Source: an uncultured Bacilli bacterium (lineage in GTDB: Bacteria; Bacillota_I; Bacilli_A; RF39; UBA660). Taken from it: DNA of 41,980 nucleotides. The DNA is taken from the NCBI GenBank assembly GCA_947625085.1, contig CANQMV010000003.1, positions 1 to 41,980 of the forward strand, read 5' to 3'. The notes below the pieces were generated by a model. That model ran no database searches. It was not told where the DNA came from and saw only the letters and a program-made list of their open reading frames with translations. Below, one piece after another: positions 1-41,980 of the stretch (its first letter is position 1; every line of letters starts with the position of its first letter). Position numbers and translations under genes: made by a program.

Positions 1-40
1 ACACATAAAAACCTAGTCTTATTCTACTAGTTTTATGTGT
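1..40. terminator. Inverted repeat, possible intrinsic terminator
   Basis: ACACATAAAA (1-10) is the exact reverse complement of TTTTATGTGT (31-40); CTAG/CTAG (13-16, 27-30) extends the stem after a 2-nt bulge. Context is cut by the window edge. Confidence 0.35.
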
Positions 41-341
41 CTTATTTTGTCAATATTTAAAATATAGTTACCTTTTAAATTAAGTACTATACCCCCCCCA
101 TGGTTGACAAATTGTCAACTTCTTTATATCCTGAATTAGCACAAATTTTCGATAAGTTTTTCAATAGATATTGCATTATTTTTATATTACACATATCATT
201 CACCACTTTCTAGTTTTTATAAGAATAGAATATCATATCAAATTTAGAATAGCAACTTATTTCTGATAATTTATAATTTAAGGCTTAGATTAATTTTTTA
301 TTTTTTTCATGTTTTTAACCTACTTTGAATAATTTCAAATT

Positions 342-773
342 TTATTTATATAATAAATCTAAAATTTCTTTTTCATTTATTATATTATTATTATACTTTA
401 ATTCCATATTTATATTTTTTAACCCATCATCATAATAACTCATTACATATTCAATCCCATCAGTTAATAGCAATTCTTTGACTAGATTTTTAAAGCAAAC
501 TTCACAACATATATTTTCTAAAAAAAATTGTTGATGTTTTAATTTATTTTTAGAATTTTTATCAAACGAAATAATCGAAGGGAAGCTGATGAAAGATGCT
601 AAAAAATCTTGAATATTAAAAATAGATATTAATTTAGAATTGTATTTTATATCAAGTTGATAAATATTATCATAATTAGTAGTTTCAATTTTGGAAATAC
701 CTTTTAATTTTGATATTTTTTTTAAAAGTAAACCATTAATATTGTAATCAAGTATTAAAGTTAATTCTTCCAT
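342..773 (-). CDS. Putative heavy-metal-associated (HMA)-like domain protein
   Basis: Second half has FFLENICCEVCFKNLVKELLLTDGIEYV, resembling the ferredoxin-like HMA pattern (xxCxxC...l...GV); the first half looks like a Cys-less copy of the same fold. Confidence 0.5.
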   Translation of the reverse strand: MEELTLILDYNINGLLLKKISKLKGISKIETTNYDNIYQLDIKYNSKLISIFNIQDFLASFISFPSIISFDKNSKNKLKHQQFFLENICCEVCFKNLVKELLLTDGIEYVMSYYDDGLKNINMELKYNNNIINEKEILDLLYK

Positions 774-863
774 TTTGACCTCCTTTTATTTTTATCTTTC
801 TTTTCAGAATAAAATTTTAACATTTTAATCGTGTTGAAAATCAATACATATTTCTAAATTAAC

Positions 864-2192
864 TTAAAAATTATAAGTTTTAACTTCTGGCAATTCTTTT
901 TCTTTAAAATTAATTTTTTCAGATTCTATATTAGAATTTAATTTATAATCAGGAATTAATCTAGTTTTATAAGGAGGTTTTCTTTCAAGTAAAACTATAA
1001 CTTCAAACAATTTCATTGTTTTTAATTCTTCTACTTCAATTAATCTTTCGTGTTTTTCCTTTTCACCACATAATTTACTAATTTCATCCATTGTATATAA
1101 ATCATTACTTCTTAAATAAATGAGATTACTAAAGCATAATCGTATAATATTTATATCATTATATTTTTGTTTTAAATCAGTAAAACTTTTTATAGAACAT
1201 AAGAATCTTATTCCTATACTTCTTGAATAATTAAGAACTTTAGGAAATTCATAAATAGGAGATAATTCATCAAAATCATCTAATATATAATTAACCATAT
1301 CTTTAGAATCTAAATATTTTTTAACATCATATAGTTGATCCAATAAAAGTGCTACTAAAGAATTGGAAGATAAACTATCAGTTTCAACTATAAAAATAGC
1401 AAACTTGTTTTTAAAGATATCTTCAAATGTGTAATCACTTTTGGAAAGTAATTTTGATAAACCTACCCTACACACAATTGGCTTCATTTTATAATTAAAT
1501 ACTGAAATAATACTATTTTTTGTTTCAACAGGTGCATTTAAAGTTCCAGCTAATAGTATATAAATAGGGTCAGTTTTATCTAAACTATTCATTAAATCTA
1601 AACTTTTTTTATTATCATTTAAACTATTAGCCATTAAATAAATACTATTTAAATTTATTTCATCAATAGATGCATTTTTAAATAAATGTAAAACTAGTCC
1701 TTCAAAAAAATCAATAGTTGTCTTAGTCCAATACGGATCAGACTCATTATTATCAGAAAATAAATAGAAACCTATTTTATCAAGTAATTTATATACTGTA
1801 TCAAAATCATCTTTTTTATAAAATTCATAAGGCAAATATAAAGGGTTAAAACAAGTTCCTAATTTTGGTCTTTCAAAATTAAATACATAAGTTTTATATC
1901 CTTCCTCTTTAAGACTTTTAATATTTTTTTCTAACATTTCACCTTTTTTATCAATAACAACCATTGATTCATGAGATTTAATCGTTGTTCTAATAAATGG
2001 TAAAACTATACTTTGTGTTTTACCACTTCCCATAGCTGAAACTAAAAGTGTATGTCCGTCTTTACTATTTACATAAACACTTCCCTTATCATAAATTATT
2101 GGAATTCCATTTTTAAATTCCTTAGCATTTAACTTATTTTCAGTTAAAACATCTTGCATTTCCTTAGTTGTTGCCCATTTGGCAAATTTCAT
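864..2192 (-). CDS. VirD4/TraG-like coupling protein paralog, no N-terminal TM anchor, degenerate ATPase motifs
   Basis: Collinear with ORF 3016-5364: KWATTKEM vs KWCDIKDM, SAMGSGKT vs GSTGSGKT, IDKKGE vs TDPKGE, FNPL vs WNPL, DPYWTKT vs DPFWEKT, ILDDFDEL vs LLDEFANM. Begins directly at the post-TM motif. Confidence 0.85.
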   Translation of the reverse strand: MKFAKWATTKEMQDVLTENKLNAKEFKNGIPIIYDKGSVYVNSKDGHTLLVSAMGSGKTQSIVLPFIRTTIKSHESMVVIDKKGEMLEKNIKSLKEEGYKTYVFNFERPKLGTCFNPLYLPYEFYKKDDFDTVYKLLDKIGFYLFSDNNESDPYWTKTTIDFFEGLVLHLFKNASIDEINLNSIYLMANSLNDNKKSLDLMNSLDKTDPIYILLAGTLNAPVETKNSIISVFNYKMKPIVCRVGLSKLLSKSDYTFEDIFKNKFAIFIVETDSLSSNSLVALLLDQLYDVKKYLDSKDMVNYILDDFDELSPIYEFPKVLNYSRSIGIRFLCSIKSFTDLKQKYNDINIIRLCFSNLIYLRSNDLYTMDEISKLCGEKEKHERLIEVEELKTMKLFEVIVLLERKPPYKTRLIPDYKLNSNIESEKINFKEKELPEVKTYNF

Positions 2193-2248
2193 AATATCAC
2201 CTCTTGATATATAATTAAAGCAGAATTATTGATATTTTTTAAACAATA

Positions 2249-2277
2249 TTGACTTTTTAACTATTTTTTATTAAAAT
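2249..2277 (+). promoter_or_regulatory. Sigma-A-type promoter for the AraC-family gene
   Basis: TTGACT (2249-2254), 17-nt spacer, TAAAAT (2272-2277); AGGTGA RBS before ATG at 2300. Confidence 0.55.
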
Positions 2278-2299
2278 ATGACAATAAAAAGGTGATATT

Positions 2300-2764
2300 A
2301 TGTATTCTAAACCATTAATAATTAACATCTTAATTTTTTTAAATAATAATTTATATCAAAAAATTGAATTAAATTATTTAGAAGAAATGTTTCATTATAA
2401 TAAATTTTATATTATTCGTTTATTTAAAAAAGAAATTGGAATAACCATCAATGATTATCTTAACAGAATGAGAATTTATAATTCCCTAAATGATATTGTA
2501 AATCCAAATTATTCATGTCTAAAAGTTGCTCTTTTATATGGATTCACTAATCTTGAATATTATTCTGAAACTTTTTCTAAAATTATAGGAATCAGTCCTT
2601 TAAAATATAAAAAATTTTATTTAAAAATGGATAATTTAGATAATGAAATAAGAAATAAAATAATTGAAAATGTCATAAATTTATCTGATTTAAAAGACAA
2701 ATGTAATTACTATATAAAAAATATAAAACCTAAAAATACTATTAAAATCAAAAAATTATATTAA
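2300..2764 (+). CDS. AraC/XylS-family transcriptional regulator (DNA-binding domain only)
   Basis: LEEMFHYNKFYIIRLFKKEIGITINDYLNRMRI...VALLYGFTNLEYYSETFSKIIGISPLKYKK matches the double-HTH AraC signature; no N-terminal sensor domain. Confidence 0.85.
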   Translation: MYSKPLIINILIFLNNNLYQKIELNYLEEMFHYNKFYIIRLFKKEIGITINDYLNRMRIYNSLNDIVNPNYSCLKVALLYGFTNLEYYSETFSKIIGISPLKYKKFYLKMDNLDNEIRNKIIENVINLSDLKDKCNYYIKNIKPKNTIKIKKLY

Positions 2765-3015
2765 AAATATTTATTTTCTATCTTTAAACAAATTCCTTAA
2801 TATAATAAATTAAATCGCTATAATCTTTAATTATTTCATTTATCAAAATATCACCTAAAAAAGAGCCTCATTTTGAAGTTCTTTAAGATGATATACAATT
2901 TTTTATACATATATTTATTTAAAATAATATAATTTTATAAATTTTCTTTTTATTTTTAATAATTTATGAGTGCAATTTAGATTTTTTAGCAATTGTTGTT
3001 TCAAAAAAAAGAAGA

Positions 3016-5364
3016 TTATTCATCGAAGAAGTCATCGAAAAATTCATCATCACTAACTTCTTGATATTTATTATCTTCTTTTAAATCCATATTAGGTTTT
3101 ATATTTTCTTTATTAGCTTCTAAAGATTTTTCTTTAATTTTATTAATTAATTCATCAATATTTTGAGGATTAGTATCTTCCTCTAAATATTCACTATCTT
3201 TAGGTGGAACTTGAAAATCATCTTCTTTAAAAGTATCTAAAAAATCTTTAAAATCTGGTTCCTTAGGTTGATTTACATTAATCTTTTCAGTTAAAATATT
3301 AGCATCTGGAACTTGATTATCTAATTTAGGAACTTCACTTGGAATTTGCCCATTATCATTATCAGATGTTAATTGTTCATTTTCTAAATCAACTTTTTGT
3401 TTAGCTTGCTCTTCTTCCTCTGCTAATCGCTTTTCTTCAGCTTCAATTTCAGCAATCTTAGCATCCAAATTTTGTAATATTTTATCTACATCAATTTTTG
3501 ATTCATCATTTGAAGGTGGAAGATTATTATTTTCAAACAAACCTGGAAATGGTGGTGGAAAAGATGAGCCTCCAAAAGGATTTCCGCCATCAAAGCCCCC
3601 AAAGCCTGGAAATGGTGATGAATTAAGAGCATTTTCTTTCTTTTTATTTTTGACAAATTCGCGAATATCAAATGTCTTTACTTCTCTTTTTTCTCTTGGA
3701 GTAATATTAGAAAGAGATGCTAATTTAAATGGTCTTCCCCAACTCATTTTATAGTCAGGAGTTAATTTAGTTTTAAAAGGTGGCATTCTTAACCGTCTAA
3801 TTATAACTTCATTCATTTTCAATTTTTGCAAATCACTAATGGTAATTAATGGTCTAGTTTCTTCTTTTTCTTTTTCGTCTTTTCCAGTTTTAACTTTTAT
3901 TTCGCCACACATTTTACTAATTTCTTCAAGAGCTCTTAACTCAGTTGAAATTAAATAAATCATGTTACCACAGTTGCCTTTAATAGTTTCAGCATTTTGT
4001 TCTCCATAAACTTCATTTAATTGAGCAAAGTTTTGAATAATCATCGTAAATCGCATTAATCTACTTCTAGCTGCAGTTATCATGGTTGTTACATCTTTTA
4101 AAGGTGGCATATTAGCAAACTCATCTAAAAGAAAATTAGTTCTAATTGGTAATTTTCCATCATGAGCTTGAGCAACATCAATTAAAGTTTCATAAATTTG
4201 TTTAATTAAAATGGTTACTAAAGCATGGTAAGTTTTCTTTTCATCTTGAATAACAATAAAAACAGCCGTTTTTTGTTTTCCAATATCTTGAATATCAAAA
4301 TCACTATAGGATAACATTTCTGATAAATTAGCTCGAGAAGCAAAGAGTTTAATTTTTTGTTTGAAAACGGCAATTATACTCATCTTGGTTTCATTTGGAG
4401 CTAGAATAGTACTTGATGCACCAATATATGCAGCTCCATTTGGGTCTTTACTATTAAAATATTCTTTTACATAAGTACTACCACCAATTTTTTCTTCTCC
4501 AACTGTAGTCATTAAACTAATAGTATTTAAATTAATTTCTTCTTCTTTAGCATCTTCAAATAAACCGAGACAAAGTCCTGAAAAGTAATCAGCTGAAGTT
4601 TTTTCCCAAAAAGGGTCCGCATTTTTATTTGATTCATCATACAAAATATTTAAGGCTAAATCATCTAGTAATTCAATAGCTTTATCTTGATTACCATTTT
4701 TCCATAATTTATAAGGTAAACTTAACGGATTCCATGCATTACCTCGAATTGGGTCACGGAAATTTAAAATAATAATCTTATAGCCTTTAGCTCTTAACAT
4801 ATTACTTTTCTTTTCGTATAATTCTCCCTTAGGGTCGGTGATAATCATTGATTCTCCATGTTTTGATAATAATTCAATCATTGGATAAATAATAGCTGTT
4901 GTTTTACCACTTCCGGTTGAACCTATTACTAAATTATGATATTCACTATCATCAACATAAATTTTCTTACCATCATTTATTAAGGCAATTCCAGCATAAT
5001 CTGAATGAACATCAGTTGGTAAAACCAATTTTAGTTGTTTTTTCATATCTTTAATATCACACCATTTTGAATAACCATCGCTATCAGATTTTTTTTCAGT
5101 TGAAATACCAAAGCCCTTATCAAATTCAAAGAAATAACTTTTACAACTAAGTAAAAGAGCTATAAGTGCTACAAAATAAAAAACTAAAGTAGAAGCAATT
5201 AAATCTTTTCTAAAAGCTAGTAAGGGATTTAACCCTGTAAATTCCCCCGTTGAAGTTAAACTTGATAAATTAGAAATGGCAACTGCAACAATATAAAGAA
5301 GTATTAAACAAATAATTAAAAACTTTTTCATATCGTTAACATCAAAACGTATTTTTAATTTCAT
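3016..5364 (-). CDS. virD4: Type IV coupling protein VirD4/TraG with long acidic C-terminal extension
   Basis: Two N-terminal TM segments, Walker A GSTGSGKT, TDPKGE, WNPL, Walker B LLDEFAN, ARSR..IIQNFAQL..YG; about 200-aa tail ending DDEFFDDFFDE. Confidence 0.92.
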   Translation of the reverse strand: MKLKIRFDVNDMKKFLIICLILLYIVAVAISNLSSLTSTGEFTGLNPLLAFRKDLIASTLVFYFVALIALLLSCKSYFFEFDKGFGISTEKKSDSDGYSKWCDIKDMKKQLKLVLPTDVHSDYAGIALINDGKKIYVDDSEYHNLVIGSTGSGKTTAIIYPMIELLSKHGESMIITDPKGELYEKKSNMLRAKGYKIIILNFRDPIRGNAWNPLSLPYKLWKNGNQDKAIELLDDLALNILYDESNKNADPFWEKTSADYFSGLCLGLFEDAKEEEINLNTISLMTTVGEEKIGGSTYVKEYFNSKDPNGAAYIGASSTILAPNETKMSIIAVFKQKIKLFASRANLSEMLSYSDFDIQDIGKQKTAVFIVIQDEKKTYHALVTILIKQIYETLIDVAQAHDGKLPIRTNFLLDEFANMPPLKDVTTMITAARSRLMRFTMIIQNFAQLNEVYGEQNAETIKGNCGNMIYLISTELRALEEISKMCGEIKVKTGKDEKEKEETRPLITISDLQKLKMNEVIIRRLRMPPFKTKLTPDYKMSWGRPFKLASLSNITPREKREVKTFDIREFVKNKKKENALNSSPFPGFGGFDGGNPFGGSSFPPPFPGLFENNNLPPSNDESKIDVDKILQNLDAKIAEIEAEEKRLAEEEEQAKQKVDLENEQLTSDNDNGQIPSEVPKLDNQVPDANILTEKINVNQPKEPDFKDFLDTFKEDDFQVPPKDSEYLEEDTNPQNIDELINKIKEKSLEANKENIKPNMDLKEDNKYQEVSDDEFFDDFFDE

Positions 5365-5382
5365 TTTCTCACCCTTTCAAAA

Positions 5383-6093
5383 TCATGCAACTTTATTATT
5401 GGTTTTGTTTCTTTTTCGTAAATGAAATACGATTAAAACTACTATTAAGCCAATTACACATAATATTGCAATTGATATATACATAACTAAATTATACACA
5501 TATATTTTCGATTTATCAAATGTTAAATTAATTTCTTTATCAAGAGTTTCGGAATTAATATTCCAAGTATAAGTATTAGTCTTTTTATTATAACTATCAG
5601 CATTATTAGAAGTTACAACATAAGGTAATTTAATATTAATATTTAAATTTGAAATAGGATATCTTACATCCGTTTCATCTTCAACATATGGTAAAAAACC
5701 ATTAGTTTTAATCGTAACTAAATTATTATCAGTTGTTACCTTTATATCTTCAAACATTTGGTCTTTAAAAACCGTTGATGCTGCATATTCAGATAAATTA
5801 TTAAATTTTTTTGAAGCTTCAACTCCTGGTTTAGAAATACTTTCAGTTACCATTTGGTAAGAATAATTATTATTTTTTAAAACACTCATTACTTCATCAT
5901 TATCATAAAAACTTTTAACAACCGTTCTTGGAAATTCTCTATAAAAATTATTAAAATACTCAGTTGTTGCCGTTATAAAAACTTTTTCATCAGCTGATAA
6001 ATCTCTTTTAATATTTAAATTATAATTAACATCAGCACAACCACTTAAAAGAAAAGGAATAATTAAAACAAAAATTAGTTTTTTTAATTTCAT
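5383..6093 (-). CDS. Lipoprotein with C-terminal TM helix (LppM-like)
   Basis: MKLKK plus hydrophobic stretch and lipobox LLSGC; C-terminal hydrophobic helix followed by HLRKRNK. The LppM-like resemblance is from pattern recall only. Confidence 0.6.
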   Translation of the reverse strand: MKLKKLIFVLIIPFLLSGCADVNYNLNIKRDLSADEKVFITATTEYFNNFYREFPRTVVKSFYDNDEVMSVLKNNNYSYQMVTESISKPGVEASKKFNNLSEYAASTVFKDQMFEDIKVTTDNNLVTIKTNGFLPYVEDETDVRYPISNLNINIKLPYVVTSNNADSYNKKTNTYTWNINSETLDKEINLTFDKSKIYVYNLVMYISIAILCVIGLIVVLIVFHLRKRNKTNNKVA

Positions 6094-6097
6094 CTTC

Positions 6098-8641
6098 TTA
6101 CCTCCTTGAAAGAACTACAAATGATTGACTAGCATTAGCAACACTTACTATATCACTTTCAAAGTCAGCCCAATAATTATCACGTGATGAACTTTTTGAA
6201 CCAGGGTCCCATACTAATACCTTGTTTCTTTCATCCTCCGTTTTAACTCCAACTAAGGCTATATAATGTCCACTTGAAGTTTTATATCTTTTAGCATTAG
6301 GAGCAATTCTTGCAACAACAACACTATTTCCAGTTGCAAGGTCACTAAGCAATTTATTAAGACCATTTTTATCATTTTTTAAAACCGTATAAGATGATAA
6401 ATTATAAAGACTAGCAGCAGATACTGCATAACTTGACCTATCACCATTGCATCGTCCAGCACTTTTTAATTTTTGACTTATTTCAAGCGGGTCATGTCTT
6501 TGATTAGTTAATAAAGAAACTGCAATTGCTGTTGATGATACACTACAACCTCTTGCAGAAATAGTACCACCTTCACAAAAACTATTGCTGCCTTTATAAT
6601 CAGATTGATAAAAATGAAAATCTTCGTTTAATTTAATACTTCCTTCATAATCTTCTTCGGTTTCAAAGTATAAACCTTCTTTGATATTGATAATATCAAA
6701 ATCAATCGCTGAAAAATATTTATTTAAAATTTCAATATAAGTCATACCATTTTTAGCATCATTCATTGCTTCAACTTGAGGTAAAGCATACCCTGGAACA
6801 TAATTATCGTTAGAAGTATTGTTATAATGATGTAAACTTTGTACATCTTTACTTCCAGTAAAAGTTTCTGGGGTTACGCCTTTTTTTACAATAACATCAC
6901 CAAATATTTCTCCAATTATTTCATCCAAAAAAGCATTTTGTTCTTCTGTTAAAGGTCTATGAGGAGTTACGCCTGAAAAACGATTAGTTCCAGTATAAGC
7001 GGTACCATATTTATGATTTCCATAAAAATATTGACAACCATAATGAGGGTCACAAGTTACTTGTCTGCAATTGCCAGTTGGAAAATAAAATTCCCCCGTT
7101 TTTAAATCAAAACCACTTTTGGAATCATTTAACATAAACGATAAGGCAACAATAGAAAGGGCCTTAATTCCTTCACGATACTCATCTTTCATGTAACTTT
7201 GAACTTCTCCCATTATAGTCCCTTTTATATAATCAGTTAAATTAAGAAAAGTTGGATATTCTGTTCCTTCATTAGTTAAGGGATTATTATAAACTGTCAA
7301 ACCATTTAAAATTTTTATTGTATAAGGGGTAAAACAAGTTTGTAAATAAACTGCACCTGAATCTGATACAAAATTAGAACTAACTGCTTTATCCTCAAAC
7401 ATATTTCTTGCAATATCTGCAAAATTATAAATATTATTTAATAAATTTCTTTTTGAATTTTCATCATTATTAACTAAAAATTCACTGTAATATGAAGTTA
7501 AAAAATCACTCTCTAATAAATTATTATAAGTTACCCCATCTATTTCTATATCTGTTTTATAAGTATTATTTTCATCTTTTTTTATCATTAAAGAGGCAAC
7601 TACGCCAATTTTTTTAGTTGCTGAAGTATAATCAATAGTTGTTCCCTCAGAAGTTTCTGTTTCAGTAGAATTATTTTCAGAGCCTGCTGTTGGTTCTTTA
7701 TTTAAACTATCTAAAGCATTTTCTAAGTCTGCATCTGTTATTCCTGAATCAGTTGAAAACAAATCATCTATTGGTTTATTCATATAACGATATACTAAAA
7801 TTGATTGTAATAAATATTTATCTATAGTAACTCCATATTTTTCTTTATAGTCATTAATTGTTTCTTCAATCTTATCATAAAATTCTTTTTCTAACTTTTG
7901 TCTTTCCGGGTCAGACTCTGAAAAAATATATGAAGAATTTTCAGTATTATTATATACTAAGTCAACAAAAAATTGATAAATTGCTATAAAGGGGCTAAAA
8001 AAATTTACGACTAAAATAATAACAAGAATAGCACCGATAATGGGAATAATTATAGGTGAAATCAAAGAAATAATTTTAACTATTCGACTAACTTTACCAA
8101 TATTTTTGACAATATCATTAGCTTCCGTATCATTTTCTTCTGTTACTGAATCAGTAGTTTCAGAATCAGTAGTATTGTTATTGCTATCATTAGTAGTTGA
8201 AGCTAAATTACTTTCATTTAAAAACCGATTTCTAAGCGATTGATTTTGATGTCTATTTTTTAAAGCCTCCGGAACATCAGAAGTTTGGTTAGAAAGATTA
8301 GAGTTTAATGGTTGACTTCTTCTTGGAAGATTTAAATTTCTATTATTTAAAGTACCACTTCCACTACTTTTATCTATTACATTAGAAGCAACGTCAACTG
8401 CTCCACTATCATTAAGTTTTTTATTTAATTTATTTGCAATTGGAACTTTGGAAATAGCTTCTCCTACCCCTTGTTCAATTTTCTGCCCTATTTTAGTTTG
8501 AGAAATTTTATCATAAGCAATATTTCCAAGTGTTCCTCCAAAGTAAGTAGCTGCTGCTTTACCAGCAGTATGAGCCGTATTAGTACCAGCTTGCTCTAAT
8601 TTTTGTTTTTCTTCTTTTTCATCTTCATTCATACGACTCAC
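6098..8641 (-). CDS. Membrane-anchored SpoIID/LytB-like plus peptidase C39-like cell-wall hydrolase (VirB1 analogue)
   Basis: TM near aa 190-225. LTDYIKGTIMGEV..EGIKALSIVALSF and ALPQVEAMNDAKNGMTYIEILNKYF match SpoIID/LytB motifs. C-terminal YQSD...RGCSVSSTAIAVS...SGHYIALVG...VWDPG gives the Q-C-H-D C39-like catalytic set. Confidence 0.7.
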   Translation of the reverse strand: MSRMNEDEKEEKQKLEQAGTNTAHTAGKAAATYFGGTLGNIAYDKISQTKIGQKIEQGVGEAISKVPIANKLNKKLNDSGAVDVASNVIDKSSGSGTLNNRNLNLPRRSQPLNSNLSNQTSDVPEALKNRHQNQSLRNRFLNESNLASTTNDSNNNTTDSETTDSVTEENDTEANDIVKNIGKVSRIVKIISLISPIIIPIIGAILVIILVVNFFSPFIAIYQFFVDLVYNNTENSSYIFSESDPERQKLEKEFYDKIEETINDYKEKYGVTIDKYLLQSILVYRYMNKPIDDLFSTDSGITDADLENALDSLNKEPTAGSENNSTETETSEGTTIDYTSATKKIGVVASLMIKKDENNTYKTDIEIDGVTYNNLLESDFLTSYYSEFLVNNDENSKRNLLNNIYNFADIARNMFEDKAVSSNFVSDSGAVYLQTCFTPYTIKILNGLTVYNNPLTNEGTEYPTFLNLTDYIKGTIMGEVQSYMKDEYREGIKALSIVALSFMLNDSKSGFDLKTGEFYFPTGNCRQVTCDPHYGCQYFYGNHKYGTAYTGTNRFSGVTPHRPLTEEQNAFLDEIIGEIFGDVIVKKGVTPETFTGSKDVQSLHHYNNTSNDNYVPGYALPQVEAMNDAKNGMTYIEILNKYFSAIDFDIINIKEGLYFETEEDYEGSIKLNEDFHFYQSDYKGSNSFCEGGTISARGCSVSSTAIAVSLLTNQRHDPLEISQKLKSAGRCNGDRSSYAVSAASLYNLSSYTVLKNDKNGLNKLLSDLATGNSVVVARIAPNAKRYKTSSGHYIALVGVKTEDERNKVLVWDPGSKSSSRDNYWADFESDIVSVANASQSFVVLSRR

Positions 8642-8662
8642 CTCTTAACTACTTTAATTTTT

Positions 8663-18170: not shown

Positions 18171-18875
18171 CTAATCTTTTTTATTTATAATAAATTCTCT
18201 TAGCATTTTGGTTAAAGCGCGTTTTTCAATACGGGAGACATAACTTCTTGAAATATGTAATTTTTTAGCGATTTCTTTTTGAGTTAATTCATCTTGATTA
18301 TTAAGTCCATAACGATAAGCAATTATTTCTTTTTCTCTTTTAGTTAAAACTTTAACATATTCACTTAATAATTTAATATTTTCTTTTTGATATAAATCAA
18401 GAGCAAAATCTGGTTTATCTGATTTTAATACATCAACAATTGTTATTTCATTGCCATCTTTATCAAAACCTATGCTTTCATTTATGGATATATTTTTATT
18501 ATATTTATTATTACTTCTGTAATACATTAAAATTTCGTTTTGAATACAACGAGCTGAATAAGTCGTAAGTCTTACGTTTTTATCTTTTGAATAAGTATCT
18601 ATTCCTTTAATAAGTCCAATTGTTCCAATGGAAATTAAATCATCTTGAAAGGATACATCATGTTCAAATTTTTTTACTATATGAGCTACTAATCTTAAAT
18701 TATGTTCTATTAATTTACTACGAGCTTGTTCTTTTTCTTCCTTTGAACCTTCTTTCATAAGTCTTATGCATTCATCTTCTTCATTTTTTGATAAGGGCTC
18801 AGGAAATAAATTATTAGAATAACTTCCTGTAAAAAAAAGCATTTCTTTAATGATATTAATTAAATTTAAAAACAT
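18171..18875 (-). CDS. sigK: Sporulation sigma factor pro-SigK
   Basis: Hydrophobic pro-sequence then FPEPLS..EE; LIEHNLRLVAHIVKKF, DLISIGTIGLIKGIDTY, TYSARCIQNEILM, TQKEIAKKLHISRSYVSRIEKRAL. Uninterrupted (no skin-type insertion). Confidence 0.88.
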   Translation of the reverse strand: MFLNLINIIKEMLFFTGSYSNNLFPEPLSKNEEDECIRLMKEGSKEEKEQARSKLIEHNLRLVAHIVKKFEHDVSFQDDLISIGTIGLIKGIDTYSKDKNVRLTTYSARCIQNEILMYYRSNNKYNKNISINESIGFDKDGNEITIVDVLKSDKPDFALDLYQKENIKLLSEYVKVLTKREKEIIAYRYGLNNQDELTQKEIAKKLHISRSYVSRIEKRALTKMLREFIINKKD

Positions 18876-18932
18876 ATACCACCAATTAAGTATATGTTAA
18901 AAAATCAAAATAAATTATAATTAATACGAAAA

Positions 18933-18959
18933 ACAGATAGTTCTGATAAAACTATCTGT
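18933..18959. terminator. 10-bp hairpin, probable terminator
   Basis: ACAGATAGTT-ctgataa-AACTATCTGT perfect stem. Confidence 0.5.
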
Positions 18960-19487
18960 AATGAGTTTAGAAAAAGTTGTACCATTTATATTATTTATTA
19001 AATAATATAAATTTTTTAATAAATATTATCAGTATTTACAACAACTACTTATCTTTGAGTTTCTCCTCTCAAAACAATTGTCCTACTTAGTGGCGATAAA
19101 GATTATACTTTTGATATAATTTTTCTTACCAGATAACTTTCTACTAAATTGCTAAAGTATTAATTAATAATACTTATTACCCACTAGGTAATCAAAGAAT
19201 AAAGTTAATTATTCTAAATAGCTAATCAAAGCTATAATATAAATTAAAATCATTTAATTTATATAAAGACTAAAATATAAATTCCAAAAGAATATATATT
19301 GAGTCCATCACTTATAATAAATATTCAAAAGAATAAATATTATAGTCGAAGCAATTCACATAGAGTTGTTATTCTTACTAAGCAATTATAATTTATCATA
19401 TAGTTCGACAGAAGTCAACAAATTTTATGATTTTTTTTAAATTATTTACAATTTGACATTAAGGTGTAAATTTAGTTTCCCTTGATA

Positions 19488-20747
19488 TTACTCATTAATA
19501 ATATCTTCACTATTTTCTTTTGTACTATTTATGCCTTGTTTTATAGCCCTTGAACATTCTTCGACTTTCCTACTTCCAATAATATTATTTGCAAATATTA
19601 TAATATTTGGTACTAAAAATATTAAAACCGCGGCTATTATTCTTGTTGTCATTTTCTTAAAAGCATTTTGAATACCATCTTTATCATCTATAAATACTAC
19701 TTTAGCAAAATCAAAAGTTGTTAATAAAATTAATAATATTGGAATACCTATATATATAGTTTTAATAACATTATTATTTAAAAAATTTAAAAAATCAGTT
19801 CCAAAAAGGTTTTCACAAGTTTCAGTTAAATCGTCTTTGCGGTCAATTAAACTAAGATAATATTTACTTAATATATAAACATTATTGGTATTTATCTCAA
19901 CTTTTTCATTAAGTTTGTTAAGGTCATTAGTAAATCTCCAAACATTGGCTTTCTTATTTTCGTCATATTCTTTTGTTTCAACTAAATATCTTGGATATTT
20001 GTCAGTATTTTTGTTATCAAGAATATTTTTCAAATCTCCAACGTCATCATCATTTACATCAAATTTAATATAAATTACATGAGAATCTGAATTAGAAGCT
20101 CCACTGGTCCATATAGTTCCTGTATATTCACCATTAACAGTTACATTAGTCTTAGCTATAGTTATTTTTGATTTGCCATAAACTTGATAATAAATTAAGC
20201 CATCAATAACTAGTTCTGTCCCCTCGTAAGAAGTTTGGCCTTCATATTCTCCACCTGATGTTTCTGTCTTTTTTATCCATGTTCCCATCTCCCAACAATT
20301 AGTTGTAATTCCCGCTGCTTCATTACAAACTTGCTGATTTGGTGATTGAATTGTTTCAAAATCAGTTAGGGAAATAGAACCTCCTTCATAATTATTAGAA
20401 GTTGTACGTAGAAATGCATAATATACCTGAGAAGGACAACTATCATTATTATCAAAATATGAAGCAAAAAAAGAACTATCTTGGTCTCCACTTATTACAC
20501 CATTAACCATATTAGTTCGGGTAGAAACACTAGCATATTTGCCAAATAACTCAAATGTCATTTGTTTTTTTTGATTAATAGTAAATATAAAAGTATTTGA
20601 AGCTTCTATAGCATCGGATGAGCCTGAACTATAATAAACACAATCTAGTCCACCAGATGGAACAGCAGCTTGAACATCCATTATATTTAAAAAATTAAAT
20701 GTAAAAAAACATAAACCAATTAATAAAGCTACTTTAACTTTTTTCAT
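19488..20747 (-). CDS. Secreted-domain protein with C-terminal VirB2/TrbC-like pilin hairpin
   Basis: Signal peptide ending VQA-A; ~300-aa polar, Cys-containing domain; C-terminus TCENLFG...IGIPILLILLTTFDFAKVVFIDDKDGIQNAFKKMTTRIIAAVLIFLVPNII...C has the two-helix VirB2-like pattern. Confidence 0.65.
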   Translation of the reverse strand: MKKVKVALLIGLCFFTFNFLNIMDVQAAVPSGGLDCVYYSSGSSDAIEASNTFIFTINQKKQMTFELFGKYASVSTRTNMVNGVISGDQDSSFFASYFDNNDSCPSQVYYAFLRTTSNNYEGGSISLTDFETIQSPNQQVCNEAAGITTNCWEMGTWIKKTETSGGEYEGQTSYEGTELVIDGLIYYQVYGKSKITIAKTNVTVNGEYTGTIWTSGASNSDSHVIYIKFDVNDDDVGDLKNILDNKNTDKYPRYLVETKEYDENKKANVWRFTNDLNKLNEKVEINTNNVYILSKYYLSLIDRKDDLTETCENLFGTDFLNFLNNNVIKTIYIGIPILLILLTTFDFAKVVFIDDKDGIQNAFKKMTTRIIAAVLIFLVPNIIIFANNIIGSRKVEECSRAIKQGINSTKENSEDIINE

Positions 20748-20799
20748 AAGTGCACCTCTTGAAAATATTTTACCATAAAATAAAAAGTTTTAAAAGAAC

Positions 20800-22119
20800 T
20801 TATTCAAACTCTTTTAAAACTTCATTAAGCTCACTTAAATCAGTATCTTCTTTTTCAATTTTTTTATCAAACCATAGAGGTAAATTACTATTATCTTCAA
20901 AATAACTTTTATTAGTATTTTTATAGTCACCTTTAAAAATTGTTTTCTTTAATTTTTTATGTTCCTTCCGACAAACTTCCATAGCATCAACAACTGTTTC
21001 AACCTTTAAACGTTTCCACTGCCCAACGATTGTCTCAATATAGTCTTTATTTAATTTCTTATTATTGATTTTTAAAACATAATCGATTAAAACATTAACT
21101 ACTCCCGGATTTAATTTTTGTTCAAGCATTAAATTTTCCAATAACTTTTTATCACGATTAGTAGGTTCAACATTACCATAACTTTTCTTTAAAAAATCAT
21201 AAGGACTTGTATTTTCAAACATATAAATCATTTTAGCCAGTTTAGAATCAGACCCCAGTGGCGTTTTTAAATACTCAGGCTGACGATTATAAATTAAAGT
21301 TGGAAGTCTTCCATTATTTTCAAACTGATAATAATTTCTAGCACTTTTTCGAAGTTCATTTTTATCTATTAGACCTCTTTCATTTAGAGAACTTCGAACC
21401 AACCCTTGCATATTTAAATTATCAATTTTATAAATATAAGCTAAATTTAAAATTAATTCTTTAGTATCTTCATTAAAACATTTATCACTTATTAGTCTTT
21501 TTGGAATACTATCAATTAATAAATTAATATCAAAATTACTTTTTATAACTAAATTTAACTTTTTATCATTCTTAATATCCCCGTTATCAAAAAGTAAATT
21601 CGTATTTGTAATCGGAGAAAAAACTTCTTCAAAACTTAAAGTAATATCATTATAATCTTTTACGGTAATTCTTGGAACTTTATAATAAGTTTGTAGTTTT
21701 TCATATTCAACTGTTCCAATGTTATTATATAAAACAATATTTAAAATTGGATGATTAAAAAACTCATAAGCACTGATAGGAGAATAAAGTATATAAATAT
21801 AACTATTAATTTCCCCTTCTTTAAGATACGTTTTTAAAAGACCAATTCCTTCAAGTTTATTTCTAGCAGTTAAAATATTTTCTAATTTTAATTGCATACT
21901 AGTCATTAAATGATGATGGGTAAATTCTTCACTTTCAATCTTTTTTTTATTTAAATCATTAAATAACGTTAAATATAAAGAAACCGCGGTAAAACCAATA
22001 ATTGGTTGATATAAATTTGTTAATATTTTAATTTTTTCTGAACTAATAATGCCTTTATTATAGACAATATAATTATCAGCCGGGGTTAAATTATAAACTT
22101 GTTGCATAAATCCTCCCAT
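20800..22119 (-). CDS. dnaB: Replication initiation and membrane attachment protein DnaB (Bacillus-type helicase loader, not the helicase)
   Basis: ILTNLYQPIIG..AVSLYLTL, KLEGIGLLKTY, and C-terminal DnaD-like GVVNVLIDYVL..W..LKVETVVDAM. Confidence 0.9.
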   Translation of the reverse strand: MGGFMQQVYNLTPADNYIVYNKGIISSEKIKILTNLYQPIIGFTAVSLYLTLFNDLNKKKIESEEFTHHHLMTSMQLKLENILTARNKLEGIGLLKTYLKEGEINSYIYILYSPISAYEFFNHPILNIVLYNNIGTVEYEKLQTYYKVPRITVKDYNDITLSFEEVFSPITNTNLLFDNGDIKNDKKLNLVIKSNFDINLLIDSIPKRLISDKCFNEDTKELILNLAYIYKIDNLNMQGLVRSSLNERGLIDKNELRKSARNYYQFENNGRLPTLIYNRQPEYLKTPLGSDSKLAKMIYMFENTSPYDFLKKSYGNVEPTNRDKKLLENLMLEQKLNPGVVNVLIDYVLKINNKKLNKDYIETIVGQWKRLKVETVVDAMEVCRKEHKKLKKTIFKGDYKNTNKSYFEDNSNLPLWFDKKIEKEDTDLSELNEVLKEFE

Positions 22120-22174
22120 AAATTAATTAATATTATAGCATATTTAATTTATATAACCAATAATTTCTAAAAAG

Positions 22175-22702
22175 CTATTTATTAAAAGCTTTAAAAATCC
22201 AAAGGGCAATCATGAAAATATCTAAAAACCAAATCGAAGTAAGAAATAAAGTTATATAATTAGAAAAACCCATTGAAAAAGCAAATTTAGTATTTTCAGT
22301 TTTCTTAAATATTTGATTATAAGTAACCTCTTCTACTTTGTTAAAACTAAATTCACGATTTAAATTGTTAAATTTATCTCTAATTAATGTCAGTTCATCA
22401 TGTGAAAAATTATTAAATGCTAACTTTCTTCCTTCCGAAAAAGTAACAATATATTTAGTCTTTGTTTCCATATCTTCATTTAATACTTGAAAATTACCTT
22501 GAACTTTATTTATAAAATCTTTTATATTTTTGAAAAAATCTTCTTTAGGAATTTTTACAAAGGTTTTATTTAAAGAATCAGTTGAATAAGAAAAATGAAC
22601 TTTAATTAAATCTTGATTATTATCAACTTCAATAATCAATTTGTTATTTTTATCTTTTAATAAGTATAAATCTAAAACACTTAATAAATAACTTATATTC
22701 AT
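22175..22702 (-). CDS. Hypothetical protein with C-terminal TM helix
   Basis: ORF with GGAGG RBS; C-terminal hydrophobic helix YITLFLTSIWFLDIFMIALWIF. Confidence 0.7.
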   Translation of the reverse strand: MNISYLLSVLDLYLLKDKNNKLIIEVDNNQDLIKVHFSYSTDSLNKTFVKIPKEDFFKNIKDFINKVQGNFQVLNEDMETKTKYIVTFSEGRKLAFNNFSHDELTLIRDKFNNLNREFSFNKVEEVTYNQIFKKTENTKFAFSMGFSNYITLFLTSIWFLDIFMIALWIFKAFNK

Positions 22703-22758
22703 ACATCCTCCTTATTCTTTTATAATAATAATAGCATATTATTATTTTTTAGTAAATA

Positions 22759-25011
22759 TTATTCGGTATCATTTTCGGAATTTTCATTTTCAAGTTTAAC
22801 TAAAACTTCTCTAGGTTTTGAACCATTTTGAGGTCCAATAATGCCTCTTTCTTCAAGTAAGTCAACAATTCTTGCAGCTCTATTGTAACCAAGTTTAAAT
22901 CTTCTTTGAAGAAGGGAAGCACTAGCTTTACCACTGGTAATTACAAATTCAACAATATCATCATAAAGTGGGTCATCATATTCTTCTTTGATATTAGTAT
23001 TAGCATCTATTTTTTCAGATGATTCATTTGAAGTTAAATTCATTAATTTTTCATCATAGATAGCTTTTTGTTGACTTATAGTATAATCAACTACTCTTTT
23101 AACTTCTTCTTCCGTAATCCAAGCACCTTGAATACGAGTTGGAGTTGATTCTCCCATTGGTAAAAATAACATATCCCCCCTACCAAGTAATTTCTCAGCT
23201 CCCGTCATATCCAAAATAGTTCTTGAATCGATTCCACTAGAAACGGCAAAGGAAATTCTGGATGGAATATTTGCTTTAATAACTCCGGTAATAACATCAG
23301 TTGAAGGTCTTTGAGTTGCAATAATTAAATGAATTCCAGCTGCTCTTGCCATTTGGGTAATTCTCATAATTGAATCTTCTACTTCTTTAGAAGCAACCAA
23401 CATCAAGTCAGCAAGTTCATCAACAATTACTACAATATAAGGCATTTTCTTTAATTTAGCATCATCACCTAAAGTTTTATTTTTCTTTTCCACCATTTCA
23501 TTGTAACTACCAATATTTTTTACACCTTTTTCTTCAAAGATATCATATCTATCTTCCATTTCTTTAACAATTTTAGCAAGAGCAACACTAGCCTTTTTAG
23601 GGTCAGTTACAACTGGAGCTAATAAATGAGGAACTCCATTAAAGACAGATAATTCAACTTTTTTAGGGTCAACTAATAAAAGTTTAACTTCATCTGGTTT
23701 TGCATTCATTAAAATACTTACTAAAATACAATTAATACAAACTGATTTACCAGACCCGGTTGCTCCAGCTACTAATAAATGGGGCGTTTTATTAATTTCG
23801 CAGTATTTTGCTTTACTTAAAATATCTTTGCCAAGGGCAACTAATAATTTATTATTTGATTTTTCAGCAATTAATTTTTCCATTATTTCTCGAACATAAA
23901 CCGTAGTTGCTGTTTCATTGGAAATTTCAATTCCAACCGTACTTTTTCCTGGAATTGGCGCTTGAATTCGAACATCTTTTTTGGCAAGAGCTAAACTTAT
24001 CTCTTTATTAATAGAGGTTAATTTACTTAATTTAGTTCCCGCTTTTAATTCTAATTCATATTGAGTAATTGAAGGTCCGACTGTAACTTCCACGACATGA
24101 CCAATTATGCCAAATTCTCGTAAAACTTCTTCTAATTTTTTAATATTACTTTCAATATTAGCTTGATTATTATTTTTCGTCTTTTTAGGTGGGTCAAGAA
24201 GTGATAAAGGTGGAAGTTGATAATTTTCATTTGGTTTTACTCTTGAATCTTCAACTAAACTTTCCGATTGCTTGATATCTTCTTCATTATTATCAACAAT
24301 TTTAGCACTTTTTAATTCTTTAATATCAGAAATAACAATTTTTCCAGAATCGACATCTTCATCTTCATGGTCATTGATTTTAACATCTCGTTCACTTTCT
24401 TCTTGAATATCTTTTTTATGAGGCATCATTTTTTTACTTTGAGTAACGAATTTTTTAATTAAATCAGCAATGCTAATCCCAGTAATAATTATAATTCCAA
24501 AAGTAATTAAAACAACATAAATTATTTTAACTCCATTAACAGCAAATAAACTAGCAAACAAACTTAAGAAAAAACCGCCAACTAAGCCTCCCCCAATATT
24601 TTGAAATGTTAAATTCCTACTTGCGCCACTTACAATATCAAAAACATGCATTACATTTGAAAATGTTAATTGCATTGTATTACTAAAAGAAGTAAAACCA
24701 TCTTTAACATATGACATGTGTAAAAGTGTTAATAAACCAACTATTAAAACATAAACTCCAACTAACTTTGTATTTAAAAAATCAGGATATTCTTTTTTTA
24801 AAATTATATAAAAACCAAGTATTATTAAAGCAATTAAAAAAATAAAATATAAACAACCAAACAAAAAAGCTGAAAATGCACAGATAAGTTCCCCACAAGG
24901 ACCATATCCACATATTCCTAGTATTCCCATTAATATATATAAAATACCATATAACTCGACTTGATATTGAAATTTTTTCTTAGTTTCCTTTTTCTTTTTT
25001 TTCTTTGCCAT
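22759..25011 (-). CDS. ftsK: DNA translocase FtsK/SpoIIIE
   Basis: N-terminal TM domain, IQAPIPGKSTVGIE, Walker A AGATGSGKS, IVDELADLM, ATQRPS, gamma domain SASLLQRRFKLGYNRAARIVD. Start moved to the ATG at 25011 (MAKKKK) behind an AGGA RBS. Confidence 0.95.
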   Translation of the reverse strand: MAKKKKKKETKKKFQYQVELYGILYILMGILGICGYGPCGELICAFSAFLFGCLYFIFLIALIILGFYIILKKEYPDFLNTKLVGVYVLIVGLLTLLHMSYVKDGFTSFSNTMQLTFSNVMHVFDIVSGASRNLTFQNIGGGLVGGFFLSLFASLFAVNGVKIIYVVLITFGIIIITGISIADLIKKFVTQSKKMMPHKKDIQEESERDVKINDHEDEDVDSGKIVISDIKELKSAKIVDNNEEDIKQSESLVEDSRVKPNENYQLPPLSLLDPPKKTKNNNQANIESNIKKLEEVLREFGIIGHVVEVTVGPSITQYELELKAGTKLSKLTSINKEISLALAKKDVRIQAPIPGKSTVGIEISNETATTVYVREIMEKLIAEKSNNKLLVALGKDILSKAKYCEINKTPHLLVAGATGSGKSVCINCILVSILMNAKPDEVKLLLVDPKKVELSVFNGVPHLLAPVVTDPKKASVALAKIVKEMEDRYDIFEEKGVKNIGSYNEMVEKKNKTLGDDAKLKKMPYIVVIVDELADLMLVASKEVEDSIMRITQMARAAGIHLIIATQRPSTDVITGVIKANIPSRISFAVSSGIDSRTILDMTGAEKLLGRGDMLFLPMGESTPTRIQGAWITEEEVKRVVDYTISQQKAIYDEKLMNLTSNESSEKIDANTNIKEEYDDPLYDDIVEFVITSGKASASLLQRRFKLGYNRAARIVDLLEERGIIGPQNGSKPREVLVKLENENSENDTE

Positions 25012-25077
25012 TTTAATCCTACTTTCTATATTAATTATACTATCATTAAAAAAAAATAACAAGAATTTCCTTGTTAT

Positions 25078-25368
25078 TTAATGTCTAATTTTATTTTTCG
25101 TTAATCTTTTACGATTGCTACTTTCAAAGATAGCCCTATCTGGTGTAATAGCTTCTGGAATAATTCCATCATAATCAGAATTTCTAAATATATAACGAAA
25201 TAGCCCTGGTCTTTTTCTCCATAAACCATCATTTCCTAAAAGATAGGCTTCTTTTCGGTTTAAAACCATTAGATAACTTTCTGTTTCTCCTTGAGGAATT
25301 TTATAATATTCAACCAATATAGTATCTATGCCGTCTTTATTATTATCATTAATATTTAAATCTTGCAT
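25078..25368 (-). CDS. Small hypothetical protein, candidate immunity/antitoxin for the upstream RelA-like protein
   Basis: Starts 5 bp after the RelA-like stop; YY...W...EAITPDRA resembles the small YY..W..(E)ITEEEA proteins that follow RelA-like polymorphic toxins (pattern recall). Confidence 0.5.
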   Translation of the reverse strand: MQDLNINDNNKDGIDTILVEYYKIPQGETESYLMVLNRKEAYLLGNDGLWRKRPGLFRYIFRNSDYDGIIPEAITPDRAIFESSNRKRLTKNKIRH

Positions 25369-25373
25369 ACTAC

Positions 25374-26279
25374 TTACCTCCTTTTTTCATTTGCAACAAA
25401 TCTATAATCACAAGCTTTTAAACTTTCGGTATCCGGTGGAACGATTGTCGATTGTAAAAACGTTCGATATCTTTCTAATCTAAGTATCCATTCTAATTCT
25501 AATGAAGCATCTCTTAAAACTTTATATAAATCTCTTGTCGAGCCTTCTTTTATTTGATGTTCCATTGGCGTATGAAATTGAATTTCAAAAACATCCAGAT
25601 TATTTGGACAAACAATTTTAGCATTTATTCCTTGACAACCAACTTTCATCCATTTATCTTTATTTTCAGAAGTCCAAAAATTACTTGCATCAACCCAATG
25701 ATTTTTTAAATCTATCTGATAACCAAGACTTGCTAATTGTTGTAAAATTTTATCAACTATATCTAAATATATATCATCATGAATAATTACAGTATAACGA
25801 ATTCCATCTCTAATCTTTGAGCCTGACATATTATAATCATCATTATAAAAAAGATTAGCATCATGAATTATTTTTCTTTTTAAACTATCTATACTTTTAA
25901 TAGTATTATTTTTTTTATTAGGGGTAACTTCAAAATCAGATATATTATAACCTAAAAGTTCAACTCCAACTCCTAATGATGAAATTATTTCTTTTAAAGT
26001 CTTAGTAATACTTGGAGCTACTTCCGAAGAACGATTATAAATTCGCAAAGCCCAATTGGTTACCGTAACTTTATCTATATCTGATAAACAGTCATATGCA
26101 CTTTCTCCTTCTTTAAAATCTGCGGAATGTAGGTATTCATCTATAAATCGAAGTATTTCAATGTACTCTTCCTTAGAAAATTTTAATTCATCTGGAACTA
26201 ACGATAAATTTAAAGAAGGTTTTTGATTTAACAACCAGTTATCACTCACACTATCACTCATTTCCTTGACATTTATCAC
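25374..26279 (-). CDS. RelA/SpoT-like nucleotidyltransferase domain protein (small alarmone synthetase/toxin-like)
   Basis: IKSIDSLKRK (Syn1), RDGIRYT (Syn2 Asp), KNHW..CQGIN (Syn3 variant), FEIQFHT (Syn4 Glu-x-Gln). No hydrolase or regulatory domains. Confidence 0.75.
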   Translation of the reverse strand: MINVKEMSDSVSDNWLLNQKPSLNLSLVPDELKFSKEEYIEILRFIDEYLHSADFKEGESAYDCLSDIDKVTVTNWALRIYNRSSEVAPSITKTLKEIISSLGVGVELLGYNISDFEVTPNKKNNTIKSIDSLKRKIIHDANLFYNDDYNMSGSKIRDGIRYTVIIHDDIYLDIVDKILQQLASLGYQIDLKNHWVDASNFWTSENKDKWMKVGCQGINAKIVCPNNLDVFEIQFHTPMEHQIKEGSTRDLYKVLRDASLELEWILRLERYRTFLQSTIVPPDTESLKACDYRFVANEKRR

Positions 26280-26321
26280 TTATATGATATATTAAATTTA
26301 AATAATTGTAAAGAGGTATTT

Positions 26322-26636
26322 ATGAAAGTAGCAATTAATGAAAAAGTTATTAATTTAGAACTTGCCGATACTTTTTGGAAAAAATTAAAAGGCTTTATGG
26401 GCAAAACTAATATTTCCAGTTGTATGCGTTTTAAAACTAATAGTATCCATACTTTTTTTATGAAAGAAAAAATTGATATTTTAATGACTGATAAAAATAA
26501 TACTATCTTATATATTTTTCAAAATGTTCCTAAAAATAAAGTCATTATTAAAAAGAATGTTTATTATACTTATGAATTTCCAGCCAACTTTCTAAAAAAA
26601 ATAAAACTTAAGGATAAATTATTACTTCTTCCTTAA
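26322..26636 (+). CDS. DUF192-family protein
   Basis: LADTFWKKLKGFMG...SIHTFFMKEKIDILMTD...YEFPA pattern. Confidence 0.8.
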   Translation: MKVAINEKVINLELADTFWKKLKGFMGKTNISSCMRFKTNSIHTFFMKEKIDILMTDKNNTILYIFQNVPKNKVIIKKNVYYTYEFPANFLKKIKLKDKLLLLP

Positions 26637-26644
26637 GTTTTTTA

Positions 26645-28099
26645 TTAATCAAAAATAACGATATATGGCTCTAAACTACTTCCATCACCACTTGCAACTT
26701 TTACTTTAGAATTTAAATTAATAGTTGGATAAATAAGACCCGGGGTTTCTACATTACAATAATTAAGTTTTGAATTATTTAAACAAATAGCCGAATTTTT
26801 ATCTTTACTAGCTGGTGATAACAACCAAATATTATTATTTTTTGTAAATAAGGTTTCTAACCAACTTTTATTTTTAGAAAATGAGAATAAGTAATCACTT
26901 GGATATAATAGTCCAACTAATCCTCGCCATCTTGATTGATTAATTTCATAAATATTTTTAGCATTTCGCTCTTCTATATAAATAGTATTACTATCTAAAT
27001 TACTAAGACTTACATTTCCTAAATAATAAAGACTAGAATTAAGCATTTTTTGAGCATTATTTTCTAATAAACTTAAATAACCAGCAACTTTATTAGCACT
27101 TTCATCTGAATAATTATTTAAATAATAAGCAAGTCCAGCTTCTCCCCAATCATTATTACCAAGATAGCCATCTTTTTCTTGATAGTAATTCCAATAAGCT
27201 AAATTACTAGCTTCACTTTTTTGCTCATTTTCTAATAATTTAATATTATAATTTTTATCTCTAAATACATAATTAGTTGGTAAAATATAATCTTTTAAAT
27301 TATCATTTTTTATTATTTTAACATATTCAACTACTTCTAAATCATCATCAATTTCTGAAAATACTCCAACTATTCTCCATAATTCATTGTTAAATTTTAA
27401 ATAATTATTAACATCTAAACCTACATACCGATATTCTCTTATAATATCTTTTTCTTTATCATAACTTTGCCCATTTTGATTAATAGCTTCAATTCCTTTT
27501 TCTTTATTTTTAGTATTTTTTATTTCATCTATTAAATAAGTTGCATCATTAAAAGAATATAAATCAACTATTACATTAGTATCATAATTTTTATTTTCTA
27601 AATTAGAAACACCCGCTTCATTATCATATATTTTAACATAAAGCATTTCTGATTCATTTTTATTTAAATTATAACCTGTATAAATTATCATATCTTTATT
27701 TAATGTTTTAGTTTTGGTATAAGTTAATCCCTTATCAGTACTAATTTCATATTTAATAGTTTTATCTTTATAATAATCACTTAATTTAACTACAAACTTT
27801 TTAATTTCTTTTTCCCCAGTATTTGTTAAAGTTAAAATAAAAGGAATATTAGAGTTTTCATCACTTAAATTATCGGTATTTAAATTCATAAACTTAGTTG
27901 TTGTATCAACTTTCATATTTAAATCGCCATTTTGAAAACTTAAAATATTATTATTTCTATCAAAAGCTTTAAAATAAGCGTAACTACTTCCTAAAATTAT
28001 AAATATTAAACCAAAAACTGAGAAAGCAAAAATCTTTTTCTCTTTTTTCGTAAATTTAATATTTCTTTTTTTCTTAATTAATCTTGGTTCTTTCATCAT
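26645..28099 (-). CDS. Surface protein with SipW/TasA-type N-terminus and C-terminal C-type-lectin-like (DUF6273-like) domain
   Basis: Basic N-terminus, TM helix ending GSSYAYF..N..FQNGDL (SipW-cognate-like); YRYVG..NNYLKFNNELWRIVG; VGLLYPSDY; WLLSP...IYPTINL...SGDGS.LEPY. Confidence 0.65.
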   Translation of the reverse strand: MMKEPRLIKKKRNIKFTKKEKKIFAFSVFGLIFIILGSSYAYFKAFDRNNNILSFQNGDLNMKVDTTTKFMNLNTDNLSDENSNIPFILTLTNTGEKEIKKFVVKLSDYYKDKTIKYEISTDKGLTYTKTKTLNKDMIIYTGYNLNKNESEMLYVKIYDNEAGVSNLENKNYDTNVIVDLYSFNDATYLIDEIKNTKNKEKGIEAINQNGQSYDKEKDIIREYRYVGLDVNNYLKFNNELWRIVGVFSEIDDDLEVVEYVKIIKNDNLKDYILPTNYVFRDKNYNIKLLENEQKSEASNLAYWNYYQEKDGYLGNNDWGEAGLAYYLNNYSDESANKVAGYLSLLENNAQKMLNSSLYYLGNVSLSNLDSNTIYIEERNAKNIYEINQSRWRGLVGLLYPSDYLFSFSKNKSWLETLFTKNNNIWLLSPASKDKNSAICLNNSKLNYCNVETPGLIYPTINLNSKVKVASGDGSSLEPYIVIFD

Positions 28100-28334
28100 T
28101 AGTTGCTCCTTATAATTTTTTTTCTACTTCAAAAACCACTTTTTAGACTAATTTTAACTTAAAAATATTTTTATTTAAAATTAATCTTATTACTTACTTA
28201 TAATCTTTTCATTTCAAAATCCTCCTCTTAATTTGATTGATTTATATTATAATCTTTCAAATAATAATTAACAAGGTAGTTTACTTTTATTTACATAAGT
28301 ATAAAAAAAATTCTTAATTTTTTACTTTAAGAAT

Positions 28335-28808
28335 TTATTTATTATTTTTAGTTGAAAAACCATTTTGAACAAAATCTCTATTTCTTTCAACTTCATGAAT
28401 AAGACTTTCAAATCTTTTTAAATAATATTTTAAGGCTTGAAATAAAAGGGTTTGTTCATCAAGTTCTAAGGAAAGGGTTTCTGATTTTAAAATAGCATTT
28501 TTTATTAGACTTAAATTATCTTGTTCATAGATTCCTAATTTATAGTCATAATATTTGGTATATTTATAAGAATCTCTATCCGAAGGTATTTCTACTTTTT
28601 CATAATCATTTGGAACCTTGATATCTTCAAAGAAACTTTTAGTTTGTAAATTTCTAGCATATTCATTTTGATATTCTTTTTCCATATCTTGTAAAGATAT
28701 TAGCATAACTCCTTTGGAACTATCATCTAAATTTGCTTCATAAATTTTATCACGTAATTTTCTAATTTTTAAAATTTTCTCTTTAATTAATTCATTAGTA
28801 CTTTTCAT
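28335..28808 (-). CDS. Hypothetical helical protein
   Basis: ORF 8 bp after the polA stop with an AGGAG RBS; no recognisable motif. Confidence 0.65.
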   Translation of the reverse strand: MKSTNELIKEKILKIRKLRDKIYEANLDDSSKGVMLISLQDMEKEYQNEYARNLQTKSFFEDIKVPNDYEKVEIPSDRDSYKYTKYYDYKLGIYEQDNLSLIKNAILKSETLSLELDEQTLLFQALKYYLKRFESLIHEVERNRDFVQNGFSTKNNK

Positions 28809-28816
28809 ATTTCTCC

Positions 28817-31417
28817 TTATTTAGCATCATACCAATTATCCCCTATTTCATAATCTACTTCTAAAGGAACACTTAAAGTTGCCGAACTTGTCATAATCCG
28901 AATAACTAAATCTCTCAAAGTTTCAATTTCTTCTTTTTCAACTTCAAAAACTAACTCATCGTGAACTTGAACAAGCATTCGACTTTTTAAGTTTAATCTT
29001 GACATTTCATTATCGATTTCTACCATAGCCTTTTTTAAAATATCGGCTGCAGTTCCTTGAATTGGAGTGTTCAAAGCCATTCGTTCTCCACTTTGTCTAA
29101 TAATATAATTTTTATTATTAATTTCTTCAATTATTCTTTTACGATTAGTCAAGGTCTTAACATAACCATTTTTATAAGCCTCATAAACTAAAGAATTCAT
29201 ATAATCTTTAATACCAGGGAATGTTTCTAAATATTTATCTATGAATAATTTAGCTTCATCAATATTAATTCCTAAATCTTCAGATAAGCCAAAACTAGAA
29301 ATTCCATATATGATACCAAAATTAACCGCTTTAGCTTTCCGGCGCATTTCTTTAGTAACCTCGGAAACTGGAACATTAAAAATTTGACTAGCTGTTTTGG
29401 TATGAATATCAATTCCATTTTTAAAAGCATTAATCATATCCGTTGCCTGAGCCATATGGGCAAAAACTCGAAGTTCAATTTGAGAATAATCAAAGGAAGC
29501 AATTTTATTACCAGGTTTTGGAATAAAAGCCTTTCTTATTAATTTACCTAATTCATCCCGAATTGGTATATTTTGTAAATTAGGTCGTTCACTCGAAAGT
29601 CGCCCAGTTCTTGTTAAAGTTTGATTATAAATAGTATGAATTTTACCATCTTCTTCAATTTCATTAATAATACCAATTACATAATTAGATTTCATTTTCG
29701 AAATAGCTCGATATTCAAGCACTAAATTAACAATTTCATATTTTCCTTTTAACTTATCTAAAATATCTTTACTAGTTGAATAATTATCACCTTTTATTTT
29801 TTTAGGATAAGGAATTTTTAAATTTTTAAACAACACATCCCCCAGTTGTTTAGGAGATAAAATATTAAAAGGTACTCCGGCTAATTCATGAATAAGATTT
29901 TCTAATTTTTTTAAACTTTTATCTAATTCTTCACCCATTTCATTTAAATAATTAACATCAACTAAAAAACCATTAGTTTCCATTTTTTCTAATACATAAG
30001 TTAAAGGTTTTTCTAAATTTTCATATAAAGAAACCATATCTTCTTTGACTAATTCTTGATATATTTTTTCATATTCATTATAAATAAATACTGCTTTTAA
30101 AGCTATTTCTTTAATATAAGAATCATCTTTTGGAAATTTACAAGTTATTTCACTTCCATAAATTTTATCATAAAATTTAATCTCATATTGATAACTATTG
30201 GCAAGATATGCAACATCAGTTTTTATATTTTTATTAAGTAGATAACTAATTAACATTAAATCATCAATCTTTTTATCTATTTTTATCTGATAACGTCTAA
30301 AAACATAAAGTAATTTTTTTAAATCATAAGTATATTTTTCTTTCCCATCAAAAAAGAAATCAGTATTTTCAAGTAAGGAAAATTTTATATAATAAAGATT
30401 ATTTTTATCTTTAATTGAAACACCAAGTGGTATATCTTTATGATAATTATATCCTAAGGTTTCTAAATAAATAGCATAAGGAGATTCAAGTTTTAAATCA
30501 GCTAAATTAGTTATTTCTTGATAATCATATTTAAGTGCTGAATTAGGCTTTTTTATATCTAATTTTTTAAGTAAAGAATAAAATTCTAATTCCGTTAAAA
30601 TATTTTCATATTCTTCTTTATTAATACCTAAATATTTTATATCATCTAAATTTAAATTAATTGGAACTTTTCTATATATAGTTGCAATATCATAACTCAT
30701 ATAAGCATTTTCTTTATCATTTATTAACTTTTCTCTGGTTTTTGAAGTAATACTATCTAAATTTTCATAAACTCCATCTAAAGAACCATATTTTTGAATT
30801 AAAGAAATAGCCGTTTTTTCACCAATTCCTTTAACTCCTGGAATATTATCACTGGTATCTCCCATTAATGATTTTAAATCAATCATTTTTAAAGGGTCAT
30901 CTACTCCATAAACTTCGAAAAATTTAGCTTTATCCATCATAATATAGTCATTAGATTTTAATAATTTAACTTTAACTTTTGGAGAAATCAATTGTAATAA
31001 GTCTTTATCGCTACTAACAATTAAAGCACTTGTATCGTCTAAGGTATCTATGAAACTAGCAAACGTTCCAATAATATCATCAGCCTCATAATTATCTATT
31101 TCGTAATGTTTTATGCCCATTGCAGTTGCAAGTTCATAAGCAACACTAAATTGTTTTTTTAAATCATCAGGGGTTTCACTTCGCCCTGCTTTATAGGTTT
31201 CATATTTATCATGCCGAAAAGTTTTTCCTTTATCAAAAGCTATCATAATATGGGTTGGCGATTCTTCATTTATAATTTTATTTAGCATATTTATAAGCCC
31301 ATATAAGGCATTCGTTGGAAAATTTTTAGAATTTCGCATTAAACTACCACTATAAGCAGTTGCATAATAACTACGATATAATAAATTGTTACCATCAATT
31401 AAAATTACTTTATTCAT
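28817..31417 (-). CDS. polA: DNA polymerase I
   Basis: LIDGNNLLYRSYYA, YEADDIIG, GDTSDNIPGVKGIGEKTA, TRTGRLSSERPNLQNIP, DYSQIELR, KAVNFGIIYG, QVHDEL. Confidence 0.98.
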   Translation of the reverse strand: MNKVILIDGNNLLYRSYYATAYSGSLMRNSKNFPTNALYGLINMLNKIINEESPTHIMIAFDKGKTFRHDKYETYKAGRSETPDDLKKQFSVAYELATAMGIKHYEIDNYEADDIIGTFASFIDTLDDTSALIVSSDKDLLQLISPKVKVKLLKSNDYIMMDKAKFFEVYGVDDPLKMIDLKSLMGDTSDNIPGVKGIGEKTAISLIQKYGSLDGVYENLDSITSKTREKLINDKENAYMSYDIATIYRKVPINLNLDDIKYLGINKEEYENILTELEFYSLLKKLDIKKPNSALKYDYQEITNLADLKLESPYAIYLETLGYNYHKDIPLGVSIKDKNNLYYIKFSLLENTDFFFDGKEKYTYDLKKLLYVFRRYQIKIDKKIDDLMLISYLLNKNIKTDVAYLANSYQYEIKFYDKIYGSEITCKFPKDDSYIKEIALKAVFIYNEYEKIYQELVKEDMVSLYENLEKPLTYVLEKMETNGFLVDVNYLNEMGEELDKSLKKLENLIHELAGVPFNILSPKQLGDVLFKNLKIPYPKKIKGDNYSTSKDILDKLKGKYEIVNLVLEYRAISKMKSNYVIGIINEIEEDGKIHTIYNQTLTRTGRLSSERPNLQNIPIRDELGKLIRKAFIPKPGNKIASFDYSQIELRVFAHMAQATDMINAFKNGIDIHTKTASQIFNVPVSEVTKEMRRKAKAVNFGIIYGISSFGLSEDLGINIDEAKLFIDKYLETFPGIKDYMNSLVYEAYKNGYVKTLTNRKRIIEEINNKNYIIRQSGERMALNTPIQGTAADILKKAMVEIDNEMSRLNLKSRMLVQVHDELVFEVEKEEIETLRDLVIRIMTSSATLSVPLEVDYEIGDNWYDAK

Positions 31418-32118
31418 ATTTCACCATATGTTATTGTAATAAGATAAGTTGTTAGTTTATCAGTATCACGATTATCTTCATTATTTATTATTTCTTCATT
31501 CATGAAGTTTAAAAGATTCAAAGTTATTTTTTTAATATTTTTAGTACTATCAGTTGTAACAGTAATTTGATTTACATCCGTATTTTCATAATCTAAAGAA
31601 AATAAAGTTGCAAGTTCCGACGTTTTTATTTCATAAGTATATTCATATTCATCAGTTGATGTAAATTTTACTTCTTTTGTTAAAGTAGCATTTTTGATAA
31701 TTCTTTTTAATTCATATAAATCTAAAAAGTTTACATTAAAAGAATCAGTCTCATTATTTATTAATTTACCATTTTGATATGAAAAAAGATAAGTTTTCGA
31801 ATCGTTTGTTAAAGTAATTTGTAATTTGTTTTTTTCACCTAAATACTCATCTACTTCATCATTTTTAGTAATTGTATAATTAAATTTATAGGAATTATCT
31901 TCTAAATTTTTAGTATTAAATGGCAAACTAAGCGTTGTTTCTTCTTGTTCTTCGGTTGGTTTCAGTTGGTTATTAGAATTTTGATTAAAAGAAAAAGCTA
32001 GATATAAAATTAGAAAAAAGAAAAAGTAAAAGATAAAAAATGAATATCTTTTTCCCGTATCACTTCTTAGCCATTTATAAACTGATTTAATTGTAATATT
32101 TCCTTTTTCATCTCTCAT
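31414..32118 (-). CDS. Hypothetical membrane-anchored protein
   Basis: Single N-terminal TM helix; overlaps fmt and polA (translational coupling). Confidence 0.7.
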   Translation of the reverse strand: MRDEKGNITIKSVYKWLRSDTGKRYSFFIFYFFFFLILYLAFSFNQNSNNQLKPTEEQEETTLSLPFNTKNLEDNSYKFNYTITKNDEVDEYLGEKNKLQITLTNDSKTYLFSYQNGKLINNETDSFNVNFLDLYELKRIIKNATLTKEVKFTSTDEYEYTYEIKTSELATLFSLDYENTDVNQITVTTDSTKNIKKITLNLLNFMNEEIINNEDNRDTDKLTTYLITITYGEI

Positions 32119-33064
32119 ATAAACTCCTATTTACAACTTCGCCAATTAAATTTTTGCTATAACCATTTAAAAAACTAACGGCATCTACTTTCTTTTTACC
32201 TTCCATTTGTAAGGTTTTTATTTTTATTAAACCATCTTTAGCTTTAATAAAAATTCCTTTATCAACTTTAACTATTTCCCCATTTTGGTGGTCTTGATAA
32301 CTTAAATCATAAACTTTTTCGGCTTCATAAATTTTAACAATTTTAGAATCTAGCATTAAATAACTTCCAGGTTTAGGACTTAATCCCCGAATTTTATTAT
32401 AAATTTTAGTAATTTCTAAGTTAAAATCTAATAATTCATCAGCTCTTGTAATATTATATCCATAAGTTGCTAAAGCCTCATCTTGTTTTACGCTTTTAGC
32501 AGTTCCAGTTATAATACTAGGAAGAGTTTCAATTAATAAATCTTCTCCTAACTTACTTAATTTATCATGTAAAGTTTGATAGGTATCAGAATCTTCAATA
32601 GGAATTTTTGCTAATGAAATAATATCTCCTGTATCCATTCCTAAATCCATATGCATAATAGTAATACCAGTTTCCTTATCTCCATTAATTATGGCTCTTT
32701 GAATTGGTGAACCACCTCGAAGACTTGGAAGCAAGGAAGCATGAACATTTATGCAACCATATTTAGGATAATCTAAAATTTCTTTTGGTAAAATTTGCCC
32801 ATAAGCACATGTAATAATAATATCTGGTTTTAAATTTAAAATATCTTGATAATCTTTTTTTATTTTTAGAGGTTGAAAAACGGGAATATTATTTTGTAAA
32901 GCTAAAGTTTTAATAGGTGGACTTGCTAATTCTTTTTTTCTTCCCACTAATTTATCAGGTTGACAAACAACTCCTATAACTTTAGTATTAATGATTAATG
33001 CATTTAAAATATTCAAACTAAATTCAGGAGTTCCCATGAATACTACTTTTAAATCTTTTAACAT
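32108..33064 (-). CDS. fmt: Methionyl-tRNA formyltransferase
   Basis: VVFMGTPEF, QPDK..GR, CAYGQIL, INVHASLLP.LRGGSPIQ, MDLGMDTGD. Confidence 0.97.
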   Translation of the reverse strand: MLKDLKVVFMGTPEFSLNILNALIINTKVIGVVCQPDKLVGRKKELASPPIKTLALQNNIPVFQPLKIKKDYQDILNLKPDIIITCAYGQILPKEILDYPKYGCINVHASLLPSLRGGSPIQRAIINGDKETGITIMHMDLGMDTGDIISLAKIPIEDSDTYQTLHDKLSKLGEDLLIETLPSIITGTAKSVKQDEALATYGYNITRADELLDFNLEITKIYNKIRGLSPKPGSYLMLDSKIVKIYEAEKVYDLSYQDHQNGEIVKVDKGIFIKAKDGLIKIKTLQMEGKKKVDAVSFLNGYSKNLIGEVVNRSLYER

Positions 33065-33141
33065 AATATCACTCTCTTTACTAATTTTAGCATAAATAAC
33101 TTAAAATGAATAGAAATTTTAGTTATTTTAGTAATTTACTA

Positions 33142-34914
33142 TTATAGTTTTTTTTCTTTTACTTTTAAATAATCTTCGATTGTATTTCTTTGAAAATTCA
33201 AATAAGTACAACTTTCTCGCATTTTACTTTCTAAATTTGCAATCTCTTTATCACTAGATTTTTTAAAATAAAGTAAATTAAGAGCCTCGATATTTAATAA
33301 ATCAGCATAACGTCTTAAGGGACTTGTAATATGAGAATAACAGGGAAGTTGTAAACCAACATGACCTATATTATCAACCGTATAAAAGGACTTAGCTTGA
33401 TAACCATTTAACTTTTTTAACATTTTGGAATATTCACTGGAATGGGATTGAAATTTCATTTTAGCAATTAATTCTTCAAAAGTTGTATCAATTTCTTGAC
33501 ATCTATAAACATAAGGAAGTTTATTGGTTTTGAAATAATCAGCAACTTTATAACCCGTTAAAATCATCGAATGGGCAACTAAATCTTCGGAAAAATTACC
33601 TAAAAATTGTAAATTACCAACTAAATTACTACTTTTATTTGCTTCATAATAAGAAACATTTTTTAACATCTTCTTTAAGGTTTCTAAAATTCTAGCATAA
33701 TAATATAACATTAATTCACTTTCTTTATCTTTGCCACCTTTTTTATATAATTCATTTAAAGCATTATAACTGGTCCTTTCCGATACTTCAATTGTTGTAT
33801 TTAAAAAATAACTATTAACTAAATTAAAATTAGAATCATATTCAAAACAAAAAGTTTTTGTATAACGTCTTTTTCCTTTAACTAAAGACCAAGAATCTCC
33901 AGCTAGGGAAAGTGGAAACATTGGAATTTGAATATCTTTTTGATAAATAGTCGACGATTTTAATTTGGCATTTTTAATTAACTTAGAATTATAAGTAACA
34001 TAAGCAAAGGGGTCAGCTATATGAATTTTATGAATAATATTACCATTTTTAAGTACTTCTAAAGAAGTAGCATCATCTAAAACTAAAGCCTCATCTTCAT
34101 CAATAGTCATAATATAATCATTTATTTTTAACCGAACTTCTTCATCTAATTTTTTAAAATTCGTATTAGAATTTTCCACTTTCCCAATTGAAAATAATGA
34201 AAATAAATTTTTTTTATTATTAATTCGATTTAAAATTTTTCTAATTCTTATCCTTAAGGCTTCTTCATTTTCAAACTTTAAATATTTATCCACCGAGATT
34301 TTTATATTTACTTGCATATTAGGAGTTATAATGAAGTCTTTATTATTTAAAAATTTATTAATAACTCTTTCATAATATAAACATAAACCTTGATTTTTCA
34401 TAGTTAAACTTTTTATATATTCAAAAATAACTTTTAAAAAAATCGGTATTTGAAAAATTTTTTTATTTAAAACTTCACTATTTGCTTCTATTACCTTATC
34501 AAGATATTCTAATTTTTTATATTTAAAAATAACTTCATATAACAAATTTTCTATATTTTTTTCAATCATTATCTTTGTTAGAGTATTAGTTATTTCTCTA
34601 AAAGTTAAAAAGTTTAAATTACTAGGTATACTATTTTTTTTATAAAATTCTAAAATAATTAAAACCTCTTCTTTTCGTTTTTCAAAACTTTGAAAATTTA
34701 AAAAATCTATATTTTTATTTAAAATCTTAAGTATATTTTTTAAATAAGAATAATCTCTAGTTTCATTATAATCAAGGGATATTTTTTTTAAAGTTCGTAA
34801 AAATTTTAAAAAATAAGCGTTAATATCAATTTGGAAATTTTTATCTTGTTCATAATTAGGTTCCAACATTAATACTCGCTCATTCATTTTATTCACTCCT
34901 TCTATTAATACCAA
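33142..34914 (-). CDS. RNB (RNase II/R) catalytic-domain protein with atypical N-terminus
   Basis: TIDEDEALVLDDATS, IHIADP, STIY...MFP, YSHITSPLRRYADL; no cold-shock or S1 domains. The real start may be the second Met (MNERV). Confidence 0.85.
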   Translation of the reverse strand: MVLIEGVNKMNERVLMLEPNYEQDKNFQIDINAYFLKFLRTLKKISLDYNETRDYSYLKNILKILNKNIDFLNFQSFEKRKEEVLIILEFYKKNSIPSNLNFLTFREITNTLTKIMIEKNIENLLYEVIFKYKKLEYLDKVIEANSEVLNKKIFQIPIFLKVIFEYIKSLTMKNQGLCLYYERVINKFLNNKDFIITPNMQVNIKISVDKYLKFENEEALRIRIRKILNRINNKKNLFSLFSIGKVENSNTNFKKLDEEVRLKINDYIMTIDEDEALVLDDATSLEVLKNGNIIHKIHIADPFAYVTYNSKLIKNAKLKSSTIYQKDIQIPMFPLSLAGDSWSLVKGKRRYTKTFCFEYDSNFNLVNSYFLNTTIEVSERTSYNALNELYKKGGKDKESELMLYYYARILETLKKMLKNVSYYEANKSSNLVGNLQFLGNFSEDLVAHSMILTGYKVADYFKTNKLPYVYRCQEIDTTFEELIAKMKFQSHSSEYSKMLKKLNGYQAKSFYTVDNIGHVGLQLPCYSHITSPLRRYADLLNIEALNLLYFKKSSDKEIANLESKMRESCTYLNFQRNTIEDYLKVKEKKL

Positions 34915-35800
34915 TTAAAGTTACTTCATCTGTTAAAAATTTTATTCTTTCGATAATTCGTCTTGCTTTTATTTTATCTAACGATGATTTGGTTATTTGT
35001 AAGTGATTTTCGAGTTCTTCAATAGTAAGATTAGAAGTGAAGAAGGTTGGTAATTTGTAATCCATTCGATATTGTAAAATACTTCCTAATATTTCATCTC
35101 TAGACCAATCAGTTAATTTTTCAGCTCCAATATCATCAATTAATAAAAGTGGTACTTCTTTAATTTGATTAAATAAATCTTTTGATTCAGAATTATTATT
35201 GTTAAAATTTTCTTTTAAACTCCTTAAAAATTCTGGAAAATAAATAATAGCACTTTCTTTATTAAGTTTAGCAAGTTCATTAAATAAAGAGGCAATTAAA
35301 TAAGATTTTCCAGAGCCAAAATTTCCATTTAAATAAATACCTTTACATTCACTATTTTTACGATATGAATCATAAAAGGCTTTAATTTTTTTAATAATTT
35401 CTAACCTATTTTTATCATCTTTATAAATATTTTTAAAACAAGCACTTTTTAAAATAGGTGGTACTTCATAAAAATAAATATTTTTTAAAAAGCGATTTTT
35501 ATCTTCCATTTGTTCTTTAAAATCACATTTTTGATAAATAAATGTAAGATGACGATTAGAAACAACAGGCGTTAACCGAAATCCTTTCATGCTATTTTGA
35601 CATCCAAGTAGTGATTTGCAATTTTTACAATTTTTAAATTCTAATGTTGCTTCTTTTAATCTAGATGTATATTTTATTTTAATATTAAAATCTATATCTA
35701 AATTATCAACTAATTCTTTAAAATCATCATCTTTTAATTCTTTAGCATAATTTACTTTAAGTAAATTTTCATCTTTAGTTTTTACAGCTAATTTTTCCAT
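34889..35800 (-). CDS. dnaI: Primosomal protein DnaI (helicase loader ATPase)
   Basis: N-terminal Cys zinc motif CKNCK..C, GIYLNGNFGSGKSYL, LLIDDIGAE..WSRDEILGSILQYR, PTFFTSN, RIIERI. Confidence 0.93.
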   Translation of the reverse strand: MEKLAVKTKDENLLKVNYAKELKDDDFKELVDNLDIDFNIKIKYTSRLKEATLEFKNCKNCKSLLGCQNSMKGFRLTPVVSNRHLTFIYQKCDFKEQMEDKNRFLKNIYFYEVPPILKSACFKNIYKDDKNRLEIIKKIKAFYDSYRKNSECKGIYLNGNFGSGKSYLIASLFNELAKLNKESAIIYFPEFLRSLKENFNNNNSESKDLFNQIKEVPLLLIDDIGAEKLTDWSRDEILGSILQYRMDYKLPTFFTSNLTIEELENHLQITKSSLDKIKARRIIERIKFLTDEVTLIGINRRSE

Positions 35801-35857
35801 TTAATCACCAACTTCATTTATTTACTATATCATAAAATATTATTAGAAACAATAAAA

Positions 35858-35875
35858 GTAGAAACAAAGTTCTAC
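35858..35875 (-). terminator. Intrinsic terminator overlapping the aminopeptidase stop
   Basis: GTAGAA-6 nt-TTCTAC stem followed by TTTTATT on the minus strand. Confidence 0.5.
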
Positions 35876-35876
35876 C

Positions 35877-36983
35877 TTATTTTAAATCATAATTTAAATT
35901 TTTAAGTTCATCTAAAACAAATAATCCATCTTTTCTAATTAAAACATCATCAAAGTAAATTTCTCCGCCACCGTAGTCTTTTCTTTGAATTAAAACCATA
36001 TCCCAGTGAATATCGGAAACATTACCGTTAAAACATTCTTTATAGGCAGAACCTGGAGTAAAATGAATACTACCACCTATTTTTTCATCATATAAAATAT
36101 CGCCAATTGGATTTAATATTTTAGGATTTAGACCAAAGGAAAATTCACCTACTCGTCTACTTCCTTCGTCAGTATCTAAAATTTCATTTAATTTTTCAGA
36201 ATTATTTTTGCATTTTGCTTCAACAATTTTACCATTTTTAAATGTTAAACTAACATCTTCAAAAATATATCCATCATATGGAGATTCTGTATTATAAGTA
36301 ATTGTTCCATTAATACTATCTAAAACTGGAGCCGTAAAAACTTCCCCATCAGGAATATTAGATTCACCTGAACAAATTATTGCTGGAAGGCCTTTAATAC
36401 TAAAAGTAATATCAGTATTTTTACCGGTAATTCGAACTTTATCAGTTTTTTCCATTAGTCTTTTAAGTGGTAACATATCTCTATACATTTGGTCATATGG
36501 AGCAGTCATCACCTCAAAAGCAAACTCTGAAAATTTCTTATAAGTCATTTTGGCTTTATAAGCATCTATAAAACTTGGATAATTTAAAAGAACCCATTTC
36601 TTTTTATTTACTTGAATATCTTTATATTTACTTAAAGCCTTTTTTAATTTATTATTCATTTCAATATCAACATTTCTATCATAATAATCACTTAAAGTAT
36701 ATCTAATTTGAATAAAAGAATCATACTCTTCTACTTCAAATTTTAAAATATTTTTTTTATTTTCAATAATTGCATCATTTAAATTTTCTTTAACTAAATT
36801 ACTAATTTCAGGGTCAATATATTTTATAGTTGGAATTCCTTTATGATTTAATATTTCAGATACTAAAGCTCTAATAAGAGGCATTGTTTCTTCAGATTGA
36901 TAAGTTATTAAAACTTTTTCTCCTTCTTGAACTTTAATACTATGATTAACTAATATTTGACTTAATTTTTCAATTTTTTCCAT
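35877..36983 (-). CDS. ampS: Aminopeptidase, peptidase family M29 (AmpS/PepS)
   Basis: NIPDGEVFTAP, VGEFSFG, LYDEKIGGSIHFTPG, SDIHWDMV. Confidence 0.92.
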   Translation of the reverse strand: MEKIEKLSQILVNHSIKVQEGEKVLITYQSEETMPLIRALVSEILNHKGIPTIKYIDPEISNLVKENLNDAIIENKKNILKFEVEEYDSFIQIRYTLSDYYDRNVDIEMNNKLKKALSKYKDIQVNKKKWVLLNYPSFIDAYKAKMTYKKFSEFAFEVMTAPYDQMYRDMLPLKRLMEKTDKVRITGKNTDITFSIKGLPAIICSGESNIPDGEVFTAPVLDSINGTITYNTESPYDGYIFEDVSLTFKNGKIVEAKCKNNSEKLNEILDTDEGSRRVGEFSFGLNPKILNPIGDILYDEKIGGSIHFTPGSAYKECFNGNVSDIHWDMVLIQRKDYGGGEIYFDDVLIRKDGLFVLDELKNLNYDLK

Positions 36984-36987
36984 TTTA

Positions 36988-37014
36988 ACATTCCTTTCTT
37001 TGTTACATAAAATA
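36988..37014 (+). promoter_or_regulatory. Putative sigma-K-type promoter
   Basis: AC (36988-36989), 16-nt spacer, CATAAAATA (37006-37014), matching the AC-16/17-CATAnnnTA consensus; short motif in AT-rich DNA. Confidence 0.35.
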
Positions 37015-37033
37015 TCTTGGAAAGGAGTATTTT

Positions 37034-41980: not shown

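Follow-up and report, generated by a model that had tools for sequence, protein, structure and literature searches.

Results and Discussion

Genes and features of the locus

The window, i.e. the whole stretch of 41,980 nucleotides that was analysed, carries two genes related to the VirD4 coupling proteins (T4CPs) of type IV secretion systems (T4SS), one coding for a membrane-anchored protein and the other for a shorter protein. The short gene (864-2192), for a soluble VirD4-like protein, and a gene for an AraC-type regulator make up one copy of a self-contained cassette of 2.3 kb. The features considered in this work are the following:

342..773, minus strand: downstream ORF of 143 aa, soluble, with a CxxC motif and a weak HMA/MerTP-like match
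864..2192, minus strand: short VirD4-like protein of 442 aa with nucleotide-binding and all-alpha domains, without transmembrane (TM) segments and without tail; Walker A SAMGSGKT, Walker B LDDFDEL, sensor motif IKSFTDL
2198..2203, minus strand: ribosome-binding site GAGGTG, 5 nt ahead of the ATG of the short virD4 gene, read from the sequence
2214..2222, minus strand: candidate extended -10 TGCTTTAAT of the short virD4 promoter, predicted from spacing and conservation
2239..2251, minus strand: conserved box CAATATTGTTTAA, at about -46 to -33 of the predicted short virD4 promoter
2300..2764, plus strand: AraC/XylS regulator of MarA/SoxS size, 154 aa, with two helix-turn-helix (HTH) motifs, divergent from the short virD4 gene
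3016..5364, minus strand: anchored VirD4, 782 aa, with two TM segments and an acidic C-terminal tail; outside the cassette and used here as comparison partner

The local G+C content around the short virD4 gene is the minimum of the window (0.18-0.22). The ORF at 342-773 is probably a mere neighbour, outside the conserved cassette: its MerTP match (E 0.004) is far below the cut-off, and its sole homologue was found 4.6 kb downstream of the cassette in locus L004, with none at the remaining cassette loci of the genus.

A soluble protein with the VirD4 fold and a degenerate active site

Residues 3-441 of the short protein align to residues 98-566 of the anchored VirD4 (BLASTP, 37% identity, E 1e-86), in agreement with the full-length alignment to the ATPase core that the original prediction had described. 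Both proteins pass the gathering scores of PF02534, PF10412 and PF12696; the short one reaches 98.9, 45.7 and 39.3 bits with T4SS-DNA_transf, TrwB_AAD_bind and TraG-D_C, the cut-offs of these three domain families being 20.1, 20.5 and 22 bits. The nearest named family is CD1115 (NF045973, VirD4-like), for which the short protein stays at 147.7 bits, under the cut-off of 250, while the anchored VirD4 obtains 303.5 bits. The TM segments of the latter (residues 9-39 and 53-79) are missing in the short protein, where no 19-mer exceeds 1.4 on the Kyte-Doolittle hydrophobicity scale, and its 216-aa tail, which ends in DDEFFDDFFDE, has no counterpart either, so that the lack of TM segments and acidic tail claimed previously is borne out. 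The ATG of the short gene is preceded, 12 codons upstream, by an in-frame stop, and therefore an N-terminal anchor has not been overlooked; for the same reason we rejected a split gene with a missed anchor exon.

The AlphaFold2 model of the short protein (pLDDT 92, pTM 0.92) gave Cag-beta (8DOL, E 1e-16) and TrwB-deltaN70 (TM 0.65-0.73) as top Foldseek matches, which indicates that the nucleotide-binding and the all-alpha domains are both kept. A single-sequence phmmer search against the PDB returned only spurious matches (designer 'Cake' repeats, vitamin D receptor), and a family profile was required to reach TrwB and Cag5.

The active site is another matter. The motifs are those read in the original prediction, and the comparison between the short and the anchored protein gives SAMGSGKTQ versus GSTGSGKTT, NYILDDFDEL versus NFLLDEFANM, and LCSIKSFTDL versus MIIQNFAQL. 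In the TrwB profile alignment, D305-D306 of the short protein correspond to TrwB D356-E357 and R324 to TrwB R375, while K335 and D339 occupy the positions of both Gln residues of the TrwB/Cag-beta QSxxQL motif. The canonical catalytic site (GxxGxGK[ST], hhhhDE, Arg finger, QSxxQL) is thus not present, and the only catalytic residues left are the Lys and Thr of the P-loop, the Walker B Asp and R324. Some of these changes are shared and some are not: Ser as the first P-loop residue is unique to this copy, DD or DN at Walker B is common to the whole sub-clade, and the change of the Gln of IQNFAQL to K or R is found throughout the short family. Among the closest relatives the first P-loop Gly is replaced by A or S, with GKH in one genome, and the Walker B Glu by D or N. 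From these substitutions, the short protein very probably has little ATPase activity or lacks it altogether. Members of this sub-clade retain GKT, the Walker B Asp and the Arg finger, and would probably still bind ATP, with poor or no hydrolysis.

A dedicated AraC-type partner and a conserved promoter box

A gene of around 155 aa coding for an AraC-type protein is found back to back with the short virD4 gene in the 20 loci examined. In the genus, its orthologues are present in exactly the six genomes that carry a short virD4 gene and in none of the other 17 (hypergeometric p ~1e-5), and its identity between loci tracks that of the short VirD4. The gene at 2300-2764 is the real partner of the short virD4 gene, one that the original prediction had passed over, and the pair is inherited, or lost, as a whole. 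The protein matches PF12833 and PF00165, with PF12833 spanning residues 29-105; residues 7-105 align to residues 11-109 of the 124 of MarA (NCBIfam), and full-length alignments were also obtained with SoxS and RamA. It contains the two HTH motifs of MarA-type proteins, lacks a ligand-binding or dimerisation domain, and has a conserved C-terminal extension of around 50 aa with a basic tail.

Between both genes, in an intergenic region of 107 bp, lies the box, with family consensus CAnTWTTGTTTAA and an A-rich 5' flank, which does not vary among the 20 cassettes, even where protein identity falls to 35-40%. A -10-like hexamer begins 19-21 nt past the box in 16 of the 17 loci scanned, and ribosome-binding sites equivalent to that found here (GGAGG/GAGGTG) were identified at other cassette loci. 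With this spacing, the box sits at the expected -35 of the predicted promoter of the VirD4-like gene. We propose that it is the putative binding site of the AraC-type partner, an assignment whose whole basis is conservation and geometry; alternatively, it could be an unusual promoter element. The search for a wider regulon gave no second exact copy in the 1.19-Mb genome (exactly one match, versus 3.8 expected by chance), and copies with one mismatch were not in excess in the window (three versus five expected), so the regulator could not be linked to T4SS promoters. Generic promoter and terminator scans were of no help in DNA this rich in AT (35 promoter-like sites versus 33 expected).

Monomeric AraC/XylS activators of the MarA/SoxS/Rob type recognize asymmetric boxes of ~20 bp that overlap the -35 in class II promoters. 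The regulator of the cassette resembles them in being a bare two-HTH domain, and its putative site in being a single asymmetric box over the -35, at a fixed distance from the -10. It departs from them in the conserved C-terminal extension and in having its box at one promoter only, i.e. in this genome there would be no regulon.

The cassette is accessory and mobile

The cassette has a patchy distribution within one family of small-genome gut Bacilli. It is present in six of the 23 species of the genus (26%), in about 20 of the 301 genomes of the order sample and in ~7% of the species of the family, and the class sample, with around 350 genomes from other families, yielded no close short-type match there (E<=1e-60). 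The flanking genes differ at nearly every locus, so that the chromosomal site changes between genomes, and the further loci mostly have housekeeping flanks. The cassette is, in summary, accessory and mobile. Searches with tblastn against plasmids and phages yielded no closer relative, the best matches having 24-28% identity, and no prior description was found in the literature on RF39 with T4SS or with a second or orphan VirD4; the two-gene cassette has apparently not been described until now.

The anchored VirD4 shows the opposite pattern. It is present in 292 of the 301 genomes of the order sample, its synteny with VirB4 and neighbouring genes is conserved, and its core is 90-96% identical within the genus: this is the coupling protein of the core chromosomal T4SS of the family. 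Two proteins of 497 and 457 aa are encoded upstream of the T4SS. The reasoning in the original prediction that a second VirD4 is not something a simple conjugative element needs was based on a wrong premise, since nearly all genomes of the family carry the anchored VirD4 and its T4SS as a chromosomal trait. The only relaxase match in the genome, Mob_Pre, is on another contig (C41). All cassette carriers have the T4SS, as do 97% of the non-carriers, and co-occurrence is therefore uninformative; the 17 species of the genus that lack the cassette keep the T4SS, for which the cassette is therefore dispensable.

Nor does the short gene behave as a component of the T4SS locus, as had been assumed. 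Cassette and T4SS are on different contigs in the five other cassette-bearing genomes of the genus, and the cassette adjoins the T4SS in one, perhaps two, of 20 loci, which is about the chance level; as a rule, it is found apart from T4SS and relaxase modules. The genes located directly after the anchored virD4 in three relatives match another contig of the present genome, and the vicinity of cassette and T4SS observed here therefore looks like a lineage-specific insertion rather than the ancestral arrangement.

Catalytic residues decay while the cassette is kept

The short VirD4 family is monophyletic and soluble, with proteins of ~400-460 aa and more than 100 intact homologue clusters, and is set apart in the tree by a branch with SH-aLRT 98, all the AraC-linked copies being on its side. 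We considered that the short gene might be a recent duplicate of the adjacent virD4, and this was rejected because the tree places the short proteins in a deep clade of their own. Two copies flagged with internal stops (G208 and G251) turned out to be intact ORFs of 410 and 441 aa and not pseudogenes. The evolutionary rate of the short protein is 5-10 times that of the anchored VirD4, with its divergence spread uniformly over the domains. For the same genome pairs, omega (NG86) was 0.29-0.41 for the short and 0.10-0.19 for the anchored protein, and 0.33 for the short protein and its nearest relative, values that are only approximate with AT-rich, near-saturated sequences. Of the outcomes that the original prediction had named as speaking against it, the sporadic occurrence is real, as the counts in the genus and in the order sample indicate, whereas neutral evolution was not seen, with omega around 0.3-0.4. 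Along with the intact 442-aa ORF and the intact homologue clusters, these values uphold the view that the gene is not a decayed pseudogene.

Among 53 representatives of the short family, the Walker B Glu is kept in 17 and has changed at least nine times on the tree; the sensor Gln is kept in seven, and the P-loop is wrecked in around 14. A canonical site is found, for instance, in the G306 type (GSTGSGKT/LDEF). The most degenerate members have lost the Arg finger too. The same catalytic residues are invariant in the anchored clade (22/22 and 26/26 sequences). The regulator and the box are retained in the two members with wrecked P-loops that were examined (P0143, P0166). The pattern indicates that predicted catalytic residues decay repeatedly across the short family without loss of the ORF, the regulator or the box. 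This, and the P-loop and Walker B changes in the closest relatives, argue in favour of the earlier qualification of the protein as probably inactive.

Possible roles of the cassette

In type IV secretion, coupling proteins are seen as gatekeepers driven by ATP. In the present case, an entire clade of soluble VirD4 paralogues with a dedicated regulator and promoter box outlasts the destruction of the ATPase site, which points to a non-motor role of the VirD4 fold, be it as adaptor, decoy or brake. Our favoured explanation, to which we would give an even chance, is that the cassette encodes a VirD4-like binding protein, regulated and for the most part non-catalytic, which would modulate the resident T4SS or feed it. 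The regulator would bind the box as a class-II (MarA-like) activator and switch on the soluble VirD4-like protein; in this genus it probably represses its own promoter, whose predicted -35 (TTGACT) overlaps the box. The VirD4-like protein would then act through binding and not as a motor. Its most economical target would be the resident T4SS, for which it may serve as an additional receptor or adaptor for substrates in the cytoplasm, or else as a dominant-negative subunit mixing with the ring of anchored VirD4 or capping it. In the class sample, the lineage with a core T4SS is the only one where the short family occurs, which is in line with this explanation; the chance-level adjacency to the T4SS is not, and the fast evolution, the patchiness and the occasional defence-like neighbours (L026, L004) equally fit a conflict system. 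A more specific version, which we put forward tentatively and consider rather unlikely as it stands, is that the cassette is a transcriptionally controlled brake or gate of the chromosomal T4SS, in which a MarA-like activator induces the degenerate paralogue and this docks on the anchored ring or on the substrates, blocking or re-aiming secretion. In a bolder variant, the VirD4-like protein would recognise the conserved basic C-terminal tail of the regulator, or the T4SS would export this tail, and this would couple expression of the cassette to secretion activity. In type III systems, chaperone/AraC pairs couple expression to secretion activity. Our literature search found no dominant-negative coupling-protein paralogue with its own regulator.

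Alternatively, the cassette might be a conflict or defence module unrelated to the T4SS, where a regulated soluble VirD4/HerA-like NTPase would sense or block invading DNA (plasmids, phages) or serve as a counter-measure on mobile islands. The patchy distribution, the variable chromosomal sites and the evolutionary rate relative to the anchored paralogue agree with it, as do the relationship of the fold with HerA ATPases of defence systems and the island- or defence-like neighbours at some loci: NOV_C, AAA_15/21 and a kinase in L026, an ADP-ribosylglycohydrolase-DUF6508 protein in L004, and UvrD and a Mob_Pre relaxase in L027. We nonetheless regard it as unlikely: PADLOC-DB 2.0 gave nothing significant (best match mad8, E 0.0026, 15 bits), many loci lie amid housekeeping genes (PolC/PolA, enolase, Obg, Suf), the vicinity of the cassette has no conserved effector gene such as a nuclease or a toxin, an NTP-driven defence sensor would not usually lose its NTPase site recurrently, and in the class sample the family is limited to the sole lineage with a core T4SS. 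The model of the original prediction, a short pseudo-ATPase subunit that forms hetero-hexamers with the anchored VirD4 as a standing structural part of the machine, is quite unlikely in our opinion. The common fold, the 37% identity across the whole core and the position beside virD4 in this genome would fit such a ring, and the retention of R324 and the P-loop Lys with loss of the catalytic Glu in the sub-clade is what non-catalytic subunits show in other ring ATPases. However, the cassette is absent from 74% of the species of the genus, which keep the T4SS, and from ~93% of those of the family, 97% of the non-carriers having the T4SS; there is no synteny with the T4SS elsewhere, the short gene has a regulator and promoter of its own, the Arg finger is also gone in the most degenerate members, and the protein evolves far faster than its supposed, highly conserved partner. 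What stands of the pseudo-ATPase or adaptor interpretation is, then, an intact and likely non-catalytic protein, but not its membership in the T4SS locus. Finally, this particular copy might be a relic of a cassette that was functional in ancestors and is here inactive and drifting towards loss. The private Ser in the P-loop, the lowest G+C of the window and the frequent loss of the cassette in the genus would be in its favour. This seems improbable to us in view of the 442 intact codons in DNA of 20% GC, where stop codons arise easily, the intact ribosome-binding site, box, -10 and regulator, the omega with respect to the nearest relative, and the existence of members with far worse active sites that are maintained with their regulator.

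The host family consists of uncultured small-genome gut Bacilli, unusual in having a core chromosomal T4SS, and the cassette provides a handle on the purpose of this unexplored system. Since it is small and its cis element is sharply defined, the regulator-box pair and the binding partners are directly testable in heterologous hosts. To our knowledge, anchor-less coupling proteins are known only as the working T4CPs of a few Gram-positive plasmids.

Comparison with known coupling proteins

The short protein shares the nucleotide-binding and all-alpha fold of VirD4/TraG coupling proteins such as TrwB of R388 and Cag-beta of Helicobacter pylori. It differs from them in the lack of TM anchor and C-terminal tail, the sub-threshold NF045973 score, the replacement of the catalytic Glu and of both Gln of QSxxQL, its location outside a transfer operon with an AraC-type regulator of its own, and in belonging to a family that repeatedly loses the ATPase site. 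In the Cag-beta/CagZ complex (PDB 8DOL), a small binding protein holds T4CP assembly and ATPase in check. This is a precedent for the control of a VirD4 ring by a bound protein, Cag-beta being also the best structural match of the short protein; however, CagZ is a small unrelated protein, while the candidate modulator in our case is a VirD4 paralogue under transcriptional control.

T4CPs without a TM domain have been described, such as TraJ of pIP501, which has a small membrane partner, TraI; TraJ is the only coupling protein of this plasmid, is encoded within the tra operon beside that partner, and has been described as a working T4CP (PMC7434980). The short VirD4 is, like TraJ, naturally devoid of a TM domain and found in a Gram-positive-type (Bacilli) lineage. 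Unlike TraJ, it coexists with an anchored VirD4, its neighbours are the AraC-type gene and the soluble 143-aa ORF with no adjacent membrane partner, it is nearly always outside the T4SS operon, and catalysis looks dispensable in its family.

A second, shorter paralogue of a coupling protein in a Firmicute is also found in pCW3 of Clostridium perfringens, where TcpB, an FtsK-like paralogue of the coupling protein TcpA, is reportedly unnecessary for transfer, much as the short VirD4 is dispensable for the machine. In contrast to the short VirD4, TcpB belongs to the FtsK/TcpA family and is encoded inside the tcp locus, without a dedicated regulator.

A soluble VirD4 paralogue and its family

The 442-aa VirD4-like protein of the window (short VirD4) and the adjoining AraC/XylS-type gene form a real feature, a cassette in which a soluble and catalytically decaying VirD4 paralogue is accompanied by a dedicated regulator. 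The elements considered are:

864..2192, minus strand: short VirD4 gene, 442 codons, frame intact
2239-2251, minus strand: box, CAnTWTTGTTTAA, preceded by an A-run
2300..2764, plus strand: AraC/XylS regulator, a small ORF between the two VirD4 genes
3016..5364, minus strand: anchored VirD4, with hydrophobic segments at residues 9-39 and 53-79 and a 216-residue tail (C-terminus DDEFFDDFFDE)

Residues 3-441 of the short VirD4 correspond to residues 98-566 of the anchored VirD4 (782 aa; 37% identity, E 1e-86), and both proteins pass the gathering scores of three coupling-protein Pfam families. On the Kyte-Doolittle scale no segment of the short protein exceeds 1.4, and its C-terminus is the end of the core, without a tail; since a stop codon precedes the ATG by 12 codons, a missed N-terminal anchor is excluded. 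These results bear out the original description of an intact frame, aligned end to end with the core and lacking transmembrane segments and tail, and every motif change listed there was found. In a family profile alignment, D305-D306 match D356-E357 of TrwB, R324 matches TrwB R375, and K335 and D339 occupy the positions of the two glutamines of the QSxxQL motif (TrwB and Cag-beta). An AlphaFold2 model made with 50 family members was confident (pLDDT 92, pTM 0.92) and its nearest structures were Cag-beta (8DOL) and TrwB-deltaN70, which indicates that the nucleotide-binding and all-alpha domains are both retained.

In a collection of 5.8 billion proteins, about 100 clusters of homologues of 415-457 aa (36-76% identity) ranked ahead of the first long VirD4, and an exhaustive search of representatives gave 328 proteins at E<1e-30. 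In the FastTree and IQ-TREE trees alike, a well-supported branch (support 97 and 98) set the short proteins to one side, and anchored VirD4s from this bacterial family clustered apart from them, with other long VirD4s. On this phylogeny the short VirD4 belongs to an old, distinct lineage of soluble VirD4-like proteins, and a recent duplication of the neighbouring virD4 was rejected. A recognised subfamily of coupling proteins is devoid of a transmembrane domain; pIP501 TraJ, which goes with the membrane protein TraI, is an example (PMC7434980). In such systems the plasmid has no other T4CP, and the gene lies in the tra operon. No close relatives of the short VirD4 were found on sequenced plasmids or phages (best identity ≤28%), and a full-text literature search turned up no paper on a T4SS in RF39-type Bacilli and none on comparable VirD4 paralogues, whether orphan or second.

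The divergent regulator and the intergenic box

The actual partner of the short VirD4 is the divergent AraC/XylS gene, overlooked in the original prediction. Its product consists of a two-HTH DNA-binding domain alone, alignable with full-length MarA, SoxS and RamA, plus around 50 extra C-terminal residues, an extension that is conserved among the regulators and ends in a basic, KKLSIFK-like tail. A homologous gene was located immediately upstream of the short VirD4, in divergent orientation, in 20/20 contexts examined (the window, 5 other species of the genus, 7 species of other genera of the family, and 7 metagenomic contigs whose short VirD4s are 35-45% identical to that of the window), and identity to the window's copies drops in parallel (75/68/67/50/50/43% for the regulator, 76/67/72/52/45/40% for the short VirD4). 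When the 23 genus species were compared, the regulator had a full-length orthologue in 6/6 genomes with the short VirD4 and in 0/17 without it, a coincidence with a chance probability of about 1e-5.

The box and its A-run were found in all 20 intergenic regions, the remainder of the AT-rich spacers being unalignable. In 16 of the 17 loci scanned, the box is followed at a fixed distance of 19-21 nt by the start of a -10 or extended -10 hexamer. With this spacing the box spans about -46 to -33 of the predicted short-VirD4 promoter, a stretch with no recognisable -35 hexamer. Class-II promoters of monomeric MarA-type activators have the same geometry, an analogy which suggests that the regulator binds to the box. 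In the genus copies, the 5' half of the box is the -35 (TTGACT) of a promoter-like site directed towards the regulator gene, and this overlap makes autoregulation plausible in the genus. In the 1.19-Mb genome the exact box has a single occurrence (3.8 expected) and relaxed matches within the window do not exceed chance frequency, so that no regulon is seen; neither the genome-wide search for the exact box nor the relaxed search in the window gave a copy ahead of T4SS genes.

A core T4SS and an accessory cassette

The anchored VirD4 is present as one copy in each of the 22 other species of the genus and in 292/301 genomes of the order sample, its carriers being almost all from one family (>150 genera, genomes of 0.6-1.7 Mb). 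The order of the T4SS genes (738-aa protein, 107-aa, 208-aa, VirB4, C39-like hydrolase, lipoprotein, VirD4) is shared within genera and from one genus to another. This near-universal presence, along with the conserved gene order, establishes the T4SS as a core chromosomal trait of a reduced-genome lineage of gut Bacilli, and not a conjugative element. Relaxases of the PF03432 and PF02486 families were absent from the genome, and no relaxase was found within or near the T4SS operon in the window (3016-16710) or in the relatives' loci L021-L023 and L028-L031. The sole relaxase-family match of the genome is to Mob_Pre (MOBV), in a 472-aa frame on a contig separate from that of the window (C41:7120-7641; loci L040 and L041).

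Unlike the core T4SS, the cassette is accessory, being found in 6/23 species of the genus and about 20/301 genomes of the order sample, spread across around 16 genera; such a sporadic distribution had been listed beforehand as counter-evidence. Although the short VirD4 adjoins the T4SS here, cassette and T4SS are on different contigs in all 5 other genus genomes carrying the cassette, against its being part of the T4SS locus. Among the other loci, only L025 had a T4SS-pilin-like gene ≤7 kb away, and adjacency in one or two of 20 loci is about the chance expectation. The flanks nearly always differ between loci and are largely housekeeping genes (PolC/PolA, enolase, Obg, Suf, GlnS/RelA, arginine deiminase). 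In three genus relatives, the genes directly after the anchored virD4 correspond to another contig of the window's genome (C60), so that the cassette and a 143-aa ORF here, probably together with a 569-aa ORF, look like an insertion specific to this lineage. Among the roughly 350 class-sample genomes from other families there was no close short-type match (E≤1e-60), and a close VirD4 of any sort appeared in only 2. The cassette thus seems confined to the lineage where the T4SS is core, a positive hint of a link between them.

Catalytic decay under relaxed purifying selection

Conservation of catalytic motifs in the short and anchored clades
Walker B Glu: short clade, 17/53 representatives, at least 9 independent changes on the tree; anchored clade, invariant (22/22, 26/26)
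First Gln of QSxxQL: short clade, 7/53; anchored clade, invariant (22/22, 26/26)
P-loop: short clade, unrecognisable in about 14/53 (e.g. ANLDSDKES, TEDDIQKEN); anchored clade, intact

Where the P-loop is unrecognisable the Arg finger is often gone as well, and the two P-loop-dead proteins that were looked up both adjoin an intact AraC-type gene, with the box between. Based on these comparisons, we conclude that the function of the short-VirD4 family would be independent of ATP hydrolysis. In the sub-clade of the window G, A, A or S stands at the position of the first P-loop Gly (GKH in one member), DD or DN makes up the Walker B pair, and Lys, Walker B Asp and Arg finger are kept; the window's protein probably still binds nucleotide, with poor turnover. 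The proposal of a pseudo-ATPase therefore draws its support from the family-wide comparison and not from the single sequence.

Between members of the genus, the core of the anchored VirD4 is 90-96% identical and the short VirD4 57-59%. The divergence of the latter is even across its nucleotide-binding domain (both halves) and its all-alpha domain, and its path lengths in the tree are 5-10 times those of the anchored protein. NG86 omega values for the same genome pairs, which are rough given near-saturated synonymous sites and strong AT bias, were 0.29-0.41 for the short VirD4 (closer pairs), 0.22-0.31 for the regulator and 0.10-0.19 for the anchored VirD4. The dN/dS comparison of both paralogues did not bear out neutral evolution of the short VirD4, and the values clearly point to non-neutral evolution of it and the regulator.

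Possible role of the cassette

The cassette is a unit of two co-inherited genes and a fixed cis element, accessory and changing in chromosomal position; it is limited to a T4SS-bearing family, selection on it is purifying but relaxed, and catalytic residues have been lost repeatedly. A MarA-like regulator would bind the box and switch on the short VirD4 gene, perhaps repressing its own, and the product would work through binding. The most economical targets would be surfaces that the VirD4 fold already recognises: VirD4 protomers, VirB4, or substrates with T4SS signals. Regulation of a VirD4 ring by a bound protein is described for Cag-beta/CagZ (title of 8DOL). We give about even chances to the short VirD4 being an inducible adaptor/receptor, or a dominant-negative brake, of the resident T4SS, a reading that takes in a conditional form of the hetero-oligomers originally proposed.

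A constitutive structural role in the T4SS is unlikely because most species run this system without the cassette, and the standing hetero-hexamer of the original prediction, whose interpretation is supported in part, seems rather improbable. A conflict module independent of the T4SS would suit the patchy distribution, the rapid evolution and some island-like neighbours; with no PADLOC match and no conserved effector, however, we consider it doubtful. That the short VirD4 is a functionless relic in this genome is very improbable, with ORF, RBS, box and regulator all intact. The inducible adaptor or brake is the reading we prefer.

Other features around the cassette

The 143-aa ORF at 342-773, on the downstream side of the short VirD4, contains a CCEVC motif and matches MerTP/HMA-like sequences weakly; the only homologue found (50% identity) is 4.6 kb downstream of the cassette of locus L004. 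In this same locus (G008:C30), the cassette's short VirD4 gene is immediately followed by a second, different short VirD4-like gene (6446-7750, 434 aa); its product is a member of a separate well-supported clade (435-605 aa, 11 representatives), and an ADP-ribosylglycohydrolase-DUF6508 gene and a metallophosphatase follow. G+C content is 0.18-0.22 in the cassette region (1-3000) versus 0.25-0.33 in the T4SS genes (3001-13000), consistent with a different history or weaker constraint. Near the contig end, the sole terminator-like site of the first 3.2 kb (93-120) comprises a run of eight C and, directly after it, an inverted repeat of 8 bp whose tail is T-rich (GGTTGACAAATTGTCAACT). In L003, a relative's locus with a 67%-identical cassette, a WXG100-like gene and a gene for a 1545-aa FtsK/SpoIIIE (EssC-like) protein (12867-20515) form a type VII secretion-like locus 1.5-4.5 kb downstream of the cassette, and in locus L027 a Mob_Pre gene is found about 6 kb downstream. 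A DAO/Rieske-domain oxidoreductase gene (around 471 aa) adjoins the cassette in both L003 (11379-12797) and L025 (9906-11321), whose short VirD4s are only distantly related, and may be a recurrent neighbour or a favoured insertion site.

What the first reader, a model, noticed from the sequence alone, without database searches (positions are those of the whole stretch)
19488..20747. Large passenger domain fused to a C-terminal VirB2-like pilin, detached from the T4SS operon
Seen: signal peptide, ~300-aa Ser/Thr/Asn-rich Cys-containing domain, then a Cys-flanked two-helix hydrophobic hairpin with DFAK..D.D...AFKK...R.IAAVLIFLVP. The T4SS operon itself has no VirB2-like gene. Established: VirB2/TrbC pilins are ~70-100-aa hairpins polymerised by VirB4. 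Inference: an adhesin-bearing pilin displayed by the T4SS; a genome-wide family of such fusions would give a modular adhesive pilus.
Basis: partly seen in the sequence, partly recalled or inferred. Interest (0 to 1): 0.66.

Follow-up and report, generated by a model that had tools for sequence, protein, structure and literature searches.

The report
Headed pilin-like protein, detached from T4SS
This gene encodes an exported, fast-evolving surface domain attached to a conserved two-helix membrane hairpin of the "T4SS pilin" type; in related gut bacteria the same kind of gene sits directly in front of the secretion-machine genes, so it is probably the contact-making subunit of a chromosomal type IV secretion system in a bacterial group said to lack such pilins.

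Summary
Window 19488-20747 (-) is an intact 419-aa gene with a Sec signal peptide, a roughly 270-aa orphan ectodomain and a C-terminal two-helix hairpin bracketed by two conserved Cys.

The hairpin belongs to a lineage-wide family of 10,859 cluster representatives in metagenomes. Of 61 sampled members, 42 hit Pfam PF18895 (T4SS_pilin). The target itself is sub-threshold, and no link to canonical VirB2/TrbC could be shown (hhalign probability 2.5%, no PDB or Foldseek hit).

In sister genera a small hairpin gene and a "headed" hairpin gene lie 3-30 bp upstream of virB6-virB3-virB4. In this genus the headed gene has moved behind dnaB, and the small genes sit at a third locus. On a tree, the target clade groups with the virB6-adjacent headed genes.

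Across 251 genomes of the class, the family occurs only where one specific three-gene-split VirB4 type occurs (29 genomes with both, 1 with hairpin only, none with that VirB4 only). It is absent from 34 genomes carrying ICE-type VirB4.

The most likely role is a variable, surface-displayed minor or tip subunit of a domesticated chromosomal T4SS. A pilus is not shown. I class it as a new variant of a known kind.

The parts
19488..20747 (-). Whole gene: 419-aa headed hairpin protein (stop codon 19488-19490)
   Evidence: ORF list. There are 37 homologues of the same architecture.
20748..20799 (-). 52-bp gap after dnaB, with an extended -10-like promoter match (TTTAAA-16-TG-TAAAAT) and the RBS AAGAGGTG
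   Evidence: These are consensus matches only and are not proof of function.
20667..20747 (-). Sec signal peptide, residues 1-27 (..DVQA|A)
   Evidence: Hydropathy and sequence. Ala27 is at least 90% conserved. The cleavage site is inferred.
19848..20666 (-). Variable ectodomain ('head' 28-170 and 'neck' 171-300), with Cys36/104/141/151
   Evidence: Identity to congeners is 12-15%, against 57% for the hairpin. There are no Pfam, PHROG or jackhmmer relatives. AF2 pLDDT is below 50 for most of it.
19770..19847 (-). Conserved pre-helix with the invariant Cys311 (TC..LFG..FL.FL..NV)
   Evidence: Alignments A1 and A3. Helix at residues 3-20 of the domain model.
19689..19769 (-). Hairpin helix 1 (residues about 327-353), with an invariant Pro336 and near-invariant Asp346
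19653..19688 (-). Inter-helix loop DDKDGIQNAFKK (cytoplasmic in the membrane state, by inference)
   Evidence: The topology is inferred from the signal peptide plus two transmembrane segments.
19572..19652 (-). Hairpin helix 2 (residues about 366-392; R369, ..AVLIFLVP..)
19491..19571 (-). Extracellular C-tail with the conserved Cys398
   Evidence: Cys398 is invariant in A1 and at least 90% conserved in A3.
20800..22119 (-). dnaB-like replication initiation gene (DnaB_2). This is the conserved upstream neighbour of the target's orthologues in the genus.
   Evidence: Pfam. Synteny in L009-L011 and L028-L044.
11416..13632 (-). VirB6-like polytopic protein. In sister genera the headed hairpin gene ends 3-30 bp before this gene.
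8663..11377 (-). VirB3-like/VirB4 encoded as three genes (107, 208 and 595 aa). This is the T4SS ATPase type with which the hairpin family co-occurs.
   Evidence: NCBIfam VirB4_plasma hits on two pieces, Pfam CagE_TrbE_VirB/AAA_10 on the third. The split is conserved in other genera.
864..8641 (-). Rest of the T4SS cluster: 847-aa C39_2-type hydrolase, 236-aa membrane protein, VirD4 (782 aa) and a second VirD4-like protein (442 aa)
   Evidence: Pfam.

Best explanation
The gene encodes the 'headed' member of a two-part set of pilin-like hairpin proteins. The set belongs to a chromosomal, vertically inherited type IV secretion system of an uncultured small-genome gut Bacilli lineage.

**Shown**
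- It is a real gene with a signal peptide, an orphan fast-evolving ectodomain and a conserved C-terminal two-helix hairpin of the PF18895-like family.
- In other genera, genes of this architecture lie immediately upstream of virB6-virB3-virB4, preceded by a small conserved hairpin gene.
- In this genus the headed gene has been relocated behind dnaB.
- The family occurs only in genomes that have this particular VirB4 type.

**Inferred**
- The Sec system exports the head. The hairpin inserts with both ends outside and the loop inside. The two conserved Cys, both then outside, may staple the hairpin.
- The VirB6/VirB4 machine recognises the conserved hairpin. It either extracts it into a short VirB2-type fibre built mainly of the small paralogues, with the headed protein as a minor or tip subunit, or docks it at the rim of the channel.
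- The variable head makes contact with target cells or surfaces. This would be analogous in role to VirB5 or PrgB.
For: - **Architecture:**
- **Family membership:** an HMM built only from small operon-encoded hairpins finds the target at E 8.9e-17. PF18895 is hit by 13 of 25 and 42 of 61 family members, with best E values of 8.6e-10 and 2.2e-9.
- **Distant relatives:** there are distant hits to Mycoplasma ICE families that sit next to that ICE's VirB4: MMCAP2_0566, the Mbov_0395 'pilin-like' family and Mbov_0396. In M. agalactiae ICEA, CDS15 and CDS16, next to VirB4 (CDS17), are needed for transfer (PMC6030558). Their equivalence to these families is my inference.
- **Operon context:** of 127 hairpin genes in the species-representative and metagenome loci, 35 headed and 49 small genes lie within 6 kb of virB6, the headed one usually 3-30 bp upstream. 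23 headed genes, all close relatives of the target, lie within 3 kb downstream of dnaB with no T4SS gene in the locus (18, 19).
- **Tree:** the target/dnaB-linked clade (SH-aLRT 96) sits in a clade (93) with the virB6-adjacent headed genes, apart from the small 'first-position' clade.
- **Phyletic pattern, 251 genomes of the class:** the hairpin family is in 30 genomes, that is 28 of 28 genomes of the taxonomic family plus two outside it. The close split VirB4 is in 29 of those 30 and in no other genome. The 34 genomes with distant ICE-type VirB4 have no hairpin.
- **Domestication:** VirB4 is 87-93% identical across the genus and about 70% across the taxonomic family, so the system is a host-owned core system.
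- **Selection pattern:** the hairpin is 57% identical to congeners and the head 12-15%.
- **ATPase module:** in G007, a congener, the small-hairpin array follows a T2SSE/VirB11/CpaF-family ATPase. The matching gene on own contig C53 is cut by the contig end.
Against: - The target itself is below the PF18895 gathering score (16.2 bits for the C-terminus alone, 13.0 for the whole protein, against 26.6).
- No similarity to canonical VirB2/TrbC or any solved pilin was detected.
- The gene is not in the T4SS operon in this genus. In most congeners it is unlinked, so its present function could have drifted.
- The same hairpin is fused to NlpC/P60-like and VanY-like domains at housekeeping loci. That is also what a general-purpose membrane anchor would look like.
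- No DsbB, VKOR or DsbA-like gene was found, so the disulfide staple has no known catalyst.
- No filament has ever been seen, and current reviews state that Gram-positive T4SSs encode no pili (PMC12857230).
Confidence: 0.55

Rival explanations
1. Generic membrane anchor. In this lineage the two-helix hairpin is simply the standard way of tethering extracytoplasmic proteins (adhesins, cell-wall hydrolases) to the membrane. On this view the dnaB-linked gene is an ordinary variable surface protein that works independently of the T4SS.
For: - Hairpin fusions to VanY-like and NlpC/P60-like domains lie among housekeeping genes such as truB and galE.
- The target's orthologues sit between dnaB and thrS, with no T4SS gene within 10 kb.
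- There are up to 16 copies per genome.
Against: - A mere anchor would not need invariant Pro, Asp, Arg and Cys positions, or 57% identity beside a head that is at noise level.
- The family is absent from 220 of 251 genomes of the class and is present only where one VirB4 type is present.
- The ancestral position of headed genes is 3-30 bp upstream of virB6.
Confidence: 0.2
2. Major adhesin-bearing pilin. Every subunit of a T4SS pilus is a hairpin carrying a roughly 300-aa passenger, giving a bottle-brush adhesive filament.
For: - Both termini of a VirB2-type hairpin face the outside of the pilus (established for F and T pili, from my own knowledge), so an N-terminal passenger is topologically permitted.
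- Headed forms greatly outnumber small forms among the best 150 metagenome representatives, 128 to 22.
Against: - Operons nearly always pair one or more small, well-conserved hairpin genes with the headed one, and the two types form separate clades. That pattern looks like major plus minor subunit.
- The excess of headed clusters is expected from their faster divergence.
- By my own geometric estimate, a roughly 30-kDa globule on every subunit of a five-start helix with a rise of about 12-15 Å would be sterically very crowded.
Confidence: 0.1
3. Non-filament channel component. The hairpins, headed or not, are integral parts of the membrane translocon, like the essential transmembrane proteins next to VirB4 in Mycoplasma ICEs, and never leave the membrane. 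The head would be a wall-spanning or gating domain.
For: - There are distant NCBIfam hits to Mycoplasma ICE conjugal transfer membrane proteins. These are needed for transfer in wall-less cells, in which no pilus is known.
- The N-terminus of VirB6 carries a similar hairpin motif.
Against: A structural channel part would not be expected to have a head that is unalignable even between congeners, to be tandemly duplicated, or to have been moved out of the operon.
Confidence: 0.12

Closest known systems
VirB2-like pilin arrays (Pfam PF18895 / PF04956 hits) of the chromosomal T4SS of Patescibacteria, e.g. Southlakia epibionticum ML1 and TM7x (PMC12102498; PMC12857230)
   Same: - Monoderm host with a reduced genome.
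- Chromosomal T4SS related to the MPF-FATA class.
- Arrays of sequence-divergent two-helix PF18895-type proteins near virB4/virB6.
- The function of the hairpins has not been shown.
   Different: - The host here is a gut Bacilli lineage, not Patescibacteria.
- The protein carries a signal peptide and a roughly 270-aa variable ectodomain in front of the hairpin.
- The gene has left the operon and sits behind dnaB.
- The hairpin is bracketed by two conserved Cys.
- VirB4 is split into three genes.
Mycoplasma ICE membrane proteins next to VirB4: NCBIfam MMCAP2_0566 family, Mbov_0395 'pilin-like conjugal transfer protein' family, Mbov_0396 TM protein family
   Same: - The hairpin region shows distant sequence similarity: 21, 12 and 9 of 61 family members hit these models, and the target hits MMCAP2_0566 at E 5.8e-5.
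- The VirB4 here is also closest to the Mycoplasma ICE VirB4 model.
- In the MMCAP2_0566 family the hairpin is followed by a larger domain.
   Different: - All scores are far below the family cut-offs (22.5 against 90 bits).
- Those proteins belong to mobile ICEs that use TGA=Trp and live in wall-less hosts.
- The domain order is reversed. Here the passenger precedes the hairpin and needs a signal peptide.
VirB2/TrbC/TraA conjugative pilins of Gram-negative T4SS (PF04956; e.g. TrwL of R388)
   Same: - Two long hydrophobic helices joined by a short charged loop, with both ends on the outer side.
- The Pro in helix 1 aligns with the invariant Pro of TrwL in the only hhalign segment.
- The operon logic in sister genera is the same: pilin-like genes lie next to virB3, virB4 and virB6.
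   Different: - There is no significant sequence or profile similarity (hhalign probability 2.5%; no Pfam, PDB or Foldseek hit).
- The protein is 419 aa rather than about 70-120 aa.
- There is no cyclisation signal; a Cys pair is present instead.
- The gene is not in the operon.
VirB5 minor pilin / tip adhesin, and LPxTG adhesins such as PrgB of pCF10
   Same: The proposed role is the same: a variable, surface-exposed contact-making component of a T4SS. In sister genera the gene lies next to virB6, as virB5 does in the VirB operon.
   Different: - There is no sequence similarity to either and no LPxTG motif.
- Anchoring is by a pilin-like hairpin rather than by a helical bundle or by sortase.

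Membership tests
Pfam PF18895 T4SS_pilin | Score at or above the gathering threshold (26.6 bits) | tested here: not met
   The target scores 16.2 bits (C-terminus alone, E 0.011) and 13.0 bits (whole protein). However, 42 of 61 and 13 of 25 aligned relatives hit PF18895 at E<=0.01, with best E values of 2.2e-9 and 8.6e-10. Three homologues of the same architecture carry a precomputed PF18895 assignment.
Pfam PF18895 T4SS_pilin | Roughly 70-aa two-helix hydrophobic hairpin | tested here: met
   Hydropathy. AF2 helices at residues 22-57 and 61-95 of the domain model, with pLDDT about 84-91.
Pfam PF18895 T4SS_pilin | Genomic association with virB4/virB6 | tested here: met
   The association is not local in this genus. 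It is met at family level: 84 of 127 hairpin genes lie within 6 kb of virB6, and co-occurrence with the VirB4 type is 29 of 30.
VirB2/TrbC (PF04956) conjugative pilin | Sequence or profile similarity to VirB2/TrbC | tested here: not met
   No PF04956 hit in any member. hhalign of A3 against the TrwL profile A4 gives probability 2.5% and E 0.019 over 33 columns. The PDB profile search returns only GPCR TM5-TM6 noise.
VirB2/TrbC (PF04956) conjugative pilin | Fold match to solved pilins (TraA, VirB2, TrwL, CedA1) | tested here: inconclusive
   Foldseek against the PDB finds nothing at E<1 for either model. Simple helical hairpins are poorly detected by this method.
VirB2/TrbC (PF04956) conjugative pilin | Small mature size (about 70-120 aa) with no passenger domain | tested here: not met
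   The protein is 419 aa with a roughly 270-aa ectodomain.
VirB2/TrbC (PF04956) conjugative pilin | Polymerises into an extracellular filament dependent on VirB4 | not testable with these tools
   This needs microscopy and biochemistry. No multimer modelling was available.
Mycoplasma ICE MMCAP2_0566 / Mbov_0395 / Mbov_0396 families (NCBIfam) | Score above the curated cut-off (90 / 70 bits) | tested here: not met
   22.5 and 17.4 bits for the target's C-terminal domain. This is distant similarity only.
Sortase-anchored T4SS adhesins (PrgB type) | C-terminal LPxTG sorting signal and polymer adhesin domain | tested here: not met
   The sequence has no LPxTG and its C-terminus is the hairpin. There is no Pfam domain in the head.
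Domesticated chromosomal T4SS (as opposed to a mobile ICE or plasmid) | Vertical conservation across species, and no relaxase | tested here: inconclusive
   VirB4 is present in 22 of 22 congeners at 87-93% identity and in 13 of 14 other genera sampled at 66-74%. PF03432 relaxase is absent from the assembly. Other relaxase families were not searched, and the assembly is 92.6% complete.

The most novel reading that the evidence does not exclude
Small-genome gut Bacilli assemble a VirB2-type (PF18895) fibre on a Gram-positive T4SS. Small conserved hairpins form the shaft. Interchangeable 'headed' hairpins, thousands of variants in metagenomes, cap or decorate it as target-recognition modules. In this genus the headed gene has been uncoupled from the machine operon, so that specificity can be duplicated, diversified and regulated independently. 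This would be the first pilus-bearing Gram-positive T4SS outside Patescibacteria, and the first pilin of this class with a passenger domain.
Probability: 0.3. Interest if true: 0.8.

Novelty: new variant of a known kind. Interest (0 to 1): 0.6.

Why it matters
Current reviews state that Gram-positive T4SSs encode no pilins and rely on wall-anchored adhesins. The only exception discussed is the uncharacterised pilin array of Patescibacteria (PMC12857230).

This case shows that an abundant group of uncultured gut Bacilli has three linked features:
- It keeps a host-owned T4SS.
- It has a large family of pilin-like hairpins.
- It has turned the hairpin into a carrier for hypervariable surface domains and cell-wall hydrolases.

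If the headed proteins are the contact-making parts of the machine, they would decide which cells these bacteria touch. Their diversity (over 10,000 sequence clusters) would then be a record of those interactions. The dnaB-linked copy gives a clean, single-gene handle for testing this.

Tried and rejected
- **Head domain:** Pfam, NCBIfam and PHROGs on the whole protein found no domain in the head. jackhmmer of the head (residues 1-310) against all ORFs of 73 related loci gave zero hits.
- **Full-length model:** the AlphaFold2 model has mean pLDDT 54, with the head mostly below 50. Foldseek against the PDB on it gave nothing.
- **Hairpin-domain model:** pLDDT 78. Foldseek against the PDB gave nothing below E 4, and no pilin.
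- **Solved pilins by sequence:** a profile search of PDB sequences returned only spurious GPCR TM5-loop-TM6 matches.
- **Canonical VirB2:** hhalign against a TrwL/VirB2 profile built here was not significant.
- **VirB6 N-terminal hairpin:** I considered it as a hidden in-operon pilin. The family HMM does not find it, so I dropped it as a family member.
- **'Tad' label for the module on C53:** only the T2SSE-family ATPase is confirmed. The two polytopic proteins have no Pfam hit.
- **Disulfide machinery:** DsbB, VKOR and Thioredoxin_4 were not found.
- **Lipoprotein reading of Cys13:** rejected, because there is no lipobox.
- **Records not available:** accessions BR000038 and BN000925 are not in the plasmid collection.
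- **Model coordinates:** these were not available, so the Cys311-Cys398 distance could not be measured.
Full report
**1. What is there**

Window 19488-20747 (-) is one intact ORF of 419 codons in a roughly 22-26% GC sequence. The window is a complete contig (C3) of a 1.19-Mb, 96-contig assembly that is 92.6% complete. Related records are labelled 'MAG: Bacilli bacterium', 'uncultured Tenericutes', 'Clostridium sp. CAG:302' and 'Candidatus Faecimonas'. They come from rumen, rabbit, deer and human gut.

The protein has the following parts:
- A Sec-type signal peptide (..DVQA|A) with no lipobox.
- A region (residues 28-320) that is mildly rich in T, S and N, with Cys36, 104, 141 and 151.
- Cys311, a hydrophobic stretch at about 327-353, the loop DDKDGIQNAFKKMTTR, a second hydrophobic stretch at about 366-392, and Cys398.

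A good RBS and an extended -10-like match lie in the 52-bp gap after the upstream dnaB-like gene.

**2. The hairpin is a family, and the target is one architecture of it**

The assembly contains exactly six genes with this hairpin:
- the target;
- three tandem small genes on contig C53 (107, 168 and 269 aa, hairpin at the N-terminus, no signal peptide);
- one gene on C30, with the hairpin followed by a VanY/M15-like end;
- one gene on C7, with the hairpin followed by an NlpC/P60-like end.

All share the same signature: Cys, a helix with an invariant Pro and a near-invariant Asp, a K/E-rich loop, K/R-R...AV..F(L/F)(V/I)P, and a second Cys.

An HMM built only from small members finds the target's C-terminus at E 8.9e-17.

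A database search found 37 homologues of the target's own architecture, 252-545 aa long. They have a signal peptide, an unalignable Cys-containing N-domain and a highly conserved C-terminus. Identity to congeners is 57% in the hairpin region and 12-15% in the head and neck. The head has no detectable relative even among congeners.

A full HMMER scan of 1.84 billion cluster representatives finds 10,859 members (8,331 at E<=1e-10). Of the best 150, 128 are proteins of 245-624 aa whose hairpin ends at the C-terminus. Headed hairpin proteins are therefore a very large and diverse class.

**3. Is the hairpin 'VirB2-like'?**

*Only through PF18895.*
- The target is sub-threshold for PF18895 T4SS_pilin (16.2 bits against 26.6).
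- 13 of 25 and 42 of 61 aligned family members hit that model and no other consistent family.
- Three same-architecture homologues carry it as a precomputed assignment.
- PF18895 is the model used, together with PF04956, to call 'VirB2-like pilins' in Patescibacteria (PMC12102498).

*Against canonical pilins the tests fail.*
- No member hits PF04956.
- A profile of TrwL/VirB2 relatives built here gives hhalign probability 2.5%. The one aligned segment does superpose the two invariant prolines of helix 1.
- A profile search of all PDB sequences gives only GPCR TM5-TM6 noise.
- Foldseek finds no pilin.

The AF2 domain model shows two 35-36-residue helices with pLDDT about 84-91. This is compatible with a pilin hairpin but not diagnostic.

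NCBIfam adds distant links to Mycoplasma ICE proteins that lie next to that ICE's VirB4: MMCAP2_0566, the Mbov_0395 'pilin-like' family and Mbov_0396. The VirB4 here also best matches the Mycoplasma ICE VirB4 model. In M. agalactiae ICEA, CDS15 and CDS16 beside VirB4 (CDS17) are required for transfer (PMC6030558). That these correspond to the NCBIfam families is my inference from gene numbering.

**4. Link to the T4SS**

*Locally.* The T4SS cluster on this contig comprises VirD4 twice, a 236-aa protein, a C39_2-type hydrolase, VirB4 as three genes, and a VirB6-like protein. It has no family member.

*In the genus.* The target's orthologues lie in the order FtsK, orf175, DnaB, one or two headed genes, ThrRS, with no T4SS gene within 10 kb. 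Three congeners checked have no hairpin gene in front of virB6.

*In other genera of the same taxonomic family.* The arrangement is regular. A small hairpin gene of 100-135 aa comes first, then a headed gene of 165-640 aa (signal peptide, N-domain, C-terminal hairpin) that ends 3-30 bp before virB6, followed by virB3-like, virB4N, virB4C, the hydrolase and virD4.

Counted over the loci, the contexts are as follows:

| Hairpin gene type | Within 6 kb of virB6 | Within 3 kb downstream of dnaB |
|---|---|---|
| Headed | 35 | 23 |
| Small | 49 | 0 |

*Tree.* A maximum-likelihood tree of the hairpin domains separates a 'first-position small' group from a clade (SH-aLRT 93). That clade holds the virB6-adjacent headed genes, the hydrolase fusions and the target/dnaB-linked clade (SH-aLRT 96). 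The domain is short and many forks are unresolved.

The simplest reading is that the target is the relocated equivalent of the virB6-adjacent headed gene. In this genus the ancestral operon has been split three ways:
- the ATPase module plus small hairpins, next to ppdK on C53;
- the headed gene, behind dnaB;
- virB6 to virD4, at a third locus.

**5.

*Nearest relatives.* Among the 61 genomes sampled (the window's own plus 60 relatives), 39 have the hairpin. Of these, 38 also have a close VirB4 orthologue (at least 62% identity, same three-gene split). None of the 22 genomes without the hairpin has that orthologue.

*Class-wide.* In an even sample of 251 genomes of the class (160 genera), the hairpin profile hits 30. 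These are all 28 genomes of the target's taxonomic family plus G042 and G049 from two other families. The close VirB4 is in 29 of these 30 and in no other genome. The 34 genomes with only distant, ICE-type VirB4 have no hairpin.

*Caveat.* The pattern is confounded by shared ancestry. However, the two out-of-family positives carry both features, and one of them has the hairpins about 3.3 kb upstream of virB4 (G049, contig C76).

*Domestication.* VirB4 is 87-93% identical across the genus and about 70% across the taxonomic family. The T4SS is therefore a vertically inherited host system and not a mobile element. No PF03432 relaxase is present; other relaxase families were not searched.

**6. 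Mechanism proposed, and its weak points**

*Shown:* the architecture, the family, the evolutionary origin in the T4SS operon, the co-occurrence with one VirB4 type, and the contrast between a conserved hairpin and a fast-evolving head.

*Inferred:*
- Topology has the head and both Cys outside. The small paralogues have only a short N-tail and need no signal peptide, whereas the headed ones all have one. This is what an N-out, C-out hairpin requires.
- The VirB6/VirB4 machine recognises the conserved hairpin.
- The head is displayed as a contact-making module, either as a minor or tip subunit on a fibre of small hairpins or docked at the channel.

*Weak points:*
- There is no evidence for any filament.
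- There is no significant similarity to solved pilins.
- No known disulfide-forming enzyme is present.
- The gene is unlinked to the T4SS in most congeners.
- The hairpin also carries hydrolases at housekeeping loci, so a general-anchor role cannot be excluded.

**7. Comparison with the literature and with earlier notes of this scan**

[quoted passage not shown] It treats the Patescibacteria pilin array as a remarkable exception (PMC12857230). Four full-text searches found nothing on such hairpins in Bacilli.

Earlier AI notes of this scan describe the same kind of system in other genomes. I treated them as leads and re-derived each point used here from my own searches.

What this window adds is a case where the headed gene has left the operon for a conserved housekeeping site.

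**8. Verdict**

The protein is best filed as a headed, relocated member of a PF18895-like hairpin family tied to a domesticated Gram-positive T4SS. This is a new variant of a known kind. Its role is plausible but unproven.

Noticed in passing
window 8663-11377 (-): VirB4 is encoded as three consecutive, slightly overlapping genes: 107 aa (transmembrane, VirB3-like), 208 aa (N-domain) and 595 aa (ATPase). The same split, with open frames of the same sizes, is kept in every relative examined, including a genome from another taxonomic family. It is therefore a conserved gene structure and not a set of frameshift errors.
   Followed up: partly
window 19019-19107 (-): This is a full-length match to the Rfam PGK RNA motif (RF03040; 71 bits, gathering score 50.8). 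It lies in the 612-bp gap between the target and the sigma-factor gene, just upstream of a terminator-like hairpin at 18933-18959.
   Followed up: no
window 11416-13632 (-), residues 42-105: The N-terminus of the VirB6-like protein has a two-helix hairpin with a ..KRVAISMILIVFVPS.. motif resembling helix 2 of the pilin-like family. It gives the best, though sub-threshold, PF18895 score in the genome (22.7 bits). The family-specific HMM does not find it.
   Followed up: partly
genome contigs C30:11316-12359 (-) and C7:15256-16398 (-): The same hairpin sits at the N-terminus of two putative cell-wall hydrolases. One has a VanY/M15-like motif (SNHGWG...WHIEP) and the other an NlpC/P60-like motif (DCSGFV). 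Both lie among housekeeping genes. The domain assignments are by eye and were not tested with Pfam.
   Followed up: partly
genome contig C53:113-5871 (+); L102 (G007): A T2SSE/VirB11/CpaF-family ATPase is followed by two polytopic proteins with no Pfam hit, two small proteins and three tandem small hairpin genes, all next to ppdK. In other genera the last two small proteins and the hairpins are contiguous with virB6-virB4, so the operon has been split in this genus.
   Followed up: partly
window 13814-16710 (-): Two paralogous 497- and 457-aa proteins with central hydrophobic segments and long charged tails occupy the place upstream of virB6 where other genera have the hairpin genes. Congeners have different, unrelated genes there.
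   Followed up: partly
window 864-2192 (-): A second VirD4-like gene (442 aa) matches the T4SS-DNA_transf profile from its first position and shows 1.8e-78 similarity to the 782-aa VirD4. It lies downstream of the main coupling-protein gene.
   Followed up: no
L031, L077, L080, L088 (genome contigs records): Loci with this Bacilli-type T4SS and hairpin genes sit in MAGs labelled Muribaculaceae or Methanobacteriaceae. This is most likely binning contamination of those MAGs.
   Followed up: no
window 17780-18875 (-); L107 7824-8908: A sigma-70-family gene whose N-terminus looks SigE/SigK-like by eye, plus an Hsp20 gene, lie upstream of the T4SS cluster here. They are also there in at least one congener, G005.
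   Followed up: no

Follow-up and report, generated by a model that had tools for sequence, protein, structure and literature searches.

[quoted passage not shown] The locus was examined within a window (the whole stretch of DNA that was analysed) of 41,980 nucleotides from an uncultured Bacilli bacterium, whose genus has genomes of about 1.2 Mb. Both open reading frames were confirmed on the minus strand where the original prediction had placed them, with the partner gene lying downstream of the enzyme gene on the same strand and separated from it by 5 nt (Table 1). The absence of any phage context had also been described correctly. In the database gene model (P0001), the enzyme is a protein of 291 aa that begins at a GTG start at 26249.

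Table 1. Positions in the window of the genes and sequence features of the enzyme-partner locus
Feature	Position	Strand	Description
toxSAS-like pyrophosphokinase gene	25374..26279	-	301-aa ORF from GTG
Partner gene, presumed protein inhibitor (antitoxin/immunity)	25078..25368	-	96 aa
SYNTH (RelA/SpoT synthetase-fold) domain	25410..26081	-	Residues about 67 to 290; AF2 secondary structure and Foldseek
Cys215 codon, G-loop Tyr position	25635..25637	-	VGCQGIN
Shine-Dalgarno sequence of the partner, AAAGGAGG	25377..25384	-	Within the final K-R-R codons of the toxin
AT-rich hairpin followed by a U8-9 run	25048..25077	-	Directly 3' of the partner stop codon
Promoter-like TTTACA-17-TATCAT	26284..26312	-	5' of the toxin gene; consensus match only

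The Shine-Dalgarno sequence of the partner is located 8 nt 5' of its ATG, a distance made up of the stop codon of the enzyme gene and the 5-nt gap, and AGGAGG or GGAGG was present within the final toxin codons of nearly all orthologues. As judged from this arrangement, the partner is translationally coupled to the enzyme on the same mRNA, with its Shine-Dalgarno sequence embedded in the end of the toxin gene. The basic tail of the toxin, which had been regarded as odd, is explained by the same element, since the K-R-R codons (AAA-AGG-AGG) are the Shine-Dalgarno sequence of the partner read in frame. Reading and folding of the sequence detected an AT-rich hairpin (-9 kcal/mol; z = -2.8) with a U run behind the partner gene, and no terminator was called there by a scanner that demands GC; this structure is probably a weak intrinsic terminator closing the two-gene unit ahead of ftsK. 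At the other end, a divergent DUF192 gene lies upstream of the toxin gene across a gap of 42 to 72 nt, and the count of promoter-like sites in the region did not exceed that in shuffled sequences. The promoter-like site and the hairpin with its U run hint that the pair may form a transcription unit of its own.

Every motif named in the original prediction was found in the enzyme (IKSIDSLKRKI, DGIRYT, KNHW, QGIN and FEIQFHT), and its assignment to a toxSAS-type subfamily was borne out, the protein being a synthetase-only enzyme of the RelA/SpoT fold within the toxSAS/exported-alarmone-synthetase clade. No Pfam family was matched at an E value of ≤0.1, including RelA_SpoT (PF04607), to which the two long RSH proteins of the same genome do match; the Apk1/SaEAS clade was itself delimited through iterative profile searches (PMC12691689). 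Matches were obtained to the Rel-like C termini of XopAD (5.6e-11) and of MuF proteins (2.4e-14), and a profile of 23 orthologues detected SaEAS (PDB 8VX3), an exported alarmone synthetase of Streptomyces albidoflavus (Ahmad et al. 2025, PMC12691689), at an E value of 3.6e-23. The NCBI name for the SaEAS family is 'ATP nucleotide 3'-pyrophosphokinase'. A Foldseek search with an AF2 model of the enzyme (pLDDT of 86) gave 8VX3 (E value of 3e-8, probability of 1.0, TM of 0.72 to 0.75) and Tas1 (6OX6; E value of 2.5e-5), both of which outranked Rel, RelP, RelQ and FaRel2, with FaRel2 ranking 16th (E value of 0.05). Matches of this model to 8VX3, 6OX6, Rel, RelP, RelQ and SpoT at probabilities of 0.9 to 1.0 confirmed the SYNTH fold.

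Twelve residues (K128, K136, D158, R161, T163, G217, E232, Q234, H236, K244, Y252 and R256) were invariant in the 23 orthologues, in which the donor-site and catalytic motifs (K128, S132, K134 to K136, D158, R161, E232 and Q234) were invariant or nearly so. D158 aligned with the position of the D121A substitution in the SaEAS crystal and R161 with R124. An N-terminal region of ~120 aa had been described as unknown; an extra part does exist, but it spans only about 65 residues, with the SaEAS-like fold starting near residues 67 to 78. Residues 1 to 30 were predicted to be disordered, and the extension was not conserved across the genus.

In other RSH enzymes, the G-loop tyrosine stacks on the acceptor base. 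The predicted replacement of this tyrosine was confirmed, as Cys215, which precedes QGIN, aligned with the G-loop Tyr of SaEAS (GYKGLN) and of Tas1 (GYSGVN). The residue at this position varied between Y, C and F across the genus, having changed at least 7 times among 20 species, and the subclade of the enzyme carried a 15-aa insertion beside the G-loop. As a Tyr-to-Phe substitution at this position has been the experimental means of crippling FaRel2, PhRel2 and FaRel (PMC11782079), the presence of Cys215 suggested that the enzyme could be weak or could use another acceptor. The altered specificity raised in the original prediction may hold.

The partner is a small beta-rich domain (AF2 model; pLDDT of 82) of a previously undescribed family. 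An exhaustive profile search of 1.84 billion proteins detected 49 clusters or representatives of this family, and a word-based homologue search recovered only the partner itself. Neither Pfam, PADLOC nor PHROGs contained a match to the partner, no significant fold match was detected in the PDB or among viral structures (BFVD), and the partner profile found nothing in the PDB below an E value of 0.5. Foldseek analysis of the partner model returned nothing at an E value of ≤0.001, with Tis1 and the pZFD antitoxins falling outside the top 50. In neither sequence nor fold was a similarity of the partner detected to Tis1 (6OX6 chain B) or to ATfaRel2/pZFD (8PU3, 7ZTB).

Co-conservation of the small linked gene, as proposed originally, was evident: the partner was directly downstream in all 22 toxin-bearing genomes of the genus (n = 23), at a distance of 0 to 10 nt or with an overlap, and SD coupling was seen in nearly all orthologues. 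Outside the genus, it lay beside the toxin at three further loci (L047, L048 and L089), and the family did not adjoin the Streptomyces, Clostridium or Lachnospiraceae relatives of the enzyme. Partner types followed the toxin subclades, and the partner had been tandemly duplicated more than once. It was kept in Tyr-type and Cys-type species alike.

Elsewhere, the partner domain was found fused to or beside Aph1-type (p)ppApp hydrolases and downstream of toxSAS domains. One protein (P0060) consisted of a fusion of the partner domain to an Aph1-type HD domain (9e-30 versus 7SMG), and at another locus (L086-88) the domain had a giant toxSAS-containing protein on one side and an Aph1-type gene (5e-33 versus 7SMG) on the other. 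The substrate of Aph1 is (p)ppApp and not (p)ppGpp (PMC10083569). An Aph1-like gene was present in 22 of the 23 genomes of the genus, unlinked to the pair, and was situated upstream of serS in the 5 species checked. The product of the enzyme is probably (p)ppApp, and the unlinked Aph1-like enzyme is predicted to destroy this toxic product. The partner most likely holds the enzyme in check, a neutralizing role that is indirectly supported by the co-divergence of the two proteins and by the tie of the partner domain to Aph1/toxSAS cassettes.

Examination of related genomes detected the pair in 22 of 23 members of the genus, always in the order DUF192, enzyme, partner and ftsK and with intact toxin reading frames in 22 genomes. 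Among the roughly 100 sister genera sampled, the pair was almost entirely missing. By these genome comparisons, the pair is a fixed feature of the genus that is syntenic and mostly vertically inherited. The position upstream of ftsK was thus as originally described, but a recent insertion there was contradicted by the synteny across the genus. An empty-site comparison yielded 13 sister genera with neither the pair nor DUF192 in the 1.5 kb upstream of ftsK, and hence the ancestral site was not definable. The placement of a toxin clade comprising G014 and G019 disagreed with the PolA tree, a sign of a possible exchange. Mean identities were 45% for the toxin and 32% for the partner, with values of 60% for DUF192, 72% for FtsK and 74% for PolA. 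Toxin and partner identities were correlated (r = 0.74; partial r = 0.73 given PolA), and the correlation of toxin with PolA identities was 0.51. The dN/dS values ranged from 0.13 to 0.23 for the toxin and from 0.09 to 0.44 for the partner; the pair appears to be evolving fast yet under purifying selection.

The reading that we favour, to which we give about an even chance, is of a toxin-antidote module of the toxSAS kind, cytoplasmic and fixed in the chromosome, with a new type of protein inhibitor. The enzyme would bind ATP-Mg in the donor site through the basic helix of Syn1 (K128 and K134 to K136), Asp158, Arg161, Glu232 and Gln234 and would move the beta-gamma pyrophosphate of ATP onto the 3'-OH of a purine nucleotide, the product most likely being (p)ppApp and possibly (p)ppGpp too. 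A high flux through this reaction would drain ATP and stop growth. Stoichiometric binding of the partner would block the activity, such that the partner would fill the role of the Tis1-like 'structural immunity' for Apk1 and Apk2 with an unrelated fold, and the Aph1-type hydrolase encoded upstream of serS would probably serve as a backstop by degrading any (p)ppApp that escapes. The cell would be arrested once the enzyme was freed by partner loss, by proteolysis or by a trigger, for example phage infection or stress. Several observations argue against such a module. The nearest characterized relatives are all exported (SaEAS, WXG-fused forms and giant multi-toxin proteins), a toxin-first order is commoner in effector-immunity pairs, PADLOC gave no match for either the enzyme or the partner, and the G-loop Tyr is a Cys. 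Furthermore, a selfish toxin-antitoxin or defence system would seldom be expected to be retained vertically at a housekeeping locus throughout a genus, and such retention suits a domesticated role equally.

A domesticated (p)ppApp circuit, in which the enzyme would be a regulated source of adenosine alarmones, the partner a reversible regulator and the serS-linked Aph1-like hydrolase the off-switch, is an unlikely alternative. The synthetase, partner and hydrolase are all core to the genus at fixed housekeeping loci, inheritance is mostly vertical with purifying selection on both genes of the pair, and the repeated replacement of the acceptor-site Tyr, the loss of which attenuates toxSAS enzymes (PMC11782079), fits the tuning of a sub-lethal output. 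The genus has only two long RSH and no RelP/RelQ-type SAS, and as yet unexplored physiological roles of (p)ppApp have been proposed by the authors of the Aph1 study (PMC10083569). However, the toxin and partner diverge far faster than DUF192, FtsK and PolA, which is the pattern of conflict genes and not of a housekeeping regulator. The repeated tandem duplication of the partner, the occurrence of its family otherwise in toxin cassettes and the presence of Aph1-like genes in about 20% of the sister genera that lack the synthetase are similarly at odds with such a circuit. Substitution of the pair for the missing RelP/RelQ was also considered and found no support, with few sister genera sampled and no clear pattern among them. 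If the circuit did exist, (p)ppApp would be a physiological second messenger in a genus of reduced-genome gut Bacilli and not merely a weapon.

The original prediction had proposed an effector-immunity pair for a resident T4SS. The T4SS does exist (VirD4/VirB4), but nothing was found to tie the pair to it, and delivery of an exported antibacterial effector by this or another contact-dependent route against competing gut bacteria, with the partner as immunity protein, is rather unlikely. Its appeal derives from the closest relatives of the enzyme, which are exported or secretion linked (SaEAS, WXG100-fused 510-aa proteins, XopAD and MuF), and from giant proteins of the genus that terminate in the same domain, one of them with an ADP-ribosyltransferase domain. 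An effector-then-immunity order and fast co-diversification are typical of such pairs, and the exchange suggested for the G014 and G019 clade is consistent with export. VirD4/VirB4 is core to the genus and family; co-occurrence with the T4SS is, however, uninformative because VirD4 is core to the whole family, with the coupling-protein gene or T4SS occurring in 79 of 81 genera and toxSAS in 3 of 81. The pair and the T4SS were not consistently linked and lay on separate contigs in several genomes. The enzyme itself has no signal peptide or recognized trafficking domain: no hydrophobic segment was detected (maximum KD19 of 1.09, with no hydrophobic N terminus), and WXG/LXG, MuF, PAAR/Rhs, XopAD repeats and DUF4157 were absent when sought in Pfam/NCBIfam, the matches to the XopAD and MuF models being confined to their Rel-like C-terminal parts. 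The short N-terminal extension is disordered in part and varies across the genus, the basic C terminus is accounted for by the Shine-Dalgarno sequence, and no orphan immunity copies were found in the genus.

Pyrophosphorylation of tRNA by a translation-targeting toxSAS, also among the options raised originally, is improbable and is less likely than nucleotide pyrophosphorylation because the enzyme is acidic (pI of 5.3 and net charge of -9; family median pI of 5.8), SaEAS and Tas1 are its closest relatives and the partner domain occurs together with Aph1, which hydrolyses (p)ppApp specifically. The replaced G-loop Tyr and the 15-aa insertion on the G-loop side point to a remodelled acceptor site, and bicistronic Firmicutes toxSAS toxin-antitoxin systems, such as FaRel2 of Coprobacillus, act on tRNA (PMC11782079). 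In FaRel2, tRNA recognition has been mapped to the N-terminal region, and active-site charge has been contrasted between the two toxSAS classes (PMC11782079); the net positive charge that we infer for a tRNA binder is not a property of this enzyme. In addition, the fold match to FaRel2 was at an E value of 0.05 compared to 3e-8 for SaEAS, FaRel2 was absent from the sequence-profile matches of the enzyme, and the partner is unlike the pZFD antitoxins. A catalytically dead or decaying relic, retained merely for its position, might be suspected from the Cys in place of the acceptor-stacking Tyr and the missing Pfam RelA_SpoT match but is highly improbable given donor-site and metal-binding residues that are all invariant in 23 orthologues, intact frames in 22 genomes, dN/dS values of 0.13 to 0.23 and retention of the partner with Tyr-type and Cys-type toxins.

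A toxin-antidote module would belong to a type of system that is already known, the new elements being its genus-wide retention at one spot and a separate predicted hydrolase. To our knowledge, two classes of protein inhibitor act on these enzymes: Tis1-like proteins on those that make (p)ppApp and pZFD on those that modify tRNA. The partner, as a presumed inhibitor, would represent a third family; this family is rare, and both fusions and gene neighbourhoods link it to Aph1 hydrolases specific for (p)ppApp. Beside ftsK, the genus stably maintains the pair as a vertically inherited part of its core gene set, with a matching core hydrolase elsewhere in the genome, and this combination invites the question whether (p)ppApp serves a physiological function in the genus. 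The genus also offers a natural Tyr/Cys/Phe series at the acceptor-site position whose mutation is used in the laboratory to cripple toxSAS enzymes. Should the enzyme and partner act as predicted, structural studies would gain a compact new toxin-inhibitor pair, and (p)ppApp biology an experimental testing ground.

Among known systems, SaEAS was the best match of the enzyme in both sequence and fold (E value of 3.6e-23; TM of 0.75). The two proteins share the same SYNTH core, with D121, R124, N169, E182 and Q184 of SaEAS corresponding to D158, R161, N219, E232 and Q234 of the enzyme. A Sec signal peptide is present in SaEAS, which has no accompanying immunity gene, whereas the enzyme lacks a signal peptide and is coupled to an obligate partner; further differences of the enzyme are a Cys at the G-loop Tyr position, additional residues at the N terminus and two insertions. 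Apk1/Tas1-Tis1, the (p)ppApp synthetase and immunity protein of a Pseudomonas aeruginosa T6SS (6OX6), belongs to the same clade (E value of 2.5e-5) and follows the same logic, in which a toxic pyrophosphokinase is neutralized by a small protein encoded just downstream. In contrast to that system, which resides in a secretion-system island, the pair is vertically fixed in the genus, has no PAAR or T6SS context and includes a partner with no detectable likeness to Tis1.

The FaRel2/ATfaRel2, PhRel2 and CapRel systems of Firmicutes and phages are likewise two-gene or fused cytoplasmic toxSAS toxin-antitoxin systems. Their toxins target the CCA end of tRNA and are neutralized at the donor site by a pseudo-Zn-finger domain, whereas the enzyme described here is acidic and has a far weaker fold match to this group (E value of 0.05). 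The MuF-Apk2/Tis1-like/Aph1 phage modules and the FaRel tricistron (SAH - FaRel - Tis1-like+pZFD) combine the same three functions, namely, a synthetase, a structural inhibitor and a (p)ppApp hydrolase (PMC10083569, PMC11782079, PMC7229694), which in the present genus are predicted from the genes. The present arrangement departs from those modules in the unlinked position of the hydrolase gene upstream of serS, the lack of a MuF or phage setting and an inhibitor from another family. Relatives of the partner domain nevertheless occupy the Tis1 slot, either beside Aph1-type genes (L086-88) or fused to one (P0060).

No Pfam or PADLOC match was found for the enzyme, and its NCBIfam and PHROGs matches were limited to the Rel-like C-terminal portions of the models for the XopAD effector (5.6e-11) and phage MuF (2.4e-14); a 2025 paper (PMC12691689) lists XopAD and MuF proteins as carriers of exported alarmone synthetase domains. 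A sequence search of the PDB returned SaEAS (8VX3), the exported alarmone synthetase of Streptomyces albidoflavus, as the sole match, and a profile of 23 orthologues matched 8VX3 at an E value of 3.6e-23 and Tas1 weakly. The AF2 model (pLDDT 86) matched 8VX3 best (E 3e-8, TM 0.72 to 0.75), followed by Tas1 (6OX6; 2.5e-5) and then by Rel, RelP, RelQ, SpoT and FaRel2. In alignments, Asp158 of the enzyme fell on the site substituted in the SaEAS crystal (D121A) and R161, N219, E232 and Q234 corresponded to R124, N169, E182 and Q184 of SaEAS; all of these enzyme residues and the Syn1 lysines were invariant across the 23 orthologues. The synthetase motifs of the original prediction were all present, as was the replacement of the Syn3 (G-loop) Tyr by Cys (Cys215); among 20 species of the genus, at least seven changes between Tyr, Cys and Phe had occurred at this residue. 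An extra N-terminal region was also detected, but spanned only ~65 residues rather than the ~120 proposed; it was partly disordered and missing in shorter orthologues. The toxin subclade of the window carried a conserved 15-residue Trp/Phe-rich insertion directly before the G-loop and a second insertion after the first strand (residues ~109-125), both missing from other subclades and SaEAS.

Coordinates and sizes of the features analyzed (G000 is the genome of the window; other G handles are related genomes, C contigs and L loci)
Feature	Location	Strand	Description
T4SS region	window 864-13632		
VirD4	window 3016-5364		
C39-like	window 6098-8641		
VirB4-like	window 8663-10450		
Enzyme ORF	window 25374-26279	minus	301 aa; 291 aa in database gene model
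Insertion before G-loop	window 25650-25700		residues ~194-210; HWVDxxxFWxxENKxxW
Partner ORF	window 25078-25368	minus	96 aa
Partner basic tail	window 25081-25095		NKIRH
Long RSH	G000:C5 (L008 811-2910)		699 aa; hydrolase region without HD motif
Short-form long RSH	G000:C24 (L009 1090-2535)	minus	481 aa; HD+SYNTH+TGS, HD motif intact
Aph1-like gene	G000:C16 (L123 4973-5533)	minus	186 aa; HD motif kept; 7SMG E 2.4e-20
Sister-genus toxSAS	G080:C9 (L124 3820-4554)		244 aa; enzyme's clade
Sister-genus Aph1-type hydrolase	G080:C9 (L124 4573-5016)		147 aa; 18 nt after toxSAS
Giant protein	G008:C36 (L115 5952-11165)	minus	at least 1737 aa
Giant protein	G013:C9 (L114 9360-19799)	minus	3479 aa
Four-gene array, gene 1			at least 1358 aa; toxSAS domain of enzyme's type, E 1e-46
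Four-gene array, gene 2			92 aa
Four-gene array, gene 3			78 aa; partner-domain gene
Four-gene array, gene 4			143 aa; Aph1-type, 7SMG 5e-33

In every orthologue a small gene lay 0 to 10 nt downstream of, or overlapped, the enzyme gene (5 nt in the window). Its products were 74 to 112 aa, or 137 to 190 aa where the domain was tandemly duplicated, which arose in several toxin subclades, and shared the pattern YY(K/R) ... W ... (Y/F)xxMFxDxD ... EI. The last toxin codons, AAA AGG AGG, formed a canonical Shine-Dalgarno sequence 8 nt 5' of the partner ATG, and AGGAGG or GGAGG was found at this place in nearly all orthologues. Both proteins did end in basic tails, as noted originally, but that of the toxin is explained by this Shine-Dalgarno sequence. 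Many partner proteins ended in a conserved basic tail (e.g., KKMTR or KKLSKK), which is not attributable to a Shine-Dalgarno sequence because ftsK starts 50 to 80 nt further on; it may serve the protein itself or stem from a DNA signal conserved ahead of ftsK. An AT-rich hairpin and U-run (-9 kcal/mol, z -2.8) followed the partner stop codon, with a promoter-like site for ftsK located past it.

The source MAG (1.19 Mb, 96 contigs) represents an uncultured small-genome Bacilli whose relatives are of gut origin (rabbit, ruminant and human); the window is ~25% G+C. The pair, flanked by ftsK downstream and a divergently oriented DUF192 gene upstream, had been read as an insertion. Instead it was genus-wide, at one locus in nearly all species: enzyme and partner were each present in 22/23 genus genomes, the enzyme's lone exception being a 66% complete genome, and no orphan partner copies were found among the 23. 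The order DUF192/enzyme/partner/ftsK was altered at two loci, one placed after rplQ (L005) and one without ftsK downstream (L007). The enzyme was absent from all 38 other genera of a first sample; a wider sample of the family had it in 3 out of 81 genera. The toxin and PolA trees were largely congruent, except that the toxins of G014 (L028) and G019 (L029) formed a strongly supported clade (100/99) while these genomes were far apart by PolA, which suggests one cassette exchange at the conserved locus. In mean pairwise identity the partner (32%) and the toxin (45%) ranked below DUF192 (60%), FtsK (N-terminal part only, 72%) and PolA (74%). Toxin identities correlated with those of the partner (r = 0.74, or 0.73 as a partial correlation given PolA) and less with those of PolA (0.51), and dN/dS ratios for close species pairs were 0.13 to 0.23 (toxin) and 0.09 to 0.44 (partner). 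These identities, correlations and ratios indicated that both genes are functional, evolve fast and diverge together.

An Aph1-like gene, unlinked to the pair, was present in 22/23 genus genomes; in G000 it overlapped the serS start by 7 nt, and it lay directly upstream of serS in four further genus species. The pair is a fixed feature of one genus, as is an Aph1-like hydrolase. Across the family this gene occurred in 19/81 genera, and among sister genera in only ~20%; in both toxSAS-bearing sister genera an Aph1-type gene immediately adjoined the toxSAS. In G080, a sister-genus genome, the toxSAS lay just after rpmF with the hydrolase in place of the small partner. This locus represents a version of the module whose sole antidote is a hydrolase, once more among housekeeping genes. 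G000 lacked RelP/RelQ and encoded a pair of long RSH proteins, and the same pair (~700 and ~485 aa) recurred across the genus.

Among three candidate roles, that of a cytoplasmic toxin-antitoxin or abortive-infection switch was tentatively favoured. That pair and hydrolase form a domesticated alarmone circuit was considered less likely. Slightly less probable again is an exported effector with the partner as immunity protein: WXG100-fused proteins among the enzyme's relatives and giant same-genus proteins ending in a toxSAS domain are consistent with export, but the acidic enzyme (pI 5.3) had nothing resembling a secretion signal, no hydrophobic segment and no trafficking domain, and T4SS co-occurrence was uninformative. 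The resident T4SS to which the pair had been tentatively tied was indeed present, with VirD4- and VirB4-like proteins encoded in the window; however, VirD4 orthologues occurred in 23/23 genus genomes and 79/81 family genera (46 to 66% identity), so co-occurrence carries no weight. The coupling protein was not on a sporadic mobile element; the family comprises gut Bacilli of 0.5 to 1.5 Mb, and a vertically inherited T4SS has no stated role in such reduced genomes. The giant proteins of G008 and G013 carried the enzyme's toxSAS domain at their extreme C-termini, that of G008 having two further domains, one transglutaminase/DUF553-like and one of the ADP-ribosyltransferase exoenzyme type (E 1.9e-30); neither gene was followed by a member of the partner family, the downstream genes encoding 266 to 304 aa.

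The partner was modelled with confidence (AF2, pLDDT 82) as a four-strand meander, some short helices and one long helix at the C-terminus; it had no significant match in PDB or BFVD, and none to the Tis1 or pZFD antitoxins. Searched exhaustively with a profile, 1.84 billion representatives yielded just 49 family proteins, some fused to GNAT, DUF6709, SseB-like or HD domains, the last matching Aph1 (7SMG) at 9e-30. In the metagenomic proteins P0039, P0054, P0057, P0020 and P0033, the partner domain was joined to GNAT acetyltransferase, to a membrane region (DUF6709), to an SseB-like domain and to several N-terminal modules of unknown type. The gene for the fusion with GNAT followed ftsW/rodA on a 2.5-kb contig with no toxSAS, so the partner domain may have uses other than toxin control.

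Overall, the locus is predicted to encode a toxSAS-type pyrophosphokinase, with (p)ppApp its most likely product, and the cognate protein inhibitor, which is coupled to the enzyme in translation and belongs to a new family. What is new is the family of the inhibitor, the fixation across a genus and the switching at the acceptor site. Three metagenome contigs carried one four-gene order of toxSAS-containing protein, 92-aa gene, partner-domain gene and Aph1-type gene. The hydrolase Aph1 cleaves (p)ppApp but does not act on (p)ppGpp, and in phage Apk2 modules it adjoins a Tis1-like structural immunity protein (PMC10083569); the partner domain fills the slot held there by the Tis1-like protein.

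What the first reader, a model, noticed from the sequence alone, without database searches (positions are those of the whole stretch)
26645..28099. TasA/SipW-type surface protein whose C-terminus mirrors the DGR template but is no longer a target
Seen: LLSP-AS-KDKNS-A-ICL-NN-SKL-NYCN-V-ETPG-LIYP (26824-26726, 33 codons) aligns with one gap to the TR frame LLSP-SS-NNSNN-V-ANW-NTTGNV-NNNN-V-NNNN-AVRP (34 codons). At DNA level it differs at many non-adenine positions (TTGTTATCACCAGCT vs CTTTTGTCTCCCTCC; CTTATTTATCCA vs GCGGTTCGCCCC), so this TR cannot currently home to it. The N-terminus has a GSSYAYF SipW-cognate-like signal. Established: DGR targets typically have terminal C-type-lectin folds, and SipW substrates (TasA, CalY) form fibres. 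Inference: this DGR diversifies a family of fibre-forming lectin-tipped surface proteins, and this gene is a retired or frozen member.
Basis: partly seen in the sequence, partly recalled or inferred. Interest (0 to 1): 0.72.

Follow-up and report, generated by a model that had tools for sequence, protein, structure and literature searches.

The report
Undiversified paralogue of a retroelement target
This gene encodes a probable surface binding protein from a large family in a small gut bacterium; the window's mutagenic retroelement rewrites a sister gene on another contig, and nothing shows that this copy was ever a target.

Summary
The gene is real: 26645-28099, minus strand, 484 aa, intact. 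Its residues 426-458 (26824-26726) sit where the variable repeat (VR) lies in its relatives.

The true VR of the window's diversity-generating retroelement (DGR) is on another contig, C33:11890-11995. It differs from the template repeat (TR, 39748-39853) at 17 positions, all TR adenines. Its gene belongs to the same family (31% identity, E about 1e-34).

"Retired target" is not supported:
- The gene's DNA resembles the TR no more than shuffled sequence does.
- It lacks the GC-rich 3' anchor.
- It mismatches as many non-adenine positions as any ordinary paralogue (30, against 0-2 for live VRs).
- It lies on a long branch in a seven-member clade with no VR-bearing member.

Loss and gain of targeting do occur elsewhere in the family.

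The C-terminal half is a divergent DUF6273 domain, reported as C-type-lectin-like and as a phage DGR target. The TasA/SipW label fails every family-model test. What remains is a conserved G-S/T-S/T-Y-A-Y/F-F motif, four SipW-type peptidases in the genome, and one family member next to one of them.

Verdict: an ordinary, fixed paralogue in an interesting family.

The parts
26645..28099 (-). Gene of the finding: intact 484-aa two-module protein. It has no direct Pfam or NCBIfam hit.
   Evidence: AF2 model with mean pLDDT 82
27971..28036 (-). Hydrophobic export segment (residues 22-36) followed by the family motif GSSYAYF (residues 37-43). It is either a putative signal peptide or a signal anchor.
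   Evidence: sequence; the same G-[ST]-[ST]-Y-A-[YF]-[FL] motif occurs in paralogues; no TIGR04088 match
27545..27964 (-). N-terminal beta-sandwich module (about residues 46-185). It is shared with the VR-bearing gene and with short N-module-only proteins.
   Evidence: hhalign probability 98.9% (E 3e-17) to the C33/C2-type N-domain and 97.9% (E 6e-13) to the 258-292-aa proteins; AF2 models
26648..27487 (-). C-terminal divergent DUF6273-type (C-type-lectin-like) domain, about residues 205-484.
   Evidence: 308 bits to the family C-domain HMM; homologues annotated PF19789; Foldseek probability 1.0 to phage DUF6273 models; pLDDT above 90
26726..26824 (-). VR-equivalent stretch (L426-P458), fixed in the germline. 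It holds two Cys (C439, C448) that are absent from the TR and VR.
28246..28274 (-). Promoter-like site (TTGTTA-17-TATAAT) ahead of the gene.
   Evidence: a consensus match only
39748..39853 (-). Template repeat (TR) of the DGR.
39879..40979 (-). DGR reverse transcriptase (YMDD motif, LGAMTSQ motif).
   Evidence: RVT_1 4e-19; sequence
40963..41304 (-). Avd accessory protein.
   Evidence: bAvd 1.6e-6 and DivGenRetAVD 2.3e-7, both below the curated cut-offs
41297..41683 (-). 128-aa first gene of the cassette, unassigned. It is conserved upstream of avd in a relative's cassette (G004, locus L026).
41894..41980 (+). Copy (98.7% over the 77-base core) of the last codons and terminator of the VR-bearing gene of contig C33. 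It is inverted relative to the cassette, and contig C3 ends exactly here.

Best explanation
The gene encodes a non-diversified member of a large, fast-evolving family of exported two-module proteins in an uncultured, very AT-rich gut member of the Bacilli with a 1.19 Mb genome. The modules are as follows.
- An N-terminal export segment ends in a conserved G-S/T-S/T-Y-A-Y/F-F motif.
- It is followed by a roughly 140-residue beta-sandwich module.
- The C-terminal ~280 residues form a divergent DUF6273 domain, described in the literature as C-type-lectin-like.

Inferred: the C-domain binds a ligand through the loop formed by residues 426-458. In sister genes that same loop is the variable repeat rewritten by a DGR. 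In this genome the window's DGR (128-aa gene, avd, RT, TR at 39748-41683) acts in trans on one sister gene on contig C33. The gene of the finding instead carries a fixed loop that evolves by ordinary substitution.

Shown: the family relationship, the location of the true VR, the absence of any TR signature in this gene, and the DUF6273 relationship. Inferred: surface location, ligand binding, and processing of the N-terminus. Processing could be by one of the four SipW-type peptidases, or the segment could stay as a membrane anchor.
For: True VR: C33:11890-11995 shows 17 mismatches to the TR, all at TR adenines, and none elsewhere over 106 nt.

Paralogy: the 484-aa protein matches the C33 gene at E 1e-33 to 4e-36. 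Nine full-length C-domain paralogues and about ten with shorter double domains are in the genome.

No TR signature in this gene: the DNA score is at shuffle level. The best ungapped match has 30 non-adenine mismatches, within the 22-37 range of the other non-targets. Live VRs have 0-2. No other RT, avd or TR-like partner exists in the assembly.

Tree: the gene lies in a 7-row clade (support 85/88) with no live or near-VR member. That clade includes members from G017 and G004, genomes that do hold TRs. Within the clade the VR-equivalent stretch diverges like the rest of the protein.

DUF6273: homologues carry PF19789. Paralogue C24 scores 32.9 bits against a cut-off of 23.5, and the VR part of C33 hits profile positions 130-172. 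Foldseek gives probability 1.0 to phage DUF6273 models. DUF6273 is reported as C-type-lectin-like and as a DGR target (PMC10743442, PMC11792537).

Intactness: the frame is open, pLDDT exceeds 90 over most of the C-domain, and 23 columns are invariant across 40 homologues.
Against: - The gene's branch is very long (2.23), so its place in the tree is uncertain.
- VR status in relatives was scored only for fetched loci and only for TRs similar to this one, so VR-bearing members of its clade could have been missed.
- The 484-aa protein itself does not reach the Pfam DUF6273 model.
- No solved C-type-lectin structure was recovered.
- Nothing here demonstrates expression, export or binding.
- The assembly is 92.6% complete, so an unassembled second TR cannot be fully excluded.
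Confidence: 0.75

Rival explanations
1. Retired or frozen DGR target. The gene once carried a VR homed by this or an ancestral TR. It then lost targeting and has since drifted.
For: Targeting is gained and lost repeatedly in the family: the four live VR genes need at least four changes on the tree. Live targets have non-target sisters, for example own C35 beside G013_L013 and own C2 near G018_L029. Genes with 9-16 non-adenine mismatches look like decaying VRs or VRs of unsampled TRs. The stretch keeps the LLSP anchor, a terminal P, and an Asn-rich composition.
Against: - DNA similarity to the TR is at chance level.
- It has 30 non-adenine mismatches, the same as never-linked paralogues.
- The GC-rich 3' anchor is absent (CTTATTTATCCA against GCGGTTCGCCCC).
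- The conserved W in the middle of live VRs is replaced by L throughout its clade, and the Arg of VRP is lost.
- No member of its clade has a VR.
- The Asn richness is expected anyway in a genome of about 25% GC.

If it ever was a target, the event is too old to be told apart from never.
Confidence: 0.1
2. Filament-tip adhesin. The N-module is a polymerising subunit processed by a SipW-type peptidase. The 258-292-aa N-module-only proteins form the shaft. Proteins such as this one add a lectin-like head.
For: - Eight N-module-only proteins sit in tandem arrays on C7, C20, C42 and C92 and are homologous to the N-domains of the long proteins.
- Their AVVGVSFAFFTYSK N-terminus is almost identical in distant gut bacteria, and more than 900 relatives were found.
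- The genome holds four SipW-type peptidases above the cut-off. One, on C7, is directly next to an N-module gene (E 1.9e-12).
- The best genome-wide match to the SipW-cognate signal model, though sub-threshold, is the N-terminus of paralogue C56.
- In homologue P0036 the same C-domain is fused to a type IV prepilin N-terminus.
Against: - No match to Peptidase_M73 (TasA) or TIGR04088.
- A profile search of PDB sequences finds nothing.
- Fold search of the N-domain gives only generic jelly-roll hits with TM-score at most 0.28 and no TasA in the 50 matches listed.
- Relatives of the short proteins in other bacteria have no SipW gene within 8 kb.
- The gene of the finding has no peptidase or short-subunit neighbour.
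Confidence: 0.25
3. Target of a second DGR or TR that the fragmented assembly missed.
For: The assembly has 96 contigs and is 92.6% complete. Congeners carry 2-5 TRs each.
Against: There is no second RT, avd or 128-aa gene in the assembly. Nothing in it resembles the 256 bases at the gene's 3' end. The stretch lacks a GC-rich anchor of the kind all TRs of the genus share.
Confidence: 0.03

Closest known systems
DUF6273 (PF19789) domain proteins that serve as DGR targets in gut phages (tentaclins, PMC10743442; Faecalibacterium prophages, PMC11792537)
   Same: The C-terminal globular domain is of the same kind: homologues are annotated PF19789, and Foldseek gives probability 1.0 to phage DUF6273 models. 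In sister genes the VR maps to the C-terminal end of the domain, as in those phages.
   Different: This is a chromosomal gene with housekeeping neighbours (polA upstream, ftsK about 1.6 kb downstream) and no phage genes beside it. It is fused to an unannotated N-terminal export and beta-sandwich module. This copy has no VR and does not itself reach the Pfam threshold.
Bacteroides DGRs that diversify adhesive subunits of type V pili (Macadangdang et al., bioRxiv 10.1101/2024.11.15.621889)
   Same: A gut bacterium uses a chromosomal DGR on the ligand-binding end of a surface-protein family that also has many undiversified relatives.
   Different: The phylum, the N-terminal module and the export signal all differ. 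A pilus or fibre is not shown here.
TasA/CalY fibres and SipW-cognate signal peptides of Bacillus (PF12389, TIGR04088, TIGR02228)
   Same: The motif ...G-S-S-Y-A-Y-F after a hydrophobic stretch resembles the SipW-cognate pattern (recalled from memory, so a lead only). The genome encodes four SipW-type peptidases.
   Different: No family model matches, no fold match was found, and the gene has no sipW-tasA-like operon around it.

Membership tests
DGR variable-repeat-bearing target gene | A stretch that matches the TR with mismatches confined to TR adenines | tested here: not met
   48 matches, 12 adenine and 42 non-adenine mismatches, with a score at shuffle level. The best ungapped window against 19 TRs of the genus has 30 non-adenine mismatches. 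The sister gene on C33 meets the feature: 0 non-adenine and 17 adenine mismatches.
DGR variable-repeat-bearing target gene | A GC-rich 3' anchor shared with the TR (the homing site) | tested here: not met
   CTTATTTATCCA here against GCGGTTCGCCCCAG, which the TR and the C33 VR share.
DGR variable-repeat-bearing target gene | A cognate RT and accessory gene in the genome | tested here: met
   One cassette at 39748-41683 and no second one. This is a property of the genome, not of this gene.
DUF6273 (PF19789), C-type-lectin-like | A match to the Pfam model at the gathering score | tested here: not met
   The 484-aa protein has no hit at E <= 0.1. Paralogue C24 scores 32.9 bits against 23.5, and the C33 VR part gives E 0.003. 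About 20 of its 119 homologues are annotated PF19789.
DUF6273 (PF19789), C-type-lectin-like | Fold similarity to DUF6273 or C-type-lectin structures | tested here: inconclusive
TasA/camelysin fibre proteins (PF12389) | A family-model match | tested here: not met
   No hit for this protein, its paralogues or the short N-module proteins. The only weak genome hit is an unrelated ORF on C15.
TasA/camelysin fibre proteins (PF12389) | A TasA-like fold in the N-domain | tested here: inconclusive
   The N-domain model has pLDDT 69. The top PDB hits are cupin or jelly-roll proteins with TM-score at most 0.28, and TasA is not among the 50 matches listed.
SipW-cognate signal peptide (TIGR04088) | A model match at the N-terminus | tested here: not met
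   None for this protein at E <= 10. The best match in the genome is paralogue C56 at 12.4 bits against a cut-off of 19.
SipW-cognate signal peptide (TIGR04088) | A SipW-type (archaeal-type) signal peptidase is present | tested here: met
   Four matches to TIGR02228 at 84-94 bits against a cut-off of 51.85. One is flanked by an N-module family gene.
SipW-cognate signal peptide (TIGR04088) | Cleavage by SipW | not testable with these tools
   Needs N-terminal sequencing or proteomics.

The most novel reading that the evidence does not exclude
The conserved N-module (hallmark ...GVSFAFFTYSKTG / GSSYAYF) defines an undescribed surface-filament or display system of gut Firmicutes. Short N-module-only proteins would build the structure. 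Long paralogues would add interchangeable heads: lectin-like single or double domains, leucine-rich repeats, or Ig-like repeats. In this genus, DGRs with several TRs would diversify a shifting subset of the lectin heads, while copies such as this one form a fixed repertoire. That would be a Gram-positive counterpart of the DGR-diversified type V pili of Bacteroides.
Probability: 0.2. Interest if true: 0.7.

Novelty: new member of a known kind. Interest (0 to 1): 0.38.

Why it matters
The gene itself is an ordinary fixed paralogue. Its value is as a marker. It shows that this genome of about 1.2 Mb spends some 25-30 genes on one modular surface-protein family. Only one member is currently rewritten by the DGR. 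Across the genus, which member is rewritten changes repeatedly.

That makes the family a natural system for two questions. How do DGR targets get recruited and abandoned? What distinguishes a hypermutated binding loop from a fixed one on the same scaffold?

Tried and rejected
- Pfam and NCBIfam scans of the protein, its N-terminus, its paralogues and the neighbours of the SipW-type genes gave nothing informative for the N-module.
- Six-frame genome searches for Peptidase_M73 and TIGR04088 gave only sub-threshold hits.
- Foldseek of the whole model and of the N-domain against the PDB gave only generic beta-sandwich hits.
- Profile searches of PDB sequences with the full family and with the N-module found nothing.
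- Code 4 (TGA read as Trp) as an explanation for the in-frame TGA in the C33 gene was rejected. TGA ends 70 of 581 long ORFs with short extensions beyond it, and only tRNA-Trp(CCA) is present.
- A direct join of C33 to the end of C3 was rejected: no exact end overlap of 15 bases or more was found, though the last 87 bases of C3 repeat an internal stretch of C33 (12047-12133), about 130 bases before that contig's end.
- A positional orthologue was sought. The best hits in 19 congeners share no neighbours with this gene. Downstream of polA, one relative holds a different 796-aa family member and another holds none.
- Rfam found nothing in 39000-41980.
- The search for related loci with the family alignment failed because no stretch was conserved enough.

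Full report
**What is there.** The window is a whole contig (C3) of a 96-contig, 1.19 Mb assembly with about 25% GC. The genome uses the standard bacterial code. TGA ends 70 of 581 long ORFs, and only tRNA-Trp(CCA) is present. PolA is 80% identical to that of uncultured Bacilli MAGs from rabbit, deer and sheep guts. The gene of the finding is an intact 484-codon ORF at 26645-28099 on the minus strand. It lies between a 157-aa ORF downstream of polA and a convergent DUF192 gene. It has no direct Pfam or NCBIfam match.

**The DGR and its real target.** On the minus strand at 41683-39748 lie four parts in order:
- a 128-aa gene with no family assignment;
- avd (bAvd 1.6e-6);
- a reverse transcriptase (RT; RVT_1 4e-19, with YMDD and LGAMTSQ motifs);
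- a 106-nt template repeat (TR), 25 bases after the RT stop.

No variable repeat (VR) is in the window. In the rest of the genome a single VR exists, at C33:11890-11995. It has 17 differences from the TR, all at TR adenines, and none at the other positions. Its gene (C33:10338-12074, 579 codons) has the same architecture as the gene of the finding and is homologous along its length (31% identity, E 1e-33 to 4e-36). In this assembly it carries an in-frame TGA at codon 192, where paralogues have Trp.

**Check of the observation.** Residues 426-458 (26824-26726) do align with the TR-encoded peptide with one gap. The score is modest, reached by 4 of 1000 shuffles, and rests on LLSP and Asn content. 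At DNA level the alignment is no better than chance, reached by 82 of 500 shuffles, with 42 mismatches at non-adenine positions. The stretch is the positional equivalent of a VR in a homologous domain. It is not a relic copy of the TR.

**The family.** The genome holds nine genes with the full C-domain of about 300 residues (C2, C3, C8, C27, C33, C35, C47, C64, C82). About ten more have shorter, doubled versions of it. Many lie at contig ends. An HMM of the N-module finds 22 ORFs (20 genes). The 484-type subgroup (C3, C27, C31, C32, C87) adds to that count. These include eight N-module-only proteins of 258-292 aa in tandem arrays, and long proteins whose heads are leucine-rich or Ig-like repeats. 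All share a motif after the hydrophobic segment: GSSYAYF, GITYAFY, GVSFAFFTYSK or GSTYAFFTYSK.

**The C-domain.** About 20 of the gene's 119 database homologues are annotated PF19789 (DUF6273). Paralogue C24 passes the Pfam threshold. The VR part of the C33 gene aligns to the C-terminal end of the model. The AF2 model (pLDDT 82, above 90 over most of the C-domain) matches phage DUF6273 models at probability 1.0. Published work describes DUF6273 as C-type-lectin-like and as a DGR target whose VR lies at its C-terminus (PMC10743442, PMC11792537). I could not obtain a direct match to a solved C-type-lectin structure.

**Was this gene once a target?** Congeners carry similar TRs, often several per genome: G004 has five, G010 four or five. 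I scored 37 full C-domain genes against 19 TRs. This gave three groups:
- four live VRs with 0-2 non-adenine mismatches (own C33, G013, G014, G018);
- four intermediate genes with 9-16;
- 29 genes at background, with 22-37.

The gene of the finding scores 30. On a maximum-likelihood tree the four live targets are scattered, needing at least four changes, and have non-target sisters. So recruitment and loss of targeting are real processes in the family. The gene of the finding, however, sits on a very long branch in a separate seven-member clade (support 85/88). That clade has no live or intermediate member, although two of its members come from genomes that hold TRs. In that clade the VR-equivalent stretch is shorter, has L where live VRs keep a W, and diverges between species like the rest of the protein. 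The assembly has no second RT or avd and nothing resembling the gene's 3' end. I conclude that 'retired target' is unsupported for this gene. If it ever happened, it is too old to detect. The long branch and the incomplete sampling of relatives are the main caveats.

**TasA/SipW.** No model of TasA (PF12389) or of the SipW-cognate signal (TIGR04088) matches this protein, its paralogues or the short proteins. A family profile finds no PDB sequence. The N-domain model (pLDDT 69) gives only generic jelly-roll matches. In favour of a SipW-type route:
- The genome has four archaeal-type signal peptidases above the cut-off.
- The one on C7 is directly next to an N-module gene (E 1.9e-12) and about 10 kb from a three-gene array.
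- The best, though sub-threshold, genome match to TIGR04088 is the N-terminus of paralogue C56.

In favour of a filament-type role, the N-terminus of the short proteins is almost invariant across distant gut bacteria. One homologue also carries the same C-domain on a type IV prepilin N-terminus (P0036). Against a tight link, relatives of the short proteins in other bacteria have no such peptidase within 8 kb. This remains a hypothesis.

**Position in the genome.** The best matches in 19 congeners are only 34-41% identical and share no neighbours with this gene. Downstream of polA, one relative has a different 796-aa family member and another has none. The site is variable and the gene has no detectable one-to-one orthologue.

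**Limits.** Within-population variation at the VR and at the VR-equivalent stretch, and expression, could therefore not be examined.

**Verdict.** The gene is a fixed, undiversified member of a DUF6273-type surface-protein family whose sister is the true DGR target. The 'retired' and 'TasA' labels are not supported.

Noticed in passing
contig C33:10338-12074 of the same genome (locus L019): The only live-looking VR of this DGR sits in a gene with an in-frame TGA at codon 192, replacing a Trp conserved in paralogues. Paralogue C57 has two TAG stops, also at Trp positions. These could be G-to-A nonsense changes, an off state, or assembly consensus error.
   Followed up: partly
window 41894-41980 (+) and C33:12047-12133: The last 87 bases of the contig repeat the last codons and terminator of the VR-bearing gene (98.7% over the 77-base core). 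The copy is inverted relative to the DGR cassette, and the contig ends exactly at the repeat boundary. In relative G018 the VR lies about 2.1 kb upstream of the TR on the same strand, with the RT and avd directly upstream of the TR, so the local arrangement here may be rearranged or polymorphic.
   Followed up: partly
relatives G004 (L012, L021, L026, L031, L033), G010, G005, G014, G017, G018: Congeners carry 2-5 distinct TR units, each with the same conserved 3' flank. Some are tandem or far from any RT: G004:C28 has two units 331 bases apart, and L012 lies between unrelated genes. These look like multi-template DGRs.
   Followed up: partly
window 28198-28212 (-): A four-codon mini-ORF (MKRL-stop) with a strong AAGAGGAGG ribosome-binding site lies in the leader of the gene, downstream of the promoter-like site at 28246-28274. 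It has no poly-G run like the leaders noted earlier for other surface-protein genes of this genome.
   Followed up: no
own genome C1:64427-65140, C1:68718-69404, C7:11123-11740, C15:1880-2968: This 1.19 Mb genome has four SipW-type (TIGR02228) signal peptidase genes. Each lies next to small exported proteins with GTYAKY, VTYSKY, GTYCWY or GYSTFA N-termini.
   Followed up: partly
own genome C16:14919-16484, C60:3-1733, C82:2666-5476: The same N-module is fused to other heads: leucine-rich-repeat-like repeats (IPNSVxxIGxxAF) and long Ig-like repeat arrays.
   Followed up: no
L088-L093 (human gut metagenome contigs): In a spore-forming gut bacterium, two N-module-only homologues (about 211-213 aa), preceded by an unannotated 191-aa gene, sit in tandem between tatD and spoVG. 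The two sequenced here begin with a nearly invariant AVVGVSFAFFTYSK N-terminus. The family has no Pfam model and no names.
   Followed up: partly
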